Below are positions 1 to 64,000 of a stretch of 64,000 bases of DNA, one piece after another (the first letter of the stretch is position 1; the number at the start of each line of letters is the position of its first letter). The notes below the pieces were generated by a model that saw only the letters and a program-made list of their open reading frames with translations, ran no database searches and was not told the DNA's origin. The stretch comes from Octopus sinensis. Lineage: Eukaryota. Location: assembly GCF_006345805.1 (NCBI RefSeq), contig NC_043011.1, forward strand, positions 38,824,464-38,888,463, given 5' to 3'. The position numbers and the translations under genes were made by a program.

Positions 1-552
1 CGTGAGCAACCTGGAATCCATCTGGCAGACACCTTTTGGCATATGCAAATGGTCATGAATGATAGTTTCCACAGACCCGGTACTAATCTTGACCTCATGG
101 GCTATTTGGGGCGGAATAATTATGCGTCTATCTTCCAAATGGCACCCTCACTTGACGGACAGATGCCATCATCAATGGCAGAAGGGGGCGACCAGACCTT
201 GTGAGCTGTTTCCACAGAGTTCCGACCATGTTTGAATTCACGATGCCAGCGTTTTACAAGGTCATATGATGGGGCATCATCACCATAAGTTTACTTTCAT
301 TTCATCAAAAGTCTCCCGTGGTGTGCGTCCTTTCAAATACAAAAACCGGATCACTGCTCGACACTCAACAGGCTCCATTTCACACTTGACTCGTTTCAAA
401 CCCCTGTAAATCAGAACTACAATTAATTCAGAGCTGTAATTTTCCACTTTCCACTTACTCTATAGAGATTAAAGGGTTGCACATGCAAAATTTCAGCTAG
501 ATCAAACAAATGCAAGTGGGTCAGAGGCATTACTTATTGAACGTCCCTCGTA
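1..552 (-). mobile_element. Mariner (Tc1/mariner) transposon, 5' part with frameshifted transposase N-terminus; continues off the window start
   Basis: Minus strand from ATG at 378 reads MEPVECRAVIRFLYLKGRTPRETFDEMK..YGDDAPSYDLVKRWHREFKHGRNSVE..SGRP..VKISTGSVETIIHDHLHMPKVSARWIP.LLT across frameshifts (mariner HTH plus WVPHEL-like linker). Terminus TA-CGAGGGACGTTCAATAAGTAA at ~530-552. Confidence 0.9.
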
Positions 553-795
553 GATACAGAGAGAGGGAGTGGGAGATAAAGAAAGAGAGAGAGAGACTCA
601 AAGAATACATATATATATATATATCTTTACATGGCTGTTTGTTGACACATTTTTTCGCTCTGTAAGGGTAATTTACCTAATGTTTCTGCTATTTTAACGG
701 CGTCTCTGCGTTCGAAAGTAAATTATGATCTTATAAATGCATTTCGTCGCTCATAAAAAAAAGCAAATGTTAGTTTTGTTAGCTTATTTATATCA

Positions 796-885
<90 letters not shown>

Positions 886-910
886 GTGTGTACATATGCC
901 TATACCTCTA

Positions 911-1440
911 TACGAGGTGATTCCAGAAGTTTTTAAGTTCTTCCAAAACCTAGCTTCTTAACTTCATAGAAGTACAACACTAATCCGACTTTTGTCACAG
1001 GTCACCAGTAACTCAGATACCGTTGGATTGTAGTAAATAAGCTCGACCATCTCCTTGCTGACGCCACCGCACACCCGGGGTCCAAATTTTGCAAACATTC
1101 TAATCTTCATGTACATCTGTCGAACCATCTCCAAATTGTATGCTTGTCGTCTTTCTGAACGACATAGAGCAAGAAACTTCGAATTTTCTCAACTATTATT
1201 CTGATATTCTGAAGTGCCTCTCCCTTCCACACTTATCATCGCCTCTCGCTTTCTCTCTATTGCCCTTGAACATCATGTGCCAGCGAAAACCAGATGATCG
1301 TTTCAGACAAGTTAATCCGAAAGCAGTCTGGAGTATTTCATGTTTCTGTAATATTTTAGCCCAGTTAATACAAAACTGTATTGAATAGCGAACTACCAAA
1401 TTGACTTCACAACCCCGATTACATTCTACAAACAAGAAGT
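911..1440 (-). mobile_element. Second, degraded mariner remnant (transposase N-terminal HTH)
   Basis: ORF 1196-1435(-) contains RYSIQFCIN..HEILQTAFGLTCLKRSSGFRWHMMFKGNRE..DDKCGR, typical of the mariner N-terminus. Possible TA-CGAGG terminus at 911. Confidence 0.7.
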
Positions 1441-1517
1441 GTTTAGTAAATTGTGTTCATGTGCTGCTATTCATTCAGTCTGGAATAAAATATTGGCAGG
1501 TCAGCTTGTTAGATGTA

Positions 1518-2052
1518 TTGGGTTGTCCAGAAAGTTCATGCCGATTTATAGTAGCTTACCTTTCGACTTATTTTAGAACATGGTTGAGTCCATAAAATAG
1601 GGTTTGACTACACCTCCATTTAGAGCACAGTTTATGTTCCTATAAGCTGTGTTAATTCTGTAACCCTTTAAAATGGAAGATAAGAAAGTTCCTCTTCGGC
1701 GCTTGATGCTTTGAGAACCAGACAAAAATTGTTGCAGCTCGGCTGGTATGTGTTACCCCACCCTCCATATTCACCAGATATTGCTCCTTCGGATTTTCAC
1801 TTATTCAGGTCTCTGCAGAATAGTCTTAATGGTAAAAATTTTAATTCCTTGGATGACGTAAAACGATACCTTGATGAATTCTTTGCCATGAAACTACCTC
1901 AATTCTGGGAAGAGGATATTTTCAAGTTAAAGGAAAGATGGAGACGCATTGTTCAACAAAATGGTTTATATTTGGTTGATTAAAAATGTAATGGCAACTA
2001 TTTATTGACCTTTTTCTTTCCTTTAAAAATCGGAACTTTCCGGAAAACCCAA
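1518..2052 (+). mobile_element. Internally deleted non-autonomous mariner with both TIRs and TA target duplication
   Basis: TA|TTGGGTTGTCCAGAAAGTTC...GAACTTTCCGGAAAACCCAA|TA. The start MEDKKVPLRRLML (ATG ~1673) is fused to the C-terminus LGWYVLPHPPYSPDIAPSDFHLFRSLQNSL..LKERWRRIVQQNGLYLVD (YSPDLAPSD motif). Confidence 0.95.
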
Positions 2053-2128
2053 TACATTAAAGGTACACTAAAATCACTATGATCTAGGAGTTTTAACAGC
2101 CTCTCCTAAAATGTCTCTAACTATCTAT

Positions 2129-2200
2129 ATGGCGTCGTGGTTAAGAGCGCGGGCTACTAACCCCAAGATTCCGAGTTCGATTCCAAGCAGTGACCTGAAC
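2129..2200 (+). mobile_element. Short tRNA-derived SINE head
   Basis: A box TGGCGTCGTGG and B box GAGTTCGATTCC; no proper acceptor stem; followed by an AAT-rich tail. Confidence 0.6.
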
Positions 2201-2790
2201 ATATTATAATAGAAGAAATAATAATAATATGAGAAAATGAACTAACAGGTTCTGTGCCGTGTTACTAATAACTCAATGGTCATAATATGTAGAATCATTT
2301 TACATTGAAAATATTAGCTCTTAAATAATTTGTCGAAAACTATTACATAAATTGAAGATAGATTAGTGCTCCAGAATGGTCAGAATAAGAATGGGTTAAA
2401 TCATCTTAAGAAGACTTTAGAATTAATAGTTTGAAGAAGAATTCTTAATATTGATTTGTGTGTGTGTGTGTGTGTGTGTGTGTGGAGAGAGAGAGAGAGA
2501 GAGAGAGCGTGTGCTAATATGTGTTTCCAAGCGTAGACACATTTAAACTCTGAAGTCTGAAATTGTCGACTATGTCTATTCTTCTATATAATAGGTGTAT
2601 ATCATAAGTATTTCTAATAATCATAATGATAATAATAATAATAATAATAATATAATAGTAATAGTAATATATAATAATAATAATATAATAATATAGTAGT
2701 ATATATAATAATGATAAAAATAATAATAACAATAATAATATGATAATGATAATAATATAATAATATAATAATAATAATAATAAAATAATA

Positions 2791-2831
<41 letters not shown>

Positions 2832-3265
2832 TGTCAATTTAAAACATCTTTAGAATCTCTCAACAGAAAGTTTCGCTTGTTGAGTGAAGCAAGAAATATA
2901 TTTAACTGTCAAATATTTCTACGTTTCACTTACCTCATAACATTGTAGTTCTGACTACTGACATCCAATTAAAATCTAACCACACACATATATAAATACA
3001 CATATATATATATATGTAAATATATGTATACATATATATATATATCTGTGTGCATATGTCTGTATACTTGTGAGTGTGTGTGTGTGTTGTGTGTGTGTGG
3101 TGTGTGTGCGTGCGTGCGTGTACAGTGAAATATGGAATAAAAATCAGCTTGTGAAAACATACACTAATATTTTTCCAGTAAAACTTTTATATGAATACAT
3201 TTGTTATGTGAAAACATAATTTCATCTCTTTATTGTCACGTATATATATATATAAAATAGAAATA

Positions 3266-3560
3266 GTTTGTTCCTTCTTGAGCCATGCCTGGCTCATAAG
3301 GGCCGGCTTCCCGGTTTCCTTGGCGTATAGGTTCCCCCACCTGGACGATACGCCGGTCCGTCGCAGGTGAGCAGCAAGATGCGGGAGGAAAGATTGAGAG
3401 AAAGTTGTGGCGAAAGAGTCAGCAGAAGTTCGCCATTACCTTCTACCGGAGCCGTGTGGAGCTTAGGTGTTTCGCTCATAAACACACTCATCGCCCGTTC
3501 TGAGATTCGAACCCGCGACCGCGAGTCCGCTGCTCTAACCACTAGGCCATGTGCCTCCAC
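3266..3560 (-). mobile_element. tRNA-derived SINE, head family C, 3' body shared with the copy at 4484
   Basis: Head GTGGAGGCACATGGCCTAGTGGTTAG..GGTTCGAATCTC; 3' module CTGCGACGGACCGGCG..GTCCAG..GAAACCGGGAA; same head as at 33151, 33567 and 40051. Confidence 0.85.
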
Positions 3561-3786
3561 AATAGAAATAGTAACCCCCTATTTTATATGCCGTTTTATA
3601 AAACAGCTAGATATAGGGAGGCCTCATCTCCTAGAATTCCCTTTTAAAATGTAGTCTTAGAACTATACACGCAGCATATGACTATATTTGATCTTTAATC
3701 CAGAGGCAGCGTTCAATACCCCTGTAACTGTTGTGACGTCGTCCTTGTTGCCATTTTTTTTCTTACCGAAACAATGTTTTAATATA

Positions 3787-3890
3787 CAGTAATGCCTCAA
3801 CATACGAGTTAACTTGTTCCCGAAGATCGCTTGTAAAGCCAAAACTCGTAAAGCACAACAATAATTCCCTATAGTAGCAATAAAATTTTA
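3787..3890 (+). mobile_element. pogo/Tigger-like DNA transposon terminus
   Basis: TA-CAGTAATGCCTCAACATACGAGT resembles Tigger-type TIRs; no partner end was found. Confidence 0.45.
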
Positions 3891-3987
3891 TTCCGTCATT
3901 TTACTCCGTTGCTGTGTAGACGCGTGTCGCCACATGTTGCGACGTTGCGACACACACAAATGGACTGTTTAGCCTGTTTATATTTAT

Positions 3988-4160
3988 TATACTCTTTTAC
4001 TCTTTTACTTGTTCCAGTCATTTGACTGGGGCCATGCTGGAGCACCGCCTTTAGTCGAGCAAATCGACCCCAGGACTTATTCTTTGTAAGCCTAGTACTT
4101 ATTCTATCGGTCTCCTTTGCCGAACCGCTGAGTTATGGGGACGTAAACACACCAGCATTC
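3988..4160 (-). mobile_element. SINE family A, 3' part
   Basis: Matches the 3' half of the full copy at 29765-30171 (GGCGGTGCTCCAGCATGGCC.CAGTCAAATGACTG, AAGAGT tail). Confidence 0.9.
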
Positions 4161-4269
4161 GTTTTCATTACTCATGTAAAGTTTTATTGTATCATTCGTT
4201 TATGTGTGACCCCGATCATGCTGTATTGTCCCCTCTATGTTGGCCCTTAATGGGTAATTAAAAAAAACA

Positions 4270-4431
4270 GATTCCAAAATCTAATCAGTTCGTGCCGGTC
4301 ACAAAGCCAAACATCCCAAAAGTTTCATCCGAATCCATCCAGTGGTTCTTGAGTTATCTTGTCCACGGTCAAACAAACAAACAACAAACACGACTGAAAA
4401 CTATACCTCCGCTTTAGCGAAGGCGGAGCAA
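4270..4431 (+). mobile_element. Helentron/HINE-like 3' end
   Basis: (CAAA)n followed by GAAAACTATA and a terminal hairpin CTCCGCTTTAGCGAAGGCGGAG, the usual layout of Helentron-associated non-autonomous elements. Confidence 0.6.
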
Positions 4432-4483
4432 ATAAGGATTGGGAATTGCAACATTATTTCATTTTGTCTGCTATAGATAAAAT

Positions 4484-4750
4484 AGTGGAGGCGCGTGGCT
4501 TAGTGGTTGGGGTGTCAGCATCATGATCGTAAGATTGTGGTTTCGATTCCTGGACCGGGCGACGCGTTGTGTTCTTGGGCAAAAGACTTCATTTCATGTT
4601 GCTCCAGTCCACTCAGCTGGCAAAAATGAATAACGCTGCGATGGACTGGCGTCCCGTCCAGCTGGGGAACACATACGCCATAGAAACCGGGAAACCGGGT
4701 CCATGAGCCTGACAAGGCTTTGAAAGGGCGCATTTATTTATTTTATTTTA
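4484..4750 (+). mobile_element. tRNA-derived SINE, head family D, inserted in the hAT transposase
   Basis: GGCGCGTGGCTTAGTGGTT..GTTTCGATTCC head, (TTTA)n tail, flanked by the TATAGATA duplication. Confidence 0.88.
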
Positions 4751-5237
4751 TTATAGATAGAATGATCTGCTTGCTTTGTAATACTGAAACATCAACACTG
4801 AAAAAATTCAATGCCCATTAGCATTACGCTACTCATAAAGACCAGAAATATTTCAAATTAGAGGGAGGGGTAAGAAAGATTGCATTGCAGAAATTAAAAG
4901 ATGTAAATCAAAAGCAACGTTAAATTATTTCAGGTCGTTGTTAGACCCGGAAGGAATGCGACTGAAGCAGCTTATAAAGGAAAAAAGGGAAGCCATTCAG
5001 TGATGTGGAAATCGTAAAAGAATACGTTGTTGAAGTTGTGTGATGCTTACACCCCCGATAAGGTATTAAAGTACAAACAACTGCTTCTTTCAAGGAGAAT
5101 CATATCTGATCGGCAGCATGAATCAGCCCTCAACATAACAAAGCAAATTCACGCAAAACTCCAAAAGGAAAACATATTCAATCGCTGTGGTTGAATCACT
5201 TGAGGCTTCTGACTCAGCGCAGGTATTATACTTCGTT

Positions 5238-6021
5238 AAGGCCGAATCGTTAGCACGCCGAGCGAAATGCTTTGCGGTATTTCGTCTGCCGTTACGTTCT
5301 GAGTTCAAATTCCGCCGAGGTCGACTTTGCCTTTCATCCTTTCGTGGTTGATAAATTAAGTACCATTTACGAACTGGAGTCTATGTAATCGACTTAATCC
5401 GTTTGTCTGTCCTTGTTTGTTCCCTCTATGTTTAGTCCCTTGTGGCTAGTAAAGAAATAAGTATTTCGTCTGCCGTTACGTTCTGAGTTCAAATTCCGCC
5501 GAGGTCAACTTTGCCTTTCATCCTTTCGGGGTCGATAAATCAAGTACCAGTTACGAACTGGAGTCTATGTAATCGACTTAATCCGTTTGTCTGTCCTTGT
5601 TTGTTCCCTCTATGTTTAGCCCCTTGTGGCTAGTAAAGAAATAGGTATTTCGTCTGCCGTTACGTTCTGAGTTCAAATTCCGCCGAGGTCAACTTTGCCT
5701 TTCATCCTTTCAGGGTCGATAAATTAAGTACCAGTTACGCACTGGTGTCGATATAATCGACTTAATCCGTCGTTTGTTTGTCCTTGTTTGTCCTCTCTGT
5801 GTTTAGCCCCTTGTGGCTAGTAAAGAAATAGGTATTTCGTCTGCCGTTACGTTCTGAGTTCAAATTCCGCCGAGGTCAACTTTGCCTTTCATCCTTTCGG
5901 GGTCGATAAATTAAGTACCAGTTACGCACTGGTGTCGATATAATCGACTTAATCCGTCGTTTGTTTGTTTGTCCTTGTTTGTCCTCTCTGTGTTTTGCTC
6001 CTTTTGGGTAGTAAAGAAATA
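5238..6021 (+). repeat. Tandem array of SINE family B (Nin-domain-like): one head plus four ~184-191 bp units
   Basis: Units start at 5276, 5460, 5644 and 5831. Core GTCGACTTTGCCTTTCATCCTTTCGGGGTCGATAAATTAAGTACCAG. Imperfect 16-bp TSD at 5222-5237 / 6022-6037. Confidence 0.93.
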
Positions 6022-7449
6022 GCTATTTTACTTAGTTCGGGCCCCATAACAGAACATTTTATTTGCTACGAAATGTTACTGGCATTGGTCACTCTTACGG
6101 GTAAAACACTTTCAAGATAAATATCGTAAAGTTGGACAGAATTTGGTTAAATTAGTGAATGTATGTACAGGTGGTGCACCATCCATGGCAGGAAAACATG
6201 AAGGGCTTATTGTATAGATAGAAAGAGTATTATCAAATCCAGACACTCTCATTTCTCTCCATTGTATTTTACATCGGCAAAATCCCTGTGCTAGATCCAT
6301 TGTTTTAAGTGACACTTTGCAACAAGTAATGAAGATTGTTTACTATATGGGAAAATGCAACACGGCATCGTCAGTTTCGTAACATGCTAAAGCTGGACGA
6401 TGAGGTATTCAGTGTGAACTTTCTGTATCATTCTAAAAGTGCGTTGGCTATCGAAAGGACAGGTGTTAGCAAAATTTTATCTTTAGGAGAACAGATAATT
6501 AAATTTTATGACGAACAGAATCAGCAATATGAATTATTAAAAGAACGTTTCTATAGAAATGATGAATTTCAGTGTAATATCATATGAAGGAAAAATGACT
6601 GGAATATTTCTTTGCATATATAATATGTGGCAAAATTCCAAGCATTTCGAAAACCTCACTATTTTGAAAACTCTTCTTCGAAAAGAAATTTTGGATGAAT
6701 ATTTAGCAATTGTTAGCAAAGGTCATTGATGAACAGGAGCATTCGTGCAAATCATTTGGAAAATACGCAGCTGTTATAGACTTATTAACTGGAGAATACA
6801 ATGAAAGATTCACTGACTTTGAGAATTATAACATCACAATAAAGCTAGCATTTCAACTTCACCTAGTTGATGTCTCCAAGGCTCATAAAGAGCTACAGGT
6901 GGAATTGAGTCCTCAGAAGATGACATTTTAAAATCGTTATTTGAGGTTAAGAAAGATATGATTAAAATATGGCAAAATGCAATAAAATACGCAAGCCTTC
7001 GGCAACATGCACAGAGAATACTTCCCGCTTTTCAACCACTTATTGCTGCGAATCTACATTCTCCTACCTAACCAAATCAAGACGCCCTTAAGACCACAAA
7101 TGACGGACACCCATCAAGAGGATCGATCAAAACTGCAGGCCTCCATGCCAAATCAAATATTCAAATGATTTCCTACAAAAATCAGTCACAAGAAAGTCAT
7201 TAAAAGTTAGTTCATCTTAGAGTTAACAATTATTTTTTTCCTTTTTGAAGTTATTTAGTACACAATAGCTTGATTTTTACAAAATGAGGTAGATTTTGAA
7301 GTATATATAATTGAAATTCCTTGAATAGTGCCTTAAATTACAACTATATGCGACCTTCCAGTGCGAAAAGGTTCCCTTCCGTTGACCTATTCTTTTAAAT
7401 TATTACGGTGCAAAGGACCGTTCCTGCTAGAGACAGACGTTGAGTACCA

Positions 7450-7841
7450 CTTATATGTATAGATATTTTTATATATGTGTATATAATATACGTATATATA
7501 TATATATAATATATATAATATATATATATATATACATAATATATATATATGTGATATATATATGTGTGTGTGTGTGTGTATGTGTGTGTGTTTTGTTGTA
7601 TATATATATATATGAATATATATATATGCAGCTGAGAGGATGTAAACTCTGTTTGGATTCTTTCTCCTTTTCTTCTCTTTTTCTCTCCCCCCTGGCGAAG
7701 GATTGAATCCGAACGTTCGATATTCCTCCTCATGGCAAGTTCACTGTATCACATTTCCATTTTTTCTATATTTTTAAAGTCTTGATGACGCAGTGCTACT
7801 AGATTATTGCCTGATGTTAAATATATATATGATATTATTAT

Positions 7842-7880
<39 letters not shown>

Positions 7881-8157
7881 ATGAATATATATATATATAT
7901 ATTTATATATATGTGTATATGTATATATATACATACATATATATATGTATGTATATATGTGCATATATATGCATACATATATGTATATATATTTATATAA
8001 TATATATTTATATATATGTGTATATATATTATATATAATATACATACAATATATATGTCATATGTGCATATATATGCATGCATATATGTATATATATTTA
8101 TATATATTTTATATAATATTTATATATATAATACATATATTTATAAATATATGTATT

Positions 8158-8189
<32 letters not shown>

Positions 8190-8460
8190 TATAATATATA
8201 TATATATAATATATGTATGTATGTACGTATACATGTATATATATGTTTATAAATACATGTATATGTATATATATATACATCCATATATATATACGTATAT
8301 ATATGCATATATATGCACACATACAAACATACAAACACATATATAAGCGAACACATTTAAACACACGCACACAGGTGCGTAAACACATATATACACACAC
8401 ACACACTCACACTCACACACACACACAGACACACACACGCACACACAACAGAAAGCATTT
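7450..8460. repeat. Compound (TA)n/(CA)n microsatellite, representative of many such tracts in the window
   Basis: Direct reading. Similar tracts at ~19620-20410, 35960-36620, 43990-44290, 51050-51300, 55730-56030 and 61800-62600. Confidence 0.95.
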
Positions 8461-8634
8461 ACACACCTTTACCTATGTGTGATTACGACAAGACTGATAT
8501 TTAAGCTAGAGACAACAACTGAACTACAGAAAATAACCTTCATTCCAACAATTGTCACACGAAATCTTAAATTTGCACACACAAACACACACATATAACT
8601 ATATATATATATATATAATCTGCTTCGACAGTGT

Positions 8635-8734
8635 NNNNNNNNNNNNNNNNNNNNNNNNNNNNNNNNNNNNNNNNNNNNNNNNNNNNNNNNNNNNNNNNNN
8701 NNNNNNNNNNNNNNNNNNNNNNNNNNNNNNNNNN
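8635..8734. other. Assembly gap (100 N)
   Basis: Run of n. Confidence 1.
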
Positions 8735-9229
8735 CATTCTCAAATTAGAATAAGGATTGATATTATTTTCCGTATCATAAATCTAATTTAGAAGCATCAT
8801 ATCGGAAAAGAACATTATTGTTTATTTTTTACCTCTTAGTCAGTGAGGGGAAAAAAATGAAGACGAGTGGCCCTGTCGTTATGATGTTGCTATGACGATC
8901 GCAATAGTGCGGCACCGCCTCATAATATCCCACCGTGACATGATGCGGCACCATAACGTAAAGTGTCACTGGGCCCAGCTTTGGAGTTTTCAGAAAAACT
9001 CGTCTCGCTTACTTTATCGAAACACCCTGGAACTTCCTCTTTTTAGGTACAGAAACTGTGAGGATACAGAGAAACTAGAAAGAGCGAGTGACCTGCAGCA
9101 ACATCAATAACACAGAAAGCAAGCTAAGAGGAAGTTTCCCCACAACTTTATCCAATGACGAGGATGGGGATCAGGCAGAGGGTCGAGTAGGAACAACTTT
9201 AACGCAAAATGTAAACAGGAAAAATTAAA

Positions 9230-9390
9230 AACCCAAAGAATCCCTCTCAACGCATGTCTATGATGCTCCCCCACTACTTCTGCTCGTGATCAGAGATGTG
9301 CATATCGTCAGCTACCAAGGAACATGCTCAACTGGCTCAGGTCAAACAAATGACAAGCAAATCTGTGCTATTGAGCAGAATATTTCTATA
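9230..9390 (-). mobile_element. Fragment of the unclassified repeat at 13624-14063
   Basis: Reverse complement of 13635-13790 (GATATGTGCATCTCTGATCAC..GCAGAAGTAGTGGGGGAGCATCATAG). Confidence 0.8.
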
Positions 9391-9438
9391 GCCCATTTTT
9401 TATACCAAGACAAAGCAATGTACATAACACTACCATTT

Positions 9439-9501
<63 letters not shown>

Positions 9502-9509
9502 TCTTCAGT

Positions 9510-9562
9510 TTTGTTTCTATTTCTTGTCGAGTTTCTGATAGGGCAACAATATTATTATTATT

Positions 9563-9599
<37 letters not shown>

Positions 9600-9680
9600 A
9601 TTTTGTTTCCATATATTGTCGAGTGTCTTCCCGACACTAAGGCAATATTATTATTGTTATTATTGTTGTTATTATTGTTG

Positions 9681-9717
<37 letters not shown>

Positions 9718-9998
9718 TTTTTTTCTTCTTCTTTTCTTTCAATTTTCTTCCATTTCTTGCCGAGTGTCTTCCCGACTCCTAGGGCAAAGAAACTCATAGT
9801 ATAAACATTGTAGGGCCATTAAACCAAACTCAATATTTCGTTTCATTTTTTTTTTGCTTTTTTAATTTTTTTTTAATGTTAAATTAAAATACATGAGCAG
9901 CAACAGTTCTCACATCGACAATGATCTTCTCAATTATTATTATTATTATTATCATTATTATTATTATTAATATTATTATTATTATTATCATCATCATT

Positions 9999-10033
<35 letters not shown>

Positions 10034-10460
10034 TATTATTATTATTATTCATTAACTTATCCATTTTCATTTTCAAAGAAATGCTGCCCACTTCCCTGGT
10101 AAATTTCTTAAAAGAAGACCGGCTGACATAACTAAAGTGCACTCGTCAACTATGAATATCTGTATGTAAACCAGACATTAACAGCTAAGAGAGGATATTC
10201 GCCTTTAGTACTCAGGCTGTTCCAACATCCGTGACTGGTTTCTTTAATAAAACCAGGTCAGTTACTCTTCTTGTTTAGGATATTTCGTTGTAGGTGTTTT
10301 TCCTTGGGTTCTCTTGTTTTGATTTGTTTTGCGTTGTTCTTTTCTCAGAAGATGAATTTCGTTAATTTTTACACGATTTTATGTAAATCCATTTGTGTTT
10401 GCCCTTTGTCGTTGAACCATTGCGGTTCTTAAAGAAATTACCCCCAACGACTGCAACTAC

Positions 10461-10513
<53 letters not shown>

Positions 10514-10644
10514 TGGCACACTGCTTAGGTTAAGTGTTTGGAAATGCTTCATTTTTTGTATAATAATTATTACTTTTATTATTACAATTATTATTATGAT
10601 TATTATTACAATTATTATTATTATTACAATTATTATTATTATTA

Positions 10645-10702
<58 letters not shown>

Positions 10703-10830
10703 TACTTTTAATCTAGATATTTGTTACAATCACTTGCCGGAACACACCGAACCTCCTAGGGCGAGTGAAGGAAAAGAGATGTTACAGTATGACTGAGTGT
10801 TTTGAAAGCGGAAGTGGCTATTATTATTGT
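9510..10830 (-). mobile_element. Cluster of very short retrotransposon 3' tails (R4/Dong-like) within trinucleotide repeats
   Basis: Four related snippets at ~9520, 9610, 9750 and 10715 read GCCCTAGGAG..CGG..CGGCAAG on the minus strand, each running into (TAA)/(TGA)/(TAC) repeats. Confidence 0.5.
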
Positions 10831-10929
10831 TATTACTATTATTATTATTATTATCATCATCATCATCATTATCATTTATATTATTATTACTATTATTATT
10901 ATTATTTTTTCATTATTATTATTATTTTT

Positions 10930-10963
<34 letters not shown>

Positions 10964-11022
10964 CATTTATATTATTGTTATCATTCATATCATTATTACT
11001 ATTATTATTATTATTATTAATA

Positions 11023-11064
<42 letters not shown>

Positions 11065-11536
11065 CATTTATATTATTATTATTATTATAATTATTATTAT
11101 CATTTATATTATTATTTTTATTTTTCTTATTATTATTATCATTATTATTATTATCATTATTATTATTATCATTATTATTATTATTATTATGATTATTATT
11201 ATTATTATTATTATTATTTTATTATTATTAGCAATGCATTCGTAGAAGTAACATTTGTTAATTAACATCTCCAGGCTCTCCCTTTAATTGCAGCCAAACC
11301 TAATGGAGTTAAAAGCACAAATCTTGCACTTATTTATATATTCGTTTATTTCTTTATTTATTTTGTTTCTTTTTATTATATTTTTTTACAATAGGTTTTT
11401 TCGCAGTACGAACATGACAGGTATCAGTAGCAGCAGCAGGAGCAGCAGTATCATCATCACCATCATCATCATCGTTATCATTTTTATATATTGAAAGTAA
11501 GAAATTCCATGCGAATAAACATCAACGCTTATGATC

Positions 11537-11592
<56 letters not shown>

Positions 11593-11666
11593 GATTATTA
11601 TTATTATTATTATTATCATTATTATTATTATTATTATTATCATTATTATCATCATTATTATTATCA

Positions 11667-11710
<44 letters not shown>

Positions 11711-12580
11711 TTATTATAGAAAAGGTAACGAGGTGGGGGTCATGATGGTGATAGTGATGCTATGTTGGTGATCTAGAATAGTTGTGTAGTTGTGGTGGTG
11801 ATGGTGGTGGTAGCGGTGGCGGTCGTGGTGTTTGGTTGTGATGATGTTAGTGGTACTTACGGTAGTGACGATGGTGGAGGTGGTGGTGGTGGTGGTGGTG
11901 GTGGTGGTGGTGGTGTTGATGCTGGTAATATTAGTGGAGACGGTGGTGGTGGTTGTCGTCATCGTGGTCGTGGTCGTGGTCGTGGTCGCGGTTGCGATAG
12001 TGATGGCAGAAGAGAAATATACGTGTTGATATTCCATATGAAAACAGAAAATCGATATATAAATGATGGAAGAAAGAAAGAAAGAAAGAAAGAAGAAAGA
12101 AAGAAAGAAAGACAGAAAGAAAAAAGAAAGAAAGAAAGAAAGAAGGAAGGAAGGAAAGATCTAGAATGAAAATTATTACTACATATTATGGGTTTAGCTC
12201 TTTCCTATCTATCATACGCTAGTATCAAATAATAATACCTTTTATAGAAATTGATGTTAAACAAGAACAAAAGAGGCTAAGAAATATATAAGATTTCTTT
12301 TTAGTAAGCTACACGATTATATGAAAAAAACGTAATTGTTTAGTTTGATACACCCCACCCCGCCTTACTCTATATCTTAGGATTGGTTTTGTTTTGTTTT
12401 TACTGCTTTTTGTTTTGTTTTTGCTGCTTTTTGTTTTGTTCTTTTACTTTGATAAAGAAGAAATATTGAACGCTTCCGTTCATATCTGCTTTCATTAATT
12501 TAATATTGAAAACTTCCTCTGTCTTTTATTAACATATTGTTACGTCTCCACGTATGTATGTATATTTATGCATGTGTGTG

Positions 12581-12612
<32 letters not shown>

Positions 12613-13209
12613 GTGTATGTCGGTGTGTGTGTGTGCGTGTATGTGTGTGCGTGTGTGTGTGTGTGTGTTACGTGCGTGTGTCTGTGTGTACGGTGTGCGT
12701 GTGTGTGTGTGTACGTGTGTGTGTGTGTGTTTGTGTGTGCGTGTGTGTGTGTATGTGTGCATGTGTGTGTGTGTGTGTGTGCGTGTGTGTGTGTGTGTGT
12801 ACGTGTGTGTGTGTGTGTATGTGTGTTTCATTAAGTTCTATAGCCAAAATATCTGTGTATATGATGTGTTTCATCTGTTCACATGGTACAAACGAAATAG
12901 CAATAAAGAAGTTCAATAAAATCAACAACAGCAACAGGAAGAAGAAGAACAAATACTAATAACAATAGTAAAATACTAGCAACGGTTTCGTGTTTTGGCA
13001 CAAGGCCAGCGAATTTATGTGAGAGAGTTAGTCGATTACATTGACTCCAGTGCGCAAATGGTACTTTCTTTCATCGACACCGAAAGAATGAAACGTAAAG
13101 TCGACTCTTCGGCGGTATTGGAACTCAGGACGAAATGAACGGGAAGAAATGCTGCCCTAGCATCTTAATCAATGGGCTAACGATTATGCCAGCTCACCAG
13201 GGTAAAAAT

Positions 13210-13531
13210 AAGAAGTAGAAGAAGAAGAAGAAGAAGAAGAAGAAGAAGAAGAAGGAGAAGAAGAAGGAAAAAGAAGAAGAAGGAAGAAGAAGAAGGAAGA
13301 AGAAAAAGAAGAAGAAGAAGAAGGAAGAAGGAAGAAGAAGAAGAAGGAAGAAGGAAGAAGGAAGAAGAAGAAGAAGAAGAAGAAGAAGGAAGAAGAAAAG
13401 AAGGAAGAAGAAGAAGGAAGAAGAAGGAAGAAGAAGAAGGAAGAAGAAGAAGAAGAAGAAGAAGAAGAAGAAGGAGAAGGAAGAAGAAGAAGGAGAAGGA
13501 AGAAGAAGAAGAAGAAGAAGAAGGAGAAGAA

Positions 13532-13578
<47 letters not shown>

Positions 13579-13582
13579 AGAA
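13210..13582. repeat. (GAA)n polypurine microsatellite
   Basis: Direct reading. Confidence 0.95.
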
Positions 13583-13623
13583 TTGGTATGAATGAAAGAT
13601 GGGCTACAGCATTGGTATGGACG

Positions 13624-14063
13624 ATGGGCTACAACAAATATTCTGCTCAATACCACAGATTTGCTTCTCAGTTGTTCAACCCTAACCAGATGAGCATGTC
13701 CCTTAGTGGCTGACGATATGTGCATCTCTGATCACAAGCAGAAGTAGTGGGGGAGCATCATAGCCATGTGTTGAGAGGGATTCTTTGGGGAAACATGAGT
13801 GTTTCGTTCAATATCCTTAAACAACCCTTATTCAGGGACCTTTTGAGCGAGATAGGTTACTCGACCAGAAGAAAATTCTAACTGGGCCCCACCTGCAAGG
13901 TCATGTGCTGTTTATCTTGATATGAGATCACTATGTCGCGCACATATGGTTGTGATGCATGTGCCTAGTGTACCCTTATCAGACGGGTAGTCATGATGGG
14001 TATACTGGGCATCGTATATTTTACCCCAGTGGCACTTTGATGGCATGCACTGCTCTCTCACTC
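13624..14063 (+). mobile_element. Unclassified retroposon 3' region ending in (AAT)n
   Basis: Other copies at 9230-9390(-) and 17885-18015(-). Ends ..GCATGCACTGCTCTCTCACTC-(AAT)n. Confidence 0.7.
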
Positions 14064-14103
<40 letters not shown>

Positions 14104-14131
14104 TAATAATAATAATAATAATAATAATGAT

Positions 14132-14545
14132 CATGCCTCCTCATTGATATGACTATCCCAACCGATATAAAGGTATCTATTAAGTGCTACCAAAATCTGA
14201 GCAAGTATAAAGATCTTGAAATAGAAATTAGCAAAATGTGGAACCTGAAGGTTAAAACAATACCTGTTGTCATAGGTGCCCTGGGAATGATAGCAAAAGG
14301 GGCTGATTGCTACCTAGCTCAGATACCAGGAAACCCAAAAATGGCAGAAATTCAAAAGATAGTGCTAATGGGAACTACCCATATCTTACGCAAAATACTT
14401 TATATGTAATCTCAAGTTTTAAAACAAACACAATTTTCTTATGGTTTCTTAAACATTCCCTAGAACAATACTATGTACAAAACCAAATATATGGCACCCT
14501 AGGCATAACACCAACATGAACTTCCAACTTGTTGTCTCTTGAGCT
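14132..14545 (+). mobile_element. R4/Dong-clade non-LTR retrotransposon 3' fragment (restriction-like endonuclease C-terminus and 3' UTR)
   Basis: LIDMTIPTD..SKYKDLEIEISKMWNLKVKTIPVVIGALG..IQKIVLMGTTHILRKIL; preceded by (AAT)n. Confidence 0.9.
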
Positions 14546-15282
14546 CTCTGGCTAAGAAGCTCAGGAGTCAAAGGAGAGATTGAAGGCTTTTTAACTGTAG
14601 CACAAGTCCAAATTACCAAAAACATAATGAAAAGAAACATAACAACTGCAGGATATGTGGAGATGGACAAGAAACAATAAACTGTATTGTCTCTGGATGC
14701 CCAGTCCTGGCTAAGAAGGAATATATTCCCAGACACGACAGAGTTGGGACCTACATACACTGGAAGCTATGCCAACACTATGGAATAACAACAGAAAAAA
14801 GATGATATAGGCACACGTCAGAAGAGGTCACAGAAAATGAGAATGCAACAATACTATGGGATATGCCAATACACACAGAGAAATTAAGACCAATAGGCCA
14901 GATATAGTTGTCAGAGATCATGAAGAAGACAATAATTTCTAATTGATGTATCTCTAAAAGAAATGGAAAAACTTTCAAAATACAAAGACCTGAACATAAA
15001 AGTAACTCGAATGTGGAGTCTGAAAACATAAACAATTCTTATCATAGTGGGCGCATCAGGTAAGATAAAAAAATATTCAAATACATAACAAAAGCACCAG
15101 GTCTAACAAATTTATATAACATACAGAAAATAGCACTACTAGGAACTGCACACATCCAAAGTAAAATACTTTCAATACAGTAACCATCAGAGCATCACAG
15201 CAAACTACAGCACATACGCAAGACACACAGAGCTGCGCTTAGCAGGGCAGTGAAAGCACGTGATAAAAATAAAACCACTGAA
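14546..15282 (+). mobile_element. R4/Dong-clade retrotransposon 3' fragment, second family (CCHC knuckle and RLE)
   Basis: CRICGDGQETIN.IVSGCPVLAKKEYI.RHDRVG..HWKLC..ILWDMPIHT..NRPDIVV..SKYKDL..IQKIALLGTAHI; 3' UTR runs into (AAT)n. Confidence 0.9.
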
Positions 15283-15335
15283 TGATAATAATAATAATAA
15301 TAATAATAAATAATAATAATAAAATAATAATAATA

Positions 15336-15403
<68 letters not shown>

Positions 15404-15414
15404 TAATAATAATA

Positions 15415-15449
<35 letters not shown>

Positions 15450-15451
<2 letters not shown>

Positions 15452-15990
15452 CATATAATGAAAAGAAACGTAACAAGTAAATGCAGAATATGTGGAGATG
15501 GACAAGAAACAATAAATCATATTATCTCTGGCTGCCCAGTCCTGGCTAAGAAGGATTATATTCACAGACACGACAGAGTTGGGACCTACATACACTGGAA
15601 GCTACGCTAACACTATGGAATAACAATAGAAAAAAAGATGGTATAGGCACAGGCCAAAAAAGGTCACAGAAAATTAGAAAGCAAAAATACTATGGGATAT
15701 GCCAATACACACAGGTAGAGAAATTAAGGCCAACAGACCAGATATCGTTGTCAGAGATCATGAAGAAAAAAATGCTTTCTAATTGATGTATCAATACCAG
15801 CAGATGACAACGTATCTCTAAAAGAAATAGAGAAACTTTCAAAATACAAAGACCTTGAAATAGAGGTAACCAGAATGTGGAATCTAAAAACAGAAACAAT
15901 TCCTATCATAGTAGGTGCATTAGGCATGATAAAAAATATTCAGACAAATGCATAACAAAAACACCAGGACTTACAAACACATATAACATG
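15450..15990 (+). mobile_element. Third R4/Dong-clade fragment (same family as 14546-15282)
   Basis: KCRICGDGQETINHIISGCPVLAKKDYIHRHDRVG..REIKANRPDIVVRDHEEK..LIDVSIPADDNVSLKEIEKLSKYKDLEIEVTRMW. Confidence 0.9.
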
Positions 15991-16059
15991 TATCACAGAC
16001 ACGTCCAACTAACAATATATCTGTACCTGTGCAGAAAGTATATCACGAAACGTCAGTAT

Positions 16060-16860
16060 ATTTCCTTCGCCTTTTGTAGAAGTACCAGGTCTTGTATCTC
16101 TGGAAATTGCTTCAAATCTCTGGCCTGAAAGCCCTCGAGAAGATACAATTCTGTTCTTCCCATAATGACATCAGTATCTCTCAAAAGCTTTGTCACTTAT
16201 GCCCAGCGCAAACCTTTTCCCATATAGCGTTGACATCAAACCAGCTGCTTTTTATAAGTCTTAGAGGAGTGTAAAACGCCTGATGTCAAGCGTCCAGTGT
16301 TGGCCTTATCTTAACTCAGAACTGCAACTGCATCAAAAGGACTGACTACACGAAAACACCCCTAGCATCGACTGAGAATATCCATAAATATTACTGCTTC
16401 AGTGAATACTTGCTCTTCCTCAGTCACAGCATTCTGGGCCCTCCGGCAAAGAGTATAGGAAGCAGATTGGCCACCTGAGTGGTGAAACGAATCAATTCCC
16501 TAAAACGTGAAATGGGACCAGAAATGACGTTTAAGTGGCAAATGAATAATGGAAGCGATGTAAGCATTCTCCATTTCTGGGTAAGATTAGCCAGCCCACT
16601 CATAACCACATCCGAGTTCTTATCAATCTGGAGGTCCACTCCAAATCAAAGCCCCAACAACTTAACCAGTGAGATATGCTGGCCATCATGGCTTCGTCTT
16701 ACCAGATGAAAGCCCATTGACTCATTTTACTTGAGACGTCTTCTTGTTACCAACACACCTTTCAATATGGTATTGATTCACTTTTAGAGGCGTCTGACAC
16801 ATCACGGTGAAGTCCGCTTATACTGGCACACTATTCCCGTATCAGAGTTGAGCAGGATAC
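16060..16860 (-). pseudogene. Highly decayed Tx1/L1-clade reverse transcriptase C-terminal region
   Basis: Minus strand gives V*AD.FTV (YADD relic), VKLLGL*FGVDLQIDKN..LTQKW, AGGPRM and NFQRYKTWYFY, in the expected order. Confidence 0.6.
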
Positions 16861-16956
16861 TCACTCCATAAGCCATCGGCGTAGACATCCAGTGTATTTC
16901 CTCTCCAAATGGGTCGGAGGAAATGCAGCTCCAAAAATTTCCATTTGCCCAGGATC

Positions 16957-17202
16957 GTAGCTCGGTGTTCTACACCTCTACCATCTGATACAATAAAACA
17001 TTTTCCCCCTCCCTTGCATCTATGAACATGCGCCTTAGCTATGAAACTACAACTGGGATCGACTTGCATGAATACAATCCGGTCAGTCTATCAAAAATAG
17101 AATTGTAGCTTGATCAGTGTTCTGCACCTCTACCATCCGATTCGATACATCTTTCCTACCTTTGCATTTATGAGCATGCGCCTTAGCTACGACACTACAG
17201 CC
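16957..17202. repeat. Diverged tandem duplication, ~148-bp period
   Basis: GTGTTCT.CACCTCTACCATC..TTGCAT.TATGA.CATGCGCCTTAGCTA occurs twice. Confidence 0.8.
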
Positions 17203-17667
17203 ATCGCGTTACGCGTTAGCTAAATATTTGAAGTTTATTCTCACGATTAGTTCATATTCCGATATTTTCCTAATTACTCTTCTATTTAATTCACTAGTAT
17301 TCCTTCTAATCAATTTATCTCTATCGAAACTTCTTTCTGTAATCGCTTCTCTTAGCGCAACAGCCCACCGGCTGTTGACGAACCCGCCCCCACCCACCCG
17401 GTCAATTACCTACCACAAAATTAAATTACTAATAGAGTTACTGTAGTCTTGATACTCAGTTGCGACTGCGGTTGGTACATTTGGGAAATTAAGTCCGTAT
17501 CTATCAGAGAGATGGAACTAAGATGGTGAGCAACGTTTTTATGTCATCTTTTCGGTCGTCTAACTCAACACTGTCTCATGATGGGCAACAATGACATTCA
17601 AAATTTCTTCCGAAAAAGCTTCTAGATAGCTGAAAAAAAAACTGGTTTCTCTGAGTCAATTAAGACA

Positions 17668-17880
17668 GTGAACTGGCAAAGTTGTTAGCACGCTCGGCAA
17701 AATGCTTAACGGCATTTCGTCTGCTTTAACGTTCTGAGTTCAAATTACGTCAAGACCGACTATGCCTTTCATCCTTTTGAAGCCGATAAAACAAGTACCA
17801 GTTAAAAACTGGAGTTGATATAATCGACTAGATATCGCCCATAAAATTTCCGGCTTTGTTTATATAGCAGAAAATATTAT
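17668..17880 (+). mobile_element. SINE family B with alternative (B2) tail; other degenerate B2 copies at ~12985-13198(-), 24850-25055(+), 39010-39215(+), 45900-46090(-), 46241-46455(-), 63235-63370(-)
   Basis: Same head and Nin-like core as the arrays, with the tail ..AAATT..GGCCTTGTGCC.. Confidence 0.8.
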
Positions 17881-18015
17881 TATTGTTATTGAGTGGGAGA
17901 GCAGCGCATGCCATCAAAGTGACACTAAGAGACAAACATACAAAGCCCAAGATACTCGTCATGACTACCCGTCTGATAAGGGTACACCAGGGGCATGCAT
18001 CACAACCATATGTGC

Positions 18016-18776
18016 ATATAAATGTTTGTGTGTGTATGCGTGTGCGTAAACATTTCTATCTACACATATGCATGTAAGTGCGCGTGTGTGTAAATGCATG
18101 TGTATATATCTATATATGTATGTATATATATATAAATTCATATATATATATATAGTATTACATACAAATAAAAGGGAATTTTACCACTATGTGGAAACCC
18201 GTATGCTAGAAGAAGATCCGCTATGGTCTTAACCACTAAGAATTGTTGTCTAGAAAATTTAGCAAACACTAGAAACGTAAACGAGCAAGACAGATGAAAA
18301 GTACCAAAAATATAGATTAATCATAAATAATTGTTTCACTATCAACAAATTACGTAATTTTACTTACATAATTTATCTGTAGATCTTCAGTATGATCGTC
18401 CATACAAATATAATTTGCAGAACTACACACCAGATATCAAACGAGGTCGAAACATTTGTTTATGATCAATCTATATTTTTGTTACTTTCCATCTGTCTTG
18501 CTCGCTTACGTTTCTGGTGTTTGCTGAATTTTCTAGAGAACAATTCTTAGTGGTTAAGACCATAGCGGATCTTCTTCTAACATAAGGGTTTCCACATAGT
18601 GGTAAAATTCCCTCTTATATGTATGTAATACTATATATATATATATATATATATGAATTTATATATATACATACATATATAGATATATACACAGGCATTT
18701 ACACACACGCGCACTTACATGCATATGTGTGGATAGAAATGTTCACGCACACGCATACACACACAAACATTTATAT
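18016..18776. repeat. Long inverted repeat (arms 18016-18337 and 18449-18776) of a Penelope-like tail plus microsatellite
   Basis: The arms are reverse complements over ~320 bp, e.g. GGGAATTTTACCACTATGTGGAAACCC / GGGTTTCCACATAGTGGTAAAATTCCC. Confidence 0.93.
18319..18397 (-). ncRNA. Type-I hammerhead ribozyme motif with a long stem II
   Basis: GATCATA-CTGAAGA-[~46-nt hairpin]-GAAAC-AATT-ATT-TATGATT. The opposite arm keeps GAAAC-ATTT-GTT-TATGATC, so the consensus has loop AATT and cleavage triplet GUU. Confidence 0.75.
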
Positions 18777-18849
18777 ACATACATATATATGTGTGTGTGT
18801 ATGTATGTATGTATGCATGTATGTATATATGCATGTATGTATGTTTCTA

Positions 18850-19243
18850 TGGCGAACAGTCCATATTTGAAAGTTTTGGTTTTCTTCCGAAGTTTTGTTT
18901 CGACGAGGCTTTTTTCCTCTTTCTCAACAGTTGTCATTACTTTCGGGACAGTACTTCTTGATACACCAAACATTTCGGCTATTTTCTTTACGGTAGCGAC
19001 TGCCATACGAGCACGAACAATTTGATCTCTTTGACAATCCCATAGATCTGTCATTTTAATGAATTTTAATTACCTTTTTCTGATGATATCTGAAAAGAAA
19101 CAGCAATTTTAGCAAAGCAAATTAGCTGACACTAATAATAAATAAAAAAACATAAAAATAAACAAGATTCCTTACGGTTTTATAGATATTTCAAAATTAT
19201 GATTCTATAATGCTAGGTGTTTCCATTATTTTGTCCAACCCTG
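18850..19243 (-). mobile_element. Tc1-like transposon 5' end with transposase N-terminus
   Basis: TIR TA-CAGGGTTGGACAAAATAATGGAAACACCT; protein MTDLWDCQRDQIVRARMAVATVKKIAEMFGVSRSTVPKVMTTVEKE. Confidence 0.88.
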
Positions 19244-19694
19244 TATGTACAGGATTATAACTGATGGTAGGACAAGATAAATGGTATAATTTCGTGTTGC
19301 TTATCCCATTTACTAGAATCATGCATAAAGAAAAACAACACAGATCAAGTTACGTTACCTCAGGCGTTGGCCATTTTCCTGAAAGGTCACTTCCGGTTTC
19401 GAAAATTAAGTTGGAAAATGTGTAAATGTAAAGCAGCGAGTCACAGTGACATTTTCGCTTATAAGTATTTAATTATAATGCTTATGACAACAAAATGTAA
19501 AGATCATACAGCTATATCAAGTTCATATGTAAATAATTATGTACGCGCGTGTTAACTATGTAATGGTTTTGTCAACGGAAACTTAGACGTCACTCGCAAG
19601 TGAGTATGACAATCTTATACATACGCATATATATATATTTATGATATATATATATAATATATTATATATATATATATACACCATAAGTATATAT

Positions 19695-19743
<49 letters not shown>

Positions 19744-20056
19744 CATATATATATAAATACACACATATATATACACATATATATATACATACATACAACA
19801 CACATATATATATATACATACATAATATATATATATATATACATATATATATTTTAATACATACCTATTTATATATACATATATATTATTTTATACATAC
19901 CTATTTATATATATACATATATATATTTATATACATATATATATTTATATATATACATATATATAGAGATTTAGGATTAAATCAAATTTCACAGTATAAA
20001 TATAAATTAAATTAGAGATAAAACCACTATTAGGCAACTGAGTTATATATATATAT

Positions 20057-20133
<77 letters not shown>

Positions 20134-20249
20134 GAGTATATATATATATATATAATATATGTATATATATATATTATATATATATTATAATATGTATATA
20201 TATATATATATTATAATATATATTATATATATATATGTATATATATATG

Positions 20250-20407
<158 letters not shown>

Positions 20408-20420
20408 TTCCGAATAATAC

Positions 20421-21405
20421 ATCAGTTGAATAAAGTTAAAATGGTCTGGTTTTCACGTTATTTTAATGGTACTTCAACTTTAAAAAAATATTTTGTAATC
20501 TTCATAAAGTTCAATTAGTGTTTTCATACTTTCGTAGTAATGAGCAGATTTCAAAATTTAACTGACAGGTGAGTTCTGAGCTACTATAGTACCTCTTAGA
20601 ACATTCAAACAAACTGAATTTTTTGAATACGGTTTTGACCAATCCGCACGCATCTTAAACGTCATGTTTTTCCGGGCATACCGATATTCTGTAATTTGTC
20701 TATATTCATATGTTAAAGATGTTTTTCAATCCAATCCACATCATTAACTGGTTGGTATATTATTGTAGCTATTTCCGTTCAGAACGGGTTTGAATATTTT
20801 AATAAACCGCTTTTCTTTTATCTTTGTTCCAACCTCTCTTGTGTCATGTAATTTGTGGAAAGGTAAAATTAGAAACATTTTCTGACCACGTTTCTATATG
20901 TTCGCTTATTGGAATTTGGTGAACATTGGTGTGGTGGATTTGTCGTTTCTGGACTCGTGAGCGTTCTGATAATGCATTCCCTGTCTCGCCTATACACAGT
21001 CTCTCACAATTCGGGAATTTAATGCGGTAGACCATATTTCTGCTTTTGCAGTTCATATCTGCATTTGCGAAAATCTGTCCATTCTTTCTTCTAATGGATC
21101 TACCAGTATGAATGTATTTATACATTCCACATCTGTTATCATTACACTTGGATACTGTGAATGTCTGAGTTGCATGCTGATTGGTCAAAACCGTATTCCA
21201 AAAATTCAACTTGTTGGTGCGTTCTAATAGGTACTATATTTATCGAGAATGCAACTGTCAGTTAAATGCATTTCGAAATCTGATGATTGCTACGAAAGTA
21301 CGAAGGCGCCAATTGAACTTTATGAACATTACAAAATGTTTAATACTAAAATACCATAATAAAAAACGTGAAAACCAGACCATATTTTCACTTTATTCAA
21401 CTGAT
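20421..21405 (-). mobile_element. 5'-truncated Penelope-like element (probably Neptune type): GIY-YIG fragment between inverted pLTR arms (20421-20664 and 21158-21405)
   Basis: SKCNDNRCGM.KYIHTG..MNCKSRNMVYRIKFPNCERLCIGETG..PISEHI, then KIKEKRFIKIFKPVLN at ~20770-20830. Both outer ends read TTTATTCAACTGAT into (TA)n. Confidence 0.88.
21277..21314 (+). ncRNA. Degenerate minimal hammerhead motif in the pLTR arm (partner at 20513-20550, minus strand)
   Basis: The two arms together give the consensus AAT-CTGATGA-T-TACT-ACGAA-AGTA-T-GAAA-GCGC-TA-ATT; each copy has mutations. Confidence 0.55.
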
Positions 21406-21449
21406 ATATATGAGTGTGTATATATATATATATATATATATCTGCCTTT

Positions 21450-21712
21450 ATTCTGTTATCTGTTTCAGTCATTTGACTGCGGCCATGCTGGAGCACCGCC
21501 TTTAGCCGAAGTGATCGACCCCAGCACTTATTCTTTTTAAGCCTAGTAATTACTTTATCGGTCTCTTTTCCTGAATCGTTAAGTTAAGGGACGTAAACAC
21601 ACCAACATTGGTTTCAAGCAATGATGAACACACACAAACATACAAATACGTCTACCAAATCCACCCACAAGGCTTTGGTCGGCCCGAAACTATAGAAGAA
21701 GACGCTTGTCCA
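21450..21712 (-). mobile_element. SINE family A, partial; other partial copies at 36938-37212(+) and 44745-45215(-)
   Basis: Similar to 29765-30171. Confidence 0.85.
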
Positions 21713-21986
21713 AGCGTGTGTGTATATAAAGATATAAAAAGTTATTATTGGACAATATACTTCTTAGGCTCTGCCAATACAAATACACTTGGTTGATAAA
21801 ACGCTTTTGGAATGGCATAGAACCCCATATCATTCTAAAGCGAGATCCGAAGTGATATCCATCACCAGTCGACTTTGTAAATCCGTGGTTGCTTCACCAA
21901 GTTGATATAGTGCGTTTTCACAGAGGGATAAACAAGAAAAAGGCAAAAATAATCGGATTTATAAATGTACTTATATGTGCATTCTA

Positions 21987-22097
21987 GACTTACAGCTGTT
22001 TCTTATATACATTTTAGGCGCGTTCATGTTTCTGGCAAGTCATTCGATCGATTGGAAAACGTGAACGACCGTTAAAAGTGTTATCGTCTTTAGAGTC
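21987..22097 (-). ncRNA. Hammerhead motif with a very long stem II, core mutated
   Basis: GACT-CTAAAGA-[~84 nt with CGTTCACGTTTT/GAAACATGAACG pairing]-GAAAC-AGCT-GTA-AGTC; G5 is changed to A. Confidence 0.6.
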
Positions 22098-22926
22098 AGA
22101 AGATCATGTGAAGATATTAACCGAAAGCAAAACCAACAAAAATATGGAAAGGGGAGTATAGAGGAAAGAAAAACAGAAAAGGAGAAAGAGGAAGAAAGAG
22201 GAAGAAAAAGAGAGAAGAAACCAGGAAATAAAGGAAAGTGAAGAGAAGGAAGCTGATCAGAATTCTTTGTATAAGGAACTAGGTTACCCTTTTTTAGCCA
22301 TTAGCCTTAGTCTATTGTTGTCTGTTAACAGGATTGAATGGCATCAACAAAGTGTTTTGGAATTTAACACCCACCTATTCCTATAGTGGTTATCTTTTTG
22401 TGAAATCTTACGATATCAAGATCATTACTCTGTAAATTACTATTGTATATGGTTGTTCTTAAATGGTGTTTTGTTAAGATGTGTTTATCAAAGGTAGCTT
22501 ATTTTTCCTAGCCATTCAAATCGCGTAGTGCGGGAAATTAAATTAGACGTTTAAAATAAAAAATAAAATAGTAAAAAATGTAAAGGGATTGGGAGTTAAG
22601 AAAATTAAATTAGACTTCGATACAATAGAGTGAAATAAAATTATAAAATATACAAGAATTAAAAAATAATAAGATAAAGTAAAAAATTAAACAAATAGTA
22701 TACAAAGAATGGAGTAAACAGGATAATATTCAGAGAAGTACGGGGCATAATCAGGTACAGAGAGAGAAATATTTATTTATCGCCATTTAAATGTTGATGT
22801 TTTGTTAGAACAAGCTATACTGCGGTAGTTGCCATGAGAGAACCTCTGACAGGCTTTTGGTGAAAAGTGCACAATTGATAATATTGCCAGCGGGGAGACA
22901 AAGCCCCGCTATCTCCATCGTCGAGA

Positions 22927-22973
22927 CCACCAGATCACGTCATTTCGACCTGCCTTAGTTTCGTCAATGATGG
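22927..22973 (-). ncRNA. Degenerate hammerhead motif at the tip of a long inverted repeat (22882-23026)
   Basis: CCATCA-TTGACGA-AACTAAGGCAGGTC-GAAAT-GACGTG-ATC-TGGTGG; 6-bp stem I with one G.U pair, AUC cleavage triplet. Confidence 0.55.
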
Positions 22974-23491
22974 ATACACTCGAATGCTAGAGACAACAGC
23001 GATTCATCTCCCCACCAGCAATATCTAGGAAAACGACTGTTAAAAGTTATATATATATATATTCTCTCTCTCATTCATCTACCTCATCTACCCGCTATAT
23101 AATCCCGTGCACAGATAAGTTTGAATGCCTATTTTCACTCCTAGACTGATCATACATGTTTCTCTATCTATCTAACTATTTTATCTGATTTCTATCTATT
23201 TTGTCTGATTTGTTTATTTCTCCTCTCGTTATATGATCGACCTTCGTGTATCGCGGTGCACCCGCCCTGCCCACCCCCACCACCAATACCGGATATCTCT
23301 CTCCATCTATACCGGATGTCGCTTCTCCCACCACCATTATAGGTGTCTTCTCTTCGAACCCCCCTCTTCAATACGCTATTTTACCATGCATTACCCCTCT
23401 CTTGATATCCTACCTTCTACTTGCCTACAACCTGTCATCATTTCTCTGAACCACCCTCCCCACTGGTGCTCCCCTATATTCCTGCACCCCC

Positions 23492-23745
23492 CCCCACATA
23501 AAAAGCACCATCCGAACGTGGCCGATGCCAGACCCCTCTGGCACCTGTGCAGGTGGCACGTAAAAAGCACCCACTACACTCGCGGAGTGGTTGGCGTTAG
23601 GAAGGGCATCCAGCTGTAGAAACACTGCCAGACCAGACTGGAGCCTGGGGCAGTCCCTAGCTCCCCAGACCCCGGTCGAAACCGTCCAACCCGTGCTAGC
23701 GCGGAAAACGGACGTTAAACGATGATGATGATGATGATGATGATA
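23492..23745 (+). mobile_element. Retroposon 3' end (RTE-associated LINE/SINE type) with a (GAT)n tail
   Basis: GGAGTGGTTGGCGTTAGGAAGGGCATCCAGCTGTAGAAAC..GGACGTTAAAC(GAT)n. Confidence 0.75.
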
Positions 23746-24440
23746 TGAGCGACAGAGGTGGTATTAATACTAAGGGGTAATATTTATCCCAACTTAAACG
23801 TGGAAGTTGAAACAAATTTTACTGCAGCAGGTAACATGAGAGAAACTCTTATATTGGCTTTTGCAAGACGGGTTCTACATAGTTTCCGGTTACCAAATGT
23901 CACTAAAATGCTTTCATTGACCCAAAGTTATAGTGAAAAGGAAAGAAAAAAAAAACCAGATGGACGCTTACTTTTAGAATCGAACCTGACGACAGTTTTC
24001 GTGAAACAGACATCTTAACCAGACAGCCGCGTCTAACAATATATCTAGGATCGTATATGCTTGCTATTGTTTGTTGATATTCGCACTAAAAGTTAAATCG
24101 GTTTATTGTATTTATACACATTCTACAAAACGAGTCCGTTAAGAAAACAAAACGCTTGTATGTATGGTTTATATGACAATGAAAACAATAATACATCATA
24201 TATTTTCTGCTGCGACATTTATTTTTCTTTTCTATTCTCCAGATAATATATTCTTAAAGATATAACTTCTATAAACGTATGCTGCAGAAAGAAACACACT
24301 GCTTTTTTTTTTTTTTTTATAATTTTCCATTGCAGCATTTGTCTTCAGTGTTGTGTTTATTCTGTTATTGGTTTTATTTCTTTTTTTGCTACATATATTT
24401 TATCTTTTTGCCTTTGAATATTTTTAGGACAGCTAAAGCA

Positions 24441-25055
24441 TCGAGTTGGCAGAATCGTTAGCACGCCGGGCGAAATTCGTAGCCGTATTTCGTCTGCCGT
24501 TACGTTCTGAGTTCAAATTCCGTGCAGGTCGACTTTGCCTTTCATACTTTCGGGTTCGATAAATTAAGTACCAGTTACTCACTGGGGTCGATATAATCGA
24601 CTTAATCCTTGTGTCTGTCCCTGTTTGTCCTCTCTGTGTTTAGCCCCTTGTGGGTAGTAAAGAAATAGGTATTTCGTTTGTCTTTACGTTCCGAGTTCAA
24701 ATTCCGCCGAGGTCGACTTTGCCTTTCATCTCTTCGGGTTCGATAAATTAAGTACCAGTTACGCACTGGGGTCGATGTAATCGACTTAATCACTTTGTCT
24801 GTCCTTGTTTGTCCCCTCTATCTTTAGCCCCTGTGGGCAATAAAGAAATAAGAATCATTAGAACGCTCAAAAAAATGTTTGCGGCATTTCGTCGGTTTTC
24901 ATGTTCTAAGTTTAAATTCCGCCGAGGTCGACTTTGCCTTTCACGCTTTCGGGGTCGATGAAATAAGTACCAACTGAGCACTGGAATCGCTCTACTTCTG
25001 ATGACTTACTCCCTCTCCTAAAATTGCTGGCCTTGTGCCAAAACTTGAAATCAAC
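24441..25055 (+). repeat. SINE B tandem: two B1 units (junction at 24668) followed by a B2 copy
   Basis: Junction AAGAAATA|GGTATTTCG, then AAGAAATA|AGAATC.. Confidence 0.9.
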
Positions 25056-25561
25056 ATTTTTATATCAGTTAAAGCGATGAGGGGGCAGAATCGTTAGCGT
25101 GTCGGGCAAAATGCAGAGCTGCATATCTACTTGCGCAGTGGAACTAAACCGGAAACAACTTAACTGTAAAGTGAACCGCTTAACCACATAGCCATGTCGC
25201 GCCTTCAAAGAAATTCTTCGCACAAAAAGAGAATCATGATCCAAAATGTCTCCTTCCGATCGCTGAGAACACTTGCCATAAAACAGGCTTCTAGTCCTTT
25301 CGCCTCTAATAGGTTTTGGCTACTCAGGGTTAACATCTGATTGTTGATTCGGCAATGACCCTCAAAAATCTAAATCCACCCACTTCTGTTCTGAAATGGC
25401 TGTCTACCTCGTTTATATTATGGCTTGATAACCCGGAGGAAGGGTTGTATCTTGTTTAAGTGAGATCGATCAAGGGAGAGGAGGACTTAGAGAGGGTTAA
25501 GGAGTAAATTAGACATGTAGAAAGGTGAGAGTGACAAATACGGAATGGTTCGTCCGTATTA

Positions 25562-25778
25562 CTCTTTTAAGGACTATAGAGCTGGTTTTCCGGTTTCTCT
25601 GGCGTATTTATTGTTCCCAGTCCGTCACAGGATTACTCATTTTTATCAGTTGAGTGGACTTAGGAATCATGAGATGAAGTGTTTTGCTCAAGAACACAAT
25701 GCATTGCCGGTCGCGGAATCGAAACTACAACCTTACGATCGTAAGTCCAGCACGCTAACCACTAAGCCAAGCGCCTCG
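25562..25778 (-). mobile_element. SINE head family D, degenerate
   Basis: Reverse complement resembles 4484-4750. Confidence 0.75.
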
Positions 25779-26663
25779 TAAAGAGAGGAATTCAGAAAGT
25801 TAAAAATGAGAGGAGAGAAAGTATGGTGGGGTCGAGGAGTGTCTTTAGAAGACTAGAATCTGGCAAAAGGGAACAGAATGAAGAATAATTAGAGAGAGAG
25901 AGAGAGAGAGAGAGCGGGAAAGAGAGAGAAGAGAGGGACTAGTGAAGGGAGAAATAAGGAAGAATTAGGATATGGATGAAGAAACGGGAATAGTTAGGGA
26001 TTGGAAATAGGAAATGTGATGAGATGAGGAGCCGAAATAGGACAAAGAGAGTGAATACAAAAGGGGGTTACAGAATGGAGAGGAAATGAAAGGAAGGAAG
26101 TAGGTTGAATGAAGGAAGCCTCCCTTCATTCAACCTACTTGAAGACTGCAGAGAAGTGGGGGGTGAAAGAATTAGTCGGATAGAGGGAGAGAAGTGATGA
26201 GATAAGAAATGGAAGGAAAGTTTACATATAAGAAGGAAAGCGAAGAAGGAAAATAGCAAGAGAGAGGGGGAAGGGGAAAGAAAGAAAGACTGATTGAAAG
26301 AAAGTATGAATGAATGAATGAATGAATGAATGAATGAATGAATGAAACAAAGGAGTAAGAGAGAAGGGAAGGAGTAGAAAAAAAGAAATTATTAGAGAAT
26401 GAATGAAGAAAAATAAGAGGGAAGGAGAGACACAATGTGCGAATTTGGCAAAACGGCAGAGTAGGGTGTCAAAATGAGAGAACGCAAGCATGCAAGCAAG
26501 AAAGCAAAAAAGGAAGGGAGAAAGAAAGAAAGAAAGAAAGAAGGAAAGAAGGAAAGGATATGTGGAAGACGAGGAAATAGACAGACAGACAGATAGACAG
26601 CTAGACAGACAACTTTCTTTATTGGCCACACAGGGCTGAAATACAGGTAAGTAGGTAGGTGGG

Positions 26664-26719
<56 letters not shown>

Positions 26720-27350
26720 ATTGAGTGAATGGCTGAGAGATAAAGAGAGAGTAATAGAAAAGTGTGAAGCGGGTAGGAACACATAGATTCAAAGAGAGGA
26801 AGACAAACTGACAAAATGACAGACAGACAGACAGGCATACATAGAGACAGACAGGCAGACAGACAGAACGAATGTATGTTATGTGCTTCCTATTTGTGTG
26901 GAGATGTATTTAATTGAAGCAGCTCAAATCTTTAGATCACTGGTTGAGAAAGCGGGGTCAGGTCAAAGTTCACATAAGACAATAATGAATTATGGGAAAG
27001 TGACAAAGAGCGGAAGAAGTGAAAGAAAACAACAACAATAACAAGCAAGCAAAGAGCAGGAAAAAGAAAAAGCATTATTTGTTTTTGTTGTTGTTGTTTT
27101 TTTCTTCTTGTGATAATAAAGTGTTGGGTAAAAACTGGTGACTGGAGGGGGGATGGGTTGAGGTGGTGAATTTTTATTAGTGTTTGTTTTGTTTTGCTTT
27201 TATTTTGTTTTGTTTATGTTTGTTTTTCACATTAAAAGAACAAAGAAAAGGTTAAAGGAGAAATAACTATGATGAAGTCTGAACACACACAAACAATTCT
27301 TGCTAAAGAATTATTACTTGACGGAGTGGAGAGACGAGCGAGAAGAAATA

Positions 27351-27441
<91 letters not shown>

Positions 27442-28177
27442 GAATGAATGAATGAAGAAAAAGGCAGGCGGTTGTACTTTTATTGCAGTTATTACTCACA
27501 AGTATTTTCTGCATGATAGCAGGTGATTAAAAGAAGAAAAATTAGTTTGTTAGTGTAATGATAATGTTGATTTTTTTTCAACATTGGCATGTAGTCCCAA
27601 GTATTAATGTGGAGCAAAAAAAAAATTCATAGTCGTAACCCAAGAGAAATTTGAACTCAGAATGTAAGCGATCGCCAAGAACACACATCGCAAGGCATTT
27701 CAGCCGAAGCGCTAATCGTTTTGAGCCCTAGTACTTGATTTACAAGTTTAGTTTGTGAAGACGATCTAGTTGAGTAGTCTGGGTCAAGCTAGACAAGAAT
27801 GGCGCAATCAAGACTGAACTGGAAGGGCACTGTGGCTAGCGGTGTATAACAACACATTAATGTTTTCGTCTGTTATGACTGAAGAAATCATATGTAGTGT
27901 AACTGGTACAGAATAATATAAACGAAAGGAGGCCAAAGTTTATGAGATAGCTATTCAATCCGCAGCGGATGATGTCCTCTAGTTCGAAAAAAACAAAATC
28001 TGTCTAAGTTGACGAAGTTTGATGCAAAAAATGAAACGGGAAGAACGGAAAGTAAAGTAGTATCAGTAAATATATACACCTATCCTACTTTTATTTATTT
28101 TGTTTCCTATATTCCCACTATATTCCATTATTGTCAATATATAATACCACTTACTGTGTGGTATTATATATTCAACA

Positions 28178-28411
28178 GAAGGCGGCGAGCTGGCAGAAAC
28201 GTAAGCACGCCGGGTGAAATGCTTAGCAGTGTTTCGTCTGCCGTTACGTTCTGAGTTCAAATTCCGCCGAGGTCGACTTTGCCTTTCATCCTTTCGGGGT
28301 CGATTAAATAAGTACCAGTTACACACTGGCGTCGATATAATCGACTTAATCCGTCTGTCTGTCCTTGTTTGTCCCCTCTGTGTTTAGTCCCTTGTGGTTA
28401 GTAAAAAAAGA
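28178..28411 (+). mobile_element. Full-length monomeric SINE B1 with a perfect 18-bp TSD
   Basis: GGTATTATATATTCAACA at 28160-28177 and 28412-28429. Confidence 0.95.
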
Positions 28412-29184
28412 GGTATTATATATTCAACATTAGCCTATTTACTTAATACACCAATGTATGTATTAATTGAATTAAACAGAACAGAACGAAAAGCATAAAT
28501 AATTTGAAATTACAGACTGGAATCTCAGAAGGCCAAGGTGTGTTGGTGTTGCCTCATGCATGTCTTTGCGAGAAATATTGTTCCTTCAGCAACTTTTGCA
28601 GCGAATGCAAATAGTAGTACTTATTATATACATTTGTAGCTTTTGCTCGGAATGTGTCGAATACGTTGTAAATGCGCAACTTTTGCATAAACTAAACCTG
28701 CTGTCCATTGACAGAAAACGTATGTAACTTTTTCGTACAATCATGTAGCCTTGTGTAAATATGCATTATGTTTTGGTAGTATTTTTAATGCATATATACG
28801 TACATTTGTGAAATTAGAGCGTTTATTATAGAAAATAACATAATATAGCATAACGAGTGGATCACTGACTGCATCATATTGTACATATTAAAAATAATCA
28901 AACCTGTATAATATTTCAACTGTGATAAATATAATTTCCTTATTTTATTTTTTATTATTGGCATTTTTTATGTCCATCCCAAGCTCTCATTAGTAACTTT
29001 CATCATGTGTAAAATACATTTCTTTCAACAATAGCTCAGTTATTACTGACGAATCGGGTACTCTAGTATATCTCAAGATGAGATATGATTTGAGGCATTC
29101 CCACCGTGACTATCCTGTCTATATATATATATATAAGTCAGTAAATGGTGTGGTTGTATTAACCTTATTATAATTTTTCCTCTC

Positions 29185-29261
<77 letters not shown>

Positions 29262-29764
29262 GTATATATATATATATTGGATTCATTATCTCATAAATCC
29301 ATTTACTTCAAACGGTGAACAGCTTATTAGTAATGACGGCAAAAGTAACTTCAAGAGAGTCCATACCAAACGTGTGTATGAGTGTATAAGTATGTGTTTG
29401 TGTGTGTGTGTGTGTTGTGTGTGTGTGTGTGTGTAGTGTGAAGGAAACCGACAGACGCATACATAACATACGAACATATATTCATGCACACAGTCTCTCA
29501 CATACAGAAACTTTTAACTAAAGACTTAGGTGGACTTGTGAAATATGCTAAGTAATGGAGAATCTATCTTTATCTCTCATAAAAAATATCTAGAAAATAT
29601 TCTTAAACATTTTACGATCAACAATGTTATGTCTTATCAAAATACTTACCGAGTTTGGAGCCATACTCTCTCCCCATACCTATGGCTATACACTCAGTAA
29701 CCTTTATTTTTTTATTTGTCTCTTTTTAATATTTATTTAATGAAACTAATTTATTATCAACATA

Positions 29765-30171
29765 AGGAGTGGCTGTGTGGTAAGTAGCTTGTTTACCAAC
29801 CACATGTTTCCGGGTTCAGTCCCACTGCGTGGCACCTTGGCCAAGTGTCTTCTACTATAGCCTCGGGCCGACCAAAGCCTTGTGAGTGGATTTGGTAGAC
29901 GGAAACTGAAAGAAGCCCGTCGTATATATGTACATATATATATGCGTGCGTGTGTTTGTGTGTCTGTGTTTGTCCCCCTAGCATTGCTTGACAACCGATG
30001 CTGGTGTGTTTATGTCCCCGTTACTTAGCGGTTCGGCAAAAGAGACCGATAGAATAAGTACTGGGCTTACAAAAGAATAAGTCCCGGGGTCGATTTGCTC
30101 GATTAAAAGGCGGTGCTCCAGCATGGCCGCAGTCAAATGACTGAAACAAGTAAAAGAGAGAGTAAAAGAGT
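29765..30171 (+). mobile_element. Full-length SINE family A (tRNA head, CORE-like box, internal microsatellite)
   Basis: GGAGTGGCTGTGTGGTAAG..GGGTTCAGTCCC..ACCTTGGCCAAGT..(TA/TG)n..GACTGAAACAAGTAAAAGAG. Confidence 0.92.
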
Positions 30172-31091
30172 ATATTTTTAGAGGAAGAAAAGAAAGCAAC
30201 AAACAATAAAAGTAAAAAAGATCAAATTATCGAGAGAAAAAAAACCATAACTGTCTTACCAAGGATAGAATGGAAAAGAAAAAGGAGGAGGAAGTAACGG
30301 ATTGCACGCCTCAGACCAAATGGCGGTTTTAGCCGCGTAATTACAGACATAACTGCAAAAGCGTTGCCACCAAGAATGGCCAGCGACATTAACGGCAACT
30401 TATGTCTTATTAAAATACTTACCAAATTTATAGCCACACTGTTTTCGCATATTTATGACTATATGTTGACTAACCTGTAATTCGTGTTCATAATTTTGAT
30501 TATTATCTAACGTTATATTTGTTTTTCAGCCACACAATTGTTTACAATAAAAATATTCTGTGTGAATATATGGACAGGGACGTATATACTTCTGGCTGGA
30601 ACACACAGGTTTTCTATCCTGAAGTTGCTTGTTTAAAGAGCCTATACGAATACATTGACACTGCCGTACACCTTGTAACAATTTATGGTACCAACCAGGA
30701 TGCTACAGAGTTTAAGAACTCAAAGCTGCATAAAGCATCTTCACAAACACCAAATACGAGATGAAGATGACTGTGGTTTCATACCAGACTCCAGGTGTTT
30801 GAATGAGCCCCTTGGTACAGTACATACATTCCCTAAGCTCTAACCACTGCGAATGGTTGAAAGAGACTAGAAATAAATTTGAAACGAAGGATTCAGAGAA
30901 AATGTTATAGATATTGTGACGTCATAATAACTTTATAACGTCACAATATTATTTGGACTAGATAAATGACTCAAAATTTCACACATACAAGCGCAAACGC
31001 ATGTATATAAATTCGTGCGCGCGCATACACACACACGCACACACATATATGCATACGTGTACATACATTTGTGTGTGTGTGTGTATGTATA

Positions 31092-31487
31092 TCTTTATAT
31101 ATAAAAGTCAAGTTGTGTGTCTGTCTCCTACGATTTAGATTCCTAACTACTCCCACATTTTGCGGTGCAGTTTAACAAAAACCGGGTATCTTATAGTCGT
31201 GATTCATATCGAGCCCTTCTGGGTATTAGCGCGCGTCTACGATGAGTCTACGATTTTAAAAAACATTTACCATCATTTTTTTTCCATTTTAATGCATTTT
31301 TTCGCTATTATATAAGGGAAGTAACTCTCTAAAAATGTCTACGATGAGTCAACGATTTTAAAAAAATTACCATATTTTTTTTCCATTTTGAATGCATTTT
31401 TTTGCTATTTTTTGGCTATAACTCTCTAAAAATGCTTATATAGTTATTTCCCTTACAAACCCGAGCAACGCCGGACGATACTGCTAG
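31092..31487 (+). mobile_element. Complete non-autonomous Helitron
   Basis: A|TCTTTATATATAAAAG 5' end; 3' hairpin CCCGAGCAACGCCGG then CTAG|T; no TSD; internal ~100-bp tandem duplication (31235, 31337). Confidence 0.92.
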
Positions 31488-31650
31488 TATATATATATAT
31501 ATATTATATATATATATATCTTCTTCCGTTTCTATAGCTATCACCCCCAATTTCTCTCTGTCTATCTACCTATCTATATACATCTTTCTCGCTACCATTC
31601 TTATTTTCCCTCCATCCTTCTAACTCACAAACACGTCAGGAAGGGAAAAC

Positions 31651-31821
31651 GGAAGGAAGGAGGGTGGGTGAGGATGGGTGTGAGGAGGAGAGATAAGATG
31701 ATAATGGGAAGAAGGAGGAGGAGGAGGAGGAGTGAGAGATGTGGAGCGATGATTCTGGAATAATCTATTATTTATAAGGCTCCACTATTCGAAAATCCAA
31801 ATCCGACCATCATCCATCAAC
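31651..31821 (+). repeat. ~170-bp direct repeat, second copy at ~35551-35714
   Basis: GAGTGAGAGATGTGGAGCGATGATTCTGGAATAATCTAT.ATTTATAAGGCTCCACTATT.GAAAATCCAAATCCG.CCATCATCC.TCAAC in both copies. Confidence 0.9.
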
Positions 31822-31851
31822 GTGGATATGTGCATAAGTACATTCGAACAT

Positions 31852-32081
<230 letters not shown>

Positions 32082-32699
32082 AGACAAGTGTAGATACATT
32101 GTACTTATCAGTCACCCGCACTCACACGCGCGCACACATTCACATGCTTAAATATATAATTGTATATATGCATCAGAAGTATACTCATGACTGATAATTT
32201 TATGGGACCAGCACTTTTGGGTGGGGCCTGCGGAGCAGCAGACCCAAGGGTTGCAACGGGCGGTACACAATCTAGCTACACTGCTGTGTATACACACGCA
32301 CGCACATACACACACACGCATACACACAGACACATACACACGCGCGCGCGCGCGCGCACGCGCCAGGTTTTCCTTGAGGTCATTCTCTTTAATAGTCAGG
32401 CTTGCCTACTTCCGTGTATATGTCTTCCCATCAATAATGTAACGCTTCGAAAAAAAAAGAAAAAGGAAAATTAGAAACATTGAGCTTTAATTAAAATAAA
32501 AGTCGTGGTGGCCATGGTCGGGATATCTTCCAGATTATGATTCGCTTGCATCATAGATAAGTTGTGCAGTTGTTGCTATCGTTGCTACTGCTGCCGCTGT
32601 TGTAATTGTTGTCGTTGTATTTCGTTGTTGTGGTTGTTGTTGATATCATTGTTGTTGTTGTTGTTGTCGTCTTCATCTTCTTCTTCTCCTTCTTCTTCT

Positions 32700-33567
32700 T
32701 CCAGTCAGGACTCACGCCATTGGCCACAAAGAATAATCTCTAATTCGAGCCTACTTTAAGCTACTAAAGAATGCGTGTGGCAACTTGAAGATCCATCCAC
32801 CACATGCGATAGACTGGCGGTTGCACGGGCGCGAAAGCTACGTTGCTATCCTCATTCCGTAAACGGTGGCTTTTAACGGGTGGAGAGCTGTACCATCCTG
32901 AGGTACAGAGGATTAGCAATTTAGACTACGGTCTGAAAGTTTACCACACCATAGTGGGTTACACTATGGTTCCTCTGCTTTGTGGCAGAAGTAGGAAGAA
33001 AGAGTGAGAAAGTACACCCCTCCCCACCGGAACCTCTTGGAGCTTAGGCGCTTTTGCTCAATGAACACTCACAATGCCCGGTCTGGGAATCGAAACCGTG
33101 TTCTTACGACCGCGTACCCGCTGCCCTAACCCCTGGGCCATTCCGCCTCCACTGTTGCTGTTGTTGTTTGTTTGTTTGTTAGTTGAGCGAAGCGGTCCTC
33201 GTCCCAGAGCTCGCAAGATCGCGCCTCTGTAGTGGGAGAAGTCCGAAACATGGTCTTTTGCTATTCGTAAGACCCGCAGAAGAGAAATCAGGTCAACCCC
33301 CGGCACCGAGAACATCGACGGATGGATGAATGCGCATCAAGGCTCAGCGGTTTCGTAGGAAGTTGGGGACAATAAACAGGAAGAAAGAGTGAGAGAAAGT
33401 TGGAGCGAAAGAGTACAACAGGGGTCGCTACCACCCCCTGTCGGAGCCCCGTGGAGCTTTAGGTGTTTTCGCTCAATAAACACACATAACGCCCGGTCTG
33501 GGAATCGAAACCGCGATCCTCCGACCGCGAGTCCGCTGCCCTAACCATTGGGCCATTGCGCCTCCAC
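32700..33567 (-). mobile_element. Two adjacent head-family-C SINEs with different 3' bodies (32700-33151 and 33180-33567)
   Basis: Both begin GTGGAGGCG.AATGGCCCA..GGTTAGGGCAGCGG..GTTTCGATTCCCAGACCGGGC; tails are (GAA)n and (AAC)n. Confidence 0.88.
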
Positions 33568-33779
33568 TGTTGCTGTTGTTGTTGAATTTGTTGTTGTTAT
33601 TGTTGCCGTTTAGCTCTAGCAAGCCAGAACTGATCGAGCACATGTATAAGTGAAAGGTTTCCCCACCGTAGCCACATCGACCGGCTATTTTCTTGGTTAG
33701 CCTAGATTTCATTCTTGCTTTGTCGTAGGAAGACCGATAAGCGAAGCGCTCACGGCATTCTTTTCTTTCTTTTTTTTTC

Positions 33780-34220
33780 TTTTCTCTTGTGGCCTCCGTG
33801 TCTGGTGAGAGGAAGCGAGCAAGTTATCATTATACTGGAAAAGTGGTTAGTGTGTTTGCAGCATAATAAACTTAATAACAATGGAGACGGATTTGGCATG
33901 CTTGCAGCATAATGGACCCTGTTGCAGCCGGAAAAGAGGTTGGTATCTTTGCTGTATAAACAGACTCTACTAATAACCAGGAAAAGAAATTGGCATCTTT
34001 GTAAGCAAAGTGGAGTCTGCCAAAGACAGAAAATGCTGGCTGGGATGTTTGTAGCAGAATTAACTCCGTTAAAGATCGAAAACGGGGTTGAAAAGGCTTG
34101 CAGCACAAAGGAGTTCGATAGTGGTAGGAAATGAGCTTGGCAACTCGTCTTGGGAAGGAGTATCGGTGTCAAATGCGTCTCGGATTAGCGCAACCGTGAC
34201 CATACCCATTGCCTAGTCTT
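33780..34220 (-). pseudogene. Possible old LINE (CR1/L2/Jockey group) ORF2 relic
   Basis: Coding-like composition with weak motifs (ETHL, KPFQPRF, WQTP); no RT core is visible. Confidence 0.3.
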
Positions 34221-34978
34221 CAAATATTGCGAATAAAATATTTCGTTATCCAATACGATCTTTCATTTATTAAGGTGGTAGAATGATCATGATTTAAGGG
34301 AGATTTACCAGTTATTTCTAACAGATCGAGAGACACCTTAGATGTCCGCACGTTGGTCCTACCGCATCAAGAGATGTTGTTGTTTGTTTTATTTTTTACT
34401 CTTTTATTCTTGTTATTTAACATGAAAAATGCCCGTATCGAGTAAACATAAAACTATTGGTATTCTAGTCATATTCATTTTTCGTTTTTTGCAGAGAGTG
34501 TTGTGGTTGTTCTTTTGTATCTCCCTTTTGGATTTAGAGTACAATGGGATTATATTTCACGACATTTCAATACTATTTCTCGCAAAACAAGTAACTGAAT
34601 ACAGGTTTCTCATTGACTCGGTTGCATACAGAATATGAGTTGAACTAGTAACACACATACAGATAATCATACAACCAGCAACATAAGAAAGCTGAGAAAG
34701 GATAAAAGAAAGAAGTGAAAACCTTATCGATACAAGACTGTCAGACATTCACGTCCACTCCCCCCACACTCGTCTCTTCCACTATTCATTTCTCTTCCCT
34801 TCTCTCGCTCTCTCTCCTACTCTCTCTCTCTCTCTCTCAGCTTTCTCTCTACTACTACTTCCTGTCTACATATAAAGCTCACTTTGCCTTGCGTTCCCCC
34901 TCAGTTGCAACCAATTCCCCATATACATGTCAAGGATGCAGAAATCTACTGACTTTCCTTTATTCCCTCCGGTCACAC

Positions 34979-35012
34979 CCACACTGAAGATGGACTACAT
35001 CCGAAACGCTGG
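34979..35012 (+). ncRNA. Truncated hammerhead motif in a probable pLTR (~34740-35218)
   Basis: CCACA-CTGAAGA-T-GGA-CTACA-TCC-GAAA-CGC-TGG. TATATAAAG lies ~110 nt upstream, and the tail ends in (TA)n. Confidence 0.45.
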
Positions 35013-36329
35013 ATCCTCCAGTCCTCTCGGTAATTTCCCTGTGCGTTCTCTTACTGTTTCGTTTCCTGTATGACCCAAATCCTCTATTCGAAGAAGACAA
35101 GCACCGGTTTCCTTGAATTCTATTTTGTCTGCAATAGTTGGCAGATTCTTGGTGATACTAGACACAAAGAAGTCAATTATTAATAGTGTTCTTCCACTTC
35201 CTTGTTCGTTCTCTCTATTATATATATATATATATGTATGTATGTGAGCGACTGTGCGATTGTAGGACTGTGCGAATATATGACTATGTCAGTAAGTGAT
35301 AGTGGGTGAGGAAGAAAACTAGGGCGATGTGTTGCAAGCATGAAAAGAAAAGGAGAAGTGATGAATCTTAAAGACGAGTCGCACATGTTGATTAAAGATG
35401 CATAAAGTTGCTGTGAATTCCCCAGATTTACATTAGAAAAGAAAAATTTGAATACATGCATATATTTATACATCGGGAAAGTGAATCAATTGAAAACAGG
35501 TGGGGAATGAGGAAGAGAAGGGTAGAGAGAGAGGAAGGAAAGAAGGAAGGAAGGAAGGAGGGTAGGTGGGGATGGGCGTGAGGAGGAGAGATGACAAGAT
35601 GAGAATGGGGAGGAGGAGGGGGGAGTGAGAGATGTGGAGCGATGATTCTGGAATAATCTATAATTTATAAGGCTCCACTATTTGAAAATCCAAATCCGGC
35701 CATCATCCGTCAACAGGCATTTTCCATTCAAATTAGCCAGAGCGTCCATAAATATCCGCGTGTCTGTGTATCTATCAATATACGCGTATGTGTGTGTATG
35801 TGCGTGTGTGTGTGTATGTGTGTGTGTGTGAGTGCGTGTGTACACACACATACATAAACGATAAAGTATATAATTGAAATTGTGTATAGCTTATATTTGT
35901 AGTTGATTTAAGTGGCGTTTAATAGGCATCTAAATTAAATATTTAATGGTTTAGATCTTGCGTGAAGTGGTATATATATATATATATATATATATTATAT
36001 TATATAATATATATATATATATATATACATATATGCATATACATATATACTTATAGATACATATACAAAATACATATATATACACATATATATATACAGG
36101 CACACATACATATATATTTATCTACACATATATATTAATATATATATATATATACATATATATTTATATATGTATGTATCTATGATATGTATATTTACAT
36201 TTATCTATATAATTACGCACAAGTATACAGATATACGCATATATATTCATATATACACATTTATATGCCCGTATTTATATACATCCAAGTATATGTATAT
36301 CTGTGTGTGCGTGCGTGTCTGCATATATG

Positions 36330-36360
<31 letters not shown>

Positions 36361-36960
36361 TGTGTGTGTGTGTGTATGTGTGTGTGTGTGAGTGAGTGAG
36401 TGAGTGTGTGTGTGTGTATGCGTGTGTGTACAAGTGTGTAACATATTCACATACACACACACATACACACAGACTTGTATATACGCATACATATACATAT
36501 ATATATATACGTATATATACATCTACATACATAAATGAATATATATATATATGCAACTACGTTTGTGCGTATGTATATGTGTGTGTATGTATGTGTGTGT
36601 ATGTGTGTGTGTGTATGTAATCGTAAACAATACAGTAACAAACACAACATATGAGAGAAAAACTAAACAGCGCCACCTAAGGGAACTATAGAAAATTAAT
36701 AGTCATAATGTAGTGTAGTTTTCGTTTCAATCTATTTTCGTTTTGATTTGTCGTTTTTCAAGATATTTATGAGAATCTGTCCGCCTCGAAAGCACCAAGT
36801 ATATGACCAGCTAAGTGCAGCAAAGATGAACATAACTTCCATCGAGTTGAATCGAGACCCCCTTCGGCCATGAATGACCATGGGATTGCACCTACAAAGT
36901 TCCCCTCCGAAGCACATGTCCTGACAAGTATATATATGAAAGAAGCCTGTCGTATATATG

Positions 36961-36997
<37 letters not shown>

Positions 36998-37223
36998 TTG
37001 TGTGTCTGTGTTTGTCCCCCCTAGCATTGCTTGACAACCGATGCTGGTTTGTTTACGTCCCCGTCACTTGGCGATTCGGCAAAAAAGACCGATAGAATAA
37101 GTACTGGGCTTACAAAGAATAAGTCCCGGTGTCGATTTGCTCGACTAAAGGCGGTGCTCCAGCATGGCCGCAGTCAAATGACTGAAACAAGTAAAAGAGA
37201 AAAGAGTAAAGAGTATATATATT

Positions 37224-37560
37224 CGAGACCTCCTACGGTCATGAATGACCTTGGGACTGCACCTTAAATGTTCCCTTCTGGGGCACATGTCCAGACAAGG
37301 CTGTTTATGGAAGGTCAGCAGTCCCCCAAGCATACCAGCCTCACCTCTCTAACGCCACCGATGTTATCCGAGGGAAAGTCAAAGGCCGATACAGCTTCGC
37401 ATCTGTGACGTCACAACTCATTTCTACAACTGAGTGAACTAGAGCAACGTGAAATAAAGTGTCTAGCTCAAGAACACAACACGCAGCCCGGTCCGGGAAT
37501 CGAACTCACAACCTCACGATCGTAAGCTCGACGCTCTAACAATTGAGCCATGTCCCTTCA
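37224..37560 (-). mobile_element. SINE head family D with a different 3' body; an extra copy of the tail lies at ~36853-36928
   Basis: D head at 37560; tail CGAGACC..CGG.CATGAATGACC.TGGGA.TGCACCT (plus strand) occurs twice. Confidence 0.8.
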
Positions 37561-38382
37561 CTCACATATATTCAGAAGAAAATAAATCAAGAGCGTGAAT
37601 GATGATTCCGTTCCTAATCTTCAATTGATATTATGAAGGCTACAATACAGCCATTGTTTACATTAAGGAAATGATACTGGTATTTGGTGTTAGATGTAGA
37701 GATTTTGTTGATGCTGATGTTGTTGGTATTAATTTAAGTCTTCTTGGAAATGGCTAACGAGGATGCAGCTGTGGTGTATGTATGTATGTCATTGTTTAGT
37801 TTATTTCAAGATTTCTTGCCAATAGAGAAAGAATCGGTTTCTAACCGAGATCCAACGCTCCTTCATTGGAATTTAATCATCAACATGCTATTTTTGTTTG
37901 TATGTAAGTATGTCTGTATGTATGTACGCATGTATGTATATGTGCAGATTTGAATGATTTGTTTTATGTATGTATTTTCATGCATATAGTTGCATATCTA
38001 CACATGTTAATATATATCTTAATGATAAACTTCTGGAACGTCTTACAGATTTTTACAGTTCCAATGATGGATTGGATCTGTAGTCTTCGAATTAACTTTC
38101 TCCTTTCTGGTTTTGAGAAGCCTAACTTCTCAAGATTGGTAGTATGTATGTATGTATGTATGTATGCATGTATGTATGTATGTATGTATGTATGTATGTA
38201 TGTATGTATGTATGTATGTATGTATGTGTGTGTATGTATGTATGTATGTTGTCTAACTACATTTTAGAGGAAATGTGTATACATTTTTTTCAATTACAGT
38301 GAAAGTAGATTTGGCCAGGAAGAATTGATGTCATCAGTCGGTGCTTAACGACTGATGACATCAGAAACAGTACCAAATAATA

Positions 38383-38831
38383 ACAAAGTGTGTGTCGGTA
38401 GCCAACTGGAAAATATGTTTTCGAAGGGCTAAAACAACAGTAAAATCGTCCTTTATAGGAATGCCACAAATTGAAAATAGGTGGGGAATGAGGAACTTTA
38501 CTATTCGGTACTGTTATTGCATGTCTCTCGCTGAGAGATTTGAAACAAGTTCTTTTTCTCTTTACGAGATCAGCGACTGTGTATCGCTTAAAGAATATAT
38601 AGTATTTGCGAGCAGAGAGAGCTTTCGTCACTAGCCTATGGTTGTCTCACACTGAAGACGGGTAATCACCCAGAAACCTAAGTTTGTGAGTATCACGTAA
38701 GGCTAGAGATGGGAGCGATGACCTCCCTTGCAAATGCTATACGGACACAAACTGTGTGTCGATAGCCAGCTGGAAAAGGTATTTTCCTGGGGCTAAAACA
38801 ACAGTATCATAATCCTTTATAGGACTGCCAC
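38383..38831 (+). mobile_element. Retrozyme-like or pLTR unit: ~364-bp period with ~80-bp terminal direct repeats and an internal hammerhead
   Basis: Repeats at 38389-38467 and 38753-38831 (TGTGTGTCG.TAGCCA.CTGGAAAA..GGGCTAAAACAACAGTA..TCCTTTATAGGA.TGCCAC); followed by (TA)n. Confidence 0.75.
38646..38690 (+). ncRNA. Minimal type-I hammerhead ribozyme with an intact core
   Basis: CTCACA-CTGAAGA-C-GGGT-AATC-ACCC-A-GAAAC-CTAA-GTT-TGTGAG. Confidence 0.85.
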
Positions 38832-38850
38832 GTTCTGTTGGCATATAAAC

Positions 38851-38924
<74 letters not shown>

Positions 38925-38942
38925 TTACATACATATACATAC

Positions 38943-38989
<47 letters not shown>

Positions 38990-39459
38990 GATACATACAT
39001 AAGTGCATAGGGTGGTGAGCTGTCGAACTCATTAGCACGCCGGGTAAAAACGCTTAGTGTAATTTCGTCCATCCTTGCATTCTGAGTTCAAATTCCACTG
39101 TGGTCGATTTTACCTTTTATCCCTCCGTGGTCGATAATGTAAGTACCTGTTGAGCACTGAGGTCAATGTAATCAAGCTTACTCCTTCTCCCGAAACTGCT
39201 GGACTTGTGCCAAATATGTCACCGCCTATACGCTAGAAGTAGACGTCAAGTACCTACAATCAACTCTAAATTTATTCTACATTTATAAACCAAGGCCGAA
39301 TGCGAGGAAATGAGCAAGAAGATTTACAAATTTCAGATAATCCTATCCCTTAAGATTTCGTGTAATGAAGATTACTTTTCACTCCTCGGTAGAGATAAAC
39401 CGACAGTATATAGAAGAAAAATACGTACTCATACCGATATATTTTTGCGTACAGATACC

Positions 39460-39691
39460 TATTTCTTTACTACCAACAAGGGGCTAAACACAGACAGGAC
39501 AAACAAGGACAGACAAACGGATTAAGTCGATTATATCGACCCCAGTGCGTAACTGGTACTTATTTCATTGACCGTGAAAGGATGAAAGGCAAAGTCGACT
39601 TCGGCGGAATTTGAACTCAGAACGCAATGATAGACGAAATACCGCTAAGCATTTTGTCCAGCACGCTAATGACTCTGCCAGCACGCCACCG
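39460..39691 (-). mobile_element. Monomeric SINE B1 with a perfect 17-bp TSD
   Basis: TTTTGCGTACAGATACC at 39443-39459 and 39692-39708. Confidence 0.95.
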
Positions 39692-39996
39692 TTTTGCGTA
39701 CAGATACCAATACATACATGCATTTCCCGCGTTTATATTACATTTAATTGCGCATCTTAGCCATATTGTTAATGTTAGAAATCACACGGAGTAAATACAG
39801 ACCCGCAGCATGATATAATGACTAGAGAACTCAAAATTAGTTATACTTTTAAATTGAGGATATAATCATTAGCATCATTATATCAGTGTAGCGAATAAAA
39901 AACGATCATATCGGTGAAATTAATTTTTAAGTATATAATTATGATTAAGGCTACTGGAATTATTATATTCCCTATTTAAAATACATACACACGCAC

Positions 39997-40028
<32 letters not shown>

Positions 40029-40050
40029 GTATATATATATATATGTGTGA

Positions 40051-40350
40051 GTTGAGGCGCAATGGCCTAGTGGTTGGGGCAGCGGACTCGCGGTCGCAGG
40101 ATCGCGGTTTCGATTCCCAGACCGGGCGTTGTGTGTGTTTATTGAGCGAAAACACCTAAAAGCTCCACGATGTTCCGGCAGGGGGTGGTGATCCCTGCTG
40201 TACTCTTTCACCACACTTTCTCCCACTCTTTATTCTGTTGGCCTGCTCGCTTAGCCAACGGGGTGGCGTCATTCGAAGGCTAAAAACAATGCGAACGCAT
40301 TGTGACCAGCGATGTGTAACAACATCTGATGGTCCGGTCGGTCACGTGAT

Positions 40351-40359
<9 letters not shown>
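40051..40359 (+). mobile_element. Head-family-C SINE with a CACGTGATCACGTGAT-(AT)n tail
   Basis: C head; the same tail occurs alone at 57302-57421. Confidence 0.88.
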
Positions 40360-40391
<32 letters not shown>

Positions 40392-40601
40392 TGGAGGTTA
40401 TGAGAGGTAATGGTGTCATTGAGACCCACATGTGTCAGGTAATGCCGAATAAGTGTTATAGATAGACCATAGTTAAGATCCAGGTTCGGTGATTATGCGA
40501 ATAAGGAGTTCGACGTTGGTCATATGTCAGCGTGTGTATATAAATATAATGAGATAATATACACAAGGCTATATAGATTTTAGAACATTTATAGATGGAA
40601 G

Positions 40602-40649
40602 GTCTTACAACTGTTTCCAGGATATTTATTATATCCCTTCATCGGAGAC
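40602..40649 (-). ncRNA. Minimal hammerhead with a CCGAUGA core variant
   Basis: GTCT-CCGATGA-A-GGGATAT-AATAA-ATATCCT-G-GAAAC-AGTT-GTA-AGAC. Confidence 0.72.
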
Positions 40650-40810
40650 GGTGTGAGAATATGGTTAAGCAATAGTTAATTTAGATATATTCTTTTCTCT
40701 CCTCCATCTCACTCTCTATTTCATATCTTATATCTTATAAATAGAGAGTGAGATGGAGGAAAGAAAAGAATATATCTAAATTAACTATTTCTTAACCATC
40801 ATCTCACACC

Positions 40811-40862
40811 GTCTTCGATGAAGGGATATAATTAATAAATATCCTGAAAACAGCTGTAAGAC
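40811..40862 (+). ncRNA. Minimal hammerhead, partner arm (mutated core)
   Basis: GTCT-TCGATGA-A-GGGATAT..ATATCCT-G-AAAAC-AGCT-GTA-AGAC. Confidence 0.6.
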
Positions 40863-42429
40863 CTTCTATCTATAAATGTTCTAAGATCTACACACCCTTG
40901 GTTTTTTTTATCTCATTACGAAATATATATATATATATATATACATACACACACACACGCACACACACATATATATATATATGTATACATAGATACATAT
41001 ATATATGTGTGTGTGTGTGTGTGAGTGTGTGTGTGTCTAATTATTTAAGTATTGGGTATGTTCTTAGTAGTTAGCCGATGAAGCACGTTCACTACCAATG
41101 GCTACCTGATATTTTCCATAATATTTATACAATTGCTGCTGGATCTACCTCAGGAATTCCTCAGTGTTCGTTGAATGAGTAACAAATGACACAGACGGAA
41201 AAATTTCATCGATCTCTCGCGCGTACGATACTATACAACTGGTTGTGGTGCATCCCTCGATGCACACGTGTCTCGTCGGATAATGATATAAGTTGTATCA
41301 CGTTAACTAAGCCCCGATTCGCTAGGGAGTGGAGAAACACAGTGAAAGAGAGAGAAGAGAAAGGTACGAGGGATCCAAGCAAGGATGGAAAGAGAGTGTA
41401 AGTGTGGAGAAAAGATAGAGTAAGAGTAGAGGTGGAAAGAAATAGAGTAAGAGGGAAAGAGGGGACGGACAGAGAGAGAACAGAAAGAAAGTGAAATAGA
41501 GAGAAAAGAGAAAGATATAAGGGAAGAAAACAACGGCTAAAAGAGAGAAGTGTGGAGAAGCTGACAGAGTAAGAGTGGATTTGGAAAGAGATAGAATAAG
41601 AGTAAAGAGATTTAAGAACCACACAATAAATATTCTAAGAATATATTTTATAATAAAATAAACAGGGTGTGCGTTGCGCTACCTGGATGTATCAAGGGTT
41701 GAATAGACAGAGTATAAGGATAAAAAGTTAGACGAAAGCAGAGCAAGGAGGAAACCTGAACGAAAACTCGATGGACGGGGAAAAAAGACAAAGACGCGAT
41801 ACACGGAATATTCGCAGCTGAGTTTTCCTCGTCAGTCAATGAGCCAACATATCATCGAAGTTTCGCGCCATTATCATTGAGACCACTCTATCTTGGAGGC
41901 GCCAGTACTGTTATTAAGATACTGGGAAAAAGCTAGCGAATATATACTGAGACAGAAACAAACAAGATATTATATAAATACGCGTGGTAGGGGTGCCTGC
42001 ATGTAGAAACGTATAGACATATTTAGGGTTACCCCTAAGGAAACCAAAGAATAAAAAGATCCCATCACCTTCAAATAATATCTGGGTTACCTTCTCCAAC
42101 GAACACCAGACAGTCCACCGCTACATGGATGCATTTCAGACACCAAAAACTCCACTCGTCAATGGACCATGATAGAACAAAAAATAAAACTAACTTAAAA
42201 ACTACTTTAAAAATTCTGTCAGGTAGAGCTGTTTAAGTTAGTTATGGCGTCGGCCAATTTTGGCCTAAACTTATCCAAGTTTATTTACGTTCCAGAAACA
42301 CATGCATACACACATACACATGCACACACACATACACATGCACACACACATGCACGCACGCATACATACACACACATGCATATATACAGATATACATACA
42401 TATATGTATATATATATATATATATTATG

Positions 42430-42464
<35 letters not shown>

Positions 42465-42499
42465 GGAGAGAGAGATAGAAAGAGAGATAGATAGATAGG

Positions 42500-42565
<66 letters not shown>

Positions 42566-42817
42566 CGCGCGCACACATACATTCATTCATATATACGTAC
42601 ATCTATATACATACATACAAACATATATGTATGTGTGTATATATATATATATATTATTAATGGAAGAGATAAATTGTTCATAAGGGCCTACTCCATCGAC
42701 CTGCAGACGTTGACTGCAGCTATTAAAATTCATTAGACAATCTTTTGTTTTTAACTTTATTTACTTTTACTTTAAATAGTATTTTATCGAAAATCATTGA
42801 GCCTGATTGGCACAGAT

Positions 42818-42922
42818 TAAATTTTCTGGCAGAACATTGGCCATCAAATGTATATGTATATATATATATATATATAATATATATATATACATTTCGTGGC
42901 CAATATTCTGCCAGAAAATTTA
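42818..42922. repeat. Fold-back inverted repeat centred on a (TA)n tract
   Basis: AAATTTTCTGGCAGAACATTGGCCA..(TA)n..TGGCCAATATTCTGCCAGAAAATTT. Confidence 0.9.
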
Positions 42923-42949
42923 TATCATATATATGCGCGTGTAACATAT

Positions 42950-43013
<64 letters not shown>

Positions 43014-44001
43014 TTTGCATATATATATATAATCGATAAATGCGTGTATGTGTGTGCACATATATATATATTCTATATATATACTTTTTCTATACATATA
43101 TTTACTTACATATTTACATATACATACATGTACAAATATACACGTACATATGTATATGTGTGTGTGTGTGTGTGCGCGCGTTTGTATGTGTGTATCGTCA
43201 GAGAAAAGTTTATAATGCCCGAAGCATGGCCACAAACCATTGGTTGAAGCTAGTAAAGGTGTGAAAAGAGATAAACATGCGGATACAGTGTATATGACTA
43301 TATATACATATACATATGTGTGTGCGTGTGTGAAGGTGTGTGTGTGTGTGTGTATTTGCGTGCGTGCGTCTTCCTGCGAGTGCGTTTGTGTGCTTGTGTA
43401 TCAAAGTAAATACTTGAATTTTGCCATTATCAGCTTAATAAAACCCTGTCTACGAAATGCTATCAAATAATTTAAACCAAATATCGTTGTCTATAATAGA
43501 AATGAAGAAACCAAAAAAAAAAAAAAAGGAAAGAATAAAATGGTTCCCAGCCACAAAAATCAACCGCATCAATAATAACAACAATAACGACGATGATGCA
43601 TTATTCATAATTCTTAGCTTGCGCATGCGCTCACACACACACCCACACACACACACACACACACACATACAGACACACACACACACACATGCACAGATTC
43701 TCCTTATATTTTATCTTTAATAGTTCCAAGATCCGTTAATGGTGGTCAATATTTTATGGAGTTGAAGTTTATATAAACGTTTTTCTCGAAAACTTCTTTC
43801 CCCAAAAGTATTTCTCAAAAATTATTTCTCATAAATATCCAGCCAGAAAGAAAAGAAAAAACAAAAGATGCAGAAATACTAAAATAAATTAAAACGGAAC
43901 GATTGAATGAAATAGAAAGGAGAATTACTCTAAATCATTTACGTCCAACAATTCCCATTATCATATATATACATATTAATTTTATATTATACATATATAT
44001 A

Positions 44002-44066
<65 letters not shown>

Positions 44067-44219
44067 ATATATAAATATATATATATATACATACATACAT
44101 ATATATGCGTACATACATATAACTTCATATATATATGATTTTGTGTGTAGTTTGTGTATGTATATATATGTGTATATATATATGTATGTATATATATGTA
44201 TATATATGTATATATATAT

Positions 44220-44256
<37 letters not shown>

Positions 44257-44257
44257 G

Positions 44258-44291
<34 letters not shown>

Positions 44292-44294
44292 AGA

Positions 44295-44484
44295 TTTCAC
44301 GAAAAAAACAAAAGACGAAGACAGGTGGTGTAGAAAACAAACAGATGTATTAGTATAACGCTGGAGAAGAAAAAAATATGTGTAGTGGCTACCGATCTAT
44401 CATGGCGTCACCTTCCCGAACGTCAAACTAATACTCCTGTTTGTTGTTTATACACGTGTCTTCGTCTTTCGTTTTTCTGTAAAT
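44295..44484. repeat. Inverted pair of ~65-bp tails between two (TA)n tracts
   Basis: AAAGACGAAGACAGGTG..AACAAACAG..GTATTAGT versus ACTAATAC..CTGTTTGTT..CACGTGTCTTCGTCTTT. Confidence 0.8.
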
Positions 44485-44584
44485 ATATGTATATATATTT
44501 GTTTATATGTCTGTGTATATTGATGTGTGCACATATATATATATATACGTGTGTGTGTGTGTATGTGTGTATTGTGTTCAGCTT

Positions 44585-44745
44585 CGGAGAGGAAGATGCA
44601 AGTACCTGAAGGACGGACTTGTCTTCCCAGAAGATAAAGTGGTAATAGCACTCCGACCAAGTATATTCCTGTCCTTCACTCTTGGAGTACAAAAACTGTC
44701 ATCGGGATCGAACTCGGAATGCCTTGGGATGACAGACTATATACC
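44585..44745 (-). mobile_element. Probable further tRNA-derived SINE fragment
   Basis: B box GAGTTCGATCCC on the minus strand; the body does not match families A-D. Confidence 0.4.
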
Positions 44746-44985
44746 CTTTTATTCTTTTACCAGCCTCAGTAAATGTTGTTTAAATAGATGACTGGAGCAC
44801 CGCCTTGAAGGGTTTAGACGAACAAATTGACCCCAGTAACTTTCTGTGTTTTAATCTGCTTCCTATTTTATGGGTCTCTTCTGCCGAACCGCTAATTTAC
44901 GGCGACATAAAGAAACCAGCAGCGGTTGACAAGCGATGGTTGAGAACAAACTCAAACTCAAAGACACACGTACATGGATATATGC

Positions 44986-45042
<57 letters not shown>

Positions 45043-46470
45043 CATATATATGTATATATACGTACGTACATACATACTTACATACATATTTGTGTATCAA
45101 CCAGATCCAATCACAAGGCTTTGGTCAGCTCAAGGCTATAGTAGAAGACACTTGCCCAAGGTGCCACGCAGCTGGACTGAACCCTGTTGTTGGTAAGCAA
45201 GCTATCCACCACACGTCCCTATATATCATATACGCAGAGCCATACACGCATACACACACACACACATATGCCCTAAAGAATTGTGCCCTAGAACTGTCGT
45301 TACTACTACAGACTGAAAGCTTCCAATATCAGTCAGTCTTTGACATTCGCCATTATAAGCACTAATAAATTTCTAGGAGAGACGAGCCTGAGTCTCACTG
45401 ACAGAAGACGAACCATATTTGTCTTTGATGGCGATCTTTGATTAACCCAGTTTGCTCTGACCAAAAGTTCTGTCACCTGATCAAAGCCTGCCTCACTATA
45501 AGCAATTCATCCTTCTCTCAGTCAAAGTGTAATAGCTATTGTATTCTTCCTTCCTCAATTGTGTCTTCAGCGACATCGTCCATTATTCAACAATATTCAG
45601 GTATAACTTGAGAGGTAGAAATTTGGGTGATATTTCGAGTACGTCGTGTCAGCTCACAGAAGCTACCCCACTTCTGCCCTTGTTGTTTTAACCCCGTATG
45701 ATATCTACCAATTAGTAATTGTGCTTATAGATCGACTGACAGCGAACCTATTGCTACCTTTCATTCCTGAACTCGTAGTATTTATAATGCTTCATATAAT
45801 CTATATCATTATTCTATCACAAAGTTCGTGCCTTCGCCTGTTATGTTTTCAACGCTTTGTCCATTGAACGGAATTGATGACGTAGCGATAATCTTTAATA
45901 TAATTCTTTCTAGTTTTGGTATAAGACCAGCAATTTTGAAAGGAGGGGGAACTCGATTACATCAATTCGAGGGCTCAGCCGTTACTTGTTTTATCGATTC
46001 TGAAAAGATCGATAAAAAAAGTCGACCTAGGCGCCATTTGAACTAAGAACATAAGACCAGGAAGATATGGTTCTACGCATTTTGTCGAGGGCGGTAACAA
46101 CTCTGCCAGCCTTAACTATGGAACGAAATCGGAAACACACCAGTAATCTTTAATATAATGATACAAGTCTGAGTATTTCACTACACATGTCCTTAACTAT
46201 GGAACAAAGTAGGCGATATAACGGTAATCCTTAATATAACCCATTCTCCTATAGGTACAAGGTTAGACATTTTCGGGGAAGGGGGCTGGTCGATTTTATC
46301 GCTCCCAGTGCTCGACTGATACTTATTTTATCGATTGCTGAAATGTTGAAAGGCAAAGTCAATCTCAGCCGAATTTGAACTTGGAAAGTAAAGTCGGACG
46401 AAATGCTGCTAAGCATTTTGTCCGACGTGCTAACGATTCTGCCAGCTCGCCGCATTAGTAATTCTTAATG

Positions 46471-47982
46471 CTAGCAAATCTACCCATCTACGATGGAGGC
46501 AGAAATTGAGGGTGGGAAGTCATAACAGCAGTATGTATTGAGAAATGTGTAAATGGACTTGGTAGATTACTGGGTAATGTCTTAGAGAAATCACATTATC
46601 GTTGGTGATACAGCATTCTATCGCAGCTATATGACATGTGATGACGATTCACTCCCGAACTGAAATAGGCTCACCACCTCTGCATCATGAATAGTTATGT
46701 GAACCACTCCTAACGAACGCCAGAGCTGGCTTCGACCACTACATAAAAAATATTAAGAAAAAAATGTTATCTAGATATACTTTTATTTTAGTTGTTTACA
46801 CTATTTTACGCTTGTTTATACTCCTATGCATTCAAAGTTTAGAAATTTCCTTATTTGAATTATGAATCATATTCCTTTCGACGATGACAATATGATTACA
46901 AAACTTCTTTGTAGACGATATTTACTGTTTGGTCGGCACTAACTTTCAAATAACTGGATAACGTTGCTCTACTCATAGCGACGTATAACTGACCGTGTGT
47001 AAACATCGGACTAGGTAAAAACACGCCTTTACAATCTAAAGTCTGGCCCTGGGCCCTGTTTGCTGTGAAAGCGCGAACGGAATCTTTAGGGTTGCAAAAA
47101 ATCAAACTAAGTCTTACCTCTCACTGTTCTACGCGAATAATGTCTGGATGTTCTGGTACCATGGATTATTTTGATTGAGAAAGCTGAGATGTAAATAACA
47201 ACCGCTTCGATTAGCCGTTTCGAATCCTGATTGGGACTAGCGCACTTTAATAATCCATAAATAATCACACACTATATGGCACACACATTTTCCATTTTAT
47301 TTTCGCTATTAACCGTCCTCGCGACCACCTTCGTATCTACGATGGGACCACAAACTATACGATGAAAATCCAGAGTTTCTCGTGAATAAAAAATGTGAAG
47401 ATGGTTTATCAATTAAAAGATCGATATCCACAAAATAATCATACTTTCTGATTTTTTAATACTAAGAACCTTCCTGACAACCGTCTTTGTCGTCTGGAAA
47501 AATATCGTAACCATTGGTCCAGCCGTCTGGCCGTGAAGAGGGAACAAACAAAGAGACAGACAGACGGACATGACGCCCATTATAGTAAGATAGCAAATCA
47601 ACCAAATATGAACTTGGAAAGTAAAGTCGGACGAAATGCTGCTAAGCATTTTGTCCGACGTGCTAACGATTCTGCCAGCTCACCGCGTTAGTAATTCTTA
47701 ATAGGGATAGTATCGCAAATCTAAACCCTCTAAATTCATGAAATATACAGGGCGGGGGTGGGGAAATCCAGAGTTAATCCAAGTCGCCGGAATTTTAACA
47801 AAAAAATCAAAGGTGGCTTATTAATACAAAACTCAATATCCACGAAATAACCATACTTTTTCACATTTCTTTTTGCTAAAACCCTTCTTGATTGCCTCCT
47901 TCGTAATCCCCAAAATCATCGTGACCATTGGTCCAGCCGTTTGACTGCAAAGACAGACGAACATAACAGCCATTATAGTAAG
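46471..47982 (-). mobile_element. Composite Helitron: 5' ends at 47590 and 47982, PIF1-type helicase C-terminal fragment (46896-~47080), 3' hairpin and CTAG at 46471
   Basis: AFTANRAQGQTLDCKGVFLPSPMFTHGQLYVAMSRA..TVNIVYKEVL*. 5' TCTTACTATAATGG occurs twice. 3' end CCATCGTAGATGG-GTAGATTTG-CTAG. Confidence 0.88.
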
Positions 47983-48497
47983 ATATAACGAAACAAGTTT
48001 AAGGGTTTCACCGTACACGTCCTTAACTATGGAATGAAACTTGAACCATAATTGACATTTCTAATATCACAATATGTAGAAAAATGAGTAGAGTATTATT
48101 TGAAGTGAATTTAGGTGTTATTTCTAGCAAATAACAAGGACATTCACCAAATGGAGGCTGCCTCATTGTTCTCGTTGACATTTTTCTTCTGAGATTTTGT
48201 TGCCTATTGCTTTTTCCCTATTTGTTTTGGCTTTGGGTTTTTCTTTTTTCATTTATTTTCCTTTTGTTCTGAGATTTTACATGATTATATGAAATCTTCC
48301 ACTTTGTATATTCTTATACGCTATTTAAAATACGTACATACATGCATATATATACATACATATAATATATATATAATATATTATTAGATATATATATATA
48401 TATATATATGCATACACATATTTCTCTTCATATAGGTATATATGCATATATATAAGATACACACATATATATATATTACACTATATATACATGTGTC

Positions 48498-48538
<41 letters not shown>

Positions 48539-48654
48539 CACACACATACACACAAACACACACTACAGCGGTGATAAAGATATGAGCTTGAGAGCTACAT
48601 CTAGATGTCGGAAATACACCAACAAAAGTGTATATAACATATATAATATGTTCA

Positions 48655-48699
<45 letters not shown>

Positions 48700-48982
48700 C
48701 ATACATACATACATACATACATACATACATACATACATACATACATACATAGTGTCGTAACACAGAAGACTGATTTGAAATACATGGTTGTTGCTAAAAG
48801 AAAAAACAAAAAGAAAAACCGTACGTATAACTAAAGAAATATGGCGGACAAGATTTAGACGGTAGTAGACATAACAGATGACTATGTTAACAATTTGATA
48901 CAAAGCGCAGGAAATCAATACTTTGCCCAATAACGTCACTCAAATATATTGGCTTTGCATATTGTTTTATTGTCAAACTTAC

Positions 48983-49038
48983 TTGTAAATTCTTCTCTCG
49001 TTTTCGCCAAAGTTCTGCTTTACGCAGGTAGTTAACAT
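48983..49038 (-). other. Candidate first coding exon (MLTTCVKQNFGENERRIY, phase 2)
   Basis: Consensus donor AA|GTAAGT and a TATTTAAG box at 49069-49076 upstream; no homology recognised. Confidence 0.2.
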
Positions 49039-49211
49039 TTATATTTTATCTGACTGTTTTATTTACCTCTTAAATAGAGCACATTCGCTTTCACAACTGT
49101 GCATGGCAATGTCCAAAACATTTGGCAGCTTACAGTTATGTTTGTGTCTATCTATCGCTCTCTTTCCCTCGCTCTTTCTCTCCCATTCTATTCCACTCTC
49201 TCTCTCCTTCC

Positions 49212-49260
<49 letters not shown>

Positions 49261-51061
49261 ATTGGAAAGGGAAAGAGAGAAATATATATACTATTTATAA
49301 ATTATATATATATATTATATATATATATATATTATATATATATATGTTGTATGTATTATGTATGTATGTCTATCTATGTGTATATATCTGTGTGTGTGAG
49401 TATGTATATATTTATGCATATGTGTGTATGTTTTTATATCATATGTATATATATATATCTACACACACTCACACACACACACACACAAACATTTCTTTTA
49501 TCATTTCTTTTTATATCCTCTCACACTCTCACCATCTTTTTTTTTTTAAATCATTTTTTTACACCCATCATTGAGCTAGTCCGTACAATGTTAATTCTAT
49601 TCTGTATTGCTTAAACATTCTCCATCTCTATATCTATGTATCAGCTATGTATAATAGATACATAGCTGATACATGTATGTATATACATATATATATATAT
49701 ATTATATGATATATATATATATACTGCGTATGATACAATATTTGTATGTTTTATTATTGTTGCTATCCTTGTCTCTATTTTTTTTACCAAGTTTTTTTTT
49801 AATCGAGGTTGTAATAAGATATAAAGATGAAGCCATATTTTATGTTAAGATTTGTTTTATAAACTCTCAAGCACCGAAACTAATGTTCTAGATTTTATCC
49901 CTTTCACTGCGAAAGCTTTTTTTTTTGTTTGTGGTAAGCTTAATGCACTTGAAACAATGATCAGGCTGCAAAAATACGACGAAAGATTTTAACAAAGACA
50001 TATTCAGAAATTATTTTCTGTCATGGGATAGATATACTCGCTCAGGCTCGCCTGGGGCTAAAAAAATAACATACTGCAGTCTCAATAAATGGTGTGTTGG
50101 TTTTTCATTTTGTTTTTATCGAACCTGTTGTAAGAGCATAGAAATAAAATATTGCATTCTATATTAGGAATTGAGGAGTTGAATTTAACATTTTCCAACT
50201 TCGTACTTGGTACGTTCGAGTGCCTTTGAATGTGATAAAACCTTTCTCTGCAGAGATAATCCTAGGAAAAGATTCTCCACCTAAACACGTGGAAAAGCAC
50301 TTTTAGTGAAGAGAGGGTTATGAATTACGTCATTCGATCAAAGCACGCATGCATTTCTGTCTTTCCACTTCATCAGCCACGAAAGCCAAATCGGTCCTTC
50401 ACAGCCCGAATAAGAACGAAATTCTTCTGATTAAAACAGTGTACAGAATACCTTCTAATGTCTGTAAAGCTTGAGCAAGCTAAACTTAACTAAATAATGT
50501 CGCACGAAGCAGCGCTGAATAAAAGATATCTGTGTAAAGTCATAATTAACTCGTTGGATTGTACCCGAGTCATACACAGCCCCCACCATGCGCATACACA
50601 GTAAAGAATAACGTATTTTGACACGTCTAGGCGAGAGGAGTTTTCCTTCGATTCTATCAACGCAAGAAAAGGTCTTATCGCGTCCGAATACACTCAAACA
50701 GGATAAATATGATTTTACAGGAATATTTTTTTTTATTCAACGCCGCTTGGTGCGACATTGTTTATTTAACGACTTCTAGCTTATCTCTTTCGATAATGCG
50801 AGCTTGTTTGCTTTCGTAGATGCGATGGAACTGCAACAGTATCCAGATAACGGAAGGAAGTACGATGTATATATTGGCACCTTAAGAAATAAAAGTAAAG
50901 TTTATATAACTGCTTTTGGCGTGTTCTTAAATTACTAAATTCGCTCTGTCAAAATGTCATTGTTTTAGTTTCAATATATGCTCTCAGATTAAGCGTCTTG
51001 CCAAACAAACACAAACACCAGAATGCCTTTGCTGTATGATCTGGATTATATATACATATAT

Positions 51062-51092
<31 letters not shown>

Positions 51093-51093
51093 A

Positions 51094-51139
<46 letters not shown>

Positions 51140-52611
51140 TATATATATTAATAATATATAATATATATATATATATATATACTATATTATATTATATTAT
51201 ATATGTACATATGTTACATGTATATTGTATATTTATATATACATATATATATATATATATTTATATACATTTATGTATATATGAACATGTGTATGTACGT
51301 ATGTAGGTGCGTATGTGTGTATAAATATTAAAAAGGAGAATGGGGTTAGCAATTCGTTTTATTGCATAATTCTACAATTGTTTTATCGACATTTTACCTG
51401 GGGATTATTGTTGCCATATTATATAATATGTGAAGTAATACATTGTAATGGTATTATTGTACAAATCCCAGAAAATATCGACTTATCAGGTTTATGTATA
51501 AAATCGATAAGCAAATCGATTTTATACACAAACCTGATGAATCGATATTTCCCAGTTTTGGTACAATAATACTTATACGATATTATTTCCTACATTATAT
51601 AATGATATTGCAGCAATAATCTTTTGGTAAAATCTAGAAGATACATTGCTCAATAAGATAACTTGCTCTCTGCATTCTCCTTGTTAATATTTATCTAAAC
51701 TCTGGGGATATTTACAGATTTTCAGATGTATCCTCAGTAAAGCAATCCTTTTCCATTGTATAATTGTATCTGATAGCCAAATCAATCCATTTCCATTGTA
51801 TAATTGTATCTGATAGCCAACACCCATAGACGGGATTAATAAAATAAACTCCAAGGTTTAGACCTAGATGGAATTGTTATGTATGTATGTGTGTATGTAT
51901 ATATGTATGTGTGCATGTATGTATGCATGCATGTATATATGTACGCATGTACGTACGTACGTACGTATGTATGTATGTATGTATGTATGTATGTATGTAT
52001 GTATGTATGTATGTATGTATGTACGTATGTATGAATGTATGTATGTATGTACGCATGTACGTATGTACGTACGTATGTATGTATGTATGTATGCATGTAT
52101 GTATGTATGTATGTACGCTAGTTAGTGAGATGGTTGTGATCTGTAAACAGTTTTGAGTAGGAACCGAAAAAAGAAATACGAACACGCAATGCGCATGAGC
52201 ATACTGAATTCGTAAAACGGAAGAGAAGAATCAAAGCACAGTGTCAAACAAGTTACATGATGTTCTGCATGCCACGATTGACGCCACTGTTATGCAGCTT
52301 TGGCTGCAATTTTCTTGTTTATTATGTTTTTATTGCACCCTGAATTAATATATTTGATGGCATATAAGACATATTTTTCTTGAAAAATGTCACCCCAAAA
52401 AATATATATATATATATCACCGCGGAACCAATATCCGACGCTGGAACGGCCATTAGTTTTAATGCTCCGTAAACATTTATCTTTGACTAGGCACTACTGA
52501 AATTGAACTGAGTTTAATATAAATGTGTATATTTTATGCCATCATGTATGATTAATATGTTACTAGTCACAAATTAACATGTATTTAAAATATGTCGACA
52601 TGAACTGTTAA

Positions 52612-53346
52612 ACTGTCACTCTCTCGGTTACGAAGACAAGACGAGGGTTCCAGTTGATCCGGTGATTTGAGCACTTCACAAAGATGCATATCCTTAACGT
52701 AGTTCTCAGAGAGATTTCAGCGGGACACAGCATGTGGCAAGGCTGGCCCTTTCAATTAGAAGTGGTACTAGATCTTTTCGGTTTGAACGGCAGTTTTTTC
52801 TAGCGGTGTCATATGAAATTGTCACCCATAATTATGACCCTAGTATCGATCTATTGCATTTCAATCTGTTTTAGGGTTAGGTTTAGTTAGGGTTAGGGTT
52901 AGGGGTGGGGGAAGGGTATCTTTTTTTTTCTTCACAAATGTAAATAAACCCAATCTGTTTCTTAAACGAGGGACATATTCATACGACACAGAATGTTTAT
53001 TACCTCAATAGACGTCATTGATTGGTTGAAATTGTAGAAATTGAAGAAAAAACAACAAATATCTTACAAAGCATAGAATTTTCTCAATAAAGCCAAGAGA
53101 AAAAGATGTTTTATAAACACATTCTACCAGTATACGAAGTTTAACATTTTTTAGTTACCTAGATATTATGTTAAAAACTGCCGTTCAAACCGAAAAGATC
53201 CGTGGTACTTATTTTTGCCTGCTGAGCGGACTGGTGCAACATGAAATAAAGTGTCTTTGTCAAAGACCTAACGCACCACCAAGACTCGAACTCTCGACCT
53301 TACGATTGTGAACCGAATATTCTAACCACTAAGCCACGCGCCTTCG
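52612..53346 (-). mobile_element. SINE head family D (third tail type) interrupted by a MITE; uninterrupted relative at 60445-60750(+)
   Basis: Head at 53346; body AAAGGGCCAGCCTTG..CGCTGAA.TCTCTCT.AGAACTAC.TTAAGG..CTCGT..GTAACCGA. Confidence 0.82.
52770..53201. mobile_element. Merlin-like MITE with 28-bp TIRs, an 8-bp TSD and internal TTAGGG repeats
   Basis: GTGGTACT|(A/G)GATCTTTTCGGTTTGAACGGCAGTTTTT...AAAAACTGCCGTTCAAACCGAAAAGATCC|GTGGTACT. The superfamily is inferred from the GG terminus and 8-bp TSD. Confidence 0.88.
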
Positions 53347-54102
53347 CAAAACGAACTGTTAAACGTGTATTAAATATGTAACACTAACTTATTTATTGTT
53401 GACTTTTAGCTTCATACATGTTCTTCTAGAAATTGTTTAGAAGTCATAAGAAGAATTTCATTTACGAATTCAAAATATGAAACGTATGTAGATTGTTCTT
53501 TTAAGGAAATCAATTACTTTCAGTCATTTTCTCTATGAATAAATTCACTGAATTGCTTTCGCAGCAACAGAAAATAAATCCACTCACGAATACATTTAAC
53601 TAAAAAGAAAACAGTGATTCTAATAAATCCTTATTTGCATATTTATTCTAAAAACATTCCGGCAGATTCGAACGCAAATATACCTAACGCTGTTAGTATC
53701 TACATGAGAACAACTTCACCCTTTTGCGACGGCAATATGTTCATAGTATACTCGCCTCATTGGGGCAAGGGATATAAGATTGCACAACAAGGATTGGCAT
53801 GTCTGCGTTCGAATCTTTTGAGACGTATTAATATATATATATATATATATATTGAGGTTATAATAGTGTACTCATAAGGTGTTGGAATCTTACATTGCGT
53901 ATAAACTCTATATTTGGTATGAACAATTTTAAATGCAGTTGGATTTTTCTCATAAGGTATTGGAATCTTACATATATACCATTCTGCCTAAAAAATGGAT
54001 CTACAAATTCAATATCCCTACATATCTATTTTCTTTCCCCCACCTCACTCTCTATTTTGTATCCCACCTAAATTAATTATTATTTAACCATCCTCTCACA
54101 CC

Positions 54103-54154
54103 ATCTCCGATGAAGGGATATAATTAATAAATATCTTGGAAACAGCTGTAAGAC
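54103..54154 (+). ncRNA. Third copy of the CCGAUGA hammerhead family (element ~54020-54215)
   Basis: ATCT-CCGATGA-A-GGGATAT-AATTAATAA-ATATCTT-G-GAAAC-AGCT-GTA-AGAC; same tail as 40862-40918, then (TA)n. Confidence 0.75.
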
Positions 54155-54699
54155 CTTCTATCCATAAATGTTCTAATATCTACTCAGCCTTGGTTTTTTA
54201 TCTCATTACACAAAAAATTCCTTTATATATATATATATATATGCAAGACCTCGTTTGAGACCTCACTGCACACCGTACAAATAACGATTTGTTTTCAGTT
54301 GGCATATATTAGCACTGATCAGAAAAACAATTTGCTGAAATTACAAGCAAAAGCCACCCGCCTTCGTTCAGACACAAAGGTCCATCTGCTTCTAGTGAAC
54401 GAGGCAAAATGTCAAAACACCGGTATCCCAGAATCCCTTATACCAATGAACATCACCGTGTTAAAAGGAAAAGCTGTTTTCCTGCGACGTACACAACAGC
54501 GATTAGCATGTTTGTGTTCGAAGAAGGCTGAAAGTATTAAAAATGAATATACAAGTTATTTTAAAACCTGTATAATTATTATATTTGATGGTATGCAAGA
54601 CAAACTTATTTTTAAAACAATGTCTCAAAAATCCACCACCATCGACGTATTATATGCGAAGTTGGGCCTATATTACTTCTTTTAATGTACTATAAACGT

Positions 54700-54778
54700 T
54701 TATTTCCTGAGTATGCGCTGCTGAAATTGGGGTGCATCTCATATGAATGTGCTGCATTTATGCCATCAAATACGGTGT
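54700..54778 (+). mobile_element. pogo-like DNA transposon 3' terminus
   Basis: GGGGTGCATCTCATAT..GCATTTATGCCATCAAATACGGT resembles pogo-type ends (..AAATACGGTA). Confidence 0.45.
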
Positions 54779-55874
54779 AAAATATTCTCTCATTTGTTTA
54801 ATATTTGTTATTAATTGTTTCGTTGTTGTTGTTTTTTCAGAAGTGTTTCTCAACTTATTTAGTCTAAAATCGACAGTGCATAGACCGAATCAATAAAGCA
54901 GCCGACAGTATGATCTTGCAGTTTTTAGTATTGTAGTGATTCGAAACCTAACGGCTATATATTCGGCTAGGCATCAAGAGCGAGCTACTACAGTTTCAAG
55001 GGATTGGTCTGAAAATCAACCAATCAGCGTGAAGCTGTGGTGTGACTACAATTTAACCTCTTTTCGCTCTTAAAAATCGTTTGGCGCCTACCTCACCAGA
55101 CAGATGACCACTGTCATTCGAGCAGACAGCTACGGACATTTGCGCCGAATACTTCGGATAATCAGACAGACCGATTCTCAACATTCACATGATGTCCCGT
55201 AGATAGCAGTCTACGGAAACAGTGCGGTCTTCTCTACTCCCAGTTAGCAATTGTGTTATTAGCATCTTTCAGTGTACGAAATATCTTGTCCGGCCATTAA
55301 TATTATAGGTAAAAATTTCGTGAGTTTGCCTTAGTTATTATACATTACACATCGCTACTGCAGTACGACACCGACCAGCACGCCACAGCAGTTGGGATAA
55401 AGCCACCCACCGCGACAATGACGACACAGACGTTCACAGCGCATGATCATTGACCATCTCGATATAGACGACCAAGCAACCACGCGACAATATCAACATA
55501 GACACGCACCCACACACACACAGATATATACATACATACAGTTAAGAAAGAGCAATGAATCTACCCAATATCTCTCAATCCACCAATATATCCGCATTAG
55601 CGAGCGTCCACTTGTGTACGTCAGAGTCAGTGAAGTGTGACCATCACAGATAATTAGCAGTGCCACAAACTGTCACCAGATGTGTTGTATTTCATATGCA
55701 CATGACCGATTATTGTGTGCACTATGTTGCAATATATATATATACGTGTGTATTACTATATATATACACATATCTGTATATACATATATATATATATATA
55801 TTATATATATATATATATACATGTATATGTATAGATATATAGATATATAATCATATATAATATATATATTATAT

Positions 55875-55908
<34 letters not shown>

Positions 55909-56299
55909 ATGTATGTTGTATATATATTATATATATATATATATATAATATATATATATATATATAATATATATGCATGTATATGTATAGATATATAATC
56001 ATATCATATATATATATATATATATATCCGAGAGAGAGGCGGGTTGGTCAGGATTTGGGAGAAACGCTATTTAATTAGCACTTTCATCTCTTCAGAAAAA
56101 TTCATCATTTATAGAAAATTCATGTTTTATATACTTGTGAGTTGGCTGAAAAAATATGGAGGTGAATTGGGAAGAGAATGTTCTTTGATATTTTTAAGCT
56201 ATATGTATGTTTTTTTAGATATATATACGTATATGTATAAACGTGTTGGTTTGTATGTGTGTATAAGTATGTGTGGGGTGAATTTTTGGAGGCTTGGTT

Positions 56300-56831
56300 A
56301 GCGAGAGAAAAAAGAAAAACAAAGAAAAGAAAGAAAGAAAGAAAGAAAGAGAAAGAAAAGAGAAAGAAGGGAAAAGAGGAAGAAAAGAAAGACGAGAGAA
56401 AGAACAGAGAGAGAAAGAAAGAAACAGAGATGAGGGTGGGAGAGAAAGAAAGAACAAACAAACAAACAAAGAGAGGAAAGAAAAGAAAGAGAAAGAAGAC
56501 AAAACAAAAAACAACGAGGAGAAGAAAAGAGAAAAGAAGAAACAAACAAACAAACCAACAACACAAGAACAAAGAAGAGAAGGAAGGAAAGAGAAAACAA
56601 AGAAGAAAGAAAGAAAGAAAGAGAAAGAAAGAAAAGAGAAAGAAAGAAAGAAAGAACAGAGAGAGAAAGAAGAAACAGAGAGAGGGTGGGAGAGAAAGAA
56701 AGAAACAAACAAACAAACAAAGAGAGAAAGAAAGAAAGAAACAAACAAACAAACAAAGAGAGAAAGAAAGAAAGAAACAAACAAACAAACAAACAAACAA
56801 GCAAACAAAGAGAGAAGGAAGGAAGGAAGGA

Positions 56832-56875
<44 letters not shown>

Positions 56876-56876
56876 A
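56300..56876. repeat. (AAAG)n/(AAAC)n polypurine compound repeat
   Basis: Direct reading; it explains the long K/E/R and F/L/S ORFs. Confidence 0.95.
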
Positions 56877-57092
56877 ATCCATTTCTCAGATGGTTGAAAT
56901 GTCATTATATATTTCGTCATTTGTCACGTTACCCAGCTGCAGAAAGGGATCTTATAAAATGGTTAAAATTAATGACAGTTCAAAAGTCATCTTTTTTTTC
57001 TTTTTTAGTCGTTGTGCTTTTGGTCAGTTGTCATATTACACAGTTTTAGAAAATAGAATTTATCAAATTGTTTTGATAGAGTATATGTATAC

Positions 57093-57235
57093 CTGCGTGG
57101 TAAGTACCTTACGTACCAGCCACATGGTTCCGGCTTCAATCCCACTGCATGGCATCTTGGGCAAGTGTCTTCTACTATAGCCTCAGGCCGACTTTGTGAG
57201 TGGATTTGGTAGACGGAAAATGAAAGAAGCCCGCC

Positions 57236-57301
<66 letters not shown>

Positions 57302-57419
57302 TAGCCTGCTCGCTTAGCCAGCGGGGTGGCGTCATTTGAAGGCTAATACAATGCGAAGCGCATTGTGACCAGCGATGTGTAGCAACATCTGATAGCCTGG
57401 TCGGTCACGTGATCACGTG

Positions 57420-57461
<42 letters not shown>

Positions 57462-57665
57462 ATATGCTTGTGTGTCTTTCCTCTACCCCCATCGCTTGAT
57501 AACTGATGTTGGTGTGCTTACGTCCCTGTAACTTAGCGGTTCGGCAAAAAAGACCGATAGAATAAGTACCCGGCTTACAAAGAATAAAGTCATGGGGTCG
57601 ATTTGCTCGACTAAAAGCGGTGCTCCAACATGGCCACAGTCAAATGACTGAAACAAATAAAAGAA
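57093..57665 (+). mobile_element. SINE family A with another SINE tail (57302-57421) nested in its internal microsatellite
   Basis: A 5' half, (TA/TG)n, tail of the same type as 40240-40359, (TA/TG)n, then A 3' half. Confidence 0.88.
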
Positions 57666-58175
57666 TACAACGAAAAAAGGCCACGCGACCGCAACACGGC
57701 CGAATATGGGGGAGCGCAAAAGAAAATGAAAATGTCCTGTAGGACTGGAGACAAGAAAGCAGCAGATAGAAAATAAGAACAAAAAATTAAGGAAACGAAC
57801 AGTGAAGAAAAAGTGTAGGAGCAGAGAGAAACGGGCTAGTAGGAAGGGGGAGAAAGAGTGGTGGAGGGCAGAGGGACGGAAGCAACACAGAGGAAAGTGA
57901 TAGAGAGAAAGAGAGAGAAAGATAAATGGAGGAAAGCAAATATGAAATGAAGTGTTTTGCTCAAGAACGCTACGCACCGTCCTGTTCGGGAATCGAAACC
58001 ACAATATAGCGAGCGTAAATGCCATACCCTAATCTACTGGCAAATTGATACGACTATAATTTTCATAATCAAAAAGAGTTAAAAACAGAAGATAATTTGA
58101 AAAAGTTAGGAATTATTTTCTTATGCTAATCTAAATAAATAAAAAAAACTTTTACTTTGTAGACAAGGGATAACT

Positions 58176-58214
58176 TTGGATATGTTTCGGTCTACTCGAC
58201 CTCATCAGCATAAG
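58176..58214 (-). ncRNA. Minimal type-I hammerhead ribozyme with a canonical core
   Basis: CTT(A)TG-CTGATGA-GGTC-GAGTA-GACC-GAAA-CATA-TC-CAAAG. Confidence 0.8.
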
Positions 58215-58559
58215 AGAGTGTAACTAAATTTTCAGATCAGTGATTAGATTTTAACACGTAAGAAAAAATGTTACGAATACTTTTGATCAGAAAAATTTGC
58301 ATTATTAAAGCTGAAGGAATTAATTGTAATAGGCCAATGAATAATTTGAGTTATTTCCCTTAACAAATCCTTTATTTTAACATCTTCGTGACTTTATCGA
58401 TTACACTCGTAAAACATGACAATAAGAGATGAGGACTGAATAATAAAAACATGAAAAAAGAATACAAACAAAATAACGCAAAGAACACAGCTAAATGACT
58501 TAAACGACTATGCCTTTTTAATTTTAAAGGAACAGTCAATAAATTATTTTCACTAAAAT

Positions 58560-58856
58560 ACGAACAAAATGGCGGCGAAACACTACCATTTGTACACGAC
58601 AGCAATCTTTCGGCCATTTTGTTGTTTAGTTTACATGTATTTTTTCTTTCACTTGTTTTCTTTTTCCTTGTAGAATTTTACTTTTGCTTTCTGCATCCAA
58701 ATCTATTGCTTGGGTCGTTTAACCGACATCACTTTGGCCGACTGGACAACACCAAGCTGCTAAAGCTAATAAAACTTGTTAGATTTTATCTCTGTTTTAT
58801 TTCAATTCGGACCATTTAACATGGTCGAAAAGAAAACTCCGCCAACATATAACCAG
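58560..58856 (+). promoter_or_regulatory. Candidate gene start: YY1-type motif and short first coding exon MVEKKTPPTYNQ (58821-58856)
   Basis: AAAATGGCGGC at ~58566 with an opposed GCCATTTT at ~58614; ATG..CAG|GTATTT donor; acceptor-like TTTTTCCTTGTAG at ~58673. Confidence 0.3.
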
Positions 58857-59344
58857 GTATTTTCTTATTTTCTCTTCTTTCTATGCTTGTTTTTTTCTTT
58901 ATATTTATTTCTTGTTTTCCTTCGGTTTTATTCGTTGGCGTTTTATGTTTTGTTGAGGCGGAGGTGGGGGGGGGGGCTTTTAACCAGCAGAGAATCGTAT
59001 CATAAAAATAAATGACACGTAATTTTTATAACCCTCTACTTTTCGTGACAAAATTTTCCCCAAACTTTCAATTTTTTTAACCTTACACCAAAGAGAAAAA
59101 AGAAAAGAAAACCAGACAAAAAACAAACAAAATAAATTATCTGTTTACCATATAAATTATTCGGCTTTTCGTTTTAATGTGAACGCTCAATAACATTCAA
59201 AATAAAATAAGACACTAGAAGACTCTAACGAGAAAACAATGGAGGGAAACTTTATTTTAAAAACAAAATTTCGTCTTGTCGGTAAATCATTTAATTTAAA
59301 TTTCCCTTTCTAATCAAACATGCAAAATTTACCTAAAGTAAAAG

Positions 59345-59640
59345 AATCACATGAGACCATAAAATGCAGAAGGTGTCCTTATAATGGTTAACTTTCAGGG
59401 TTCGTCTTGGCGAGAGATCGTTTATTTTATATTTCTGCTTCTGATCAAATCTATAAAATTTATTCCACCAAAAATAATATAATCACCTGAAATTATAAAA
59501 TGCAGACAGGGTCCTTATTATGGATAACTTTCAGGGTTCGTCTTGTCGAAAGATTTTCTTCTATTCTATATTTCTGTTTCTTTGCAAAAATGATTCACAT
59601 GAAATCATAAAATGCTGGCGGAGTCCTTATCATGGTCAGC
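59345..59640. repeat. Diverged minisatellite, about 2.4 copies (starts ~59345, 59481, 59593)
   Basis: TCAC.TGA...ATAAAATGC.G....GTCCTTAT.ATGG..AACTTTCAGGGTTCGTCTTG is repeated. Confidence 0.8.
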
Positions 59641-59947
59641 GTTCTTAATTGGTGATTATAAAGGCCTCAACTTGACATTAAAATAAAGTTGTTGTTCTTG
59701 TTGTTGTAGATTTTATTTGTTTATTCATTTATTTATTTGTCATGAAGAACAATGAAGACATTGCCGCATTGCAGGTAATTGCCTAATCGATCTTGGAATA
59801 AACGCAAACAGAAAACAAAGAATACAACCGTCGTTTGGATTTAGAATAATTTGATAGTAGGAACCATGCTTTTCATAAATGGTTTAGGTACCCATACAGT
59901 CGCAAGCGAATTGGCAAATTAGCTAAAACAAAATAGCTAATTCAAAA

Positions 59948-60351
59948 GGCAGAAACGTTAGGATGCCGGGCGAAATGCTTAGTGGTATTTCGTTTGCCGC
60001 TACGTTCTGAGTTCAAATTCTGCCGCGGTCAACTTTGTCTTTCATCTTTTCGGGGTCGATTAAATAAGTACCAGTTACGCACTGGGGTCGATATAATCGA
60101 CTTAATCCGTTTGTCTGTCCTTGTTTGTCCTCTCTGTGTTTAGCCCCTTGTGGATAGTAAAGAAATAGGTATTTCGTCTGCCGCTACGTTCTGAGTTCAG
60201 ATTCCGCCGAGGTCAACTTTGCCTTTCATCCTTTCGGGGTCGATTAAATAAGTACCAGTCACGCACTAGAGTCGATATAATTGACTTAATCCGTTTGTCT
60301 GCCCTTGTTTGTCCCTTCTGTGTGTAGCCCCTAGTGGGCAGTAAAGAAATA
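59948..60351 (+). repeat. SINE B1 dimer (units at 59984 and 60168)
   Basis: 184-bp period with the AAGAAATA|GGTATTTCG junction. Confidence 0.92.
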
Positions 60352-60909
60352 AAATAGTTAAAACATCAGATAAAACGAGGCGTGGTCTTTGCTTCGGAAC
60401 CCTATACTGTGACTTCAAATCACGATGGGAATAACTTCACCTTTGACTTAGCAGTTAGGGTAATTGTCTCATGATCGTATAGTCGTATGTTCGATTCCAA
60501 GTGACACATTGTGGTCTTGAGCAACACACATTATTTCAAATTTCTCTACTTTATTCAGCTGGCAAAAATGGATCGTACCTGTAATTCAAAGGGCCGACTC
60601 TGTCACATTCTGCGTCACGCTGAATCTCTCTAAGAACTACTTTAAGGGTTACGTGTGTGTCTGTAGAGTACTCAGCCACTACCACGTTAATTTCAGATGT
60701 TCTGCTGATCGGATCATCTGGGACACTCGTGGTTGTAACCGACGGAGTATCTGTTTGTCAAAAAATGTTTGTCGACAAAAGAGAATACTCAACAAACTCA
60801 ACACACGATATGGGTTTTTATTGTTTATTTTAATCGAATTCCTACCTTCCTCCCAACTCGAGTTTCACGCCACAACAATCGTGTGTACGTGTCTTAAGCT
60901 GATGAATAC

Positions 60910-61436
60910 TTCTTTCTACTCTAGGCACAAGGCCTGACATTTTGGAGGGGAGGAAACTAGTCGATTACATCGATCCCTCAGTGTTTCACTGGTACTTATT
61001 TTACCGACCACGAAATGATGAAAGGCAAAGTCGACCTCGGCGGAATTTGAATTCAGAACATAGCGACGGGCAAAATACATATGTCTTTACTACCCACAAG
61101 GGGCTAAACACAGATAGGACAAACAAGGACAGAGAAACGGATTAAGTCGATTATATCGACCCCGGGACTTATTCTTTGTAAGCCTAGTACTTATTCTATC
61201 GGTCCTTTTGCCGAACCGCTAAGTTACGGTGACGTTAAACACACCAGCATCGGTTGTCAAGCGATGTTTGGGGTTACAAACACAGACACACAAGCACACA
61301 CACACACACATACACACAGACAGCCACACACACACAGACACACATATATATTATATGACGTCACACACACACAACCCACAACACACATATATATATTATA
61401 TATATTATATATATATATATATATGTATATATTTAT

Positions 61437-61478
<42 letters not shown>

Positions 61479-61625
61479 TATATACAACGGGCTACCAAAT
61501 CCACTCAAGGCTTTGGTCGGCCCGAAGCTATAGTAGAACAACACTTGCCCAAGGTACCACGCAGTGGGACTGAACCCAGAACCATTTGGGTTGGTAAGCA
61601 AGCTACTTACCACACAGCCACTCCT
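60910..61625 (-). mobile_element. Chimeric SINE: family A head and body, B1 tail, then a B2 unit
   Basis: A-to-B switch at the shared GGGGTCGAT (~61160); B1-to-B2 joint at ~61080 at the usual GTATTT position. Confidence 0.82.
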
Positions 61626-63389
61626 GAAAAATAATTTAATAATAAATCTCCAAATGCACGATGACTAGCGAGAATCAAAATGATGAATTACAAATTCGAT
61701 TGCAATACGTTCCGCTAGATTCGAGCTTGAATATTTCTAATCGCATCTCGTCCGTGGAAAACAATTTCTCCATTGTTCTTTTAACTTATAGAGACACGAA
61801 TACGTGCGCACATGCAAACACGCGCGTAAACTCACACACACGCATGCACACGCGTGCGCGTGCGCACACACAACCACACAAACACTCACACACAGGCACG
61901 CACACACACACACTCATTAATGCACGCTCAATCACACTCACATATTTACTCATACGAACACACGCATGCAGAAATACATACACACACTCAGGCACATGCA
62001 CACGCTTACACACATACATACACACACACTTACACACACACACACAAATACGCAAGCATACTCACGCACAAATGCACACACACACACGCACACACAAACA
62101 TGCAAACATACTCACGCACAGACAAACACATACACACACACACATGTGCATATACACACGCTCACACACACAGACGAACATGCAAGCACACTCACACACG
62201 AACACACTGACACACACACATACACACACAGACACTTACACACACACATAAACGTGCAAACACACTCATACAGGCAAACACTTACGCACAAACACATACA
62301 TACATACACACACACTTAGACACATACATTTCCAGACACACACACAACCAAACATGCAAGCACACTCACACACACACATACTCACTTATGCACACACACA
62401 TACACACATAGACACTTACACACACACGCACACGCACACGCACAAAAAAACGTGCAAACACACTCACGTACAGACAAACATTTACACACGCACACACATA
62501 CACACATACATACATATATATATACACTTACACACATATACTTACACACACACACACACACACACACACAAGCATGCAGGCATACTCACGCACAGCCTGA
62601 ATGTATGGATCTTTCGACAAATGGCTACCTACATTTCATTGCTCTGCTCTCTGATGCCTGACTTGGAGCCGCTCTTCTATCTACCACCGCTACCCAATCG
62701 AGGAATACGTTAACGAGCTACCTTAAACCGTGTGAATTAATATTATGTTATGTAATATTCAAGCTTTTCGCACTAATTACCAAATTAATTGCCAAAAAGT
62801 TTGAATGTTGAAAGCTTAAAAACAAAATCGATATATTTTAAATGCATTTTGATGTAAAATTGATGACAATGATAAAAAAATTTATATATGGACTAACGTA
62901 AAATAATAAAATTCTCAGAAATTTAAGTGAGCCAAAAGTATTTACACATATTTTATTTTTCTTAAGCCCTAGGATACATAGAACCATTTACCTGATTTCC
63001 ATCGCGAATAACCCGTCCGCATTTAAGCTAATTATGGATTGGACTGGTTTGAATTTCCTATGTTCAATCCACTCCAGAATGAGGGTCTCAGCATGTTCTC
63101 TCCAGCAACCACGGTCCCGTATGGAGGCCGTGAATCTGAGCTTGAGATCACACTGGTTTGATGAGCTTACTCTGGCGCAACGGCTCGATATAGCTTGGCA
63201 GAAGGGTGCAGTTTTAAGTCTATTACCTCGACCAGTGTTCAACTGGTATTTATTTTATCGACCCTGAAAATATGAAAGCAATGTCAGCAGAATTTGAACT
63301 CAGACCGTAAGGACTGGTGCATTACTGTTAAGCATTTCACCCGGCCTTCTGACGATTCTATCTGATCGCTACCCAAAGCTGGTTATATC

Positions 63390-63986
63390 TATTTCTTTAC
63401 TACCCACAAGGGGCTAAACACAGAGAGAACAAACAAGAACAGACAAACGGATTAAGACGGTTATATCGACCCCAGTGAGTAACTGGTACTTATTTAATCG
63501 ACCTTGAAAGAATGAAAGGCAAAGTCGACCTCAGCGGAATTTGAACTCAGAACGTAGCGGCAGACGAAATACCTATTTCTTTACTACCCACAAGGGGCTA
63601 AACACGGAGAGGACAAACAAGAACAGACAAATGGATTAAGACGGTTATATCGACCCCAGTGAGTAACTGGTACTTATTTAATCGACCTCGGAAGGATGAA
63701 AGGCAAAGTCGATCTCAGCGGAATTTGAACTCAGAACGTAGCGGCAGACGAAATACCTATTTCTTTATTACCCACAAGGGGCTAAACACAGAGAGGACAA
63801 ACAAGGACAGACAAACGGATTAAGTCGGTTATATCGACGCCAGTGAGTAACTGGTACTTATTTAATCGACCTCGAAAGGATGAAAGACAAAGTCGACCTT
63901 AGCGGAATTTGAACTCAGAACGTAGCGGCAGACGAAATACCGCTAAGCATTTCGCCCGGCGTGCTAACGTTTCTGCCAGCTCACCT
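63390..63986 (-). repeat. SINE B1 array: head plus three 184-bp units
   Basis: Units 63390-63573, 63574-63757 and 63758-63941; TSD AAGCTGGTTATA at 63376 and 63989. Confidence 0.94.
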
Positions 63987-64000
63987 ATAAGCTGGTTATA

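Follow-up and report, generated by a model that had tools for sequence, protein, structure and literature searches.

The window, a continuous stretch of 64,000 nucleotides of Octopus sinensis DNA, holds at 38383-38853 an old, altered insertion of 1.2 units, which belongs to a non-coding family whose unit of ~354 nt bears a hammerhead. Features of the locus are listed in Table 1. The two direct repeats (38383-38467 and 38747-38831) are 85 nt each, 84% identical and offset by 364, in agreement with the ~80-bp repeats 364 bp apart described in an earlier, sequence-only reading. However, the ~364-nt unit proposed in that reading did not hold up: the unit of this copy measures 354 nt (GC 0.42), those of its relatives measure ~349-361 nt, and the spacing is 364 because a 27-nt patch replaces ~16 family bases and inflates it. 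The window unit departs by ~6% from the commonest letters of the family.

Table 1. Features of the insertion and its surroundings, in window positions
Feature	Position	Strand	Remarks
Donor of the patch	35488..35514	+	2,981 bases upstream of the patch
15-bp hairpin at the 5' junction	38326..38363	.	fragment of another repeat plus an apparent fold-back copy (38354-38363)
Short inverted piece resembling the start of the unit	38365..38383	-	~16/19 letters, read by eye
5'-truncated end of a preceding unit (first direct repeat)	38383..38468	+	
Foreign 27-nt patch, apparently copied from nearby DNA	38469..38495	+	26/27 identical to 35488-35514
Full 354-nt non-coding unit, subfamily A	38494..38847	+	register 38494/38848
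Interrupted rod extending helix I	38600..38739	+	pairing kept across subfamilies
Type I hammerhead motif	38646..38690	+	helix I 6 bp, helix II 4 bp, helix III very short
Second direct repeat	38747..38853	+	reaches the "short" fixed 3' end of the family; no tail
(TA)n microsatellite at the 3' end of the insertion	38855..39001	.	likely target site

In the assembly, the patch sequence occurs at exactly two sites when at most one mismatch is allowed, namely the patch and its donor, and it looks like a locally templated insertion. On the 5' side, 38296-38363 is a piece of a different low-copy repeat, which has five further matches, and the piece ends in the 15-bp fold-back hairpin; the hairpin is absent from all five other displayed copies of that repeat. 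For the 5' junction of the window copy, the likely source of the patching is template switching at the time of insertion, or else later repair. Elsewhere in the window, 184-nt SINE-like units form tandem arrays of two to four (5276-6028, 24485-24850, 59984-60351 and 63385-63941), related copies lie inverted at 39047-39173 and 39529-39655, and a broken RT-to-GIY-YIG fragment of a Penelope-like element (PLE) is found on the minus strand at 20756-21188, 17 kb from the insertion.

Hammerhead and rod

The window hammerhead retains all conserved core letters, and its predicted cut lies after 38684. A hammerhead descriptor matched the 64-kb window at this site only and gave one match in 200 block-shuffled windows; Rfam gave no hammerhead match in the window at the gathering score, nor at E up to 1. 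The motif had been called intact, which is true of its core letters but not of its helix-III palindrome and GUC site, both of which are lost. Among 43 family hammerheads, a set that includes the window copy and copies from three duplicated loci, position 38681 is G in 33 and position 38684 is C (GUC) in 35, whereas the window copy has A and T (GUU), respectively. Since A replaces G at 38681, the palindrome is broken; self-pairing of the helix-III 8-mer amounts to -0.2 kcal/mol in the window, compared with -10.7 to -14.9 in three natural relatives. A GUU site cleaves more slowly than GUC. Ribozymes of this kind pair through the helix-III palindrome in order to cut, as described in sections of PMC4209133.

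Because it has one, altered hammerhead, the window locus is predicted to be unable to release a monomer by double cleavage, and no 364-nt circle with its joint at 38684 is to be expected from this locus. The circle to look for would be the 352-nt unit of the young subfamily C. The window copy itself is probably dead, a fossil whose one use is to give access to the family.

Each unit of the family carries a single canonical type I hammerhead whose helix III is short and palindromic; the letters of this palindrome differ from one subfamily to the next, yet it is palindromic in each. A family-wide C.A mismatch at 10.1/11.1, the base of helix II, is present in the window hammerhead; it occurs in 20/30 hammerheads of subfamily A and 17/21 of subfamily B. 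The Rfam hammerhead models found no match in a trimer of subfamily C, where only weak chance matches to microRNA hairpins appeared.

A long rod extending stem I had also been proposed, and folding bore it out, more strongly on the plus strand than on the minus strand: region 38590-38750 (161 nt) reached -57.3 kcal/mol (z -5.5) on the former and -47.5 (z -3.1) on the latter. In the window copy, 7 of 46 pairs are G.U and 3 are A.C. When folded in circular mode, the whole unit was stable, but this stability was not strand-specific (z -5.1 for plus, -6.3 for minus).

We then applied a 46-pair model to 51 of 55 extracted regions, leaving out two with deleted hammerheads, one chimeric region and one longer extract. 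Paired cells made up 90.8%, and 19 of the 46 pairs showed two-sided change. None of 500 shuffles reached either the pairing or the covariation score; note that this control ignores relatedness, and that related sequences can beat shuffles without structure. All nine pairs that differ between subfamilies A and B remain paired in the model, which was drawn from the same sequences and from which five pairs were trimmed after B was seen. Three of the trimmed pairs break in B, one breaks in A and one is kept, so that 10 of 14 changed pairs stay paired when they are counted. These counts are support, not probabilities. RNAalifold independently recovered helix I and part of the rod, with two-sided change in 8 of 17 pairs; helices II and III were not recovered. 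Subject to how the structure was chosen, the family RNA is highly self-paired with a conserved structure, as in retrozymes, and the predicted role of the rod is to keep the cut ends of a monomer next to each other.

A dispersed family and the anatomy of its insertions

The window copy is one of many non-coding copies scattered through the genome, which fall into at least three subfamilies (A, B and C); single units of these are 65-74% alike. Subfamily B was reached via a chance copy, and C likewise via another. The initial genome searches gave 2252, 3306 and 1986 candidates for A, B and C, respectively, of which the best 40 of each were scored; these numbers overlap and are not copy numbers. 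Copies depart from the commonest letters by ~10% in A and ~9% in B, and subfamily C, with a unit of 352 nt and 2.7% between copies, is the youngest. An exact 20-letter motif of A had 78 matches, spread over most large contigs, and 0 control matches. Only two close pairs occur among these 78, neither at unit spacing, and a spaced-dimer pattern gave 0 matches in the genome, a weak result since the pattern demands two exact 16-mers of the old subfamily A.

Both tandem and permuted homologues, the kinds of copy that the sequence-only reading had pointed to, were found. In subfamily C, 3 of 28 loci (two duplicate loci omitted) have at least two complete hammerheads 352 apart, as dimers and a 1,104-nt trimer. 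In subfamily A, 9 of 94 loci (six duplicates omitted) run through two cut sites under the stricter rule, or 10 under a looser rule, and 6 span two whole hammerhead regions, whereas none of 30 loci of subfamily B spans two cut sites. Nearly all runs of family units are under two units. Departures from the commonest letters are shared by 14-17% between pieces of one insertion and by 6% between loci in subfamily A, and by 20-27% and 5%, respectively, in subfamily C; private letters are thus shared two to five times more within an insertion, as expected from one template. The retrozyme proposed earlier is a fair description of the family (a non-coding unit of ~354 nt with one hammerhead each, tandem and permuted copies, conserved structure and no ORF in the examined loci); the copy on which the proposal was based is old and has a single altered hammerhead.

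Some individual copies had features of their own. The young subfamily C trimer (L185; G000:C8:82985146-82986281, minus strand) has two upstream units that share variants absent from its third unit. By eye, the copy at ~2040-1780 of L088 is interrupted by roughly 300 nt of other sequence, which we take to be rRNA-like. The copy at ~1250-1500 of L011 contains about eight tandem repeats of a short stretch inside it. At 311-596 of L213 lies a far more diverged relative, which suggests further subfamilies, as do loose ends met in the comparison with sequencing runs. A look-up of such runs listed no RNA run with the family, which counts neither for nor against its expression.

Four of the runs were guessed to be RNA, and their contigs contained pieces of the family with go-back joints of 352 and 353 nt. 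We did not take the joints as evidence of circles; they fit read-through of genomic partial tandems, because the contigs (404 and 390 nt) exceed the unit plus one word. A rise in read depth near the cut site was likewise rejected as a signal: it reflects divergent subfamilies, and contigs starting there differ upstream. On a subfamily B copy, runs X2 and X3 have depth profiles that track the one of X5, a large run.

The ends of the insertions were then compared. Free 3' ends of subfamily A fall into two windows ~65 nt apart in 111 of 157 cases, and 67 of these 111 run into a microsatellite, as compared with 15% of flank positions. The 5' ends are ragged, without pile-up at the cut site or elsewhere. 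An adjacent inverted piece was present at 41/94 subfamily A loci. Among 65 head-to-head insertions, 24 of them unclassable, a tail is present on exactly one end in 37 of the 41 classable cases (p 5e-8); because the tail was part of the query sequences used for B and C, note also the value for A and B alone, 22/25 classable (p 6e-5). The two fixed 3' ends lie 50-70 nt apart, which equals the length of the tail. Microhomology priming was considered for these fixed ends and set aside, the B and C ends matching the flank little by eye.

The family thus displays 5' truncation, partial tandems, head-to-head inversion and an AT-rich target, which are features of PLE insertions. In the available parts of 10.1101/2021.04.23.441226, 5' truncation, partial tandems, an inverted copy and a one-sided tail are described for PLEs, and sections of PMC11167929 explain the tail, unique to PLEs, as the interval that separates two points inside the RNA at which the RT starts. 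The genomic evidence for Penelope mobilisation of the family is good, with the enzyme probably acting in trans. The insertion anatomy does not require a circle, because hammerhead-free PLEs (Naiads) also form partial tandems and tails (10.1101/2021.04.23.441226, in part), and an anole PLE inserts uncleaved RNA, its main substrate in vitro (PMC11167929, in part). The window insertion had been interpreted as either a 1.2-mer copied from a circular RNA or a partial tandem pLTR. These alternatives are not exclusive: the insertion is a partial tandem of the Penelope type whose unit is non-autonomous, and a circular template may be supposed for it.

PLEs are abundant in the same genome. Two loci, L167 and L169, have long RT + GIY-YIG frames and are candidates for intact PLE ORFs; the former holds a young PLE (674-6591) with a 781-aa RT + GIY-YIG frame and terminal repeats that are 98.9% identical. 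This element also has a 479-aa upstream frame and a minimal hammerhead-like motif of its own, and there are many near-identical GIY-YIG matches in the genome. The unit was not found directly behind an ORF on the same strand at any of 30 + 10 + 30 PLE loci (four overlap), 60 of which were examined with 1.5-kb flanks, a range in which a distant repeat could be missed. The PLE families that were read have their own ends, unrelated to the unit. In family copies long enough to tell, the upstream neighbour is another unit, not an ORF; no PLE frame lies within the unit, and an RT + GIY-YIG ORF between repeats was not found in the sampled loci. The sequence-only reading would have been refuted by homologues that are all joined to a PLE ORF and lack permuted or tandem copies; the loci seen show the opposite, with no ORF attached and with tandems present. 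On present sampling, the unit appears to be non-autonomous.

PLE fragments do lie near some copies (3/94 A loci; L154, L160, L185, L194, L057, L169, L213, L221 and L229) and were rejected as partners; L007, L057, L088, L114, L160 and L169 were read for this purpose, and the rest were judged by position and strand. An older PLE family, located behind a GIY-YIG frame in L209-L228, likewise stops at (TA)n, with or without a short tail, and has a degenerate hammerhead-like hairpin; about nine letters near its 3' end are shared with subfamily A, possibly by chance.

Proposed cycle, alternatives and known systems

The reading that we prefer, with a probability of about 0.68, is that this non-coding family is pasted into microsatellites by PLE enzymes in trans, likely from self-cleaved and circularised RNA. 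In such a cycle, an insertion holding two hammerheads would be transcribed, and the two hammerheads would pair via the helix-III palindrome and cut out a monomer, whose ends the rod would keep together for ligation into a circle. The PLE endonuclease would nick (TA)n DNA, and the reverse transcriptase would initiate internally on the RNA, at either of two sites separated by 50-70 nt. Copying could continue through the ligated cut site to give ~1 to 1.9 units, and a second priming at the other start site would produce the inverted half. A circle is favoured by the conservation of the rod and the palindrome, by 5' ends that bear no relation to the cut site, and by the circles that mussel units of this size produce. 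The A and C loci that extend through two cut sites or hammerheads (9/94 and 3/28) show no barrier at the cut site. The non-identical units of the trimer, on the other hand, are not predicted by a single circle. The lack of long arrays, the C.A mismatch in helix II, the missing Rfam matches and the circular fold that does not distinguish the strands also weigh against this reading.

It is appreciably less probable, though the strongest of the alternatives, that the same non-autonomous PLE parasite is copied from linear, uncleaved or terminally redundant transcripts, with tandems arising by template jumps between redundant ends and the hammerhead merely trimming or regulating the RNA. The uncleaved RNA that is the main in vitro substrate of the anole enzyme and the tandems of the same kind in the hammerhead-free Naiads, both cited above from partial sources, agree with such copying, as do the prevalence of runs under two units and the differing units of the trimer. 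However, the palindrome and the end-joining rod have been kept by compensatory change across subfamilies that are only 65-74% alike, the 5' ends show no accumulation at the cut site or any other point, and circles are produced from comparable units in coral, mussel and axolotl (sections of PMC7229834), all of which argues for the circular template.

We consider it improbable that the unit is a pLTR of an unsampled autonomous PLE and the copies its truncation products. The insertion anatomy is indeed that of PLEs, and vertebrate retrozymes resemble pLTRs according to the parts of 10.64898/2026.07.22.740005 available to us; moreover, the best 40 of ~2000-3300 candidates were scored per search, ranked by non-coding likeness, so that rare ORF-linked copies could be missed, and the RT fragment near the subfamily C copy at L194 was judged by coordinates only. 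Against these points stand the upstream neighbours of the copies, which are units and not ORFs, the absence of the unit behind the ORF at all 30 + 10 + 30 PLE loci, whose PLE ends are unrelated to it, and a hammerhead that is canonical and not of the minimal PLE type (PMC4209133, in part). Least probable by far is an origin by local DNA duplication, as a satellite seed with a chance fold, or as a domesticated single-copy RNA. Repeats that are only 84% alike, a locally patched junction and the suggestion of Li et al., in the available part of 10.64898/2026.07.22.740005, that pLTRs amplify locally would suit such an origin, but it is largely refuted by copies dispersed over most large contigs with ends of the retrotransposition type; in addition, the window copy has lost hammerhead positions conserved in the family.

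Beyond the preferred reading, chances seem even that hammerhead RNA circles form a lineage of long standing which lives as a parasite of PLE enzymes, presenting them with the two internal sites at which they begin reverse transcription, and that this lineage has spread in successive waves. If so, an RNA without a 3' end could be integrated, and the youngest subfamily beside young intact PLEs would be a natural pair for reconstituting the missing step of the retrozyme cycle.

On its testable features the family belongs to the animal non-LTR retrozymes, with cleavage and circles putative. These are non-coding units of ~170-400 nt with GC under ~45%, and the octopus units are 354 nt, or 352 nt in subfamily C. 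Compared with the retrozymes in sections of PMC7229834, the family is alike in having a highly self-paired non-coding unit of ~350 nt with GC 40-45% and a single canonical type I hammerhead, in which helix III is short and palindromic, as well as dimers and a trimer, and PLEs in the same genome. It differs in consisting mostly of dispersed insertions under two units, with one trimer, and not of long arrays. Circles were observed for the mussel retrozymes of 350-390 bp (PMC7229834, in part) and are predicted for the octopus family. A cephalopod retrozyme was not found in the literature searched, although Repbase, Dfam or the supplement of PMC7229834 may already list the family.

PLEs have been proposed as mobilisers of retrozymes on the basis of co-occurrence and homology (parts of PMC7229834 and 10.64898/2026.07.22.740005). 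The tail and inversion signature documented here for the octopus family is absent from the examined sections of PMC7229834. The vertebrate retrozymes that Li et al. regard as PLE derivatives (10.64898/2026.07.22.740005, in part) support the dependence on PLEs; those authors base their case on co-occurrence and on homology to pLTRs and suggest that amplification is local, and the word "tail" is absent from the main text as far as available. By contrast, the octopus unit is itself retrotransposed and matches no sampled pLTR. Two consecutive units with complete hammerheads, the standard used by Li et al. in that part of their paper, are present at 3/28 subfamily C loci.

In comparison with EN+ PLEs (Neptune, Poseidon and Naiad; parts of 10.1101/2021.04.23.441226, PMC3846280 and PMC11167929), the family shares 5' truncation, partial tandems, a head-to-head inverted copy, a tail on one end, and AT-rich or (TA)n targets. 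Unlike them, the octopus element has no ORF and measures ~354 nt as a whole, its tail is 50-70 nt as against 30-40, and its hammerhead is canonical and placed on a long rod, whereas the PLE hammerhead is minimal. As to how animal retrozymes re-enter the genome, three subfamilies carry the one-sided tail specific to PLEs, an indication both of the enzyme and of a pair of start sites on the RNA. Initiation at an internal site would account for the use of a circle as template, and a young subfamily together with intact PLE ORFs makes a direct test of mobilisation possible.
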